A DNA stretch of 54,777 bases, from positions 1-54,777 of the IMG/VR virus record IMGVR_UViG_3300031972_003254; one strand, 5' to 3'. This document shows positions 1 to 54,777 of this stretch, piece after piece. The DNA comes from a virus. Lineage: Duplodnaviria > Caudoviricetes. How positions within the stretch are numbered: position 1 is the stretch's first letter; each line of letters begins with the position of its first letter. The notes under the pieces were generated by a model. The model saw only the letters and a list, made by a program, of their open reading frames with translations. It did not search any database and was not told the DNA's origin. The translations under genes were made by a program, and so were the position numbers.

Positions 1-61
1 TCAGAGCCATGGCGGCCTGATGATCAACCGCCCGGCCGCACACGGAAATCCTGACAGTCCC
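1..61 (+). mobile_element. Right end of an IS256-family insertion sequence (possible last transposase codons plus terminal inverted repeat)
   Basis: 39-61 CACACGGAAATCCTGACAGTCCC (rc GGGACTGTCAGGATTTCCGTGTG) resembles IS256/ISRm3-type ends as I recall them; a + strand frame ends ...RAMAA* at 20; Dam similarity stops exactly at 62. Confidence 0.7.
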
Positions 62-255
62 AAGAGATTGACCAGTTCAGCGTCGAGATCGTTCCAAACT
101 TCGGCCGCCGCGCGCGGCTTTCGGAAGCCTACCGACCACGCACCGCCGAACGGCTCGACATAGACGCGGTGCGGCGGAAACTGCGAAATGATCCACGGCG
201 CGAGCAGCCACTTGCCGCCATGCCATCGCAGGATCGGGCGAGGCGGCGCACTCAT
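62..255 (-). pseudogene. DNA adenine methyltransferase (Dam/D12 class), N-terminal part, interrupted
   Basis: LRWHGGKWLLAPWI...YVEPFGG...EVWNDLDAELVNL is the typical Dam N-terminus with SAM-binding motif I; it runs into IS-end sequence and stops at 84 aa. Confidence 0.85.
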
Positions 256-569
256 CCCTGCGAGCCTCGTGCGCGGATGGCGGTGGCGATTGAACGGTAG
301 GTCGCGTTCTCGTGGTCAGTCGCCATCACTGGCTCAATCCACTTCTCAGCCACCCTCGCACACGCCTCCCGCTCGGCTTGCTCGGCGGCTGCAACGACAG
401 CTTCCACGGCCTCGATAATCCGACATGCCATCCAACCAATCGAACTGTCCTCTCGGTTGGCCTCCAGCCAAAGCGCGATATGATCCGCATTCGTGATGTT
501 CAGTTCGCGAGACAGGCGCTCGGTCTCCGCCAGCGCGGCGTCAATGGACTCCTGCGTTATCTCAACCAT
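252..569 (-). CDS. Hypothetical phage protein
   Basis: Overlaps both neighbours; EREACARVAE...IATAIRARG ending typical of phage early genes. Confidence 0.7.
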   Translation of the reverse strand: MVEITQESIDAALAETERLSRELNITNADHIALWLEANREDSSIGWMACRIIEAVEAVVAAAEQAEREACARVAEKWIEPVMATDHENATYRSIATAIRARGSQG

Positions 570-786
570 GGCTTTGTCCCCATGTTATGAAGTCGTCCGG
601 CAGCCAGGCATAAAGCCCGTAAGTCCCGTCCTGTATGTTCTCACACGGCTCCATGTCTTCGCCGTCGAGGACGGCACCGGCATCGGTCGCGAGAAAGATG
701 CGAGCGCCGCTCCCGTCCGAGTAGGTTGCGACGAAAGCCCCGCCCGGAGAGGGGTCGAATGAAAGCATGGAAAGCCATTCAACCAT
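562..786 (-). CDS. Hypothetical phage protein
   Basis: ATG at 786 preceded by AAGGAG; overlaps flanking genes. Confidence 0.6.
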   Translation of the reverse strand: MVEWLSMLSFDPSPGGAFVATYSDGSGARIFLATDAGAVLDGEDMEPCENIQDGTYGLYAWLPDDFITWGQSHG

Positions 787-997
787 GGCCGGTCTCCTTT
801 GCAGGTGGGGTGGGGAGAGGCATCCAGCCTGCGAAGCAATGATCGGCCATCCCGCCATGTCCGGGGTAGAGCGACCAGCCCATGTCATACCCGTCATTCA
901 CGCCCTCGTGGCGGATATCGACCATGCGACCAAGCGCGGCCTCGATCCCGGTCGATGCGCCGCCGCCGCCGGCGAAGTTGTCGACGAGGAGCCCCAT
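779..997 (-). pseudogene. Chimeric remnant: first ~28 aa of a C5-cytosine methyltransferase fused to a DUF551-like C-terminus
   Basis: MGLLVDNFAGGGGASTGIEAALGRMVDI (C5-MTase motif I), then unrelated sequence ending GWMPLPTPP; no PC catalytic motif. Confidence 0.7.
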
Positions 998-1581
998 CAC
1001 CCCTCCCCTTCGCTGGCAGGGGCTGTCCGGGCGGGCCATGCGCCCCAACCAACCGCCACCTTGTCCTCAGTTGGATGCTTATCGGTGCGCGGTCTGCCCG
1101 GCGTGTCCCAGCTGCGGCCCTTTACCCACCATAGCTTTCGCCATTGGCATGCCCGGACAGACGCACCGCCGATCCGCTTCCACTCGGGAGCGCGGGACAA
1201 ACGGTCATCATCGGCATCGCTTTGTGCTGTAATCATCTCGCCGGTCACGCGATGCTCGAAGCGTGCCCATTCGCTTGCGAGCAAATAGGTCAAGCCACGC
1301 CGGTATCCTTTCGCTCTCGCTGCTTTTTCGGTCGCGGCATAGAGTTTCGACGGCGCATTCGGCGTGGTGTCTGTGCAGCAGCGGGTGATTTCGCACGTCA
1401 GCCCGTCATCGATGGCGCGCGCGACCGGCCTGCCGACGACTGCAATGCCGACCAAGTCCCCGTCATCGTCATGCATACCGTGAAGCCAGAGAAACCCTAC
1501 TGGCCAGCCATGATGCCGGTGATGCTGCCTTACGAAGGCGCGGCCCTCGTCGCGCGTCACCGGACGAAGGTCGACGCTCAT
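997..1581 (-). CDS. XF1762-family (Mom-like, GNAT-fold) protein
   Basis: HHRHH, GIAVVGRPVARAIDDGLTCEITRCCTD, NAPSKLY, ARAKGYRRGLTYLLASE, GASVRA motifs; ATG 1581 overlaps upstream stop (ATGA). Confidence 0.8.
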   Translation of the reverse strand: MSVDLRPVTRDEGRAFVRQHHRHHGWPVGFLWLHGMHDDDGDLVGIAVVGRPVARAIDDGLTCEITRCCTDTTPNAPSKLYAATEKAARAKGYRRGLTYLLASEWARFEHRVTGEMITAQSDADDDRLSRAPEWKRIGGASVRACQWRKLWWVKGRSWDTPGRPRTDKHPTEDKVAVGWGAWPARTAPASEGEG

Positions 1582-1832
1582 GCCGCGTTCCCTTTGGTTT
1601 TGGCTTCGATCAGCCGCGCGAGGTCCTCCACGGTGTCGGCGCGCCACAATTCGGTGTCGCCGATGGTGATCGCGTGCTCGTCTTCGAGGTTCATCGCCAG
1701 CAAGACGATCTCGTCGGAGCGCAGGTCCAGGTCGCGCTTGAGCGACGAGCATGCATCGGCGCGCCGCGCCGCAGCGGGGCTGATCGCCGCGATGGCGGCG
1801 GTGGCGGCGGTGATGAGGGCGGGATCAGCCAT
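1578..1832 (-). CDS. Acyl-carrier-protein-like protein
   Basis: DLDLRSDEIVLLAMNLEDEHAITIGDTELWRADTVEDLARLI aligns without gaps to ACP [42 protein letters not shown]; Ser39 occupies the phosphopantetheine position. Confidence 0.75.
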   Translation of the reverse strand: MADPALITAATAAIAAISPAAARRADACSSLKRDLDLRSDEIVLLAMNLEDEHAITIGDTELWRADTVEDLARLIEAKTKGNAA

Positions 1833-1859
1833 TGGCTTTCTTTCCCTGGTCGCGGGTCA

Positions 1860-2588
1860 TCAGCCCTCTCCCTCAGGCAGGACATCATCGCCGATGGATT
1901 TCACCGCCGTGGCGAAGCGCTCGCCGCCATATCCGTCACGGCACAGTTCCAGCACCTGGTCGAGCGGCAAGACCTCGGTGTCGGGATCGACGCCCCGAGC
2001 GCGCAGCCCTTCGCGCAGGCCACTCTCGCAGGCACCGGTCAGCAACCGATAGTCGTTGAACGTCACTGTCCCGCGCTCGCGGATAGTGGCCACGAGTTCT
2101 TCGGGATCGAAATCCACCTGCGCTATCTTGAACCGCAGGTCGCGCAATGCCTGTTCAGCCGTCTCGCCATGCGCCGAGTAGCCGCCTTCGGTCGCCACGA
2201 AGCAGCGCTTATCGGTCTCAAGGTTGCCCTTGAAATATTGAGCCGACCACAGTTCAGCCTCGCCCATCATTCGCTTCGAGATCAGCCGCATCGCATAGCC
2301 ATCGACAGTGCGGAGCCGGATGCGTTTTTCCTGATAGGGCTGTTCTTCATCGGTCAGGCTGCCGAGGTAGAGGTTGCGGCCCGCCGAGATGGTGACGCCC
2401 TCGGGCAGCGCGGTCAGGCTGCCGAGGTAGAGGTAGCCGCCCGCCGAGATGGTGACGCCCTCGGGCAGCGCGGTCAGGCTGCCGAGGTAGAGGTTGCCGC
2501 CCGCCGAGATGGTGTTCCTGTTTTGTGTGAAATCGTAGCCCTGTGCCGTGAGGTAAGCGCAGAGCGATTCTATGGTCTCGATTTTCAT
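1860..2588 (-). CDS. Phage protein with short LRR-like 20-aa repeats and conserved C-terminal domain (alternative start 2627)
   Basis: TISAGGNLYLGSLTALPEGV x~2.7, then SAHGETAEQALRDLRFK...YRLLTGACESG; RBS GGAAGGACAGG. Confidence 0.8.
   Translation of the reverse strand: MKIETIESLCAYLTAQGYDFTQNRNTISAGGNLYLGSLTALPEGVTISAGGYLYLGSLTALPEGVTISAGRNLYLGSLTDEEQPYQEKRIRLRTVDGYAMRLISKRMMGEAELWSAQYFKGNLETDKRCFVATEGGYSAHGETAEQALRDLRFKIAQVDFDPEELVATIRERGTVTFNDYRLLTGACESGLREGLRARGVDPDTEVLPLDQVLELCRDGYGGERFATAVKSIGDDVLPEGEG
2351..2514. repeat. Tandem 60-bp repeat, ~2.7 copies
   Basis: Units start at 2351, 2411 and 2471; identical except within one 10-mer (aggttgcggc / aggtagccgc / aggttgccgc). Confidence 0.95.
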
Positions 2589-2626
2589 TTCCTGTCCTTC
2601 CGAGAGGATGTAGCGGAGCGCGCGCA

Positions 2627-2833
2627 TCAGGCGGCCCCCATCCACAGCGCCGCGCCGATGACGGCAGCGACAAGCGCAAGACCCGCGAGGGCGACCCCTG
2701 CCCGCCTGGGCGAGCGGTCATCGTCCATCGGCTGGATCGGCCCGTAGGTTGCCCGGCGCTGGTCAGCGTCGGACCATGCGCGCGGCAGGACCGAGCGGTC
2801 GGGGCGCTGCGTGGTGTGGTAGCGATAGCTCAT
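2627..2833 (-). CDS. Small protein with C-terminal transmembrane helix
   Basis: Hydrophobic C-terminus AGVALAGLALVAAVIGAALWMGAA; tight spacing in operon. Confidence 0.65.
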   Translation of the reverse strand: MSYRYHTTQRPDRSVLPRAWSDADQRRATYGPIQPMDDDRSPRRAGVALAGLALVAAVIGAALWMGAA

Positions 2834-2835
2834 GG

Positions 2836-3240
2836 TCAGAACCGCCCTATGCAGTCCGGACAGTCGCAGTCCGGATCGTGAGCATCCTCCTCGTCGCCCG
2901 CCGCAGCGGAGAGGAACGATGGAAGTTCTTCGCTGGAAGGCAGCGCGACCGGAGGCACGACGGCAGCCACGCTCGGCGGAAGCTGATAGGTCTGCTGCGG
3001 GCGGCGCGCGTAGGCGGTCGCCGCGTCGCAGGGCGTGAACTGGTAGATCGAGCCGCCGCCCAGCAGGACCGGGCCGAGCATGACCTGCCCGAACAGCGGT
3101 TCTACCTGCAGCATCTTGGTGCCGAACCTCTCGACCTCGGCAACTCTGCCGACGAGCGTGCGATGCCCCAGCGCTTCGACGATAGCGTACTCGCCTGCGG
3201 GCATGTCCGAGACGGTGTTGATAAGGATGGCGTCAGTCAT
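2836..3240 (-). CDS. Conserved phage protein with C-terminal Cys cluster
   Basis: YAIVEALGHRTLVGRVAEVERFG...GGGSIYQFTP family motif; HDPDCDCPDC tail; start 3240 or 3249. Confidence 0.75.
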   Translation of the reverse strand: MTDAILINTVSDMPAGEYAIVEALGHRTLVGRVAEVERFGTKMLQVEPLFGQVMLGPVLLGGGSIYQFTPCDAATAYARRPQQTYQLPPSVAAVVPPVALPSSEELPSFLSAAAGDEEDAHDPDCDCPDCIGRF

Positions 3241-3613
3241 CGTCGCCATCCTCGGCTTTCGCAGACGCCCACTCGGTGCCTTTGCCGTGTGCGGCGCACC
3301 CGCCGTTGTCGCCCCACACCTTGGAGCAGGTGCAGCGCGGCATGACTTCGGGCATCGGCCCCGGACCATCGGCGAGCCACTTGTCGGCCATCGGCTTCTC
3401 CGCAGCGGCTGGCGAGTCGACCTCGGCGAAGTCGCGATCCGCGCGCAGGAAGTGAACGCCGTCCGCCGCATGTGCGAGCGCGGCAGCAGCATCGAGGCTG
3501 GACGATGCGACGAACCGGTCATTGATGAGCGCATTGATCGCCCCGGCCGGACGGTCGGCCTCGACCATGACCTTCGTGTCGCACTGCGTATCGGTGATGA
3601 GATAGACGGGCAT
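3233..3613 (-). CDS. Hypothetical phage protein
   Basis: RBS GAGGA before ATG; operon position; CTC...CAAH possible metal site. Confidence 0.7.
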   Translation of the reverse strand: MPVYLITDTQCDTKVMVEADRPAGAINALINDRFVASSSLDAAAALAHAADGVHFLRADRDFAEVDSPAAAEKPMADKWLADGPGPMPEVMPRCTCSKVWGDNGGCAAHGKGTEWASAKAEDGDDD

Positions 3614-3690
3614 CGGGGGTGTTCCTCTTCGGGGAAGCTAAGGCCATCCTCGGGGTGCGCCGGAAGACGGCGGCGCACCCTCCGGGGGCG

Positions 3691-5013
3691 TCAGCCGTCC
3701 TGCTGTGCCTTCTCGGCCTGCTTGGGCTTCGAGGGGAACTTCTTGCGCGCAGCAGCGGCTGCCTTCTCCAGCTCCGCCTGCACCGCATCCGGAAACCCGG
3801 CCATGTGGCGCACAAGCGTCTCGTCCGTCCGGGCGACATCCCTGGGGGTTTCGGCAAGGTTGAAGCCGTCGAGGATTTCCCGGCGTCGTTCAGCCCATGG
3901 AGCGCCCCGGTAAGGGTCCTTTCCGGCGTCGTCCGAAATCGGCTCCTGCTGCTCCTCGCCGTGCTGCTCGTCGGTGCGCCCCTCGGCGGCAGACGGATTG
4001 TCCTCGTCGAGCGTGCCGTCGTTGGCCTCGTTGCCCGCATCGAGGGCGCGGGCGGTTTCCTCGTCGACCTCGGTCATGCCGCGGCTGTCGCGCTGTTCGG
4101 CGACTTCGCCGGTTTCGGGGTCATGGCTGGGCTGATTGTCCTGATCGTCGTCGGACAATTCGCCCCGCCCCGGCAGCGTCACCGGGCCCGTCGGTTCCGT
4201 GGCGAGATAAGCGGCAGCGCTGTCAGCGGCGCGCTCGGATTCCATATCCCGCTCGATAGCCTGCAGCACGTCGCCGCTCATGGGCAGGACCTTGGAGTGA
4301 CGGCGCAGGACCGTCTTGCGGGCCATCTCGCCGAACCAGTCGACCCAAGGGCCCTTGGGCTGAATAGGCGTGCCATCCCTCTTCTTCTTGCCGAGCGCGC
4401 CGGTCTGGCTGGACTGGCGGACCTGATCGATCTCCGCCCGGCGCATGACCTCGACCGACCAATACGGATCGCCCCCGAACTCGTTCTTGAGCTTGGCGAT
4501 AGAGTAGGCCGCGACGATCTTGTCGTCGGTCGTTTCCTCGATCGAGAGCAGCAGGTTCGGGCGGTAGCGGATCGGCGGCTCGAGGCCGACTTCGTAGAGG
4601 AAGTGGCCGCTTTCGAGGTCGGCGTGATAGACCACGCCGGTTTCGATGCTGATGACTTCGCCCGACTGCAGGATTTTCTTCCTGAGACCGTAGACCATCG
4701 GCATCGGCTGGACTTGCCAGATTTCGCCGCTCTGCCTGCTCCATGTCTTGAACGGCACGAGCGCGGCTTCGCGTCCGTCGGGGATAAGGCCGTCCTGGGC
4801 CAGCTTCATCGCGGCGAGCAGGAACGACTGGCGGTCGCAATGGAGAAGCTGCGGGTTCTGGATTGCGGCGGTCGCCACCACGCGCTGGAACTTCTCCGGC
4901 GTGATGTGCTGCGGCAGAACCATGCGGAACTCATCGGCGCGCCTAGTGAGCTGGTTCTTGAGGGCGTCTATGGGATCGCGCTCGCGGCGCGGTTCGAGGG
5001 CGGTGGAAGCCAT
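3691..5013 (-). CDS. recT: RecT-family single-strand annealing protein with long acidic tail
   Basis: LPQHITPEKFQRV...NPQLLHCDRQSFLLAAMKLAQDGLIPDGREAALVPF...PWVDWFGEMARKTVLRRHSKVLP. Confidence 0.92.
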   Translation of the reverse strand: MASTALEPRRERDPIDALKNQLTRRADEFRMVLPQHITPEKFQRVVATAAIQNPQLLHCDRQSFLLAAMKLAQDGLIPDGREAALVPFKTWSRQSGEIWQVQPMPMVYGLRKKILQSGEVISIETGVVYHADLESGHFLYEVGLEPPIRYRPNLLLSIEETTDDKIVAAYSIAKLKNEFGGDPYWSVEVMRRAEIDQVRQSSQTGALGKKKRDGTPIQPKGPWVDWFGEMARKTVLRRHSKVLPMSGDVLQAIERDMESERAADSAAAYLATEPTGPVTLPGRGELSDDDQDNQPSHDPETGEVAEQRDSRGMTEVDEETARALDAGNEANDGTLDEDNPSAAEGRTDEQHGEEQQEPISDDAGKDPYRGAPWAERRREILDGFNLAETPRDVARTDETLVRHMAGFPDAVQAELEKAAAAARKKFPSKPKQAEKAQQDG

Positions 5014-5018
5014 GGGCC

Positions 5019-5597
5019 TTACCTTTCCATGCTCTTGAGGTGGAAGAAGATGCGCGCAGCGGCGTCGCAGTCCGGGCGCGCGCGGTGCGCGCCCGAGTGA
5101 TCCTCGTCGAAGTAGTGCCTCACCGCCTCGGTCAGGCTTGGCCACTTCCAGTCGGTTTCGAAGCGTGGCTTCGCCTTGAGAATGCGGCAATGCGAGGTGG
5201 ACGAGCGCATGGTGCAGAACGTCGGGCGGGTGTTTTCCCACTTCTCGCCGGTCAGCCGCGCACCCATGATCCGCATGAGGCGAATATCGAAGCTGACGTT
5301 GTGGCCCACGACGATCTCGACCGTGCGCAGCACCTCTTCGAAGTTGGCAAAGACGTTCGCGGGCGCGATGCCTTCGTCGCGGGCGCGCTCGGTCGTGATG
5401 CCGTGCAGCGCCGCAACCTCATCGGGAATGACGACGCCGTCTCCGGGATTGATGATGGCGTCGAACCGCTCGATCTCGGCGAAGTCCGCCCCGTAGAGGG
5501 TCCACGCGATGTCTACGACATGCGGCTGATCGGGATGATCGCTCGGTTCCTTCCACAAGGGCAGGCCTGTCGTCTCGGTATCGAATACAAGGTACAT
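5019..5597 (-). CDS. DEDDh 3'-5' exonuclease (DnaQ-like)
   Basis: ExoI VFDTETTG, ExoII GHNVSFD, ExoIII AHRARPD. Confidence 0.92.
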   Translation of the reverse strand: MYLVFDTETTGLPLWKEPSDHPDQPHVVDIAWTLYGADFAEIERFDAIINPGDGVVIPDEVAALHGITTERARDEGIAPANVFANFEEVLRTVEIVVGHNVSFDIRLMRIMGARLTGEKWENTRPTFCTMRSSTSHCRILKAKPRFETDWKWPSLTEAVRHYFDEDHSGAHRARPDCDAAARIFFHLKSMER

Positions 5598-5628
5598 GGA
5601 GTGGTGCCTTTCAGGCTGGGGCGGGGGA

Positions 5629-6486
5629 TCAGCGGAAGCTCGCCTTGGCGACCGGCCAGATGCGCACGCCGGGCATCTCGCGCTTGCCCGCCTTCACGAG
5701 GCGCTGGACGGCCTTGTCGATCTCGGCGCGAACCTTCGGATCGTCCTTCACGGCGCGGAACGCCTTGGAATAATCCTCGACCTGGCTGGTCCACTCCTGC
5801 CGCCCGGAGACGGCGGCACCGGCATCGGAGCGGACAGGCTCCACCTTGCGCTGCTGCGCGGCTGCAAGCGCCGCTTCGGACATCGCTTCCTCGGACGCCT
5901 TGCGCAGGGCTTCGGCGCGCTCCTCGGCTTCGGCACGCTCGGCGGCGCTGGTCGATTCCTTTGCAGCCCGCTCGGCAGCGCGCTCCGCTTCGAGGCGTTC
6001 GCGCTCGGCGGTCGCAGCCCGCTCGGCAGCGGCACGCTCCTCGGCCTGCTGGCGTTCGCGTTCGGCGCGAAGGCGGGCCTCGCGTTTAGCGACATAGTCG
6101 TTGCCGATGGCCTCGGCGCGCCGCTTGGCGTCCTCCACACGGTCTACCAGCGCGTTGCGCTCGGCGTCGACAAGACGTCCGGCCTCCAGATGCGGGGCCT
6201 TCACCACCTTGTGCGTCTCGGTGACGTGCTTGATGAGCGCGCGGTAGATGTTGACGAGGTCGCCCAGCTTGCCGAGAGCCTCGTCATCGGTGACGACGAC
6301 CCGGTCGGCCGATGCAACTGCGCCTTCCAGCTTCTCCATGAACTCGGGGCGATCCGCCAGCAGCGCGGCGCGGAACTCTGCCGGAATCAGTTCCTCGAGC
6401 GGGGGCTTGTTGTGCCCCATGCCGCCGCGCGCGGCCTTGGCCTCGGGCCATGCCGGCACGTCGTCGAATACGGGTTTGGTAGCCAT
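5629..6486 (-). CDS. Coiled-coil phage protein (GHNKPP-motif family, recombination-module associated)
   Basis: GMGHNKPP, long E/A/R helix, C-terminal REMPGVRIW; RBS GAAGGAG. Confidence 0.75.
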   Translation of the reverse strand: MATKPVFDDVPAWPEAKAARGGMGHNKPPLEELIPAEFRAALLADRPEFMEKLEGAVASADRVVVTDDEALGKLGDLVNIYRALIKHVTETHKVVKAPHLEAGRLVDAERNALVDRVEDAKRRAEAIGNDYVAKREARLRAERERQQAEERAAAERAATAERERLEAERAAERAAKESTSAAERAEAEERAEALRKASEEAMSEAALAAAQQRKVEPVRSDAGAAVSGRQEWTSQVEDYSKAFRAVKDDPKVRAEIDKAVQRLVKAGKREMPGVRIWPVAKASFR

Positions 6487-6506
6487 TGGGGCGTCTCCTT
6501 CGGGGG

Positions 6507-6905
6507 TCAGAATGGCAGGGGGTTTCGGGTGTCGAGCGGGTCGTAGCGGCGACCGCCACCCACCCAGGCGCTGTCCGGCGCGTGCTTGCGCGCCCAATCC
6601 TGCCGCGCGAGCATGTAGCGGTACTCTTCCTCGCTCAGCGGATCGGTGGCGCAGGCAGGCCAGACGCGGTCGAAGTCGACCGGCTCGCCGTTGAAAGTGG
6701 CCTGCCACCGGTGCGAGCGGTCAAGCTCCTCGCCGGTGACAGGATCGTGCGGAGGTCCGTGCCAGATCCTGACGGCACCCTTCACGGTGCTGGCGCCGAG
6801 CCGGAAACGGAAGAAGCCCGCCTCCGGCTCGGACACGGCAACCGAGGGTCCGCCCGTCAGCCGGACGGTGCTCCGCTCGGAATAGTTGAGCGACTTGCGG
6901 GTCAC
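6507..6905 (-). CDS. Conserved hypothetical phage protein
   Basis: GTG start overlapping upstream stop (GTGA); AVRIWHGPPHDPVTGEELDRSHRWQA motif. Confidence 0.75.
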   Translation of the reverse strand: MTRKSLNYSERSTVRLTGGPSVAVSEPEAGFFRFRLGASTVKGAVRIWHGPPHDPVTGEELDRSHRWQATFNGEPVDFDRVWPACATDPLSEEEYRYMLARQDWARKHAPDSAWVGGGRRYDPLDTRNPLPF

Positions 6906-7036
6906 AGATCGCCCCGCTGAACCATCCGCTCGAACACGAATTCGAGCAGGTCGAGATAGTTGTCGAACACCACATGCCTGCCGTCGGTGAGGCGCAGGCG
7001 CAGCAAGGGCGAGGCTGGTTGCGAGACGGGGGGCAT
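6902..7036 (-). CDS. Small hypothetical protein (44 aa)
   Basis: Coupled at both ends (TGATG / GTGA). Confidence 0.5.
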   Translation of the reverse strand: MPPVSQPASPLLRLRLTDGRHVVFDNYLDLLEFVFERMVQRGDL

Positions 7037-7275
7037 CAGTCGCGCTCCCCGTTCTCGCGGTCCTCGCGCAGGCCGGTGAGCATCGCCGCGATGACGATGC
7101 CCGTGGCAAGGCCAGAAAAGCCGACCAGCGCGAAAAGAGCCATGGCTGCGACCCAAGGGCTCTCGTGGACGAATGCCTGCAGCGCGGCCGAACGGGCGAA
7201 GCCGCTGGCGATGCGCTCGAACAAGTAGAGGAACACGGCCATGCAGGCGGCGGGCGGAGCGATGCGGCGGATCAT
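7036..7275 (-). CDS. Small membrane protein
   Basis: Two hydrophobic segments; ATGA coupling. Confidence 0.6.
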   Translation of the reverse strand: MIRRIAPPAACMAVFLYLFERIASGFARSAALQAFVHESPWVAAMALFALVGFSGLATGIVIAAMLTGLREDRENGERD

Positions 7276-7742
7276 GACGGACGCCGCTCAGGCTGGACGT
7301 CGAAGTCGCCGATGCCGCGCCCGATACGGGTATATGTCGTATCTGCGCGGCCCTCGCGGCGAATACGGACCTCGCGGACGTCGGTCCACGGGATCAGCTC
7401 GGTCCCCGCATAGAACAGCGTCGAGATGCCGAATTCATCGACGCCGCGAATGTCGGCATCGTATCGGCGAGCACCCGGGTAGCGAATGTCGACCCAAGCG
7501 GTAGGCTCTTTCAGGTACCCCCGCTCGTCGCGATCGCCGTTGTTGCGAGCGCCAACGAAAGGAGCGAGTGCCTCCATGATCTCGAGCAGGATGGCAGGGT
7601 TGCCGCGCCCGCCCGCTGCATCAGCGGGCGCGGTAGTCAGGCTGGAACGCTCGGCGTGCGGGGGGCGAGACGCGAGCTTGGGGCGGAAAGCAGCGACAGC
7701 CGGGGGAACCGGTTGTCCGTCGATCTTCTTCGAGGAATGCAC
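7272..7742 (-). CDS. Hypothetical protein, first gene of leftward early operon (start uncertain)
   Basis: Protein-like C-terminal ~100 aa; stop overlaps next start. Confidence 0.55.
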   Translation of the reverse strand: MHSSKKIDGQPVPPAVAAFRPKLASRPPHAERSSLTTAPADAAGGRGNPAILLEIMEALAPFVGARNNGDRDERGYLKEPTAWVDIRYPGARRYDADIRGVDEFGISTLFYAGTELIPWTDVREVRIRREGRADTTYTRIGRGIGDFDVQPERRPS

Positions 7743-7772
7743 GATAACGGTCTCCGAACCATGTCGGAAGCC

Positions 7773-7826
7773 GTTCTATGTCCGTTTAGGACAAAACGTC
7801 AATACCCGTTTTGTCTCATTGCGACA
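7773..7826 (-). promoter_or_regulatory. Leftward early promoter (PL-like) with two TGTC-N7-GACA operators
   Basis: -35 TTGACG (7802-7797), plausible -10 CATAGA/TAGAAC 16-18 nt downstream; operators 7779-7793 and 7812-7826. Confidence 0.7.
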
Positions 7827-7836
7827 TTATCGCCGC

Positions 7837-8451
7837 TTAGAGTTCCTGCCCCACGTAAACGACCCGTCCGATCACCACGAACGGCTCTGCCCCGAGCGTC
7901 ATGTCCTTGTGCTCGGGATTCGTCGAGCAAGGGCACAGGCGCATGGGATCGGCGCGGAACTGCTTGAAGTTGGTTTCGCCCTCGGCATTGGCGAGAGCAT
8001 AGTATTTGCGGTCGACAAGTTCGCGGTCGTCAGGATCGACAACGATGAACCCTCCGTCGCGAACAATCAGGTCCATGGAATCGCCAGACGGCCTCAAGGC
8101 GAACAAACGCTCGCCTTTAAGGTGCCCCGGCACAGCGAGCGTTTCATCACTCATCTCTATCGCCTCTCGCCAATTACCGGCAGAAATCTGCCCTGCAACG
8201 GGGATAAGACGAACAGGGTTAACAACATATTGTTCAAATATCTGCTCGGGCGGAACCCCCAGCGCGCGCGTGATGTCGTTGATGTAGTCGAGCGACAGGG
8301 CCATGCGCCCGCTCTCCAGCTTCGCGATCGTGCTGGCCGTAAGCTCGCTGTCCATCCGCGCCCCAAGCTCCTCCAGGGTGAGCCCGGCGGACTTGCGGAG
8401 TTCCTTGATACGGTTCGGGGCATAGCGGCGCGGTGTCTTCATGAGGGACAT
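7837..8451 (-). CDS. cI: CI-like repressor (XRE HTH plus S24 peptidase)
   Basis: NRIKELRKSAGLTLEELG...TIAKLESG HTH; SAG cleavage site; GDSMD catalytic Ser; NFKQ Lys. Confidence 0.93.
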   Translation of the reverse strand: MSLMKTPRRYAPNRIKELRKSAGLTLEELGARMDSELTASTIAKLESGRMALSLDYINDITRALGVPPEQIFEQYVVNPVRLIPVAGQISAGNWREAIEMSDETLAVPGHLKGERLFALRPSGDSMDLIVRDGGFIVVDPDDRELVDRKYYALANAEGETNFKQFRADPMRLCPCSTNPEHKDMTLGAEPFVVIGRVVYVGQEL

Positions 8452-8476
8452 TTAGCGCACCCCTCCTAGCGGCTCA

Positions 8477-8537
8477 CGTCGCATTAGGCCAGTTCTCTTG
8501 CTTGCCTTTATTGTCCTATTAGGACATATCGGCCCGC
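8477..8537 (+). promoter_or_regulatory. PR-like promoter with operator; cro probably leaderless
   Basis: TTGCCT(8502)-N17-CATATC(8525), ATG 7 nt later with no SD; operator TGTCCTATTAGGACA 8512-8526; degenerate copy CGTCGCATTAGGCCA 8477-8491. Confidence 0.65.
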
Positions 8538-8777
8538 ATGGACCTCAGATCGTATCGCGAATTGCGCGGCCTTACCCTCGCCGACGTCGCCGAATTCCTC
8601 GGCGTCTCGAACGCGAAGGTCGTGCACCGGCATGAGGAAGGGTCGCGGATGCCGAGACCCGCCCTGATCGACAAGTATCATAAGCTGACCGGCGGCGCTG
8701 TCACCGTCGACGACTTCCTCGCCGTGCACCGGCGCTGGAAGAAGGCCCAGGCCCGCAAGGACAAGCAGGCCGCCTGA
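8538..8777 (+). CDS. cro: Cro-like HTH regulator
   Basis: LRSYRELRGLTLADVAEFLGVS...GSRMP...TGGAVTVDDF; divergent from cI. Confidence 0.88.
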   Translation: MDLRSYRELRGLTLADVAEFLGVSNAKVVHRHEEGSRMPRPALIDKYHKLTGGAVTVDDFLAVHRRWKKAQARKDKQAA

Positions 8778-8852
8778 CCCCGAAAACCGGGGGTGGCGGC
8801 GGCGCGCGCCTCTCTCCGGCACCCTCTGCACTGCGCGCCGGGAGCATCAATC

Positions 8853-9290
8853 ATGGCCACCAACGATCCACCCTCGCACGACCCCGGAACCGGCGAGGTC
8901 TACGAGACCAACGCAGCCGACGGCGGCCAGCGCTATCCCGCCGCATCCACCCTCAGCGACCTCGTCATCATGCTCAAGGACGGGCAGTTCAACGCCGACA
9001 GCCGCGAGCCCCTGTGCGAGTTCGCCGAGAAGCTCGAAGCTGCGGGCGTCGACACCAACCGCAAGGTCAAGGGGAAGATCACCCTCACCATCGACGTGGA
9101 GTTCGATCCCGACCGCGAGTTCTCGGTGCTGACGCCGAGCCTCGCCTTCAAGCTGCCGATCGAAAAGCACGGGGCCACCATCGCGTGGTTCACCCGCGAC
9201 GGCCGCCTGACCCCGAACAAACCCAACCAGGGCAACCTCTTCGGCACGATCCGCGAGGTCGGAGCCGAGCCGCGCACCATCCGCGGCTGA
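8853..9290 (+). CDS. YfdP-like protein (partner of DUF2303)
   Basis: KGKITLTIDV...KLP...WFTRDGRLTPNKPNQGNLF; directly upstream of DUF2303. Confidence 0.75.
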   Translation: MATNDPPSHDPGTGEVYETNAADGGQRYPAASTLSDLVIMLKDGQFNADSREPLCEFAEKLEAAGVDTNRKVKGKITLTIDVEFDPDREFSVLTPSLAFKLPIEKHGATIAWFTRDGRLTPNKPNQGNLFGTIREVGAEPRTIRG

Positions 9291-9318
9291 TCTCAACACC
9301 CCTCGAAAGGACACCGAC

Positions 9319-10374
9319 ATGGACGATACCCAGGACAACGCCGCGCAGCCGGATCCGGCTGCAGCCAATTCGGCTGGCTACCCGACCTACCACCACTCTC
9401 GCGACACTAACGTGGACGTCGTGCGCGAGCAGATCGCCGACCGTACCGGCGAGCTGATGAAGACCGCCTTCAACGTCGCTTCTGAGGAAATGCGGGCGCA
9501 GGCCGGGCTCATCAACGACCCGCGCGACGGCACCGCAGGTCACTTCGTCATCACGCGCACGGGCGTCGTGCCCATCCCACCTTTGGCATGGGACGGCTAC
9601 CGCCAGTTCCCGCTTTTCCGCCAGGGCACGGCGAAGCTGACCCAGCTTGCGTCCTTCGTGGCGCTGGTGAACCGCTTCAAGCTGTCTCATTCGGCCATCT
9701 TCGCCTGCGACGACTTCAAGAACCCCCGGCTCACCGCGATCTTCGACTATCATCCCGACAACGCGGACATTCTTGCCGAGGGGGACGGCGTCCCTGCGCA
9801 GGTGCAGAACATGCACCACAAGGCAGAATACGCCTTCCCGCTGTCCGAAGAGTGGAAGGCGTGGACCGAGAAGAACGCCGAGCCGATGGGCATGGGCGAA
9901 TTCGCTCGGTTCCTCGAAGATCACATCGTCGACGTGTCGAGCGATCCGGTCGAGGCATTCTCCCAGCAGTCGAAGGCGTTTGTCGCTGCCAATCGCGGCA
10001 GCATCGCCTCGCCGACCAAGCTGATCGAGATCAGCCTTGGCCTGAAGGTCTACGAGAACTCGGTCGTGCGCGAGGCCAAGAACCTCTCGACCGGGGAATC
10101 GCAGTTCACCTTCGATGCCGAGCACACTGACGCGGACGGCAAGCCGCTCACCCTGCCGACGATGTTCTCCATCGTCATTCCGGTGTTCGCGCGCTCGGAG
10201 GACCTGTTCCGCCTGATCGCCCGGTTCCGCTACCGCAAGACGCCTGCCGGGCTGGTATTCTGGTACGAGTTGTGGCGGCCGGACCTGACGTTCGAGACCG
10301 CGTTCAACGAAGCGATCGACGTCGTCGCGGCGCGGACGGACCTGCCGGTCTACGCCGGCGCGCCTGAAGCCTGA
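9319..10374 (+). CDS. DUF2303 (YfdQ) family protein
   Basis: LTAIFDYHP...HKAEYAFPLSEEWKAW...EFARFLEDH...IPVF...ARFRYR...YAGAP. Confidence 0.88.
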   Translation: MDDTQDNAAQPDPAAANSAGYPTYHHSRDTNVDVVREQIADRTGELMKTAFNVASEEMRAQAGLINDPRDGTAGHFVITRTGVVPIPPLAWDGYRQFPLFRQGTAKLTQLASFVALVNRFKLSHSAIFACDDFKNPRLTAIFDYHPDNADILAEGDGVPAQVQNMHHKAEYAFPLSEEWKAWTEKNAEPMGMGEFARFLEDHIVDVSSDPVEAFSQQSKAFVAANRGSIASPTKLIEISLGLKVYENSVVREAKNLSTGESQFTFDAEHTDADGKPLTLPTMFSIVIPVFARSEDLFRLIARFRYRKTPAGLVFWYELWRPDLTFETAFNEAIDVVAARTDLPVYAGAPEA

Positions 10375-10377
10375 CCC

Positions 10378-10836
10378 ATGGCGACTCCGGCCTTCCTCTA
10401 CCGGCTGATGGCGCACGCCAACTTGTCGAGCGGCTTCAGGCTCGGGGAGGAAGACCGGATCGCCTACGGGTTCGCGAACAGCCTGCGCGCGGCCACCCTC
10501 GACGGGCGGCTTCGCGCGGTCTGGACGCACCCGGCGAACGAGCTGGGCGGCATGATCGTGAGACGAAAGACCGCCGAAGGGTTCCGCGCGGTCGTGCCGC
10601 CGCTCGTCGCCCTCGCCCGCGCGCTCGGCCTCATCACAGGCGCGAGCGATTACCTGTTCCTGTGGGGCGGTGGCTGCTGTGCCATCGAATTCAAAAGCGC
10701 GAAAGGCGGGCTACGGCTGGGCCAGCGCGACTTCCGAGACTGGTGCGCAGCTAACGGCGTCCCCTTCCACATCGCCCGCTCCGAAGCCGACGGCCTCGCG
10801 ATCCTGCGCGGACACGGCGTGCTGGCGGAGGCGTGA
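10378..10836 (+). CDS. VRR-NUC / PD-(D/E)xK endonuclease
   Basis: HPANE, GASDYLFL, IEFKSAKG, QRDFRDWC. Confidence 0.82.
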   Translation: MATPAFLYRLMAHANLSSGFRLGEEDRIAYGFANSLRAATLDGRLRAVWTHPANELGGMIVRRKTAEGFRAVVPPLVALARALGLITGASDYLFLWGGGCCAIEFKSAKGGLRLGQRDFRDWCAANGVPFHIARSEADGLAILRGHGVLAEA

Positions 10837-11187
10837 GTGAAAGGCGTGCTTTCCCCGAAACCGCTGACCGCCCGCATGCAGCAAGCGCGCCGCCGGAAGA
10901 TGATCGCCGAATACCTCGCACCCGACTCGAGCGCGCGCGAGGTCGCTGCCCGGTTCGGAATCTCCCGCAATGCCCTGTCCGTCAACATGCACCGCTGGGG
11001 CGTGCGCCTCCCCGACGACGAGTTGACGCGCAGATTGAAGGAAGGCGGGAGAAAGGGCGGGGCGCGTGGAGGTCCCGCGCTGGTGTGGCCGGACTGCCCG
11101 GAGCACCTGCGCGAGGATTACGAGACACTGCGCCGGTATATGTCGGCGCGCAAGGCGCGCGAGACGCTTGAAGGGCAGAGCCAATGA
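10837..11187 (+). CDS. HTH DNA-binding protein
   Basis: SAREVAARFGISRNALSVNMHRWGV; coupled to neighbours. Confidence 0.7.
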   Translation: MKGVLSPKPLTARMQQARRRKMIAEYLAPDSSAREVAARFGISRNALSVNMHRWGVRLPDDELTRRLKEGGRKGGARGGPALVWPDCPEHLREDYETLRRYMSARKARETLEGQSQ

Positions 11188-12017
11188 CGCGGGCTGCCTG
11201 GAATGCCGCTCGCCGCGCCCAACTCGCTGCGATGTGGGGTGCGCTCCCGATCCGCGAGATCGCGCAGCGCCAGAACACGAGCGTTGGTGCCGTCTACCGT
11301 ATCGCGCGCGAGGAAGGCTTGCCGTTTGAGGATCGCGGCCCCTCGCGTCTCGCGGACACCCACCGCGCCATTCGGGACCGCACGACCCGGTATCCGGGCA
11401 CCATCGTCGAAGCTGCGGACAGCCCGCGTCTGCTCGTGGATGGCGGCCAGCACCGCAAGCTCGGCCGCAGGGTCAAGCATGGCCCATGGCAGGGCTGCGC
11501 CATCTACGCCCTCACGCTGGTCGAGCGCGAGACCTGCCCGAGCGGCTGCCGCGAATGGTTCTCCTGTTACGGCAACCGAATGCACCTCGCCCGCAGGCAC
11601 CGCGCCGGGCCGGATCTCGAAGAGCGCCTGATCGAGGAAGTGATGATGCTCGGGCATCGTCACCCCGAGGGGTTCGCGGTGCGCCTGCACGTCCTGGGCG
11701 ACTTCTACTCGGAAGCCTACGCGGACCTGTGGGGCCTGCTGCTGGAAGACGTGCCGCAGCTCCACTTGTTCGGCTTCACCGCCCACCTGCCCCGCACCGC
11801 CGTCGGCAGCGCCTTGGGCTGGATGAACGCGCAGTACCCTGAGCGCTGCAACATCCGGTTCAGCGGCCAGGCAGGCCCGCGTGGCTCGCTCGTCATCGAC
11901 CGCGCCGAGGAAAGCCAGCATGTCGTCTGCCCCTACGAGCGCGGACGCGTGAAGGACTGCGCGTCCTGCGGACTGTGCTGGAAGATCGCGCGCACCATCG
12001 AGTTCGTGAGGCACTGA
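11184..12017 (+). CDS. GcrA-like HTH fused to GP88-like (radical-SAM-like, Cys-rich) domain
   Basis: N-terminal WNAARRAQLAAMW...IREIAQ...SVGAVYRIAREEGL; CPSGCREWFSCYG; RLHVLGDFYS; CPYE...CASCGLCW. Confidence 0.72.
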   Translation: MTRAAWNAARRAQLAAMWGALPIREIAQRQNTSVGAVYRIAREEGLPFEDRGPSRLADTHRAIRDRTTRYPGTIVEAADSPRLLVDGGQHRKLGRRVKHGPWQGCAIYALTLVERETCPSGCREWFSCYGNRMHLARRHRAGPDLEERLIEEVMMLGHRHPEGFAVRLHVLGDFYSEAYADLWGLLLEDVPQLHLFGFTAHLPRTAVGSALGWMNAQYPERCNIRFSGQAGPRGSLVIDRAEESQHVVCPYERGRVKDCASCGLCWKIARTIEFVRH

Positions 12018-12223
12018 TGGCGGCTGGAGGCTGGAAACCGAACGCGGGCGCGAAGCCGACGCGAGAGGCAGAGGATGCCCCGCCGATCGCGCGCGTCTAC
12101 GTCCGCCTGCGCAGCGGCGCGGAGCCGAAGGAAAGCTGGCCGGTCGATACCGGCAAGCGCGAGACGACCCGATGGAGCCTGATCGGGCACGCATCGGACA
12201 TCGTGGAATGGAGGGAGGCTTGA
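12017..12223 (+). CDS. Small Trp-rich phage protein
   Basis: TGATG coupling; VYVRLRSG...RW...DIVEWR motif. Confidence 0.65.
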   Translation: MAAGGWKPNAGAKPTREAEDAPPIARVYVRLRSGAEPKESWPVDTGKRETTRWSLIGHASDIVEWREA

Positions 12224-13062
12224 GCAGCCCCGCCTACATACCGCTCTTTCCCGCCGACTACCTCGGCGACACACAGCACCTCTCGACTGAGGAGCATGGC
12301 GCGTACCTGCTGTTGATGATGACGGCATGGACGCAGGACGATTGCGGCCTTCCCGACGACGACCGCAAGCTCGCCCGGATCGTCCGGCTAAGCCTGCGCA
12401 AGTGGAAGCTGATGCGGCCCACCATGCTAGAATTCTGGACCGTTCGCGATGGCCGCTGGAGTAATCCGCGGCTTTCGAAAGAGCGTGTTTACGCTGACCA
12501 AAAAAGCGCGAGTAATCGCGAAAATGCGCGCACGCGTTGGAGCAAGCAACGTGTTGAAAACAAACGAAGTGAGTCATGCGACCGCATAAGCGAACGCAAT
12601 GCCCCTCAACCTCAACATATAGATATACCTAACGGTATATCTCCCCCCATAGCCCCCCACGGCGAAAACGAACCGGAAAAGCCCGCTCCGAAGAAGCGCA
12701 AGGCGAAGCCTCCGCCTGCCGAGTTCGACCTGCCGGAGTGGATCCCGAAAGAGCCGTGGGACCAGTTCATCGAGATGCGCCGTGAGCGGGACAAGACGCC
12801 CACCGTGAACGCCATGTTCCTGCTCGCCAATCGTCTCGGGAAGCTCAGGGACGAAGGCCATGCGCCTGCTGTCGTCCTCGACCAGTCCACCCGCAATAAC
12901 TGGATCGACATCTACCCGGTCAAGGAGGACCGAAGCCATGAGCGACATGCAGCCCCTGGGCGAACACCTGACCGCCGCGATGGGTACGATCACCGCGACG
13001 GGTTCGAACGCGCTCTCGACGACGTCATCTACGGCGATCACGAGGGCGCGCCTGACGGATGA
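12220..13062 (+). CDS. DUF1376 (YdaU-like) replication initiator
   Basis: TTG start after GGAGG; YIPLFPADYLGDTQHLSTEEHGAYLLLMMTAW; C-terminal LPEWIP..WDQFIEMR...VLDQSTRNNW. Confidence 0.87.
   Translation: MSSPAYIPLFPADYLGDTQHLSTEEHGAYLLLMMTAWTQDDCGLPDDDRKLARIVRLSLRKWKLMRPTMLEFWTVRDGRWSNPRLSKERVYADQKSASNRENARTRWSKQRVENKRSESCDRISERNAPQPQHIDIPNGISPPIAPHGENEPEKPAPKKRKAKPPPAEFDLPEWIPKEPWDQFIEMRRERDKTPTVNAMFLLANRLGKLRDEGHAPAVVLDQSTRNNWIDIYPVKEDRSHERHAAPGRTPDRRDGYDHRDGFERALDDVIYGDHEGAPDG
12480..12660. other. Probable phage replication origin inside initiator gene
   Basis: Local AT-rich patch; perfect 9-bp inverted repeat AGATATACC-TAAC-GGTATATCT (12621-12642); adjacent ATGCGACCGCAT / AGCGAACGCA palindromic units; lambdoid origins lie within the initiator gene. 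Confidence 0.55.
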
Positions 13063-13630
13063 AGAGCTTGCCGCCCTCGATGCCATCGTCGCCGCACCGC
13101 TTCCCCCGATGGCCGGGACCGACGAGCGGTTCCTCGCGCAGTGCCTGCGGATGATGTCCACCCTGCCCCGCCGCAAGGACGACGACGTCGGCGGCACCCT
13201 GCGCGTGCGAGCCTATCAGATCGCCATCGGCTCCTATCCGAAGCTGGCAATCGAGTTCATGGTCGTCGAGGCCCTGCGCACCTGCCAGTTCTTCCCGAGC
13301 ACGTCCGAGTGCCTGGCCATCCTCGAACGCTGGAAGCGAAACGACGATGCCGTACGGCAGCGCCTGCGCGCCAAGGCCGCGATCATGCACGAGCGGCAGG
13401 CACGGTTCGACGAGACCATGACCGCGATCGCGGACGGGATGCTGGACCGGGACGAGATCAACGCCCTGCCGTCGTCATGGCTGAGCGTCGCCGAGACGCG
13501 CTCGCTGATCCGGATGGATGACGATGGGCGGTGGATCCTGCGCGCCCGGTTCAAGCCCACCCCGCCGTCGGAGGCGGTCGTCGAGGGCTGTTGCGTCGAT
13601 GTTGACCCTGAGGAAGGAGTTGAGAAATGA
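12938..13630 (+). CDS. Putative helicase-loader / replication accessory protein
   Basis: ATG after AAGGAGG; ALRTCQFFPSTSECL motif; follows initiator and overlaps it by 125 nt. Confidence 0.65.
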   Translation: MSDMQPLGEHLTAAMGTITATGSNALSTTSSTAITRARLTDEELAALDAIVAAPLPPMAGTDERFLAQCLRMMSTLPRRKDDDVGGTLRVRAYQIAIGSYPKLAIEFMVVEALRTCQFFPSTSECLAILERWKRNDDAVRQRLRAKAAIMHERQARFDETMTAIADGMLDRDEINALPSSWLSVAETRSLIRMDDDGRWILRARFKPTPPSEAVVEGCCVDVDPEEGVEK

Positions 13631-13833
13631 TCACGATTTCCGGCGACGCGATGGCTGTCATGCTCTGCGTCTTGTCCGCATGTTCGCTAATCACCCTGTA
13701 CCGATTGGCGCTAGAGCGGAGGCGAACCGCCGCACTACGGGGCGCGCTTGAGTTGGCGGTGGATAGGTTGGTGCGCCACGAACTGCATCAAATGGCCGAC
13801 GAGGCGCGGCGAGCTGCTGATCGTAAATTGTGA
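13627..13833 (+). CDS. Small protein with N-terminal TM helix
   Basis: ATGA coupling, RBS AAGGAG, hydrophobic N-terminus. Confidence 0.55.
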   Translation: MITISGDAMAVMLCVLSACSLITLYRLALERRRTAALRGALELAVDRLVRHELHQMADEARRAADRKL

Positions 13834-13867
13834 GGCGGTCCGGGAAGCATCACTCCCCGGACCGCCT
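13833..13867. terminator. Strong hairpin at end of early right operon
   Basis: AGGCGGTCCGGG...CCCGGACCGCCT, 12-bp perfect stem; no clear U tract. Confidence 0.55.
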
Positions 13868-13971
13868 ATCGATACAAACCGAGCGGGCTTGAATTCGATA
13901 CCTCTGGCAAGGCAGCATCACAATCGCTGGCTCATTAGTCGATTGCAAGTCTGCTGACCGCCAACGCGCTC

Positions 13972-13986
13972 TGTCCGATCTCGACA
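13972..13986. promoter_or_regulatory. TGTC-N7-GACA operator-like palindrome upstream of packaging operon
   Basis: TGTCCGATCTCGACA, 22 nt before ATG 14009. Confidence 0.6.
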
Positions 13987-14008
13987 ATCCATGCCATAAG
14001 CCGGAGCC

Positions 14009-14617
14009 ATGAAGCGTCCGATCCCGCCCGAACTGCCCGAGAACGTCACGCGCTTCGTGCCCGCTGACGCGCTCGGCGATTGGGCGCGCGCGTGCTTCAT
14101 CGCAGGCGGTTCGCCGCTCACGAACCCGGACCACGCACACCTGCAGCAGGCATCCATCGGCTGGCTGTGGACCAACGGCATCGCGGAGAATCGCGGCCGC
14201 AGGATCGCAGGCGAGGCACGAATGCCCCGGCCCGCCGGATCGCGCTGGTCGCAGATGATGGCCGAGGCGCAGCTACTCGACCTGTTCGGCGATGTGCCGG
14301 ATTTCATCATCACCATCGACGCTGAGCTTGCGGCCATGGCGAGCGATGACGAGTTCTGCGCGCTCATCGAGCACGAAATGTACCACTGCGCCCAGGCAGT
14401 CGGCGTGTTCGGAGAGCCTCGCTTCACCCGCGAAGGGCGTCCCGTCTTCACCATGCGCGGGCACGACGTCGAGCAGTTCGTGGGCGTCGTGGCGCGCTAT
14501 GGTGCCGGGGCTTCAGGCGTGGCGGCAATGGTCGAGGCGGCTGGGCGGGGGCCGCGTGCGCAGGATGGTGCCGTCGCGCTCGCCTGCGGGACCTGTGCGA
14601 TGAGGAAAGCGGCATGA
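14009..14617 (+). CDS. Putative phage metallopeptidase
   Basis: NPDHAHL, ALIEHEMYHCAQ (HExxH), GHDVEQFVGVVARYG. Confidence 0.88.
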   Translation: MKRPIPPELPENVTRFVPADALGDWARACFIAGGSPLTNPDHAHLQQASIGWLWTNGIAENRGRRIAGEARMPRPAGSRWSQMMAEAQLLDLFGDVPDFIITIDAELAAMASDDEFCALIEHEMYHCAQAVGVFGEPRFTREGRPVFTMRGHDVEQFVGVVARYGAGASGVAAMVEAAGRGPRAQDGAVALACGTCAMRKAA

Positions 14618-14832
14618 TCGATCCGCCGGCATACGCAAATCTTGCAGCGCTTGATGTGAGCACGCGGTTCTCGAAAGACATGATCGAGAGCATCATCGAG
14701 GATCGCGCGGCACCAACGCGAGACCTGCGGGAAGTCAGCCGTAAGGTTATCCGCCTGCAGGACGAAGGCGTGCGACAGGCGCTGATCGCGCTCGGCTGGA
14801 CCCCGCCGCCCGAGAACCCCGATGGCCCGTAA
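14614..14832 (+). CDS. Hypothetical protein
   Basis: ATGA coupling; RQALIALGWTPP motif. Confidence 0.65.
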   Translation: MIDPPAYANLAALDVSTRFSKDMIESIIEDRAAPTRDLREVSRKVIRLQDEGVRQALIALGWTPPPENPDGP

Positions 14833-15373
14833 GCCGCGCCACGCCGCCGGCGGCGACCACCACAACCACGAGCAGATGACGGACACGATCCGCCGCGAGA
14901 TCGTCATGCGCCTTGCCATGTACGACGGCCCGGTCGAGATCCAGGCGGACCTTGCCGATCGCGGCATCGACGTGTCCCGGCAGGCGATCCACCATTACAT
15001 TCCGGCCGCGAACGGCCGCCCCCTCGCGAAGAAGTGGGTGGACCTGTTCCAAGTCACGCGCGCAGCCTTCCTCGAAGAAACGGCGAGCGAGCCTATCGCG
15101 AACCGCACCTACCGCCTTCGCCGTCTCGGTATCATCCACGACCGGGCGATGAAGCGCGGCGACTATGCCCGTGCGCAGTCGGCGCTGGAGCAGGCAGCGA
15201 AAGAAGTGGGCAACGTCTTCACCAACGTCACCAACCTCAAGGGCAGCCTGCGCGCCGCGCCAATCGGCGACAACATGACGACCGAGGAAAAGCGCAACGT
15301 CCTCGCCGACCGTTTGGCCGAAGCGCTCGCCACGGTGAAGAAGCCCGCGCGGACTGACGCGACGAAGCACTGA
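14822..15373 (+). CDS. DUF2280 protein, probable terminase small subunit
   Basis: IVMRLAMYD, LAKKWVDLFQVTRAAF, PIANRTYRLRRL, LEQAAKEVGNVFTN; directly upstream of terL. Confidence 0.82.
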   Translation: MARKPRHAAGGDHHNHEQMTDTIRREIVMRLAMYDGPVEIQADLADRGIDVSRQAIHHYIPAANGRPLAKKWVDLFQVTRAAFLEETASEPIANRTYRLRRLGIIHDRAMKRGDYARAQSALEQAAKEVGNVFTNVTNLKGSLRAAPIGDNMTTEEKRNVLADRLAEALATVKKPARTDATKH

Positions 15374-15378
15374 GCGCC

Positions 15379-16200
15379 ATGCTCGGCCTGCCCGATCTTG
15401 TCGGCCAGCTTCTCCCCCTGGCCGATGCCATGGGGCTCGAACTCACTCCCGAGAACGTCGACGAGTTCGTGGCAGCGCTCGACGACGAGCTTGTCGAAGC
15501 GCTGCTGGACCCCATCCTCGCCGAGGAAGAGCGGGCGCGCTACAGCCGGTTCGCAGACCTCTTCCCCGACCATGGCCCGCTGCGGCGCGAGCTGTATGCC
15601 CGCCACCTCGAGTTCTTCGCTGCCGGCAAGGACTTTCGCGAGCGATGCTTCCTGGCCGCCAACCGCGTCGGCAAGACGGTGGCAGGCGGCTACGAGGTCA
15701 CGGCCCACCTTACCGGCCACTACCCGCATTGGTGGGAGGGCTTCCGCTTCCGCCGCCCCATTCGCGGCTGGGCGGCTGGCGACACCAACGAGACGACCCG
15801 CGACATCATCCAACTCGAACTGCTCGGCCAAGTCGTCAGCGGCGATGATGGCCGCAAGGCGCTCGACGGTTCCGGGCTGATTCCCCGACAATGCATCGGC
15901 CAGCCCAAGTGGAAGCAGGGCGTGCAGGACCTCGTCGACTATGTGCCGATCCTGCACGTCACCGGCGGCTGGTCTGTCATCGCGTTCAAGTCGTTCGATC
16001 AGGGACGGCGCGCGTTCCAGGGCACCGCGAAGGAGCTTATCTGGCTCGACGAGGAATGCCCCGAGGACGTCTACAACGAGTGCCTGATCCGCACCGCCAC
16101 GACGCGCGGACGGGTGCTCACGACGTTCACCCCGCTTTCCGGCCTGACGCCGCAGGTGCTGCAGTTCCTGCCCAAGGAGATGCGGCCCGAAGGCGTCTGA
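15379..16200 (+). CDS. terL: Terminase large subunit, N-terminal ATPase cistron
   Basis: Walker A AANRVGKT, Walker B IWLDEE, coupling motif TFT; ends TGA TAG. Confidence 0.9.
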   Translation: MLGLPDLVGQLLPLADAMGLELTPENVDEFVAALDDELVEALLDPILAEEERARYSRFADLFPDHGPLRRELYARHLEFFAAGKDFRERCFLAANRVGKTVAGGYEVTAHLTGHYPHWWEGFRFRRPIRGWAAGDTNETTRDIIQLELLGQVVSGDDGRKALDGSGLIPRQCIGQPKWKQGVQDLVDYVPILHVTGGWSVIAFKSFDQGRRAFQGTAKELIWLDEECPEDVYNECLIRTATTRGRVLTTFTPLSGLTPQVLQFLPKEMRPEGV

Positions 16201-16227
16201 TAGCGCCACTTCCGCCAAAGCCGCTGT

Positions 16228-16242
16228 TGTCGTATACGGACA
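16228..16242. promoter_or_regulatory. TGTC-N7-GACA operator-like palindrome between the two terL cistrons
   Basis: (GT)TGTCGTATACGGACA(AC). Confidence 0.65.
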
Positions 16243-16268
16243 ACCGGTAGCAGGTGGGATTGCAGGGC

Positions 16269-17012
16269 GTGCCGCAGATCAACTCGTCGAAATACATGGT
16301 GCAGGCGGGCTGGGATGACGTCCCGCACATCGACGACACCACGAAGCGCGAGTTGCTGGAAAACACCCCTGTCCACCTTCGCGACGCACGCTCCAAAGGG
16401 ACGCCAAGTTTGGGCGCGGGTGCGATCTACCCCATCGAGCAGAGCGAGATCATCGTCGATCCCTTCGCCATCCCGGCCTACTTCGCCAAGGGCTACGGCA
16501 TGGACGTGGGCTGGAACCGCACCGCCGCCGCGTTCGGTGCCTGGGACCGCGACAACGACGTGCTCTACATCTACGCCGAGCACTACCGGGGGCAGGCCGA
16601 ACCCTCGATCCATGCCGACGCGATCAGGGCGCGGGGCGACTGGCTCATCGGAGCCATCGACCCGGCATCGCGAGGGCGCGCACAGAAGGATGGCGAACAA
16701 CTTCTCGGTATCTACCGCGAACTCGGGCTGAACCTGCAGCTCGCGAACAACGCGGTCGAGGCGGGCATCCTCGAAGTCTGGCAGCGCTTCTCTTCCGGCC
16801 GCCTCAAGATATTCCGGTCCTGCCAGAACGTCCTCAACGAGCACCGCCTGTACCGGCGCGACGAGAAAGGCCGGATAGTCAAGGAGTTCGACCACCTCAT
16901 GGACGCCATCCGCTACCTCGTCCTCGCCATGGCCAACATCATGCGCACCAAGCCCGTGATCGCCCGGCCAGAGAACGCCTTCACCGCCGCCGACCGCCTC
17001 GCAGGATACTGA
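16269..17012 (+). CDS. terL: Terminase large subunit, C-terminal (lid plus RNase H-like nuclease) cistron; start GTG 16269 or 16254
   Basis: AGWDDVPHI...ARSKGTPSLGAGAIYP; GMDVGW; IDPAS; DHLMDAIRY. Confidence 0.88.
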   Translation: MPQINSSKYMVQAGWDDVPHIDDTTKRELLENTPVHLRDARSKGTPSLGAGAIYPIEQSEIIVDPFAIPAYFAKGYGMDVGWNRTAAAFGAWDRDNDVLYIYAEHYRGQAEPSIHADAIRARGDWLIGAIDPASRGRAQKDGEQLLGIYRELGLNLQLANNAVEAGILEVWQRFSSGRLKIFRSCQNVLNEHRLYRRDEKGRIVKEFDHLMDAIRYLVLAMANIMRTKPVIARPENAFTAADRLAGY

Positions 17013-17016
17013 CCCC

Positions 17017-19443
17017 ATGGACCAGACCGCATCGACCGCCCTTGTCATCATCGACGACGACGACGAGGACGCCGGCCGCAAGGAGTGGGAGAAGCTCCAG
17101 CATGCGATGGGGCTGGTCATGTCCGAGCTATCGCAGCTTGCGACCGAGGCCGTGCAGCGCCGCGGCGGAACCGAACAGCGCTGGCTGGAAGACCTGCGGC
17201 AGTTCCACGGCATCTACGAGGCGGACGTGCTTTCCGCGTTGAAGGACGACGACAGCCGCAGCCGGATATTCATCAACATCACGCGGCCCAAGACGAACGC
17301 ATGGATCGCGCGCATGGGCGACATGCTGTTCCCCAACGACGAACGCAATTGGGGCATCGACCCGACGCCCGTGCCGCAGCTTACCCGGCAGGCCCGCGAC
17401 CTCGCGCATGAAGCCGAGGAGATGGAGCGGCAAGCGCAGGGGCTGGTCGACGAGCACAACGCCAGCGTTAACGAGGCGGGCGGTCCCATCGAGAGCGATG
17501 CACCCGGCCAGGCGCAGCAGCTACTCACCAATGCGAAGGCGCTGCGCGATCAGGAACGGAAGCAGCAGGCCGAGATCGAGTACGCGCGGCGCGCCTCGCA
17601 GGCCATGCAGCGCCTGATCGACGACCAGCTTACCGAGAGCAATTATCCGGCCCGCTGCCGCGACGTCATCGAGGACCTGTGCAAGGTCGGGACAGGCATC
17701 CTCAAGGGGCCTATCGTCAACGACCGTCCGAGGCGGGGGTGGACGCCCGTCGTCGTCGACGGGAAGGTGTCGCGGACACAGTACGAACTCAAGGCAGACG
17801 ACGACCGCACCCCGAAGTTCCGGCGCGTCGATTACTGGCACTTCTTCCCCGACCCGTCGGCGTCGAACATGGAGGAGTGCGAATACACCTTCGAGCGACA
17901 CCTTCCCAACAAGAAGATGCTCCGCCGCATGGCGCGCGACATGGATTTCTATCCGCACGCCGTGGCCCGGCTCATCAAGGAAGGGGTGAGCGCGCAGGGC
18001 GCGTCGGGAGACCCAAGCCTCAATTACGTCGCGGAACTGCAGGCGATGGAATCGGCCGGTGGCACGGCGGACGGCGTCAGCCTCCTGCGCGACCGCTACC
18101 ACCTGTGGGAGTACCACGGGCCGCTCGAGGCCGAGCACATCGTCATCATGCTGCGCGCCAACGGCAAGTTCAAGGAAGCCGAGCGCATCGAGAAGGGCAC
18201 CGCGCTCGAAGTGCCCATGGTCCGCGTGTTCTTCTGCGGCACCACGCTCCTCAAGATCGACCCGGACTACATCCTCGACAGCGGCGCGTCGCTCTACTCG
18301 GTCGCTACCTTCGAGAAGGGCGAGGCCACGATCCTCGGCGGCATTGGCGTGCCGCGCCTGATGCGCCACGAGCAGACGATGCTCAATTCGGCCATCCGCA
18401 TGATGATGGACAACGCCGCGCTTGCCGTGGGGCCGCAGGTCGTCATCGACAAGGAATCGGTAGCGCCGGAGAACGGTCGCTGGAAACTGACCCCGCGCAA
18501 GGTGTGGCAGTGGGTGCGCAAGGCCGGGGGCGATCAGCGCAAGGAGAACCCCTTCCAGACCTTCGACATCCCGATGAACCAGGAGATGCTGGCGGCCATC
18601 GTGCAGCTTGCCGTCCGGTTCGTCGACGAGGCCGTCGCCATGCCGCTCATCGCGCAGGGCGAGATGGGCGCACACACCACGCAGACCGCCGGCGGCATGT
18701 CGATGCTGTTCAACTCGGCCAACGTCGTCTTCCGCCGCGTCGTCAAGAATTGGGACGACGACCTCACGACCGGTACGGTCAGCCGCGTCTACGACTTCAA
18801 CATGCAGTTCTCCGAACGCGAGGACGTCAAGGGCGACATGAAGGTCGAGGCGCGCGGCACGTCGGTTCTGCTCGTGCGCGAGATCCAGACCGAGCAGCTC
18901 ATGGCCATCATCCGCGAATGGTCCGTGCACCCCATCCTCGGCGTCGGCTTCCGCGCCTACCACGCGATGCGGCTGGTGCTGCAGGCGATGTCGATCAACC
19001 CCGAAGACCTGCTGCTGCCCGAGGAAGACTACCTGCAGAAGCTCAAGGCGATGAGCGAGCAGAGCGCGCCGGACAGCCCTGAGGCGATCCGGGCGCAGTC
19101 GGCACTGGAAGTGGCGCAGATCGACGCGAAGAGCCGTCTCGACGTCGCCGGGGTCAACATGCAGATCGCCCAGCTACGGGCGCAGCAGGCCATGGCCGAA
19201 CTGGCGTCCAATCGGGAAATCTCGCTCGAGCAGATCAACGCCATGTTCAAGAAAGGCGTGTTCGACGTCAGCGCTAAGGCCGGGATCGAGAAAGAGAAGA
19301 TCGCCAGTTCCGAGCGCTCGCTGGCAGCGGAGATCGCCATGGAGCGCGAGGCGGCGCGCCGCGCCGAGGCTCGCGGCCTCGAGCCTACCGGTTCGGGCGG
19401 TGCGATCAGCATGGGCGCGCGCGAGCCCGGATCGCCGCAATGA
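17017..19443 (+). CDS. Portal protein (P22-like podoviral type)
   Basis: 808 aa after terL; RWLEDLRQFHG, INITRPKT, DDQLTE, GTGILKGP, C-terminal helical barrel. Confidence 0.88.
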   Translation: MDQTASTALVIIDDDDEDAGRKEWEKLQHAMGLVMSELSQLATEAVQRRGGTEQRWLEDLRQFHGIYEADVLSALKDDDSRSRIFINITRPKTNAWIARMGDMLFPNDERNWGIDPTPVPQLTRQARDLAHEAEEMERQAQGLVDEHNASVNEAGGPIESDAPGQAQQLLTNAKALRDQERKQQAEIEYARRASQAMQRLIDDQLTESNYPARCRDVIEDLCKVGTGILKGPIVNDRPRRGWTPVVVDGKVSRTQYELKADDDRTPKFRRVDYWHFFPDPSASNMEECEYTFERHLPNKKMLRRMARDMDFYPHAVARLIKEGVSAQGASGDPSLNYVAELQAMESAGGTADGVSLLRDRYHLWEYHGPLEAEHIVIMLRANGKFKEAERIEKGTALEVPMVRVFFCGTTLLKIDPDYILDSGASLYSVATFEKGEATILGGIGVPRLMRHEQTMLNSAIRMMMDNAALAVGPQVVIDKESVAPENGRWKLTPRKVWQWVRKAGGDQRKENPFQTFDIPMNQEMLAAIVQLAVRFVDEAVAMPLIAQGEMGAHTTQTAGGMSMLFNSANVVFRRVVKNWDDDLTTGTVSRVYDFNMQFSEREDVKGDMKVEARGTSVLLVREIQTEQLMAIIREWSVHPILGVGFRAYHAMRLVLQAMSINPEDLLLPEEDYLQKLKAMSEQSAPDSPEAIRAQSALEVAQIDAKSRLDVAGVNMQIAQLRAQQAMAELASNREISLEQINAMFKKGVFDVSAKAGIEKEKIASSERSLAAEIAMEREAARRAEARGLEPTGSGGAISMGAREPGSPQ

Positions 19444-19643
19444 GCGCATATCGCCCATGGTCCGAGGTGAAGCGGCACGCCATGTCGCAGCGCGCGGAGC
19501 TGCTCGAAAGCCTCGTCACCGCTAAGCCGGATGACGTTCTGGCGATCCAGACACGCATCCAGACCATCGACCAGTTCGTCGCCTGGTTCGAATCCGCACC
19601 CGGAGACACGACGATCGGCAGCGCCGAAGTCTCCGGATACTGA
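19440..19643 (+). CDS. Small protein following portal
   Basis: ATGA coupling; IQTRIQTIDQF helix. Confidence 0.7.
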   Translation: MSAYRPWSEVKRHAMSQRAELLESLVTAKPDDVLAIQTRIQTIDQFVAWFESAPGDTTIGSAEVSGY

Positions 19644-19663
19644 CCCCCCGAAACGAAAGGATA

Positions 19664-20656
19664 TTGACTGTGAGCGCCAACGGAGTGCAAAATGCGTCTC
19701 AACCCGACAACGCCGATGCGTCGCCGTCGTCGGATGAGGACTTCGATGCCGCCGTCGCGGAGTTTTCGGGGGACCAGTCGGAACCGGACCTTTCCGCCGC
19801 CGACACGTCCGACCCGAAAGAGCCGCTCCCCGGAGCCAGCGAAAGTCCCGCCCCGGCTGATGCTGCGGCGTCCAAGGAGCCAACCGCTGGCGCAGGCGCG
19901 CCCCCGGATCAGGCAAAACCCCAAGACGACATCTGGGCAAATGCAGACCCGGCACTGCGCAAGGCCCACGAAGATGCCATTCGAGATGCAAACCTGCGTT
20001 TCGAGGGTGCCCGTGGGAGGCAGTCGGCAAGTGACAGGGAGTTGCAGAGGCTCCGTGCACAACTTGCCGAACGCGACAGGCAGCAGGCCGGGGCCGGAGC
20101 CGGAACGGGGCAGCCGCAGGGCCAGGGCGGGCAGACGGCAGACGAGCCGGAAGTCGCCGAACACCTGAAGCAGCTTCGCGAAGAATATCCGGAAGTCGCG
20201 GGACCGCTTCTCGACGAGATGGCGCGCCTTCGAGGCACCATTTCACAGCTTCAGGCTCCGGTCGGAGCCATGCAGCAGCGGGAGGCACAGGCTCACTATC
20301 AGGCGCAGGAAAATCGCCTGACCGAGCTTCACCCCGATTGGCAGGCGACGGCCCAGGATGACCGGTTCGGCGGATGGCTGGCGACCCAGCCCCAGGCGAT
20401 CCGGGAAGCGATGGAGCGCAACTTCAACGCCATCGTCGACGGGCATGAGGCGGCACTCGTGATCGGCAAGTTCAAGGCCGATCTCGGCATCGGCGCTAAA
20501 CCGTCTGAGCCTGATGCAGGAGCCATCGAAGCCCAGGACCGACGCCAGCGGCAACTCGCAGCAGGCCGGGACACGGGACGGACAGGCCCCTCAGTGACCA
20601 CCGGAGTTCCAGACGACTTCGATGCGGCCGTCGATGCCTTCATGCCGAAGGGCTGA
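19664..20656 (+). CDS. Probable capsid scaffolding protein
   Basis: Acidic/disordered N-terminus, coiled coil, HPDW..FGGWLATQP; directly upstream of MCP. Confidence 0.78.
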   Translation: MTVSANGVQNASQPDNADASPSSDEDFDAAVAEFSGDQSEPDLSAADTSDPKEPLPGASESPAPADAAASKEPTAGAGAPPDQAKPQDDIWANADPALRKAHEDAIRDANLRFEGARGRQSASDRELQRLRAQLAERDRQQAGAGAGTGQPQGQGGQTADEPEVAEHLKQLREEYPEVAGPLLDEMARLRGTISQLQAPVGAMQQREAQAHYQAQENRLTELHPDWQATAQDDRFGGWLATQPQAIREAMERNFNAIVDGHEAALVIGKFKADLGIGAKPSEPDAGAIEAQDRRQRQLAAGRDTGRTGPSVTTGVPDDFDAAVDAFMPKG

Positions 20657-20736
20657 CGAGGATCAACGGGACGGCCGCCGGTTGAGACGGGGCGCTTGAG
20701 GCATTGCCGGGCGCCCCCATCGGGGGGTCAAGTCCC

Positions 20737-21753
20737 ATGGCAATTACCCAATACGGCGACATCAGCCCGCGCACGGCGGCCTACGCCTACACCGAAATGC
20801 TCAAGCACGTCGAACCCGTGCTCGTGCTTTCCCGTTTCGGCCAGCTCAAGCCGCTGCCGAAGAACAAGAGCCAGACCATCAAGTTCCGCCGCGCGGTGCC
20901 TTATGCACCCGTGACCGCGCCGCTGCAGGAAGGCGTCACGCCGTCCGTGTCCGGCACCTCGTTCGAGGACGTGAGCGTCACCGTCCAGCAGTGGGGCGAT
21001 GTGCACGGCCTGACCGACGTGGTCGAGGACACCCACGAGGACCCCGTCCTCAAGGTGATGATGCAGCTTACCGGCGAGCAGGCGGCGGCGACGACCGAGC
21101 AGGTCGTCTACAACGTCGTGAAGGGCGGCACCTCGGTCTACTACGCCAACGGTGCCTCGCGCTCGGCGGTGAACACCGCGATCAGCCTCAACAAGCAGCG
21201 TGCGGTTGTCCGCGCCCTGCAGCGCGCCAAGGCGAAGCAGATCACTTCGGTGCTCGGCCCCTCGCCCAACATCGGCACCTCGGCGGTCGAGGCGGCTTAC
21301 GTCGCCATCGGTCACACCGACATCGGTCCCGACGTTCGCAACATGACCGGCTTCGTGCCGGTTGCGAAGTACGGCTCGATGAAGCCCATCTGCCCCGAGG
21401 AAGTCGGTGCGGTCGAGAACGTGCGTTACATCCTGACGCCGGACCTCGAACCCTGGGCGAACGCGGGCGGCGCTTACGGCGGCACGGTGCTCTCCACCGG
21501 CGGCGTCAGCGCGGATGTCTATCCGGTGCTGTTCTTCGGCCAGGACGCCTTTGGCCTCACCCCGCTCAAGAACCAGAAGACGAAGGAAGGCAACAACCTC
21601 GCGGTGATGCCGATCGTCATCAACCCCAACCAGCCTTCCGCCTCCGACCCGCTGGGTCAGCGCGGCTTCGTCGGCTGGAAGGCGTGGTTTGCCGCGGTGC
21701 GTCTCAACGAGACGTGGATGGCTCGCCTCGAAGTCGCGGCTTCGGCCCTCTGA
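20737..21753 (+). CDS. Major capsid protein, N4-gp56 family
   Basis: YGDISPRTA, LPKNKSQTIKFRR, LQEGVTP, DVYPVLFFGQDAFG, SDPLGQRGFVGWK. Confidence 0.93.
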   Translation: MAITQYGDISPRTAAYAYTEMLKHVEPVLVLSRFGQLKPLPKNKSQTIKFRRAVPYAPVTAPLQEGVTPSVSGTSFEDVSVTVQQWGDVHGLTDVVEDTHEDPVLKVMMQLTGEQAAATTEQVVYNVVKGGTSVYYANGASRSAVNTAISLNKQRAVVRALQRAKAKQITSVLGPSPNIGTSAVEAAYVAIGHTDIGPDVRNMTGFVPVAKYGSMKPICPEEVGAVENVRYILTPDLEPWANAGGAYGGTVLSTGGVSADVYPVLFFGQDAFGLTPLKNQKTKEGNNLAVMPIVINPNQPSASDPLGQRGFVGWKAWFAAVRLNETWMARLEVAASAL

Positions 21754-21760
21754 TCGTGAC

Positions 21761-21785
21761 GGGGAGGCGCTGCGGCGTCCTCCCC
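21761..21785 (+). terminator. GC hairpin after MCP
   Basis: GGGGAGG...CCTCCCC stem; no U tract. Confidence 0.4.
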
Positions 21786-21818
21786 TGATCGGCAATCAAG
21801 CAGAAGGAACAAGAGATC

Positions 21819-22160
21819 ATGGCAAGCAACGTCAAGATCGGCACGTTTACCGGCACCGGAGCCGCCATCAACATCGAACTCGGCTGGATCCCGGAGCACG
21901 TCGAGATCGTCAACGTCACCGACGGCGACGACAAGTGGGAATGGTATAGCTCCATGCCCGCCGCATCGGCGATCTACCACCGCGCGGTCACAGACAACGC
22001 GACCAGCGGCAACGCATCGATGGCGAAGATCACGGCCAACGGTGTCAGCGCCTACAGCCCGACGAACCTGTCCAGCAAGAAGGGCTTCACCGTCGGTTCG
22101 GCGCTTTCGGAAAGCGCGAAGGTCTTTGCCTACAAGGCCACACGCAGCGCCGAATACTGA
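21819..22160 (+). CDS. Probable capsid decoration / virion protein
   Basis: GTFTGTGAAINIELGWIPEHVEIVN, beta-rich, after MCP. Confidence 0.7.
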   Translation: MASNVKIGTFTGTGAAINIELGWIPEHVEIVNVTDGDDKWEWYSSMPAASAIYHRAVTDNATSGNASMAKITANGVSAYSPTNLSSKKGFTVGSALSESAKVFAYKATRSAEY

Positions 22161-22216
22161 TCCACCCATGGCGACGCCGGGGCTTCGTTTCCGGCGTCGC
22201 AGCCATGGAGGCTGTG

Positions 22217-22429
22217 ATGTCGAAGTCCAAAGACCCGTTCACCAACCAGGCACTGATTGCCTGCATCGTGGAAGCCCCGGAAGGCGCGACCCCCTGCGAG
22301 GCTACCCCGCCGATCCGGGTGAACGACCACCCCTACCACTACAAGTTCGGCGAAGCGGTCCACTGGCCGCAGGCGGCGATCAGCGCCGCGCGCGATGCGG
22401 GACTGACCGTCACTCTCGTCGAAGACTGA
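22217..22429 (+). CDS. Small head-associated protein (paralog 1)
   Basis: RBS GGAGG; PIRVNDHPYHYKFGEAVHWP motif. Confidence 0.65.
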   Translation: MSKSKDPFTNQALIACIVEAPEGATPCEATPPIRVNDHPYHYKFGEAVHWPQAAISAARDAGLTVTLVED

Positions 22430-22487
22430 ACCCAGGGCGCGCCCGGCACCGAACGGGCGCGCATCCTGAAACCCCCGGAGAAATTCC

Positions 22488-22931
22488 ATGACCAATCGCA
22501 CCTGCACGATCCTTCGCCCCGCTGGAACCGGCCCGCTCGAAGCGGTTCGTCCGATCAGCATCAACGGTAAGGCCTACCCTTACGAGTACGGCAAGCCTCT
22601 CGAACTGCCCGAGGATGTGATCGAGGTTGCCCGTGAAGCAGGTCTGGAAGTCGCAATCCACGAGGATTCGCCCGTCGGCTCCGGAAGCGCCGACGAGAGC
22701 GACGCTGCCGCCGGGAGCGGAGCGCCGGGGGGTGAGAACCCCGGCGGCAGCGACACCTTCGATGCCGATGCGATCATCACGGGCACCGTCCCCGAGGTCG
22801 AGGAGCGCCTTGAGGGCCTGACGCTGGAACAGCTCGAACTCGTCGCGAAGGCCGAGATCGACCGCGAGCAGCCGCGCGTCGGCGTCAGGGAAGCCATCGC
22901 CCGCGCCAAGTCCGCCTTCACCGGCGAGTGA
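22488..22931 (+). CDS. Head-associated protein (paralog 2) with C-terminal helical domain
   Basis: PISINGKAYPYEYGKPLELP; TVPEVEERL...AEIDREQPRVGVREAI. Confidence 0.7.
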   Translation: MTNRTCTILRPAGTGPLEAVRPISINGKAYPYEYGKPLELPEDVIEVAREAGLEVAIHEDSPVGSGSADESDAAAGSGAPGGENPGGSDTFDADAIITGTVPEVEERLEGLTLEQLELVAKAEIDREQPRVGVREAIARAKSAFTGE

Positions 22932-22963
22932 TCCCATTCACCACCCCCTGACAGGAGCCAACC

Positions 22964-23602
22964 ATGGAAGACATCAAGCCCGAGCGCATTCCGCTGGCGG
23001 ACGCGGACATGCCGACGCTCAAGCACTTCGCCGAAACCCTTCTCGGCATCGAGGTCAAGACCGGCACGAACGCCGCGCAGCTTCGCGGTAAGATCAGTGC
23101 CGCAGCGCCCGAACTGAAGGACGTGCCCGCCCTGCCCAAGCCGCCGGAACCGATGGTCATGGCAGCACCGCCGCCTGCTCCCGCACCCGCCGAATATGTT
23201 CCGGTCGAAGGGGAGAACCCTGCGCTGCGCCCGGCGGCGATCAGCCGCCCCGCATCGCAGGCGCTGATGCACCCGAACCTCGACCCGAAGGTGCGGATCA
23301 AAATTCACAAGACGGACGACAAGCGCCGCTCGAAGGAAGTTACGGTCTCGGTCAACGGGGCCGTCTGGCGGATGCAGCGCGGCGTCGAGATCGACGTGCC
23401 GTACCGCGTCTATCTGGCGCTCGATAACGCAAAGGAGAAGGCGGCGGTCGAAACCGACGACCTGAACCCGGTGACGAAGGAGCCCATCATGGGTTGGGAG
23501 GAAATCCATTCCTACCCGTTCACCGTGCGGCAAATGCCGAGCGACGAAGAGATCGACGCCTGGGAGATCGCGACCGGCTCCGGCTTCGCGGTTGCGGCCT
23601 GA
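22964..23602 (+). CDS. Conserved head-module protein (paralog 3)
   Basis: VTVSVNGAVWRMQRGVEIDVPYRVYLALDNA...SYPF; RBS AGGAG. Confidence 0.75.
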   Translation: MEDIKPERIPLADADMPTLKHFAETLLGIEVKTGTNAAQLRGKISAAAPELKDVPALPKPPEPMVMAAPPPAPAPAEYVPVEGENPALRPAAISRPASQALMHPNLDPKVRIKIHKTDDKRRSKEVTVSVNGAVWRMQRGVEIDVPYRVYLALDNAKEKAAVETDDLNPVTKEPIMGWEEIHSYPFTVRQMPSDEEIDAWEIATGSGFAVAA

Positions 23603-23617
23603 CGAAAGCCCTTCGGC

Positions 23618-24298
23618 ATGTCGACGTTCCTCGAACTGGTCAACGCCGTCGAGCGCGAAAGCGGCACCGTGTCCAAGTCCCAGCGGCTTGCCACGGTTGC
23701 CGGCGCGCCCGGCCGGCAGGAGAAGATCGTCGAGTGGACATCGACCGCGTGGATGCAGATCCAGCGCGCGCGGCCGGACTGGGCGTTCATGCGCGCCGAA
23801 GCGAGCCATGAGCTTACCGTGGGGCAGGCGCGTTATGCCGCCGCAGACCTCGGCGTGACCGATTTTGCCGGGTGGAGGCGTGAAGCGGACGGGGCGACGC
23901 CGTTCTCGATCTACGATCCGGCATACGGGCGCGCGGACGAGAACAGGCTTCACACCGTTCCCTTCGCGCATTGGCGGGACACCTACGACATTGGTGTCCA
24001 CGACGCCCTGCGGCCCAGCGCGGTCGCGGTCGACGATCAGCGCCGCCTGTGCCTCGGGCCGACACCCGACAAGGCATATATCCTGCGCTTCGGGTACCGC
24101 CGCTCGATCCAGCGCCTGACCGACGACGACGACGTGCCGGTGATGCCCGACGACCATCACGAGGCGATTGTCTGGCTCGCGATCACGCTGCTTGCCGAGC
24201 ACGACGAGGCTGGCTTCCAGGCCGGTGCCGCGATGATCCGCTACCGCGACGCCTACTCCGCCATGGTCCGCGACCTGACGCCGGAGATCGAGCTTTGA
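23618..24298 (+). CDS. Head-tail adaptor protein
   Basis: MSTFLELVN, AWMQIQ..DWAFM, LGPTPD, DVPVMPDDHHEAIVW. Confidence 0.8.
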   Translation: MSTFLELVNAVERESGTVSKSQRLATVAGAPGRQEKIVEWTSTAWMQIQRARPDWAFMRAEASHELTVGQARYAAADLGVTDFAGWRREADGATPFSIYDPAYGRADENRLHTVPFAHWRDTYDIGVHDALRPSAVAVDDQRRLCLGPTPDKAYILRFGYRRSIQRLTDDDDVPVMPDDHHEAIVWLAITLLAEHDEAGFQAGAAMIRYRDAYSAMVRDLTPEIEL

Positions 24299-26361
24299 GC
24301 CAGAAGATCGACACCTTCGCTCTCGTCGGCGGCCTCGACACCAGCAGTCCGGCGCTGGCCACACCTCCCGAATCCCTCATCTTCGGCACGAACTACGAAC
24401 CGCTGGCCGAAGGGTACGGACGCGTGGATGGTTACGAGCGCTTCGACGGGACGACCGCACCGTCGGCGGCTGTATTCTGGCGCTTGCAGTTCGAGACGGG
24501 CACCGAAGCCATGGCGTCCGGGCAGACGCTGAACGGTCAGAGCAGCGGCGCGACCGGTGTGCTGCTCGTCGACCCCGTTCTGACGTCCGGCGCTTGGGCC
24601 GACAACGACGCTGCGGGCTATCTCGTGCTCGTGGCGGTTTCAGGCGCGTTCATCCCCGGCGAGCAGCTTGCGGTTGGCGCGCTGCCGACAGCGCTGGCGG
24701 CCGGCCTCGCGAACGAAGGCGAGGCGGATGACGAAGTGTCCGCGACGGGCTGGCTTGAGGCCGCGCAGGCATTCCGCCGGGCTCAGATTGCTCAGGTTCC
24801 CGGCTCGGGGCCGGTTCGCGGTGCCGCTGTGCACCTCGGATCGGTCTACGCATGGCGAGACAATTCGGCAGGAACGGCGCTGCTTGGCTACCGGGCAACG
24901 GCAAACTCGTGGCAGGCCCTCGCCAATTCCTCGCGGCTGACGTTCTCTGCCGGGTCCGGAGGGTTCGCCGAGGGCGATGTCATCAATGGAGGCACGTCGG
25001 GAGCGCAGGCCACCGTTATTCGCATCGTCGAGGACACTGGTTCGTGGGACGATGGCTCTGCGGCGGGCAAGGTCCACCTGATCGGGATCGCCGGGGCTTT
25101 CGCAGACGGGGAAGCGCTGCGTGTCGGAACCGACGTTATCGCTACCGCAGGCACGATGACCGATAACACCTTCGCGCCCGGCGGCAGGGTGCGCTGGATC
25201 GGCCACAACTTCTACGGTGCGAGCAATCGCTACCGGCTCTACGGCGCGACCGGCGCTGCCAACGGCTTCGAGCTGGTCTCCGGATCAATGGTCCCCATCG
25301 AGACCGGGATGGTGCCCGATACGCCGCAGCGCGTGTTCGAGGTGGGCAACGGCCTCGGCTTCACCTTCGCGGGAGGTTCGGTGCAGGTCTCGCAGCCCGG
25401 CGAGCCGCTTTCGTGGCAGGTCATCCTGGGCGCGGGCGAGATTGGCATCGGCACCGAGATCACAAACGTCGTGCAGGCGAACGAAACGACCGTCGCCTTC
25501 TTCGGCGCGCAGAAGATCGCGATCCTGCAGGGCCATGACATCGACGACTTTGTGCTCGACACGCTGACCGAAGAGGCTGGCGCCGAGCCGGACACGGCGC
25601 AGCGCATCGCGCGGACCGTCTACCTCGACCTTCGCGGCATGCGCAGCCTCGATGCGACGCAGGCGTTCGGAAACTTCAAAACCGGCACGCTTTCCGAGCA
25701 CTTCGAGGGGTTCTTCAAGGGGCGGCGCAAAGCGGGCAATAAGCCCGTCGGCAGCCTCGTCTCGCGAGCCAAGTCGCAGTACCGGGTCTACTACGCAGAC
25801 GGTACCGGGCTCTCGGTCTACATGGGCAGCAAGAAGCCGCAAGCGATCCCTTTTTCGTTCGGCTTCGTGCCGTTCTCGTTCGGCCAGGGCGAACTGAATG
25901 ACGGGGAAGCGCTGCTTGTCGGCGCGGAGGATGGGTACGTCTACCGGCTCGATTCCGGCACCAGCTTCGATGGCGAGGCGATCAGCGCGGTCGCCGTCCT
26001 TCCCTTCAACCACTTCAAGTCCGCGATGCAGGACAAGCGGTTCCACAAGGTGTCGGTCGAGATGAAGGGGCCGCCCAGCGCCCGTATCGGCATCACCGTG
26101 CAGTTCAACTACGGCGAGGACGATCAGCCCATCGACAGCGGCGGCGAGTTCACCGTGCGCGGCGGCGGCGGCTTCTGGGATCAGGCGACCTGGGACGACT
26201 TCTACTGGTCCGCCCCAATTTCAGGTGTCGCAGAGTGCTACGTCGACGGCCAGGGCCGGAACGCCAGCTTCACCTTCGTCTCGGCAGGCGGCGCGACTGA
26301 AGCGCCGCACGTCCTGCAAGCCTACTCGGTCCACCACTCGGCGCGAAAGGTGCGGCGATGA
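24295..26361 (+). CDS. Tail nozzle / head-closure (beta-propeller) protein
   Basis: TTG start overlapping upstream stop; GGLDTSSP...NYEP...GYGRVDGYERFDG; YRLDSGTSFDG; WDQATWDDFYW. Confidence 0.78.
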   Translation: MSQKIDTFALVGGLDTSSPALATPPESLIFGTNYEPLAEGYGRVDGYERFDGTTAPSAAVFWRLQFETGTEAMASGQTLNGQSSGATGVLLVDPVLTSGAWADNDAAGYLVLVAVSGAFIPGEQLAVGALPTALAAGLANEGEADDEVSATGWLEAAQAFRRAQIAQVPGSGPVRGAAVHLGSVYAWRDNSAGTALLGYRATANSWQALANSSRLTFSAGSGGFAEGDVINGGTSGAQATVIRIVEDTGSWDDGSAAGKVHLIGIAGAFADGEALRVGTDVIATAGTMTDNTFAPGGRVRWIGHNFYGASNRYRLYGATGAANGFELVSGSMVPIETGMVPDTPQRVFEVGNGLGFTFAGGSVQVSQPGEPLSWQVILGAGEIGIGTEITNVVQANETTVAFFGAQKIAILQGHDIDDFVLDTLTEEAGAEPDTAQRIARTVYLDLRGMRSLDATQAFGNFKTGTLSEHFEGFFKGRRKAGNKPVGSLVSRAKSQYRVYYADGTGLSVYMGSKKPQAIPFSFGFVPFSFGQGELNDGEALLVGAEDGYVYRLDSGTSFDGEAISAVAVLPFNHFKSAMQDKRFHKVSVEMKGPPSARIGITVQFNYGEDDQPIDSGGEFTVRGGGGFWDQATWDDFYWSAPISGVAECYVDGQGRNASFTFVSAGGATEAPHVLQAYSVHHSARKVRR

Positions 26362-27572
26362 GCAACCCCTATTTTCTCTCCGCAGACGTTTTCAGGGCGC
26401 ATACGGTTGCCCGCTCGTCGCAGATCACTGCCGAGTTCAAGCGTGTCGAGAGCGCCTTCGACCAGATCCACGCGGACCTCAACGACTGGTCGACGGCAAG
26501 CTCGACAAGCACGCTGACCGTCGGCACCGGCTTTAAGGCGCTCGTCATCAGCGCGGGCCGGTTCATTCAGGTTGGTCAGGTCCTGACCATCGCGGCAGTG
26601 CTCAACACCGATGCGTTCATGACCGGACGCGTCACCAGCTACGACCACGAGACCGGGGCTGCCGTAGTAAACGTGGCGGAGATCGGCGCTGCGGGTACCC
26701 ACTCGAACTGGACGGTGGCGATTTCCACGCTCGCCACCCTGCCCGGCGACCTCGTGACCGCAACCGGCGCGGTAACGCTCAGCGGCAAGACGATGAATTT
26801 CGGGGCCAACACGTTCCAGATGACGCTGGCGCAGCTCAATGCCGCGATCATCGACAATGACGTGGCAACCCCGGCGGATGTGCTCAGCGCCAAGGGCATC
26901 AAGGCGAGGCAGATGGGCGCGATCACAGCGTCTCTGCTGCTCGTGCGCGCCGAGCATGCGGGGGTATACATCGTTGCCGCCGCATCGGGCATCACGATCA
27001 CGTTCCCGGCCGGCAACGTCAATTCGGGCGGCTTTGCGGTCGGCGAAGGCGTGGCCGTCACGAACAGCAGCGGCGCGGACATCACCCTGGCGTTCCCCGG
27101 GGGTTCCGACACGGTGAGCACGACGCTCAAGGCCGGGCAGAACGCCTTCTACTACTCCGACGGCAACGGCTACTGGCGCGAATCGGGCCGCTCCTCGCGC
27201 ACGTTCCTCGACCAGTCGATGCAACTGAACCCGGCGGGCACCATCCACCCCGAATCCATCGGCTACCGGGGGCTTCCGGCGAACAATCGCACGGCCAACT
27301 ACACGCTGCAGGCGAACGATGCGGGCAAGCTCATCCCCAATACCACGGGCGGCTGGGTCGTTCCGGCCAATGCGTCGGTCGCCTTCCCCATCGGTACGAC
27401 CGTCGTGCTGTTCAACAACAGCGGGTCGGCGCAGTCGCTTTCTGTCCTCAGCGACACGCTGCGCCTCGGCGGCACGACCGACACTGGTCCACGCTCGGTG
27501 GATGCATATGGGCTGGCCACCATCGTCAAGGTCGCCGCAACGGCCTGGGTCGTGACGGGGCACGTCACATGA
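26358..27572 (+). CDS. Tail fibre protein
   Basis: N-terminal anchor MSNPYF...ARSSQITAEFKRVESAFD; YTLQANDAGKLI...FPIGTTVVLFN...TIVKVAATAWVVTG fibre tip. Confidence 0.82.
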   Translation: MSNPYFLSADVFRAHTVARSSQITAEFKRVESAFDQIHADLNDWSTASSTSTLTVGTGFKALVISAGRFIQVGQVLTIAAVLNTDAFMTGRVTSYDHETGAAVVNVAEIGAAGTHSNWTVAISTLATLPGDLVTATGAVTLSGKTMNFGANTFQMTLAQLNAAIIDNDVATPADVLSAKGIKARQMGAITASLLLVRAEHAGVYIVAAASGITITFPAGNVNSGGFAVGEGVAVTNSSGADITLAFPGGSDTVSTTLKAGQNAFYYSDGNGYWRESGRSSRTFLDQSMQLNPAGTIHPESIGYRGLPANNRTANYTLQANDAGKLIPNTTGGWVVPANASVAFPIGTTVVLFNNSGSAQSLSVLSDTLRLGGTTDTGPRSVDAYGLATIVKVAATAWVVTGHVT

Positions 27573-28063
27573 CCGGGGCCGTTGCCATCATGGCCGGAAG
27601 CAGAAGGGCGGGAACGCCGTCCCCGACGCCCACACCCACGCCTACACCGACGCCCACCCCCACGCCGACAGTAACGCTAATCGATCGCTACATCGAGAAT
27701 GCAGGCGGCGGCGCGCGAACTGCCTCAATCGAAGTTCGCGCGACCCGGTTGGTCGTGGAAACCTCGACCGTAATCTCTTCCTACGAGTGGCTTTCGTCGG
27801 ATGGGGTGCCGTCGGCTTATCAGATTCGTGCCACGACCGTGAGCGGAGGAGGGCCAAACGGCATCAGCGGCACGACCGGCTTGTGGCTGAGCCTCGGCAG
27901 CGATCAGGCGTGGTCCGTGACGGCATCCTCTCCGAACCAGTACCGAACGTGGGAACTGATGCTGGAAATCCGTAGCGCCGCCTCGGGCGATGTGCTGGCA
28001 AGCGCCACTGTAACGCTGACTGCCGAGTGGCTTAGCGGCGGCACCGGTGAGATTGAGCCATGA
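27569..28063 (+). CDS. Fibre-associated protein with Pro-Thr linker
   Basis: MTGAVAIMAG, PT repeat linker, then beta-rich domain; ATGA coupled. Confidence 0.72.
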   Translation: MTGAVAIMAGSRRAGTPSPTPTPTPTPTPTPTPTVTLIDRYIENAGGGARTASIEVRATRLVVETSTVISSYEWLSSDGVPSAYQIRATTVSGGGPNGISGTTGLWLSLGSDQAWSVTASSPNQYRTWELMLEIRSAASGDVLASATVTLTAEWLSGGTGEIEP

Positions 28064-28461
28064 AACTCCAGTACCTCGCATCGGCCATGGCGTCGGCGGG
28101 CGCAGGGATCATCGCTCCCGGCGCTCCGGCCATCTCAGGCCAGTTTCTCGAAGCTGCGGGAGTGGTTGTGCCGATGCCCGTCTTCGTCATGGGGCTCGGC
28201 TTCGCCGGGGCTGGCGGCTTCATTGCAATGGCTATGGTGCCGCCCGGCGACCGCTTCGACAAATGGCTGACGATATGCCTTGCGCTGTTCTTCGGCCTCA
28301 TGACCGCCATCGCACACCCGCACGTCATCGTGGCGCGCGACTTGCCGATCCAGCTTGTCATGGGGCTTACCGGCTTCGTTTCGCGCGGAATGGCTGACGT
28401 CCTGCAGAAGGTGGTCGCAAAGCTGGACGTGTCCGCCCTGTGGAAGGGGCTGGGCAAATGA
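28060..28461 (+). CDS. Holin-like membrane protein
   Basis: Several hydrophobic segments, upstream of endolysin. Confidence 0.6.
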   Translation: MKLQYLASAMASAGAGIIAPGAPAISGQFLEAAGVVVPMPVFVMGLGFAGAGGFIAMAMVPPGDRFDKWLTICLALFFGLMTAIAHPHVIVARDLPIQLVMGLTGFVSRGMADVLQKVVAKLDVSALWKGLGK

Positions 28462-28826
28462 TGATCTACCTCAACGTCGTCATCGTGTTCGGCTACGTGG
28501 TGCTCACCGCGATGCTGTTCGATCACGGCACGAAGGCGCGCGAGCCGCTGATCCGCCGGCTCAAGTTCGCCACGCTGGCCGTCGCGTTCATGTGCTTCGG
28601 CATTGGCCGCATGTCCTACACTCCCGGCACTATCGGCCCCGACGAGTGGATCTTCAACATGGGTCACGTCGCGTTCCAGACTTTCGGGGCGGTCTATTTC
28701 TGGACTGGCTACCGGATGGCGCACGGAGAGACGCGCGAGGGTCTGGCCAAGAACGAGCGCCAGAAGGTCAAGGCGCTGGCCTCGCTGGTGAAGCGCGAAC
28801 TTAGTGAAACCGGAGAAAGACGATGA
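28458..28826 (+). CDS. Three-TM membrane protein (lysis cassette)
   Basis: Three hydrophobic segments, charged C-terminus; coupled at both ends. Confidence 0.65.
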   Translation: MMIYLNVVIVFGYVVLTAMLFDHGTKAREPLIRRLKFATLAVAFMCFGIGRMSYTPGTIGPDEWIFNMGHVAFQTFGAVYFWTGYRMAHGETREGLAKNERQKVKALASLVKRELSETGERR

Positions 28827-29467
28827 CCGACCCTCGCACACCCGCCTTCGATGCGGTCGGGGCTATTTGCCCGCCGGGCTTGTGGAACGATCCCGGCAAC
28901 ATCCTCGCATTCCACAACCTGCTCGATGCATTCGGCGCGCAGCGCGCAGGCAAGGATGAAAGCTTCGACGATGCAATCATCGCTCACCTGCGCGCCGAGG
29001 AAGGCGTTCGCCGCAGGGCCTACAAGGATCATCTCGGCTACTGGACTATCGGCGTCGGGCGACTGATCGACAGCCGAAAGAAGGGCCGCATCACTCCCGA
29101 GGAGGATGCGATCCTGATGGCGAACGACCCGTCGCGCAGGGGCAAGCCGTGGCGCGACTACGTCCTGACCGATGCCGAGATCGACATGCTGCTGCGCAAT
29201 GACGTTGCCGAGAAGGTCGCCGCGATCCGCGATTGGCCTGCATGGAAGGCTGTGGGCAGGAACGTGGCCCGGCGTGTCGCGCTGACCTCCATGGCATTCC
29301 AGATGGGCGTAGACGGCCTCGCGGACTTCCGGAACAGCCTGGCGCTGGTTGCGGCGGGCGACTTCGCGGGCGCGGCCGACAACATGCTGAAGAGCCTTTG
29401 GGCGCGCCAGACGCCGGAGCGCGCGAAACGCGTGACCGAGATGATGCGCACGGGAACGCTGCCGTGA
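28823..29467 (+). CDS. Endolysin, T4-lysozyme-like (GH24)
   Basis: EEGVRRRAYKDHLGYWTIGVG (E-X8-D-X5-T), MAFQMG, SLWARQTPERAKR. Confidence 0.92.
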   Translation: MTDPRTPAFDAVGAICPPGLWNDPGNILAFHNLLDAFGAQRAGKDESFDDAIIAHLRAEEGVRRRAYKDHLGYWTIGVGRLIDSRKKGRITPEEDAILMANDPSRRGKPWRDYVLTDAEIDMLLRNDVAEKVAAIRDWPAWKAVGRNVARRVALTSMAFQMGVDGLADFRNSLALVAAGDFAGAADNMLKSLWARQTPERAKRVTEMMRTGTLP

Positions 29468-29739
29468 CCCTGCCTCGCATTCGCGCGCGAACCCTCGCGG
29501 GCGGGGGTATCTTCGCGCTGACCGTGGCGGTGTTCGTCATGATCTTCGTCAAGCCCGAACTCGCGGAAAACGACCTGTTCAAGACGCTGGCGCAGGCCGT
29601 CGTCGTGCAGGGTCTGATCGGTTTGGCGATGGCGTTCTACTTCACCGCGAAGGAACGCGATCCGCACCCCGAGCAGGTGGAAGTCGTCAACGATCAGGAC
29701 GATCCGGTTCCCACCGAGAGCATCGAGGAGGAAGGGTAA
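29464..29739 (+). CDS. Two-TM holin-like protein
   Basis: GTGA coupling; two TM helices, AMAFYF, acidic tail. Confidence 0.65.
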   Translation: MTLPRIRARTLAGGGIFALTVAVFVMIFVKPELAENDLFKTLAQAVVVQGLIGLAMAFYFTAKERDPHPEQVEVVNDQDDPVPTESIEEEG

Positions 29740-29856
29740 TGGGCTTTCCGCACGACAGCAGCCCTGACCGCCTTTGGCGCAACCCGATTGCCGTCGGGCG
29801 GTGCACGTAATCCCGGCCACGGGGCTCAGTGGCAAGTAGATGGAAAGGTTAGATTG

Positions 29857-30159
29857 ATGCCCAAGGATGAAGCACAGATCGAGAAGGAAATTCAGGACAA
29901 GGGCCTCAATGCCCCGCGCCTGAATCCGCAGATGATCGACGAGACTGTCGTTTCGGAGCAGTATCACGTCTTCCCCGGCACGACGATGACTGTTTGCGCG
30001 CTCACCCTGCGCAACGGTTACATCGTGACCGGCGAGAGTGCGGCAGCGAGCCCCGAAAACTTCGACAAGGAGATCGGTCGCAAGATCGCGCGCGACAACG
30101 CACGCAACAAGATTTGGGCGCTGGAGGGGTATCTCCTGCGCGAGAAGCTGGCGGCATGA
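29857..30159 (+). CDS. Phage Gp49/Gp66-family protein
   Basis: KGLNAPRL...TVCALTLRNGYIVTGESAAASPENFDKEIGRKIA...IWALEGYLL. Confidence 0.88.
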   Translation: MPKDEAQIEKEIQDKGLNAPRLNPQMIDETVVSEQYHVFPGTTMTVCALTLRNGYIVTGESAAASPENFDKEIGRKIARDNARNKIWALEGYLLREKLAA

Positions 30160-30220
30160 TCCGCAAATTCAAGTTCGCGGGGGCGGCTTCGGTCGCCCTC
30201 GCCCTTGAGGAAACCGAATA

Positions 30221-30478
30221 ATGACCAACATCGTCAGTCTGGTTCAGCCCAGCAACCCCGACTATTACGACGTGGCGAGCGCCCTGCGCAATATCGCCGA
30301 CAGCATCGAAGCCGGTGAATACGGAGAGGTGCTTTCATGCGGCGTGGTTCTGGCGGGCAATACGCTAGAAGTGTTCGGCGCAGGGCCGGATAGCGAAGCC
30401 CCGATGATGGTCACGCTGTTCAACAGCGCGTCTTTCCGCTTCGTCCGCGACCTTGAGGCATTGGGGAGGGACGAATGA
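30221..30478 (+). CDS. Hypothetical phage protein
   Basis: RBS GAGGA; DVASALRNIADSIEAGEYG motif. Confidence 0.72.
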   Translation: MTNIVSLVQPSNPDYYDVASALRNIADSIEAGEYGEVLSCGVVLAGNTLEVFGAGPDSEAPMMVTLFNSASFRFVRDLEALGRDE

Positions 30479-30885
30479 TCCTCTCCTTCATCCTAGCCCG
30501 CCTGCCCGGTTTCATCCCCGCCAAGTTGCGCGAGCCGGTGGCGTGGGCGTTGCTGGCGCTGGCGGCTCTGGCGCTGCTGGCTGCCCTAGTCTTCACCGTG
30601 GTCAGAATCTTCGACAACGCCGTGGAAGACGGCATCGACGCGGCGAAGGAGGCGGGCTCGAGCACCGCCGTCATCACCGGGAACAAGGTCACGCTCGATC
30701 AGGTAGGAGTCGCCAATGATGCGGGTTATGAAATTCGCCGGGATGCTGGCTTTGCTCGCTACTGCGAGTGCGTGCAATCGGCAACTGACGCCACCTCCGG
30801 CCACTGCGTCCGATACCTCAAGGACCAGCCTGTGCCTGATCGACAGCCCGCTGCGGGTGTCTGTGGCACCGACGGCAAACGCTGA
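30475..30885 (+). CDS. i-spanin (Rz-like)
   Basis: N-terminal TM, periplasmic helix, Cys residues; overlapped by a lipoprotein gene. Confidence 0.72.
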   Translation: MILSFILARLPGFIPAKLREPVAWALLALAALALLAALVFTVVRIFDNAVEDGIDAAKEAGSSTAVITGNKVTLDQVGVANDAGYEIRRDAGFARYCECVQSATDATSGHCVRYLKDQPVPDRQPAAGVCGTDGKR

Positions 30886-30976
30886 CGATCCCGGCAACCG
30901 GTTCGACAGCGACGAGACGGTCGATGCGATCTTCGAGCACAATGCCCGCCACCGGGCGGCCTGCCCCAAGCCGTAG
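30728..30976 (+). CDS. o-spanin (Rz1-like lipoprotein)
   Basis: MKFAGMLALLATASAC lipobox in +1 frame overlapping Rz; HNARHRAAC end. Confidence 0.78.
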   Translation: MKFAGMLALLATASACNRQLTPPPATASDTSRTSLCLIDSPLRVSVAPTANADDPGNRFDSDETVDAIFEHNARHRAACPKP

Positions 30977-31019
30977 CGGAACGACCGCCCGAATACGAAC
31001 AGAACCCGAAACGTGATGT

Positions 31020-31034
31020 TGTCGTAATAGGACA
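31020..31034. promoter_or_regulatory. TGTC-N7-GACA operator-like palindrome upstream of ejection operon
   Basis: TGTCGTAATAGGACA in the 30977-31073 intergenic gap. Confidence 0.65.
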
Positions 31035-31073
31035 TTTCGGATAGGTTCCCCGGCATCTTCGGGGGACTGCACG

Positions 31074-31850
31074 ATGGCCACGTCGACGACATCGACCAAG
31101 ACGGACGACAAGGAAACGGCTACGCAAATCGCGCAGACCGTCTCCGGCGTCACCCCTGCGGGAACGCAGGGCCTCGGCAGCGCGCTTCCCGGAAGCGGCC
31201 AGAACGGCACGTCGGTATCGGACAGGCTTTCGGCGATCACATCAAGCGGGTCGCCAGTGATGAAGCAGGCGGAGGCGGCGGGACTGCGCACCGCCAGTCG
31301 CCGTGGCCTCGGCAATTCGTCGATGGCGGTGCAAGCGGCGCAAGGCTCGGTTCTTTCCGCAGCGACGCCCATCGCGTCCCAGGAAGCGCAGCAGATCGCC
31401 AACGCCGAGCTTGCGGATGCTGACGCGCGGGAGAAGGCGCGGCTGCAGCGGGAATCGCTGGATGCGAATGCGCAGCTTGCCGACAAGGACATCGCGGCGA
31501 AATCGGCGCTGCAGCGTGAATCGCTGGACGCCACTGCGGCCAACACGGCGGCCACCATCGCGGCGGACGAGCGCTCGCGCCTTGCTGCGGCATTGTCGGA
31601 CCTCTCCAGCCAGCGGTTCAACGCCTATTCGCAAACGCTGAACAACGACAAGATCAAGGCGGACGCCCGCGCCTCGGTGCAGAACTCGCTCAACGCGCAG
31701 TACCAGTCGACCGTCAATTATCTGCAGAACCTCTACGGGGTGGCGCTGAACAACACTGCGCCCTCGACCGGCACTCCGGCGGACGGCAGCACGACGCCCT
31801 ACACCTACGCCGAACCTATCTCGGGCCTGGCGACACGGCCCGGCGGATGA
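31074..31850 (+). CDS. Probable internal virion / ejection protein
   Basis: SPVMKQA...RRGLGNSSMAVQAAQ...ATPIASQEA; internal 22-aa repeat (LQRESLDA x2). Confidence 0.7.
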   Translation: MATSTTSTKTDDKETATQIAQTVSGVTPAGTQGLGSALPGSGQNGTSVSDRLSAITSSGSPVMKQAEAAGLRTASRRGLGNSSMAVQAAQGSVLSAATPIASQEAQQIANAELADADAREKARLQRESLDANAQLADKDIAAKSALQRESLDATAANTAATIAADERSRLAAALSDLSSQRFNAYSQTLNNDKIKADARASVQNSLNAQYQSTVNYLQNLYGVALNNTAPSTGTPADGSTTPYTYAEPISGLATRPGG

Positions 31851-32353
31851 ACATCCGCCCCGCCCGCTCTTTCGATGCCCTCGCGATCGTGGACATCATG
31901 TGCGCCCGGCTGCCGGATTCGCGCTACGCTCACGTCGCCGAGATCGACGTGCAGCTTGCCCGCCGGATTTTCGCGCAGGCTGCGCAGCGCCACGGCGGGA
32001 CCAACGACGGCGCGATGTTCCTCATGGTCGCCGTCGACGAAACCGACGCGGTCGAGGCGTTCATTCTCGGGAGCATCGGCAGGCTCTACGGGATCTGCAA
32101 GGAACTCGTCGCGTCCGATGACCTGCTGCTGGGCCGTGAGGACTGCAACCCGCGCGCCCTCGTCCCCCTGTTCCGCAGCTACATCGCGTGGGCGGAGGCG
32201 AACCCGCGCGTGATCGAGATCGGCGCAAGCTGGTCGGACACCATTCCCGGAAACGAAGGCATCACCGCTCTTTTCGAGCGAAGCGGCTTCGCCCTGTGCG
32301 GGAAAGTCTATCGGCGCGACGCTGGCGCCAGCGCGGAGGACGTCGCAGCATGA
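31847..32353 (+). CDS. GNAT-like protein of the ejection module
   Basis: MNIRPARSFD, YIAWAE, ALFERSGF; typical position before podoviral ejection genes. Confidence 0.72.
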   Translation: MNIRPARSFDALAIVDIMCARLPDSRYAHVAEIDVQLARRIFAQAAQRHGGTNDGAMFLMVAVDETDAVEAFILGSIGRLYGICKELVASDDLLLGREDCNPRALVPLFRSYIAWAEANPRVIEIGASWSDTIPGNEGITALFERSGFALCGKVYRRDAGASAEDVAA

Positions 32354-33237
32354 GCAGTCCATTCAAATCATTGAAAAAAGTGTTTCGCAAAGTCGCGAAG
32401 ACGGTCAAGAAGATCGCCCTTCCGGCCCTCGCCATCGGGGCGGTCGTGCTCACCGGCGGCGCTGCGCTGGGCGTGCTGCCCTCCTTGGGCGCGCTTGCGG
32501 GCCAATTGGGTGCGACAGCCGGATTGCAGGCTGTCTTGAGTACGGCCGCCCAGGCGGCAACCTTCGGGGCGGTGGGCTCCCTCGTCATGGGGGGCGACCC
32601 GATCAAGGGCGCAACGATGGGGTTCGTCACGGGCGGCGTGCTGGGCGGGCTGGGTGCGGCGCTGGGCGGTACCGGCGCGGCTGCCAGCACGGCGGCGCAA
32701 GGCGCGTCTACTGCGGCCACCCCTGCCGCAAGCACGGCTGCCAGCGTGCTTCCGCCGGTGCCGGAAGGGGCGGGCTTCGCCGAGGCGTTCGCTCCGCTTG
32801 CCAATGCCGGACCGGCTACCGGCGGACTTGGCACGGCGATGATGGGTGCGTCGCCGTCTGCCGCTGCGGCACCGGCTGCAATGGCAGCCACCACCGGGGG
32901 GGCATTGCCTCTTGTTGCCGGCGACACAGCCGGTGCAGCCAAGGCCGGGAACGGCGGGTTTCTCGGTTGGCTGAATGCGAACCCGACAATCGGCGGCATG
33001 ATGGTTCAGGGGCTCGGTGCCGGCATCATGGCCTCACAGCAAGCGAAAGAGGAGCGTCGCGCCCGGGAGGCGGTGGCTGCAAGCTACGACGGGATCGGCG
33101 ACAGCCTGTTCTACCTGCCCGCGAGCAACGGCGGACCGGCGCTGCCCGACGCTGGCGCGACCTACAACCGGCGCGTCTACGGCAACCTTGCGATCGATCC
33201 GAAAGCGGGTCGCCTCGTGAACGCAGGAGGAGGCTGA
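32350..33237 (+). CDS. Gly/Ala-rich membrane-inserting ejection protein
   Basis: FKSLKKVFRKVAKTVKKI basic N-terminus, glycine-zipper hydrophobic segments. Confidence 0.75.
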   Translation: MSSPFKSLKKVFRKVAKTVKKIALPALAIGAVVLTGGAALGVLPSLGALAGQLGATAGLQAVLSTAAQAATFGAVGSLVMGGDPIKGATMGFVTGGVLGGLGAALGGTGAAASTAAQGASTAATPAASTAASVLPPVPEGAGFAEAFAPLANAGPATGGLGTAMMGASPSAAAAPAAMAATTGGALPLVAGDTAGAAKAGNGGFLGWLNANPTIGGMMVQGLGAGIMASQQAKEERRAREAVAASYDGIGDSLFYLPASNGGPALPDAGATYNRRVYGNLAIDPKAGRLVNAGGG

Positions 33238-33238
33238 C

Positions 33239-33889
33239 ATGGCCGGTCTCGGAACTCCGGGGCAGGCTCCTGCCGCTCCACAAGAACAGCCCATGGAAGA
33301 CGGCCAGAGCGCGTCGCCGGAAGAACAGGCCGCTTACGAGCAGTTCGTCGGCGCGGCGATGGACATCATCTACCCCAAGGGGGAGAGCGGGCAGGTCTCG
33401 CCGCAGATCGTCGACGACCTCAAGGGCAACATCGACCCCGAAGCGCGCAAGCTGTTCGAGGCAGCCGAGCCGCCGCTGAGCGGAGCGCCGCAGGACAACA
33501 CCGCCGCAGTCACCGTCGTGCTCGTGCTGCTTGTCGACAGCCAGCTTGGGTTTCTCGCGAAGGCGCGCGAGGCGGCTGCCTCTGGCGGCCCTGCCATCGA
33601 GTACGACACCGTCGTCTTCCATGCCGCGCAAGCGATTGCCGAGGATCTTGTGGAGGTGGCCGAAGCGGCCGGCATCCACGAGTTCAGCGAGGACGACCTT
33701 GCCGGTGTGTGGGCGCGCGCAATGGACCTCTACCGCGTCGCATCCGAAACGATGGGAGCGCCTGGGTACGACAAGGAGGGGCTGAGCAACGCGTTCCTCG
33801 ACCTGCTCGAGGCGGACAAGACCGGGAACCTCGGCTCGATCCTTCCCGGCCTGCCTGGCGGTGCGCCTATGAACCGGCAGGCGGGCTGA
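33239..33889 (+). CDS. Acidic protein of ejection module
   Basis: RBS GGAGGAGG; ASPEEQAAYEQFV. Confidence 0.72.
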   Translation: MAGLGTPGQAPAAPQEQPMEDGQSASPEEQAAYEQFVGAAMDIIYPKGESGQVSPQIVDDLKGNIDPEARKLFEAAEPPLSGAPQDNTAAVTVVLVLLVDSQLGFLAKAREAAASGGPAIEYDTVVFHAAQAIAEDLVEVAEAAGIHEFSEDDLAGVWARAMDLYRVASETMGAPGYDKEGLSNAFLDLLEADKTGNLGSILPGLPGGAPMNRQAG

Positions 33890-33890
33890 C

Positions 33891-34631
33891 ATGGCAGGGC
33901 TCGGTTACGTCCTCGGCGGGTTCCTCGAAGGCGCAGGCAAGGGCCTTGCCATGCAGGGACAGGAGCGCGCCGCGCAGGCTGCTGCCGATCTTGAGAGCCG
34001 CCGCCGGATTGCGCTGGAGAACCTTCGCGCCGAGAACAACAGCGCCAACAGCCGACTGCAGGCCGATCTCAACGACCGTAATGACGCGCGTGCGACCGCG
34101 CGGAAGACCGACGCGACCATTGTCACGGACAGCGCCCGAACCGAGAACGACATCCGTCTCGAAGGCGTTCGCTCTTCCAACCAGGCCGCTAACCAGCAGG
34201 CGCTGGCCCGGCTGCAGTCCTCACTCAACCTGACCGAGTACGAGAAGAAGGCTGCGCTCGATCTCAAGAGCGAACTGGACAAGGAGGGCAGGACCGCAGC
34301 CCGGTTCGAGGTCACTGCCGATGGCCGCATGGTCGCCTATTCAGGCACCGGGCAGGTCCTGCGGGCCTCGCCTCCCGGCACGTTCACGCCGCCGGGAAGC
34401 AAGGACGGCGGGAGCATCATCGAGCAGGCCCGCGCCGCGCAATCGACACCGGCGCCAGCGCCTTCACCGGCACCGACAAAACCCGCCCCCGCGCAGACCC
34501 CGAAGGGGGCAGGCGCGGCGCAGACCTACACGCTCGCTGATGCGCAGGCGACCGCCCGCAAGCACGGCGTGTCGGTCGAGGAAGTCCACAAGCGCATGCG
34601 TGCTGCGGGCTGGAAACTCTCAACGGAGTAG
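33891..34631 (+). CDS. Probable ejection protein
   Basis: GGFLEGAGKGL N-terminus, coiled coil, Pro linker, small C-terminal domain. Confidence 0.75.
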   Translation: MAGLGYVLGGFLEGAGKGLAMQGQERAAQAAADLESRRRIALENLRAENNSANSRLQADLNDRNDARATARKTDATIVTDSARTENDIRLEGVRSSNQAANQQALARLQSSLNLTEYEKKAALDLKSELDKEGRTAARFEVTADGRMVAYSGTGQVLRASPPGTFTPPGSKDGGSIIEQARAAQSTPAPAPSPAPTKPAPAQTPKGAGAAQTYTLADAQATARKHGVSVEEVHKRMRAAGWKLSTE

Positions 34632-34633
34632 CA

Positions 34634-37600
34634 ATGGAACGTGACCTTTTCGCGGAGATAGAATCTGGCCGCGATCAGCAGCCCGCGCAACGGGACCTGT
34701 TCGCCGAACTGGACGCGAAGCCCGCTCCGCAGAAGGCCGCTCCCCGGCAGACGGCGCCCGAACCGCAGCAGCCCTCGCGCGGTCTCGGTGCGTGGATCAG
34801 CGACACATGGCAGAGCGCCAGCGATGCCATGCAGCCGCTTCGGGAAGCCGTTGGCTATGATCCCGAGGCTGCGCGGCTCGAACAGGCGCGAGCGGCAGAC
34901 CGCATCCGCCAGAGGCAGGCCGCGGACCTCGCCGAGCAGAGCGGTCCGCTCGACCGTATCGGCGATTTCTTCACGCGCGGCGAAGTGGCGATGGACGCTG
35001 GAATGCAGCGCCTTGCCAGCGCGATTGAGACGGACCCGGTGCGGCGTCAAGACGCTATCGATGCAGCCCGCGCAGGCGAAGTCATCGCTCGCACACCCAT
35101 CCAAGGCGAAACCACTTGGGAGGATGTGAAGGGCAATTGGTGGAACGCCCCGAAGTTCGTGCTCGAACAGGGCGTCGCCAGCCTTCCGCAGATGGCTCTC
35201 TCCGCGATGGGGCCGGGCGTGCTCGTCAACTTCGGCAGCAACACCGGCCAGATTGCACAGAGCCGTGCCGAAGCCGACGGGCGCAAGGATGCGACCGGGC
35301 GCGATGCGGCATTTGCCGCGCCGTTCTCCGCAGCGTCTACCGCGCTCGATGTCGTCGGCCTCGGCTCCGTCATGGGCAACGCCGGTAAGACGGCAGCAGG
35401 TCGCATCGCAGTGGCGGCAGGCACCGAAGGTGTGACCGAAACGGCGCAGGGTGCAATCGAATATACCGGCGGCGCGTTCGGCACCCAGCAGGGCATGAAT
35501 GGCCGCGACCTGTTCGAGAACATGCTGCAGAGCGGACTCGTGGGCGCGGGCGTGGGCGGTGGGCTGCGCACCGGCATAGAGACCGGCGCTTCGGCTCCAG
35601 CGGCGGCGATCAGGGGCGCTCGTACCTTCGCTGGCGCGCTTCGCCGCGATCCCGGCCCCGGCCTTCGCGAACAGTCGGAAGCTGCGGCAGCATCCACGAT
35701 CACGCCCGAGGACGAAGCCAGCCCTCTCGACACTGCTGACATCGTAGCGGGCCGCGCCGAACTGATCCGTGCCGATGCGGGCAAGGCTGCCGACGAGGCC
35801 CTCGCGGGCGGAAACATGCCTGCCGTCGGCAAGCGCGTCGTCGTGACCATGCCGAACGGCGCGACATCGACGGGCGTGATGTCCGACGCCTTCACCAACG
35901 AGGACGGCAGCGGTGTCGTCATCGACCTCGATGGCGGCGGCAAGCTGCGCGAATACACCGACACCCTCGCCGACGCCGGGGTGACGATTTCCGAACTGTC
36001 TCCCACCGCCGAAGCCGACGCGATCGACGCACAGCTTGCCGCGCGGGCACAGGATGCTCTGGCCCCCTCCGAGGGTCTTCCCCTTCCCGCCGTGGATGCG
36101 GGCCAGCAGCAAGGCGCGGCACCCTCACGGACAGAGGGTGCCGCGCCGACCACCGGCACGCCGCTTCACTTCGGTATCGTCACGCGCCTGCAGGAACGCG
36201 GTCTGTCCGAAGCGGCCGCGCGCGGTGTGGCTGCCGGGATCCACGCTGAAAGCCGCAGCGATGCGCGCGCGGTCAACCCGACGAGCGGCGCGATGGGTGT
36301 CGGCCAGTGGCTCGGCTCCCGCAAGAAGGAACTCGTCAAGCGCTACGGTGCGAACCCGACGCTCGACCAGCAGCTCGATTTCCTCGTGTGGGAACTGAAC
36401 GGCGGCGACCACGGCGGCAAGGCGGTGCTCGCCGGGCGCGACGAGAACGCCGTGCTCGAGGCCTACATTACCAAGTTCATGCGCCCCGCGAAGGGTGCGG
36501 AGACGGATGGGGACCTGGCACGCGGACGTGCGGCCCTCGGCAGCCCGCTTGTCGCTGGCAGTGCTCCCGCAGTCATCGATGCCGCCGAAGGCATCGCCCT
36601 TCCCGAACGCGAGGCGGTGGACTTCGGTGCAGTTGCGAAGATTGAAGGCGCGCCGCGCGAGGATGACGGCACCACGGAAGAAACCGCCGGGACGGACCTG
36701 CGCGGGCCGGACCTTGACGCGGAGTGGGTCCGCTTCGCGGAAACCTCGGGCACGCGGAACGTCCCACGCGCGGAGATGCCGCAGATCAAGGCCGAGCATC
36801 GCGGCGCAATGGTGCAGTTCCTGAAGGCGCGCGGGGTCACGCATCAGGAAATGATCGTGCCCGCCAGCACGCTCAAGCCGACACAGGCGGAATTCTCCCC
36901 CGCGAAGGTGCAGGCCGCAAAGGACTATAAGGGCGGCGACCGGGCCATCCTGATCTCCAACGACGGCTACGTCCTCGATGGACATCACCAGTGGCTTGGC
37001 GCTCGCGACGGCGGCGGCGAGGTGCGCACGATCCGGCTCGACGCACCTATCGCCGAACTGATCCCGCTGGCGCACGAATTCCCGAGTTCGACGCAGGCGC
37101 AGGAGACGGATGCTCCAGCGATAGCAGGCGCGGACACCGAAGCCGCCGCGAAGACGCCTGCGGACGCGAGCAGCGTGACCGAATCGGCAGTGCGCGTCGA
37201 GGAGACGCCATCGGGCAAAGGCTTGGCCGTCGTTGGTGCGAGTGAGGCCGATCTTGCCGCCATCGCCGCTGCGGCGCCCAAGGCGCGGGCGGTCAGGAGG
37301 GCGGACGGGGCGATGGTCTATTCGGCGAAGTATGCCGATGCGATCCGGGCGGCAGTGGCAGGAGAGGCAACGCGCGCGCAGCAAGAGCAGGATCCAGCCC
37401 TGACGCCTGACGAGCGCACTGCCCTGGAGCGTCTACTCGCCAGCGACCGCAAAGGCGGCGAAGGCTGGAGCAAGGACAGCGCGGCATACCAGCAGGCGAA
37501 GTCCATCATCGAGGCAGGCCGGACCCGCGATGCAGCCGATGAAAACCTGCTCGTCCGCGCACTGCGCCTTCGCGATGCTGCCGAGCGAGCGAAACCGCCA

Positions 37601-40600
37601 CAGAACGACGATGCGAACGGCCTGGCTGCCGATCAGCCGGAATCCGAAACGGTGTCGCCGAAAGTGGCCCCAAGCCTTGCAGTCAGTGACCAAGCCAGCA
37701 TCGATTTGCTGAGCCGGATGGCCGAGAACGAGGACGACGGAAAGATCACGCCGTTCGACAGCGCAACCCTTCGCGCGAAGATGTTGATCGACGGCGGTTA
37801 TGTCGTGGAAAACAAGGGCGGTAAGACGGGCGCGATGTGGATCACGTCCGAGAAGGGTCGTGCCGTTCTGGACAGAGCAGGTGTCCGGCATGCGCAGTCC
37901 CCCACTTCCACCCCCACTTCCACCCCCACCACACCTGCGCAAGGTGGGGACAAGCCCTCGTCTTACGGCATCTCCAACAAGGTGTTCACCTCCGATGCCG
38001 CCGAAAGAGCCCGCGCGCTACTGCGCGCCAAGCGCGACCAGCTCAACAGCGGGTTCGATCCGGAGATCGCGCAGGCTGGCCTGACCCTCATGGGCTACCA
38101 CATCGAGGCGGGGGCGCGGCAGTTCATCGACGCCGCACGCGCCGTGGCAACAGACCTCGGCATGACGCCGACGGACCTGCGCCGCTCCCTCCGCTCGTGG
38201 TACAATTCCGCGCGCGACTGGATGGAGGACAACGGCCACGACATTCGCGGCATGGACGACGATGCGGCGGTCAAGGTGGACCTGTCCCGGATCGAGCAGT
38301 GGGGAAGCGAACAGACGACACCGACTGCGCAAGGTGCTACGGGAGACGTCGATGCTGAACTTCCGAACGACCTATCTGAACGCGATGCGGGACCAGGCTC
38401 CCGCGATGTTCAAGGAACTTCGCCGAACGGGCGCGATGGAAGCGCATCTCAATCGCAAGATGGAAGAAGCCCGGATGATCTTCCGCGACCTGACCAAGGG
38501 CGCGAAGACGCTGCCGAGCGGGACAATCGCGGATCCGGCAATCGAGAGGGACGCGACCGAGCAAGTCTACGCGACGTTGATCGCGTTCCCGCCGCCAAGC
38601 GCGACGCCGGAAGCCGAACCGGGCCAGCCCGAGACGCCGCCCAGGCCGTAAAGGGCCGCGACTGGATCATCGAACCCGGCTCGCTGGACGAAAGCCGTCC
38701 CGCCCTGCAGAAGGCGCGCGACAATGTCGATGCCATTGCGCTGGTCAAACAGATCGAGGCCGAGGGCCGCCCGGCGACTAAGGCAGAGCAGGCTGTCATC
38801 GCCCGCTATGTTGGCTGGGGCGGCCTGAAGAACGTCTTTCCCGATACCAATGGCGCGTTCGGCAAGGGTTTCGAGCAGCTTGGGCCGCGCCTGCGCGAAC
38901 TGCTGAGCGATGCCGAATACGAGACGGCTCGGCGCTCGATCCAGTATGCGCACTACACGTCCGAAAAGGTCGTGCGGCCGATGTGGGATATTGCCCGCGA
39001 GCTCGGCTTCACCGGCGGCATGGTGTTCGAGCCGGGCATGGGCACCGGTAACTTCCGGGGCATGATGCCTGCCGATCTTGCGGCGTCGAGCCGTTATCAA
39101 GGCATCGAGTACGATCATCTGACCGCGTCGATCGCAAAACTCCTCTACCCGCAGTCCGGCGTTCGACAGGCGGACTATACCACCATGCCGGGCCTCAAAG
39201 GCGTGGCAGACCTGGTGATCGGGAATCCTCCCTTTTCCGAGACCGCGATCAGCGCCGATCCGGAGTACGCGAAGCACAAGTTCCTGCTCCACGACTTCTT
39301 TTTTGCCAAGTCGCTCGATGCGCTGAAGCCGGGCGGTTTGCTCATGTTCGTGACCTCGGCCGGCACGATGAACAAGCGCGATGCGAAGGCGCGCCAGTAT
39401 CTCGCCGACCGCGCGGACCTCGTCGGTGCGATCCGGCTTCCGGGCAACGCCTTCGAAGAAAATGCCGGCACGTCGGTAACGACCGACATCGTCATCCTGC
39501 GCAAGCGCATGCCCGGCGAGGCGGCAGCCGACCAAGGTTGGGTTGCGACTGACACCCGTACCTTGCCGACGCGCGACGGCGGCACGCATACCGGAGCCGT
39601 CAGCCAGTACTTCAACCAACACCCCGAGATGGTGCTGGGCGAGGAAAGCTTCTTCGACAAGCTGGTCGCAGGTCCGCGATACGCCGTCCGCGCGCCAAAG
39701 GGCTTCGATCTTGAAGCGGCAATCCGCACGGCAGCGGACACGCTGACAGGCGCAGTCGTCACCACAACTCCGAGCGCCGAACCCGTTGGCGCGGCGGACG
39801 TTGACCTGACGTCGACCGAGCGGAAGGACGGCTCCTACTACCTCGACGATTCCGGGCGGCTCATGCAGTACCGCGGCGGCGTCGGCGCTCCCGTTCAGTC
39901 TCAGGGCAAGGGCGTACAGGGGGGCATGTCGAAGGCAGCACAGGAGAGGGTGCGAGCCCTCGTGCCTATCAAGGAGGCGCTGCGCGAAGTCTACGCCGCC
40001 GACCTCAAGTCCGACGGCGCGGCGGGCGACGCGGCCCGTCAGAAGCTGAACGTCACCTACGATGCGTTCGTTCAGAAGTTCGGCCCGATCAACAAGACCG
40101 ACATCAGCTACCGCAAGCCGAGTCGCGTCGAGATCGAGGGGCTGCGCGCAGCCGCCCGCGAAGAGGCCCGCCTGGCCGGTGCCGAATGGGACGACGGCAG
40201 CTTCGATGTGCAGCCGATGCTCGACGACGGCCTCAGCATGGCGGAGATCGCGCGCGCCCGCGAGGAAGCACGCGACGCGGCAAAGGCGGCTGGGCGTATC
40301 TGGAACGAAGGGACTTTCGAACCTGAGGACGTTCCGGAGAAGGTCGTCGAAAAGCGCCCCAACCTCGATCCGTTCATGGACGATGAGGAAGGCTACCGTC
40401 TCGCTGCGATCGAGCACTACAACAAGGACACCGGCGAATCGGCGAAAGGCCGCGTGTTCTTCGAAAACGCCGTCAAGCTGGATGCCGCGCCAAAGATAGA
40501 TTCGGCGCAGGACGCGCTTCTCTACAGCCTCAACCGGCTGGGCCGCCCCGACATCGGCATGATTGCCGACATGGCAGGCATGTCGCGTGATGCCGTCATG

Positions 40601-43600
40601 GAAGAGCTTGGCGAACGCCTGTTCGAGGTGCCGGAGCAGCGGGGTGTGCACGAGACCGGAGAGATGTACCTATCCGGCAACGTCCGCGAGAAACTGGCGG
40701 CCGCGCGTGAGGCTGCTGAGCGCGATCCGGCCTTCGACCGCAATGTGCGCGCGCTCGAGGCGGTAATGCCAAAGCCCCTCACCCCTTCGGAGATCACGGC
40801 CAACCTCGGCATGCCGTGGATCCCGGCAGACGTCGTCCGCAGCTTCATGCTCGACAAGATGGAACTGCGCACCGCGAATGTCAGCTACCTTGGCAAGCTG
40901 GCGCAGTGGCTTGTGACCGGCGACAAGGCAAGCTCGGCAGCTACGTCCACCTGGGGCACCGATCGAATGGACGCGGTGGACCTCATGCTTGCCGCACTCA
41001 ACCGTCAGACACCGATTGTGCGCGACCGGATCAGGACGGCGGAGGGCGACAAGAGCATCGTCAACGAGGTCGCCACACAGGCTGCGCAGGACAAGATGGC
41101 CGAGATCAAGGAGGCATTCCGCTCCTGGGTCTGGAACGACGACACCCGCGCCGCCAATCTGGTCGACCTCTACAACCGCGACTACAACAGCCACGTCGCG
41201 CCCAGCTTCAACGGGTTCTACCTGACCACGCCGGGAATCGCCTCGACGTGGCAATGGCGTCCGCATCAGACGACCGTCGTTGCGCGTATCATCCAGTCTG
41301 GCAACACCTATATGGCGCACGAAGTGGGGGCCGGTAAAACCTCGGCGATGATCGGCGCGGGCATGGAAATGAAGCGCCTCGGCCTCGTCTCCAAGCCGAT
41401 GTACGTCGTACCCAACCACATGCTCGGGCAGTTCACCAAGGAGTTCTACGAGCAATATCCGCTGGCCCGCATCCGGGTGGCCGACGAGCGCCGCTTTCAT
41501 ACTTCGCGGCGCAAGGAGTTCGTGGCGCGAATGGCTGCCGACGACCTTGATGCCGTCATCATCACGCACTCGGCGTTCGGCTATATCCCGATGTCGGACG
41601 ACTTCACCGCAGGCATGGTCGAACAGCAGATCGACGACCTTGAAGACCTGTTGAAGGAACTCGGTAAAGGTCAGGACGTCCGCATCACGCGGCGCAAGGT
41701 CGAGCAGCAGAAGGAGGCGCTGGAACAGCGTCTGCGCGGGCTGACCAACAGGAAGCGCGATCAGGTTTTCACCTTCGAGGAAACCGGCGTTGATTTCCTG
41801 TTCGTGGACGAGGCGCACGAGTTCCGAAAACTCGATTTCGCCACCCGCATGGGTGACGTGAAGGGTATCGACCCGCAGGGATCGCAGAAGTCTTTCGACC
41901 TGTTCGCAAAGACCCGTTACCTTGAACAGCAGCGCCCGGGCCGGAATCTCGTCCTTGCCTCGGGCACGCCCATCACGAACACCATGGCCGAATTGTACTC
42001 GGTCAGCCGCTACCTGCAGGGCGCTGAACTGGAGAAGCGCGGCCTTGGCCACTTCGACGCCTGGGCCGGCGCTTTCGGTGACACGGTCACGGCGCTGGAG
42101 CAGGACCCCGCCGGAGGGTACAAGCCGCAGACTCGCTTCGCCAAGTTCATCAACGTGCCCGAATTGTCCGTGATGGTCCGGCAGGTGATGGACGTCGTAG
42201 GCGCTACCGAACTTCGGCAGTACGTGTCGCTCCCCAACCTGAAAGGCGGCTCCCGGCAACTCGTATCGGTGGAGATGACAGAGAACCAGGCGGCTTACAA
42301 AGGCACGCTGCAGCGGCGCATGGAGGCGATTCAGCGCCGCAGCGGCCCGCCGCAGAAGGGTGACGACATCTTGCTGTCCGTCATCGGCGACGGGCGCAAG
42401 GCTGCCATCGACTATCGCCTCATCGACTCTACCGCTCCGCGCGAGGAAGGATCGAAGTTGGAACGCATGATCCAGGAGGTTGCGCGCCGCCACAAGGAAT
42501 TCAGCCGCACGCCGTTCCATGCGCCGCTACCCGCCGGGGCGGGGTTCTCCGAGAAGGCCGAAACCTACGGCCCGGCAACGCAGATGATCTTCTCCGACTT
42601 TGGCATCAACGGCGACTTTCCGGTCCACAAATATATCCGAAGTTCACTGATCGAGCGCGGCATTCCGGCCGGGCAGATCGCCATCATCAGCGATTTCAAG
42701 ACGCACGTCGCAAAGCAGCGCCTCTTCAACGACATGAACGAGGGCAAGGTGCGCGTGCTGATCGGCTCGGTTGCCAAGATGGGAACGGGCGTCAACGCGC
42801 AGCGACGCCTGCGCGCCCTGCACAACATGGACGCGCAGTGGTACCCGGCCAACGACACTCAGCGGAACGGTCGGATCATCCGCCAGGGCAACATGAACCC
42901 CGAGATCGAAATCCTCGATTACGCGACCGAGGGCACTTACGATTCGACCATGTGGGGTCTGATGGCCAAGAAGGCCCGGTTCATCGAGGGGTTCATGCGC
43001 GGCGATCCGACCATGCGCGACATGGAGGACCTGGGCGAAGCCAGCCAGTACGAGCAGGTTTCGGCGATGACGACCAGTGACCCTCGGATCATGGAGTTGA
43101 CCGAGTGGGAGCAGGAGCTTGAGAAGATCGAACGGCGCAAGGCAGCGCACGAACGCGACCAGCAGAACATTCGTCTGGAAATCATGCAAGCGGAGGAGCG
43201 CGCGGCAAGTACGTCGGCGCGCATTCCCCTGATTGAACAGGACATTGCGGCCCGCAATCTGCCTGAAAATGACGCATTCACCGGCGTCGTTCGAGGGCGG
43301 ACCTACGACGACAAGGCTGAGTTCGGTGCAGCGCTTATGGATGCCGCCGAGGACATTACCGGACGGGCGAACGGAAAGACGCTTCGCGAAGGTGTGGGCG
43401 AATTCGGCGGGTTTAAGATTGCGGCAGAATCGCACCCCGGCATGGATGGCACTGAAGCCAGCTTCTACATCAAGCGGGCGGGCGGGCGGGAAAGCCGCGT
43501 CGACATGGGCTCCGATGCCAGAGGCCTTGTGACGCGCATCACCAATGTTTTGCGCAGGTTCGACGAGGATTTGGATTGGGCGCGTTCATCCGTCGAGGCA

Positions 43601-46600
43601 GCCGAGCGGCGCATGGCCGACTTCCGCCCCAAGCTGGGCGCGAAGTTTGATGATGGCGGCAAGGGCGCTGACTTGCGCGAGAAGATCAATGGGCTTGAAG
43701 CTGCGTTGGCTGCCGAAAGCGCAGCAGCAGAAGCCGCGAGGAAGGCAGCCCCCGGCGAAGCGCGGCAATCAATCCCCGAGGCCGACCTGCCAGTTGTTGC
43801 CGAGCTCACTGGCTCGGAGCTTGGCAAGCTGCTGCCACCCGGCCGGGCGCGCATCACGATGCTGCGCGACCGTGCAATCGCATGGTTTGCGCAGAACCTG
43901 CGCGGCAAGACGATCACGGCATCCGACGGCAAGCCGGTGGCATTCACCAAGCGCGGGCAAGCCAAATCCACCTCGCGCAAGGGTGACGAGGTCCTGCGCA
44001 TCGTGCCTGCCATTCCGGACCTGATTTCCAAGGGTGTCGTGCGACCTATGGAACAGCGCCTTCTGCCGAACGGCATCGTCAAGTCGGAGATGTTCGCCGG
44101 CATCGTCATGCTCGACGGCAAGCCGGTGCGTGCGGGTGCTATCGTGCTAACCGACAACAGCGGCAGCCGTCACTACGACCTGACCAACGAGGTGAGAAGC
44201 GCCACCGGGAACCCCGGCGAGCCGGGCGGTGCTACAGACAAGTCCAGCGTTCCGTCATTGGATGGTGAACCCGGCGGCGACTGGAACCTAATCCCGATTT
44301 CCGAGGATTTCAATGCGGCTCGCGAAGGGCTGGACGAAGCAGCCCTGGCCGAGCAGCTTCAGCAGCGCCTCGAAGGCTATGGGCTTGGGCGAAAGGTGGC
44401 GCTGCGTGTCGTAGAGACGCTGAACGGGGCGGCCGGCGACTATCGAGCGGCCCTGATCCGGATCGCGACTGACACATCGCAGGACGGGACGTTCACGCTC
44501 GACCACGAGGCGGTGCACGCCTTTCGTGACCTGGGCGTCTTCAACAACTCGGAGTGGGCCGTGCTGGCAGCGAAGGCCCGGCGCGATACCGGCCTCATGC
44601 GCTCGATTCGGCAGCGCTATCCCCGGCTGGATGCCGAAGCGCAGGTAGAGGAAGCCGTGGGCGACATGTTCGCTCGCTGGCGCCGCGGCGATTATCGCGC
44701 CGAGGGCACCGTCGCCCGCGTGTTCAAGCGGCTGGGAGAGATGATCGAGGCCATCGGCAATTGGCTGGCCGGGCGCGGCGCACGCACGTCAGAAGGCGTC
44801 ATGGAGGACATGGCAGGCGGGGATGTCGGTGTGCGCGAAGGGCGCGCTGCGTCCGCCGAGGCCGATGCTCGCCATGCCATTCCCGAACGCACGGCCATGA
44901 TCGAACTTGGCGGGAGCGACCCCACCTGGCGCAGCAAGATGAGCGATGCCTTCGACCGCTGGCGCACCGCCGTTCAGGATCGCTACCTGCCGCTCCTGAA
45001 AGTGCAGCGCGAGATCGAGCGCGCGACGGGCAAGCCGCTGCCGGTCAACCGCAATCCCTACCTCGGCGAGGAATTGATGACGGGCCGGATCGGCGCTGCG
45101 CTGGAGCAGCTTACGGACAGGCACGTTGGCCCGCTTTTCGATGCCATGCACGCGGAGAGCATCACCGCCGACGAACTGGAAACCTACCTCTACGCCCGAC
45201 ATGCACCGGAGCGGAACGAGCGCATTGCCTCGATCAATCCCGAATTCGAACAGGGCGAAGGCTCGGGCATGACCGACATCGAGGCCATGGCCGTGATGAA
45301 CCGGATCGAGCGCGAGGGACGCACCGAGGCGATGGAGCGACTCGCCGCGCGCGTGGACGCAATCCGGGAAATGACGCTGAACAAACAGGTCGAGACGGGC
45401 CTCATCAGTCAGGAGCAAGCGGACGAACTGCGCGCCACCTACGAGCACTATATCCCGCTGCGCGGCTTCGCGGAGATGGGCGAGGACGCCGATCCGGCGC
45501 TTGCCGACCGCATCAACCGTTCCGGCGGCGGCATCAACGTGCGCGGACGTGAAAGCAAGCCGGCCTATGGGCGGCGCAGCAAGGCGGACTCGCCGCTCGC
45601 CTACCTGATCCTGCAGGCCGAAAGTGCGATCGTGCGCGGCGAAACGAACCTTGTGGCGCAGAAGTTCGTGAACCTCGCAAAGGCCAACCCCGACGACGAG
45701 TTCTGGAGCGTCAACAAGGTGTCGCACCGCCAGCGGGTCAACGAGGAGACCGGGCTGGTCGAGCGTTATCTGACCCGCAACCTGCTGGCGGCGGACGCCG
45801 ACTGGACGGTGAGCGCCAAGTTCGGCGGCGTGGAGCGGCGCGTCACGATGAACCGGGCGAACCCTGCTGCCCGCCGCCTCGCCGACGCCATGCGCAACCT
45901 GACGCAGCAGCAACTCGATTGGGTGACGCTGCACCTTGGAAAGGTGAACCGGTTCCTTTCGGCGGTGAATACGAGCTACAACCCCGAGTTCGTCATCACC
46001 AATGCCTTCCGCGACCTGCAGACCGCAGCGTTCAACCTGAGCGGCGAGGAGGTCGAGGGCCTGACGCGCGGGGTTCTCAAAGACTATCGCGCGGCGCTGG
46101 TCGCATCGACCAAGGGCGCGTTCGGGCGCGGCGAGGGTGAGTGGGGCCGCTGGTACGAGGAGTTCGCGAGCGAAGGCGGGCGCGTCTACTTCAATCGCGT
46201 CGAGAACGTGGCCGAGATCAAGAAGCGGATCGAGAAAACCATCGCACTCGCATCGGTCAAGGCAGGCGACGGCTCCGCCCGTCTGCGTGCGAAAAGGGTC
46301 TTCATGGCGGTTCGCGACGGCATCGAAGGAGTAAACTCCGGCATCGAGAATGCCGTGCGCCTTTCCACATACAAGAACGCGCGCGAGCGCGGCCTTTCCC
46401 GGGAACGGGCGGCCAGCCTGGCAAAGAACGTCACCGTCAACTTCAACCGCCGGGGGACGATGGGGCCGGCAATCAACGCGGCCTACCTGTTCTTCAATGC
46501 ATCGGTGCAGGGCACCGCCCGGATCGCCATGGCGCTGCGGTCGAAGCGCGTGCGCAAGATGATGGCCGGCGTGATGATCGCGGGTGCCGTGACCGAAATG

Positions 46601-54777: not shown

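Follow-up and report, generated by a model that had tools for sequence, protein, structure and literature searches.

Results

Gene layout and neighbourhood

The stretch of DNA analysed in this study, to which we refer as the window, is the whole of an IMG/VR provirus record, 54,777 bp in length, with an estimated completeness of 91%. The right end of the provirus is formed by an integrase gene (53506-54777, minus strand), and a CI-like repressor gene is located at 7837-8451, also on the minus strand; a RecT gene and a gene for a DnaQ-like exonuclease lie within the leftward early operon. At the far left end of this operon, on the minus strand, are the two genes with which we are concerned here. 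The upstream one (1578-1832) encodes an 84-residue protein which, as judged from its open reading frame, an AlphaFold2 (AF2) model and Foldseek comparisons, is predicted to have the fold of an acyl carrier protein (ACP); the codons for R38-S39-D40, at 1713-1721, mark a putative phosphopantetheine site, as read from the sequence, the model and alignments with ACPs. The downstream gene (997-1581) encodes a 194-residue protein of the XF1762 family, with a predicted, Mom-like GNAT fold (evidence from NF045478, phrog_1384, AF2 and Foldseek). A 33-residue insert in this protein (residues 105-137), which can be recognized both in an alignment of the family (alignment A2) and in the AF2 model, corresponds to positions 1171-1269. 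The two genes share the four nucleotides ATGA (1578-1581), in which the TGA stop codon of the ACP gene overlaps the ATG start codon of the XF1762 gene, as had been read in a first-pass annotation of this DNA.

The same annotation had placed two methylase remnants downstream of the gene couple, and both are recovered. The nearer one (779-1048, minus strand; 89 residues) matches phrog methylase families only over residues 19-48, which represent motif I of a C5 DNA methylase, and has a weak DUF551 match in its tail, at residues 67-82; this composition suggests that the frame is a chimera, originating from a deletion that fused two genes. The other (1-255, minus strand) runs to the edge of the provirus record and corresponds to the N-terminal 84 residues of a D12/Dam adenine methylase: it matches PF02086 with E = 4.6e-10 (residues 11-65 on profile positions 1-58 of 253), as well as TIGR00571 and phrog_56.

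The GC3 of the 84-residue frame is 0.86, a value of the coding type and the same as that of the adjoining genes, and a purine-rich run is present ahead of its ATG. No island of GC content was detected at the ACP gene, and the composition of the surrounding DNA is unremarkable; a scan of positions 1-4000 for promoters and terminators yielded none on the minus strand, and no excess over shuffled sequences. Directly upstream of the ACP gene (1860-2645, minus strand) there is a gene for a 242-residue protein with a 60-bp (20-residue) repeat at 2351-2514 (2.7 copies, 97% identity). This protein matches no Pfam or PHROG family and has only three relatives among viral contigs; in none of the three is its gene followed by an ACP or XF1762 gene.

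Some features in other parts of the provirus are recorded here as separate observations. The large subunit of the terminase is split between two plus-strand frames, 15379-16200 (Terminase_6N) and 16254-17012 (Terminase_6C), with a gap of ~50 bp between them, which could be due to a frameshift or to an intervening element, or else mean that the prophage is defective. In the tail region, a single frame of 4321 residues (34634-47599, plus strand) encodes a 'large polyvalent protein' in which Pfam recognizes LPD38, LPD3, phage tail lysozyme, N6 DNA methylase/Eco57I and SNF2/DEAD helicase domains; given the N6 methylase domain, this phage would therefore have a second, probably injected, DNA-methylase activity. 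Near the integrase end, two adjacent plus-strand genes for Adhesin_E-like proteins (surface-adhesin protein E; 49280-49723 and 49757-50323), which are likely to be lysogenic-conversion morons, lie beside an antirepressor gene (47852-48988, minus strand). Sequence of the provirus is carried by five DNA sequencing runs from seawater/marine metagenomes, belonging to two studies; there is no RNA run among those listed.

An 84-residue protein with a predicted ACP fold

Of the computational checks that the first-pass annotation had suggested for the small protein, the profile search fell short, with a score of 17.8 bits for the Pfam PP-binding family (PF00550) against a gathering score of 20.8, while structure prediction did return an ACP fold. 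Other profile libraries give a similar picture. Eight NCBIfam ACP models match the protein with E values from 3e-7 to 0.01, all of them far below their cut-offs (the best, NF002148, reaches 30 bits with E = 3.4e-7, its cut-off being 71), and the match to PHROG 5934, 'acyl carrier protein', is weak (E = 0.004). A phmmer search of the PDB produced 24 matches at E ≤ 1, every one of which is an ACP; in the five alignments shown, all gapless, R38-S39-D40 falls opposite the D-S-L of solved ACPs, in agreement with the earlier reading of a retained serine in a DSL motif changed to RSD. The gapless character of the similarity to ACPs, which had also been noted, holds in both the phmmer and the BLASTP alignments; the earlier count of 16 identities in 48 positions with E. 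coli ACP is replaced by a close value of 15 in 41 in the BLASTP alignment with AcpP (E = 0.003). Core ACP positions that are kept in the protein include L31, D34, L35, S39, E50, D59 and E61.

The AF2 model has a pLDDT of 94.2, and in it helix II spans residues 39-53, thus beginning at Ser39. When the model is compared with the PDB by Foldseek, all the matches listed (to rank 50) are ACPs, with TM scores of 0.76-0.83 (best 0.83). Since this model was built from an alignment of ACPs, the independent check of the fold is provided by the alignment-free Atlas model of the same protein, which superimposes on PP-binding clusters with TM scores of 0.83-0.87. The convergence of the AF2 model, the Foldseek matches and the alignment-free model indicates that the ACP fold is real. 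In summary, the sequence case for a four-helix ACP fold is weak but consistent, and the fold evidence derived from the models is strong.

Like the ACPs of type II fatty acid synthesis (AcpP, PF00550), the 84-residue protein has a predicted four-helix fold with a serine at the start of helix II, an acidic helix II, and a gapless alignment across its residues 27-79; it differs from them in scoring under the Pfam and NCBIfam cut-offs, in having R-S-D where they have D/S/G-S-L/M, and in being encoded by a prophage gene with no FAS, PKS or NRPS neighbour. With phage-encoded ACPs (PHROG 5934, moron/AMG category) it shares, through a weak match, the character of a small stand-alone carrier borne by a phage; in contrast to them, a search of 2.9 million viral contigs yielded no relative of it. 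The portion of a recent preprint available to us calls phage ACPs poorly characterised and predicts that one of them binds host FabZ (10.64898/2026.03.01.708874). A literature search combining ACP, bacteriophage, anti-restriction and DNA modification returned nothing relevant.

Surroundings of Ser39 and relatives of the ACP

A filter-free HMMER search of 1.84 billion representative sequences with the 84-residue protein produced 11 matches at E ≤ 1e-3. The nearest non-self relative in this set is 38% identical, and nine of the ten best non-self matches exceed the PF00550 threshold. To nine relatives from the HMMER search we added 115 from a profile search, for a total of 124 nearest relatives in which the residues flanking the serine were counted; P0006, a protein of 1665 residues, was excluded from this alignment. 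The position of Ser39 is occupied by Ser in all 124 relatives, and is likewise invariant in alignments A1 and A3. At position -1 the relatives have Ser (89), Gly (31), Asn (2) or Asp (2), and at position +1 Leu (105), Met (17), Val (1) or Ala (1); the Arg and the Asp found at these two positions in the window protein occur in none of the 124. Positions +2 and +5 are also off the consensus of the subfamily. The carrier site of this protein has therefore retained its serine in changed surroundings.

The ACP is the only member of its cluster at 90% identity, and is present on seven contigs. The XF1762 protein of the window, whose cluster has seven members, is found on the same seven contigs, so that the two genes occur together on 7/7 of the contigs that carry them; all seven represent one prophage. 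The ACP gene is thus a singleton lineage, found only in this prophage lineage. A word-index search with the ACP alone recovered only the protein itself among 29 candidates, and pattern scans identified no relatives in viral contigs or in genome contigs; a scan of the viral contigs for P0002, the nearest relative of the ACP, was negative as well. An additional scan of the viral contigs with an alignment of 33 sequences gave no ACP relative, with the proviso that its matches were confirmed by means of the window's own ACP, and therefore distant phage ACPs would fail the confirmation.

A Mom-like member of the XF1762 family

The assignment of the 194-residue protein to the XF1762 family, which had been made in the first-pass annotation, is upheld by a match of 143.8 bits to NCBIfam NF045478 (XF1762_fam; cut-off 50, E = 3.2e-42) over two stretches that flank the insert, and the protein can be regarded as a full member: it keeps 34 of the 34 columns that are invariant in 25 aligned XF1762 sequences. 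Its likeness to Mom, also proposed earlier, derives from structure and from a PHROG label. The protein matches phrog_1384, 'Mom-like DNA modification protein', with E = 1.3e-23, while the Pfam family for Mom itself (PF25680) gives 14.7 bits against a gathering score of 27.1, and only over residues 5-56. The AF2 model (pLDDT 88.3) has a GNAT fold, and its best match in the PDB is Mom of phage Mu (8bv8_B; E = 1.1e-6, TMq = 0.58, 11% identity); the matches listed after it are GNAT-type acetyltransferases, a few labelled only as putative. In a weak hhalign alignment with Mu Mom (E = 0.12), R111 falls opposite the invariant R67 and H58 opposite the invariant H21; the invariant S78 is possibly the counterpart of S124. 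In the accessible text of a 2026 study, R111 and S124 are described as essential in Mom and a structure of the S124A variant is reported (PMC13219725). Searching PDB sequences with the XF1762 profile gave only chance matches (E of at least 0.034), and in the three alignments shown an HHRHH motif lies opposite His-tags. No publication was found in a full-text literature search for 'XF1762'.

A further likeness to Mu Mom is the phage DNA-modification context of the XF1762 gene, which adjoins methylase genes. Apart from the low identity and the subthreshold Pfam score, a further difference from Mu Mom concerns its HTH-like insertion (residues 175-209), which has no equivalent in the XF1762 model. 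In its place there is a conserved basic loop of 20 residues, GRSWDxPxRPRTDKHPTEDK (residues 155-174; 1060-1119, minus strand), nearly invariant in 25/25 aligned members, which lies between the last two strands and is modelled with low confidence; since it takes the place of an insertion that is essential in Mom, this loop may be a DNA- or tRNA-binding element. Overall, 'Mom-like GNAT' is a fair description of the protein, one that stops short of assigning it to Mom proper.

The insert, estimated earlier at about 30 residues, is real. It comprises 33 residues in the window protein and in one relative (L001), 27 in another (L002), and 11-12 in three more (L003, L008 and L013), and it is missing from 19 of the 24 relatives aligned in A2; in this respect the window protein departs from most of its family. 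In the model it is located between strand beta5 and helix alpha4 of the GNAT fold as a hairpin followed by a helix, in a block with pLDDT of 95-97. The best match in BFVD, A0A6J5LU57, is an XF1762-like domain (34% identity) contained in an 877-residue 'ART-PolyVal-like' phage protein; members of the XF1762 family can thus also be built into polyvalent proteins as one of their modules.

The chemistry of Mom has been revised in recent years. A 2020 study, in the part of its text available, proposed that acetyl-CoA and iron are involved, and reported that the reaction could not be reconstituted (PMC7261163). The corresponding text of the 2026 study describes Mom alone as moving glycine from Gly-tRNA(Gly) to the N6 of adenine in double-stranded DNA, with a subsequent rearrangement on the base (PMC13219725). 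On that description Mom does without a carrier protein, and it can no longer be assumed that Mom-type enzymes have no known donor.

Co-occurrence of ACP and XF1762 genes

We compared 124 loci with relatives of the XF1762 gene (34-81% identity), of which 44 are from viral contigs and 80 from species-representative genomes, these being the best 80 of 142. The flanks considered were of 3 kb for the viral and 4 kb for the genomic loci, with the exception of five loci for which whole records were used, so that a distant ACP gene would be missed in the other 119; any bacterial host, moreover, has an ACP of its own. No ACP was found near any of the 124 XF1762 relatives (0/44 viral within 3 kb; 0/80 genomic within 4 kb), and the co-occurrence that the first-pass annotation had put forward as a check of its proposal did not materialize. 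Neither a tblastn search of the 44 viral loci with the window ACP, nor an ACP profile run over the 80 genomic loci (8,610 frames), gave any match; with all filters off, the same profile, run on the 4,717 frames of the viral loci, picked up the window's own gene and nothing else. As a positive control, in the pooled database of 13,328 frames this profile recovered the window ACP with E = 7e-31 and E. coli AcpP with E = 3e-16, and the latter value shows that it works as a general ACP detector. A PF00550 search of the five whole viral records with an insert-bearing XF1762 gene, two of which are at least 90% complete, was likewise negative (0/5); in the control for this search the window's own ACP was recovered with E = 3.4e-4.

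At the DNA level, the similarity between the window and four viral relatives (L001, L002, L003 and L008) is confined to 1034-1593, and for the two closest of them to 1034-1575; in other words, it ends at the edges of the XF1762 gene. The genes upstream of XF1762 are mutually unrelated in the 44 viral loci, and across the relatives they comprise hypothetical proteins of 53-597 residues, C5 methylases, an HNH endonuclease (L051) and, as read from its translation, a SWIB-like protein (L047), the last two in the closest of the genomic relatives. The XF1762 family therefore needs no specific upstream partner. Since the insert is also present in L001, L002, L047 and L051, none of which has an ACP, the insert does not track the ACP, and the suggestion that it forms a docking surface for it gains no support. 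Also the four-nucleotide overlap of the start codon with the stop of an upstream frame is seen in 68/124 relatives (34/44 viral, 34/80 genomic; frames of at least 40 codons were counted in DNA of high GC content, and some may be chance frames), which identifies it as the usual packing of the XF1762 family, with nothing specific to the ACP.

A complex prediction for the XF1762 protein and the ACP from alignments A2 and A1, carried out without controls, scored 0.01 against a mark of 0.32, a result that has no bearing on binding either way. The 54.8-kb record contains no match to the phosphopantetheinyl transferase (PPTase; PF01648) or AMP-binding ligase (PF00501) families. A Pfam search of 52 ORFs of the window (including part of those in 22.4-31 kb) found no acyl-handling enzyme; what it did identify belongs to recombination, regulation, terminase, capsid, antirepressor and adhesin-like functions. 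To the extent that gene content can tell, the related genomes show the adjacency of the ACP and XF1762 genes to be an apparent accident, and not a conserved working pair.

Discussion

The first-pass annotation had envisaged the ACP as the supplier of an acyl group for a DNA-modifying enzyme. In such a scheme, once phosphopantetheinylated by a host transferase and carrying an acyl or aminoacyl group, the ACP would dock on the XF1762 protein, perhaps on its insert, and the group would be passed to DNA. It is true that the genes are adjacent and overlap in an ATGA, that the serine is retained at the start of helix II, that the insert emerges close to the cleft where the cofactor usually sits, between beta5 and alpha4, and that the XF1762 protein has a predicted GNAT fold, acyl-ACP being used by some GNAT-fold enzymes. 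However, the overlap is generic, no XF1762 relative has an ACP nearby, and the insert is shared by loci devoid of one; this insert carries an acidic SDADDD patch, while the receivers of the acidic helix II of ACPs would usually be expected to be basic. Moreover, the residues flanking the serine are unlike those of all 124 ACP relatives, searches of the phage gave neither a PPTase nor a loading enzyme, and Mom is described, in the text accessible to us, as needing Gly-tRNA only (PMC13219725). We regard such a dedicated pair as highly improbable. A different connection between the two genes would be regulatory, with the ACP, or merely the translation of its frame, controlling a toxic Mom-like neighbour, either by inhibiting it in the manner of an antitoxin or by serving as a coupling leader, in a place equivalent to that of com ahead of mom in Mu. 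The ACP fold is not known to us as an RNA- or GNAT-inhibiting module, and the unrelated genes that precede XF1762 in the relatives, from 53 to 597 residues in size and including methylases and an HNH endonuclease, speak against a conserved controller. The analogy has some appeal, because in GNAT toxin-antitoxin pairs a small overlapping gene stands upstream of the GNAT gene, and the locus resembles com-mom in having a small gene ahead of, and overlapping, the start of a modification gene (according to the annotation of the Mu record). Unlike the present case, Com is a translational activator, again by record annotation, whereas an ACP-fold protein is encoded upstream in the window, and the gene in this place varies arbitrarily among the XF1762 relatives. 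Mom is indeed described as highly toxic and tightly regulated in the part of the 2020 study available (PMC7261163). On balance a regulatory role is improbable.

It is also conceivable that the ACP gene has no present function, being a fragment of a captured host gene that drifts toward loss at a decaying prophage end. The two methylase remnants that adjoin the gene couple, the isolation of the ACP as a singleton lineage, its score under the Pfam gathering threshold and the alteration of conserved residues on both sides of the serine would all fit this view, and the terminase large subunit in two ORFs hints at a defective prophage. Against it, the frame is intact with a GC3 equal to that of its neighbours, a purine-rich stretch precedes the ATG, the fold is predicted with a pLDDT of 94, and the core positions of ACPs, from L31 to E61, are retained; we consider decay rather unlikely.

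The explanation that we favour, and that we believe to be probably correct, is that two independent genes, a stand-alone Mom-like modifier and an orphan, atypical ACP, have been joined by phage mosaicism. The head-to-tail genes at the end of this temperate-phage early operon would then belong to a mosaic corner made up of genes for DNA modification and anti-restriction. The XF1762 protein would act as a stand-alone Mom-like GNAT enzyme, for which a phage-encoded carrier is not needed; by analogy, it may modify the phage DNA after replication with a small activated donor of the host, either an aminoacyl-tRNA, as Mom does, or acyl-CoA. The ACP-fold gene, in turn, would be an accessory gene, or 'moron', whose product, if active, we infer to be directed at ACP-dependent enzymes of the host, and not at its neighbour. 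A poorly modified or unmodified mimic that binds the partners of the host ACP, an option that the first-pass annotation had also raised, is about as likely as a holo carrier produced by a host transferase: the mimic keeps this weight because both flanks of the serine are off all 124 relatives and neither a transferase nor a loading enzyme came to light in the phage.

Within this framework of independent genes, the comparative data leave some room for a partnership that is new in this single lineage. It is unlikely, although it would give a distinct meaning to the peculiarities of both proteins, that the ACP has been recruited here to the Mom-like enzyme, as a donor or as a brake. As a donor, a protein-bound thioester would replace the tRNA or CoA donor and lead to a new DNA hypermodification; as a brake, the apo-ACP would sit on a toxic modifier. 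Such a recruitment would have left its traces in the unique R-S-D and in the lineage-restricted insert.

Carrier-protein-dependent DNA modification, if true, would represent a new route to the hypermodification of phage DNA; from a comparison of loci, it is unlikely to operate in this provirus. The interest of the two genes is then largely separate. A phage-borne ACP that is altered at both flanks of its serine is a candidate test case for phage look-alikes of ACP acting on host enzymes. The XF1762 protein, in turn, is an intact, insert-bearing member of an uncharacterised family, and, with the tRNA-dependent chemistry of Mom now described in the accessible text of the 2026 study (PMC13219725), the family deserves to be examined for DNA-modifying activity.

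Follow-up and report, generated by a model that had tools for sequence, protein, structure and literature searches.

Does part of a giant phage gene encode a second, small protein in another reading frame and, if so, which of the two frames came first? The question is raised by one locus in the window, that is, the whole 54,777-nt stretch of viral DNA that was analysed (IMG/VR record IMGVR_UViG_3300031972_003254). A preliminary description had proposed a hidden gene overprinted inside a giant DarB-like gene, just before its methyltransferase domain. Our analysis indicates that bases 38352–38651 are very probably dual-coding and hold a nested gene with its own start. The features concerned are collected in Table 1.

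Table 1. Coordinates of the nested gene, its start signal and the surrounding parts of the giant gene (nucleotide positions in the window, or residues of the giant protein).
Feature	Position	Strand	Remarks
Giant DarB-like polyvalent gene, 4321 aa	34634..47599	+	Host of the overlap; lysozyme, N6 methylase, SNF2/DEAD helicase, LPD3, LPD38
Phage_lysozyme2	aa 516-622	+	Pfam
Conserved main-frame domain, motif ..YHIEAGAR..WYNSARD..	37916..38350	+	Directly 5′ of the overlap; alignment A6, 7 loci
Shine-Dalgarno-like GGGAG	38341..38345	+	6-nt spacer to the nested-gene ATG
Nested gene, TnpV-like four-helix protein, 99 aa	38352..38651	+	+1 frame; ATG 38352, TAA 38649-38651
Main-frame linker, 100 codons, R/D/G/A/S-rich	38351..38650	+	Connects the N-terminal part to the methylase-helicase part
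Start of conserved methylase region, main frame	38651..40030	+	Begins at the nested-gene end; alignment A7, 73% mean column identity
N6_Mtase/Eco57I	aa 1441-1627	+	Pfam
SNF2/DEAD/ResIII	aa 2207-2400	+	Pfam
Helicase_C	aa 2690-2752	+	Pfam
LPD3	aa 3074-3181	+	Pfam
LPD38	aa 4005-4199	+	Pfam

The nested frame and its host gene

The sequence and the ORF list place the 99-codon ORF in the +1 frame relative to the 34634..47599 ORF, and the reading of its opening as GGAG-N6-ATG was confirmed. The duplex between this Shine-Dalgarno (SD) motif and the anti-SD has an energy of −7.4 kcal/mol, a value matched by just 2.9% of 377 other internal ATG/GTG codons of the giant ORF. No small-frame stop interrupts the 62 codons 5′ of the ATG, and the open +1 frame including upstream codons was taken as 129 aa. 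From start to stop the ORF is complete, on the same strand as the giant gene and in another frame, as are its counterparts in nine related contigs and 12 cultured phages. A promoter and terminator scan of positions 37600-38900 returned 0 sites, and the RNA around the nested start was no more structured than shuffles (z +1.28), a weakly informative measure. The product had been described as a helical peptide ending in ATEQVYATLI; the AlphaFold2 model agrees, with four helices at pLDDT 82. Foldseek comparison of this model with PDB and BFVD gave no match at E≤1e-3.

Third-position GC content (GC3), calculated per frame, bore out the genome-typical codon usage claimed for the +1 frame. Between about 38300 and 38600, GC3 of the main frame drops to 0.44–0.58 and that of the +1 frame climbs to 0.73–0.86; outside this interval the main frame lies at 0.64–0.90. 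When the whole 13-kb ORF was scanned, the overlap was the sole strong frame switch, extending over 10 consecutive scan windows in which main-frame GC3 fell as low as 0.42. Six further spots were flagged, each with a main-frame GC3 of at least 0.62.

The host gene carries an N6-adenine methylase and, after it in the same polypeptide, an SNF2/DEAD helicase, as expected of a DarB-like gene, with several of the methylase and helicase domain matches individually under the Pfam cut-offs. Its methylase region matches 88 phage records by tblastn, and 'DarB-like antirestriction' is the annotation carried by the closest homologues in cultured phages. The YHIEAGAR domain corresponds to no Pfam family. 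In this domain the main-frame pN/pS is below that of the +1 frame in 21/21 pairs, and in the methylase region the median pN/pS is 0.46 for the main frame versus 1.23 for the +1 frame.

Between these two regions the main frame is of low complexity, as the preliminary description had observed. The translated linker consists of R 16%, D 16%, A 13%, G 12% and S 10%, with hydrophobic residues at 8% and a GRAVY of −1.52, and is probably disordered. Its apparent dN/dS exceeds 1, and it contains 0 stops versus 1.97 expected from synonymous resampling of the small gene. Main-frame similarity to relatives picks up again at the codon that overlaps the TAA (KGRDW..). The earlier statement that methyltransferase similarity begins right after the TAA thus stands for the conserved region and not for the Pfam methylase matches, which begin about 100 residues past the end of the overlap, at aa 1441.

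Constraint on the two frames in related contigs and cultured phages

Related loci were sought with a profile from a 9-sequence alignment of the small-protein family; a search of viral contigs with the single peptide confirmed none. The nested set comprised the window and nine related metagenomic or viral contigs (L003, L004, L005, L006, L007, L008, L014, L015 and L019). Both frames were open, in the same frame relation, in all 10 loci with a downstream methylase homologue, at small-protein identities down to 41–48%. Stops in the small frame of close homologues, which the preliminary description had named as evidence against a gene, were found in none of the 10.

The dN/dS check that had been suggested across homologues gave lower values for the small than for the main frame in 45/45 pairs (0.16–1.05 versus 1.04–2.57). 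In each of these pairs the small frame also had the higher amino-acid identity, and substitutions clustered at its third positions. The flanks reversed this pattern, the main frame being more constrained in 21/21 pairs upstream and 21/21 downstream. Synonymous resampling of the ten loci gave 1.5–4.1 expected main-frame stops per locus, and 0 were observed; the probability of an open main frame by this procedure was 0.009–0.196 per locus. These comparisons indicate that the small frame is under purifying selection and that the main frame evolves freely yet avoids stops.

An ATG or GTG stands at the family N-terminus, with an SD-like motif 4–8 nt upstream, in 10/10 nested loci. The SD duplex energies range from −5.2 to −11.8 kcal/mol and fall in the top 0–13% of internal ATG/GTG codons; Fisher's combined p for SD strength is 1e-12 with the loci taken as independent, and such combined p-values overstate independence because the loci share descent. 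SD strength is unremarkable, in the top 9–19% only, in L004, L005, POI1126, Itty13, Atu_ph08, PBC5, USP_18 and 8P. A ribosome-binding site and start codon of its own, as expected of an embedded gene, are thus conserved in the 10 nested loci and in the cultured-phage ORFs described below.

A +1-frame ORF of 90–117 aa with an ATG and an SD, over an open main frame and before the methylase region, was present in 12/14 sampled cultured phages. The carriers include Bcep22, DC1, Gervaise, PEp14, LASTA and VvAW1, and the ORFs lie 400–620 nt before the tblastn methylase match. An SD-like motif precedes the start in 13 cultured-phage ORFs, and the main frame is open in 13/13, including VvAW1 at 50% GC. 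Because the ORF, its start and its stop recur in nine other contigs and in cultured phages, the nested ORF is more than a chance occurrence. In the MNLNNW group, pN/pS is lower in the small frame in 21/21 pairs. Cross-genus Bcep22/Gervaise pairs give about 1.0 in both frames, with the small frame lower in just 2/6; this flat comparison is probably due to saturation. Neither the Streptococcus phage locus nor any of 3 plasmid methylase-helicase genes has the arrangement.

The cultured-phage ORFs were reached by profiles only, tblastn of the 99-aa peptide against cultured phages giving no match. Profile-profile E-values against the window family were 5.8e-5 and 2.5e-4; the Pseudomonas 8P ORF matched 0/3 profiles. 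Separate CDS features for the nested ORF are lacking in 14/14 cultured-phage records inspected, in keeping with the prediction that standard annotation would miss the gene. The portions of the literature on DarB-like and polyvalent genes that were covered, including those of PMC9144972, PMC10269572 and PMC5512222, mention no nested gene; Gill et al. 2011, on Bcep22, lay outside this scope. As a predicted and unannotated gene, the nested arrangement is more widespread than the window alone could reveal, since many cultured phages carry it. Proteomic searches restricted to annotated proteins could not have detected its product.

Relatives of the small protein and the age of the frames

The homologues of the peptide called for in the preliminary description were found: phmmer against 1.84 billion representatives returned 101 at E≤1e-3, 15 of them at E≤1e-10. 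Most are stand-alone proteins of 80–140 aa (78/101 are ≤140 aa), and they mostly align from their own residue 1–8 to query residue 1–4. The family alignment, A2, begins at the nested-gene Met. The nested ORF is thus supported as a genuine protein-coding gene, being conserved, under purifying selection, equipped with its own SD and start, and possessed of 101 relatives.

The designation as TnpV-like was upheld in part. PF14198 (TnpV) is matched at E≤0.01 by 12/40 family members, the best at 1.8e-5, and by 4/10 cultured-phage nested ORFs with 14–21 bits (E 4e-4 to 0.045). The window peptide, taken as the 129-aa open frame, scores 12.3 bits (E 0.18) against a gathering score of 27 bits, which no member tested reached, and the 99-aa peptide had no match at E≤0.01 in the family search that included PF14198. 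We therefore regard the small protein as distantly TnpV-like, a term that rests on the sub-threshold matches of its relatives because the window peptide itself is far under the Pfam cut-off. PHROGs matched 1/40 members (E 0.0012, an unnamed family). The ESM Atlas clusters, of about 100 aa, were all unnamed, and one contained 11% TnpV. Like TnpV of Tn4451/Tn4453, the small protein is a helical mobile-element protein of about 100 aa, and the sub-threshold matches span the same core. Unlike TnpV, which neighbours a large serine recombinase (TnpX), the nested gene lies within the DarB-like gene of a phage with capsid, terminase and RecT genes, and the sole recombinase in the window is an integrase (53506-54777).

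The genomic settings of the relatives bear on the order of events. Among the free-standing ones, L009 adjoins a tyrosine integrase, and L020, L010 and L012 lie near a resolvase and transposases; the non-nested loci L009–L012, L018 and L020 are without a methylase homologue. In P0024, P0011 and PBC5 gp22 the YHIEAGAR domain and the small protein form an in-frame fusion. Pfam found no family in the domains fused to it in longer relatives. A nested frame that arose de novo by overprinting would be without outside homologues; here there are 101, many free-standing or fused elsewhere. Because its relatives are free-standing or otherwise fused in other mobile elements, the small gene is, in our reading, the older one, and the linker frame of the giant gene is the overprint, in the −1 frame relative to the small gene. 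The polarity implied by a gene 'overprinted inside' the giant gene is thereby reversed: the small frame has homologues outside the nest, and the linker frame appears as the newcomer. Entry together with the methylase-helicase module, as had been proposed, was not borne out: the 3 plasmid methylase-helicase genes are without the small gene, and where it is fused in frame its partner is the domain 5′ of it.

The linker frame was probably born when an upstream gene and a methylase-helicase gene became one frame across the small gene. The small gene would be translated from its own SD and ATG within the giant-gene mRNA, and we infer internal initiation there. Ribosomes making the 4,321-aa DarB-like protein would read across the same bases in the main frame and produce the R/D/G-rich linker, which would join the N-terminal part, with the lysozyme and YHIEAGAR domains, to the methylase-helicase part.

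Genes B, K and E of phiX174 exemplify the overprinted genes of small phages and viruses. As in overprinting of that type, the DNA carries two frames, one constrained and the other compositionally biased and fast-evolving. The nested gene is new in classical overprinting, whereas here it appears ancestral and the linker of the enclosing gene novel. The locus offers a clean, testable case of a fused giant gene reading through an ancestral small gene in a second frame, and it cautions that low-complexity 'linkers' in polyvalent proteins need not be simple spacers.

Alternative explanations and possible role of the small protein

Instead of initiating internally, ribosomes translating the giant frame might enter the small frame by a +1 frameshift. 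The product would then be the truncated N-terminal part followed by a TnpV-like domain that terminates at the TAA, made beside the full-length protein. The 62 open codons 5′ of the ATG provide a path for this in the window, PBC5 and P0024 hold an upstream 'YHIEKGAR' domain and the small protein in one frame that ends at the small-gene stop, and a 1-nt indel just 5′ of the small gene distinguishes PBC5 from Atu_ph08. In other loci the path is closed by a small-frame stop at or shortly before the start: in L019 a TAA immediately precedes the GTG start (0 codons), and the distance is 10 codons in L006, 11 in L005, 2 in PEp14, 2 in LASTA and 5 in VvAW1. A start codon with a correctly spaced SD is kept in all loci, the free-standing relatives start at the same residue as the nested gene, and an informal look revealed no conserved slippery motif. 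We consider frameshifting unlikely as the general route. Given the single frame shared by the upstream domain and the small protein in PBC5 and P0024, some phages may make the small protein as a C-terminal domain and not as a free protein.

It is very unlikely, in our judgement, that translation of the giant ORF does not extend across the overlap, the locus being three genes in practice with a main frame open by chance in GC-rich DNA. Off-frames in such DNA do run long, many plus-strand ORFs of >100 aa overlap the giant gene, chance openness at a single locus reaches 0.196, and PBC5 is annotated as two genes. Against this, the main frame is open in 10/10 related contigs despite the stops expected in each, and likewise over 13/13 cultured-phage ORFs. 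Except in PBC5, the part upstream of the overlap is in the same frame as the part downstream, with no stop available to end the former. That there is no small gene at all is hardly tenable, whether the +1 ORF is put down to chance or, in one genome, to the remains of an assembly error or compensated double frameshift. The window peptide itself has no significant Pfam or PHROG match, and tblastn with it found nothing in plasmids or cultured phages; set against this are 101 homologues, a conserved start and stop, third-position substitutions and the occurrence of the arrangement in 22 independent sequences. Sequencing error, a compensated frameshift and a chance ORF were rejected, since the small frame is conserved across independent assemblies.

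If the locus is dual-coding, as we favour, the role of the small protein is the next question. It could be an Xis-like recombination directionality factor for the phage integrase, as proposed for TnpV, with its nesting incidental. An integrase is present in the window and some free-standing relatives adjoin recombinases. We find this role rather unlikely: the nested gene belongs to the late/virion module and lies 15 kb away from the integrase, and in several phage genera it has a fixed place 5′ of the methylase region, adjacent to it in the window's clade. The predicted pI of 4.8–8.0 is not basic, and the four-helix bundle has no match to solved DNA-binding proteins.

Another candidate function is that of an accessory of the giant protein, in folding, capsid loading or control; we advance this tentatively, as one possibility. 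A role as chaperone, inhibitor or packaging factor, suggested in the preliminary description, is likewise putative. The comparison is with DarB of phage P1, whose accessory proteins are DarA, Hdf, DdrA, DdrB and Ulx. DarB shares the methylase and SNF2-helicase pair; relatives of the host gene here are virion proteins in Bcep22-like phages, as is DarB in P1. The present protein differs in being twice the size of DarB and in having the extra domains lysozyme, LPD3 and LPD38. Small accessory proteins are needed by P1 DarB, and none was found in Lessieviruses according to the excerpt of PMC9144972, a vacancy that the nested protein could occupy. The same excerpt reports JC1 gp69, a homologue of the giant protein, as detected in virions by mass spectrometry; by analogy, the giant protein would be packaged in the virion and protect against restriction. 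If the accessory role is true, nesting would guarantee co-expression and co-inheritance of the small and giant proteins.

A broader and more doubtful proposal is that, in Bcep22-like and related phages, every giant antirestriction protein that is ejected has an obligatory partner whose gene is hidden within its own. On this view the accessory factor that is missing would be the nested TnpV-like protein, a functional counterpart of P1 DarA/Hdf/Ddr that loads a >4,000-aa protein into capsids or keeps it inactive, and the arrangement would stem from two large genes fusing across a small gene in another frame. Such a fusion, if true, would bind the two together, partner and client sharing a transcript and being inherited as a unit. 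The DarB-like gene makes up about 1/5 of the genome in a widespread group of temperate podophages (among them Bcep22, DC1, JC1, Gervaise, PEp14 and LASTA), several of which are studied for phage therapy, and the nested gene is a candidate for an accessory function of giant virion proteins.

Among known phage genes the closest likeness is to the spanin pair Rz1-in-Rz, in which a complete small +1-frame gene with its own start lies wholly within a larger phage gene. Both products are translated in that system; dual translation here is predicted from sequence. The host protein here exceeds 4,000 aa and a functional partnership is only hypothetical. The embedded gene here has free-standing homologues, for which reason we take it as the older frame and the host linker as the overprint. 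Embedded Rz1 genes are found in Bcep22-like phages (PMC9144972, in the excerpt), and the phages that have them also carry the nested gene described here.

The giant DarB-like gene and its nested ORF

The window comes from a temperate phage that carries a DarB-like polyvalent gene, since genes for a capsid protein, terminase, RecT, tail fibre and integrase surround a giant ORF whose product matched the Pfam families of phage lysozyme, N6 methylase (aa 1441-1627), SNF2/DEAD helicase, LPD3 and LPD38. Over 38300-38600, GC3 of the main frame fell to 0.44-0.58 while that of the +1 frame rose to 0.73-0.86; no other strong frame switch turned up when the entire giant ORF was scanned. The main-frame residues across the overlap are R/D/A/G/S-rich, with 8% hydrophobic. 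The preliminary description of a 99-codon ORF opening with GGAG-N6-ATG at 38352, with G/C-ending codons and a low-complexity main frame, was accurate.

Features of the window and of related loci
Sequence	Feature	Position	Description
Window	Terminase ORF 1	15379-16200	273 aa; Terminase_6N ATPase part
Window	Terminase ORF 2	16254-17012	252 aa; matches C-terminal part of terminase large-subunit PHROGs
Window	Giant ORF (+)	34634..47599	12,966 nt, 4,321 aa
Window	Helical domain	37916-38350	giant protein aa ~1095-1239; motif ..YHIEAGAR..LRSWYNSARD..
Window	SD-like GGGAG	38341-38345	6-base spacer, then ATG at 38352
Window	Nested ORF	ATG 38352, TAA 38649-38651	+1 frame; 99 codons
L009, Micropepsales MAG contig	Free-standing family member and integrase	2616-4246	integrase with Arm-DNA-bind_3, Phage_int_M, Phage_integrase
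L010	Fusion in non-phage mobile element	4001-4597	
L018	Fusion in non-phage mobile element	2857-3720	
L020	Fusion in non-phage mobile element	2384-3316	
L028, Sinorhizobium phage PBC5	DarB-like locus	NC_003324.1 22715-27082	reverse complement

The conserved helical domain, which has no Pfam family, was found upstream of the nested gene in seven loci, with further copies in phages PBC5 and Atu_ph08 and in the protein relatives P0011 and P0024; polyvalent proteins may have in it a domain not described before. Elsewhere in the window (15379-17012), the large terminase is present as two neighbouring ORFs about 54 nt apart; the gene may be split or frameshifted, or the assembly may be wrong.

The product of the small frame belongs to a genuine protein family. 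With the 99-aa peptide as query, phmmer found 101 matches among 1.84 billion representative proteins at E<=1e-3, of which 15 reached E<=1e-10. Relatives were of 140 aa or less in 78 of 101 cases, and the first residues of most aligned to the first residues of the query; therefore the family N-terminus is the ATG at 38352. Some relatives are fusions. In P0024 the small domain stands behind, and in frame with, a homologue of giant protein aa ~1107-1235 (YHIEAGAR..WYNSARD), in P0011 it precedes a domain of this YHIEAGAR type, and P0006, P0031 and P0052 carry another C-terminal domain for which no Pfam family was found. The claim that the product is TnpV-like held for the family in part, 12 of 40 aligned members matching Pfam TnpV (PF14198) at E<=0.01 (best 1.8e-5), whereas the window peptide itself, at 12.3 bits, fell below the cut-off of 27. 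An AlphaFold2 model from the 40-sequence alignment had four helices (pLDDT 82) and no significant structural neighbours. By exact look-up, three of eight nested products were present in a collection of 15 billion proteins, on contigs of 560 to 13,590 nt, where the sole name given, if any, was 'hypothetical protein'. Deposited 'hypothetical proteins' from contigs attributed to Vibrio navarrensis and Brucella abortus (600 and 1,133 nt) have exactly the sequence of the nested product of Ochrobactrum phage POI1126, which suggests prophage fragments or contamination in these assemblies.

Conservation of the nesting and selection on the two frames

When a 9-sequence alignment was used for pattern scans, viral contigs gave six loci, all nested, species-representative genomes four, none nested, and metagenomes nine, which were mixed. 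Among the last, L014, L015 and L019 were nested, L018 and L020 had the small ORF fused to another domain, L013 duplicated L006, L021 was a truncated fragment, and L016 and L017 were ~1.1-kb contigs whose third frame was open over the small ORF and closed nearby. In 10 of 10 sequences, namely the window and nine distinct contigs (L003 to L008, L014, L015 and L019), an uninterrupted large ORF had the small ORF in its +1 frame, with small-protein identity to the window as low as 41-48%. By tblastn with giant-protein residues 900-1800, a methylase homologue was present in exactly the nested loci, and in each of them one alignment crossed the overlap in a single frame.

Codon alignments were derived from the small-protein alignment, and dN/dS was calculated by the Nei-Gojobori method. 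In the overlap, dN/dS was 0.16-1.05 for the small frame and 1.04-2.57 for the main frame; the small frame had the lower value and the greater amino-acid identity in 45/45 pairs. The pattern was reversed in the upstream (145 codons) and downstream (460 codons) flanks, where the main frame was lower in 21/21 pairs. Both per-frame measures proposed with the preliminary description, GC3 and dN/dS, favoured the +1 frame in the overlap. Synonymous divergence of the small frame was slightly below that of the flanking methylase region in 20/21 pairs (median 0.56 vs 0.61), which fits mild extra constraint.

The main frame is nevertheless kept open. When synonymous codons of each small gene were resampled with the codon usage of its own locus, the main frame was stop-free in just 0.9-19.6% of trials and 1.5-4.1 stops were expected, against none observed across the overlap in 10/10 loci. 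The product of the per-locus probabilities, 6e-14, is overstated because the loci are related.

Nested ORFs in cultured phages

The methylase region matched 88 phage records at identity below 60%, best in 'DarB-like antirestriction' genes of Ralstonia Gervaisevirus and Burkholderia Lessievirus. Sequence around the match was taken from 14 of the 88 and compared in six frames with the window-family profile; in most of the 14 the best match was a +1-frame piece preceding the methylase region (E 1.8e-4 to 0.94 among 1,057 frame pieces). A comparable +1 ORF of 90-117 codons, with an ATG start, an SD-like motif (pairing -5.0 to -12.4 kcal/mol) and no main-frame stop across it, was present in 12 of 14 (Gervaise, AhaGv, DC1, Bcep22, PEp14, POI1126, Itty13, Atu_ph08, VvAW1, LASTA, USP_18 and Pseudomonas 8P); VvAW1 carries it at 50% GC. 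Nothing comparable was found at the Streptococcus phage locus. In PBC5 a single reading frame runs from the upstream domain into the small ORF. Just before this ORF the sequence differs from that of Agrobacterium phage Atu_ph08 by a 1-nt indel, which is either genuine variation or a mistake in old sequence data. The giant gene of PBC5 is annotated as two genes, gp22 and gp21, with ~1.6 kb between them unannotated; gp22 ends in the TnpV-like small protein, in frame.

Profile-profile comparison linked the window family with the MNLNNW group (E 5.8e-5) and the Bcep22/Gervaise group (E 2.5e-4), two sets of nested ORFs from cultured phages, and these with each other (E 1.3e-3). Sub-threshold TnpV matches were found in 4 of 10 cultured-phage ORFs. 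The ORF of 8P matched no profile and is therefore a candidate member only, its homology unproven. Within the MNLNNW group, the small frame had lower pN/pS and greater identity in 21/21 pairs. In the Bcep22/Gervaise group only within-genus pairs are informative; the two available gave pN/pS of 0.31 vs 1.36 and 0.29 vs 0.86 (small vs main), and four cross-genus pairs gave ~1.0 in both frames. As the preliminary description had anticipated, annotation misses the gene: none of the 14 records has a separate CDS for it. The record of Pseudomonas phage Itty13 (L026, MW460249.1) seems to place the giant gene on the incorrect strand, its deposited CDSs being opposite to the DarB-like frame from tblastn.

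Expression, origin and possible function

In 10/10 loci an ATG or GTG stands at the family N-terminus, 4-8 nt after an SD-like, purine-rich motif. The predicted energy of pairing with a generic anti-SD was -5.2 to -11.8 kcal/mol at these starts, compared with means of -2.4 to -3.3 kcal/mol at the remaining ATG/GTG codons inside the same ORFs, among which the nested starts ranked in the top 0-13.3%. A small-frame TAA immediately precedes the GTG of L019, and no more than 10-11 small-frame codons are open before the start in L006 and L005. Scans gave no sigma-70-like promoter or terminator in the region around the nested gene, and RNA around its start was no more structured than shuffled controls. 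The simplest reading is therefore that the small gene would be translated by internal initiation on the giant late mRNA. Entry into the small frame by +1 frameshifting is quite unlikely, because several loci have small-frame stops shortly before the start codon, and both this codon and its SD are conserved. Still less probable is that the main frame is open by chance and three separate genes are present, since stops are avoided across 22 sequences. A chance ORF or sequencing artefact, the least probable reading, is refuted by conservation.

The preliminary description had treated the small gene as overprinted; the polarity is opposite to the usual sense of that term. Because homologues beyond the overlap exist for the small frame and not for the linker frame (the main-frame translation of 38351..38650), the small gene is read as the ancestral frame and the linker as the overprint. 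Family members lie 57 nt downstream of a tyrosine integrase (L009), beside transposases (L010, L012) and near a resolvase (L020), and in L010, L018 and L020 the small domain is fused to an unrelated C-terminal domain. This domain, seen in proteins P0006, P0031 and P0052, is uncharacterised, of ~150 aa, with the motif ..IYGDD..WDEYC.. and no Pfam family. Three plasmid methylase-helicase genes begin with the methylase region and gave no match to any of the three profiles at E<=1. In-frame fusions (P0024, P0011, PBC5 gp22) join the small protein to the YHIEAGAR domain; what precedes the overlap in L014, L015 and L019 is unrelated sequence, and the methylase always follows. A plausible history would start from an operon of an upstream gene, the small gene and a methylase-helicase gene, the outer two then having merged into one reading frame across the small gene.

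In the accessible literature, which includes a survey of polyvalent proteins and the JC1 and CSP3 papers, no account was found of a gene lying inside a DarB-like or polyvalent gene. In the accessible text of the polyvalent-protein survey the words TnpV, overlapping and frameshift are all absent, and that of the JC1 (PMC9144972) and CSP3 papers mentions embedding only for Rz1 in Rz. Embedded out-of-frame phage genes are already known as a kind; the nested gene is a new, widely conserved case of it, differing from the usual overprinted gene in its polarity.

In the available text on JC1, mass spectrometry places the giant homologue gp69 among the virion proteins, and P1 DarB is said to require accessory proteins, none being known in Lessieviruses (PMC9144972). 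In phages of several genera the small gene precedes the methylase region, directly so in the window's clade, and its product may, tentatively, be an accessory of the giant protein. This role is favoured over that of a Xis-like factor, which is unlikely. A TnpV role in excision was only 'postulated' (PMC3158075). The L009 placement resembles that of tnpV beside a recombinase. The small protein is helical and acidic to neutral, with a predicted pI of 4.8-8.0.
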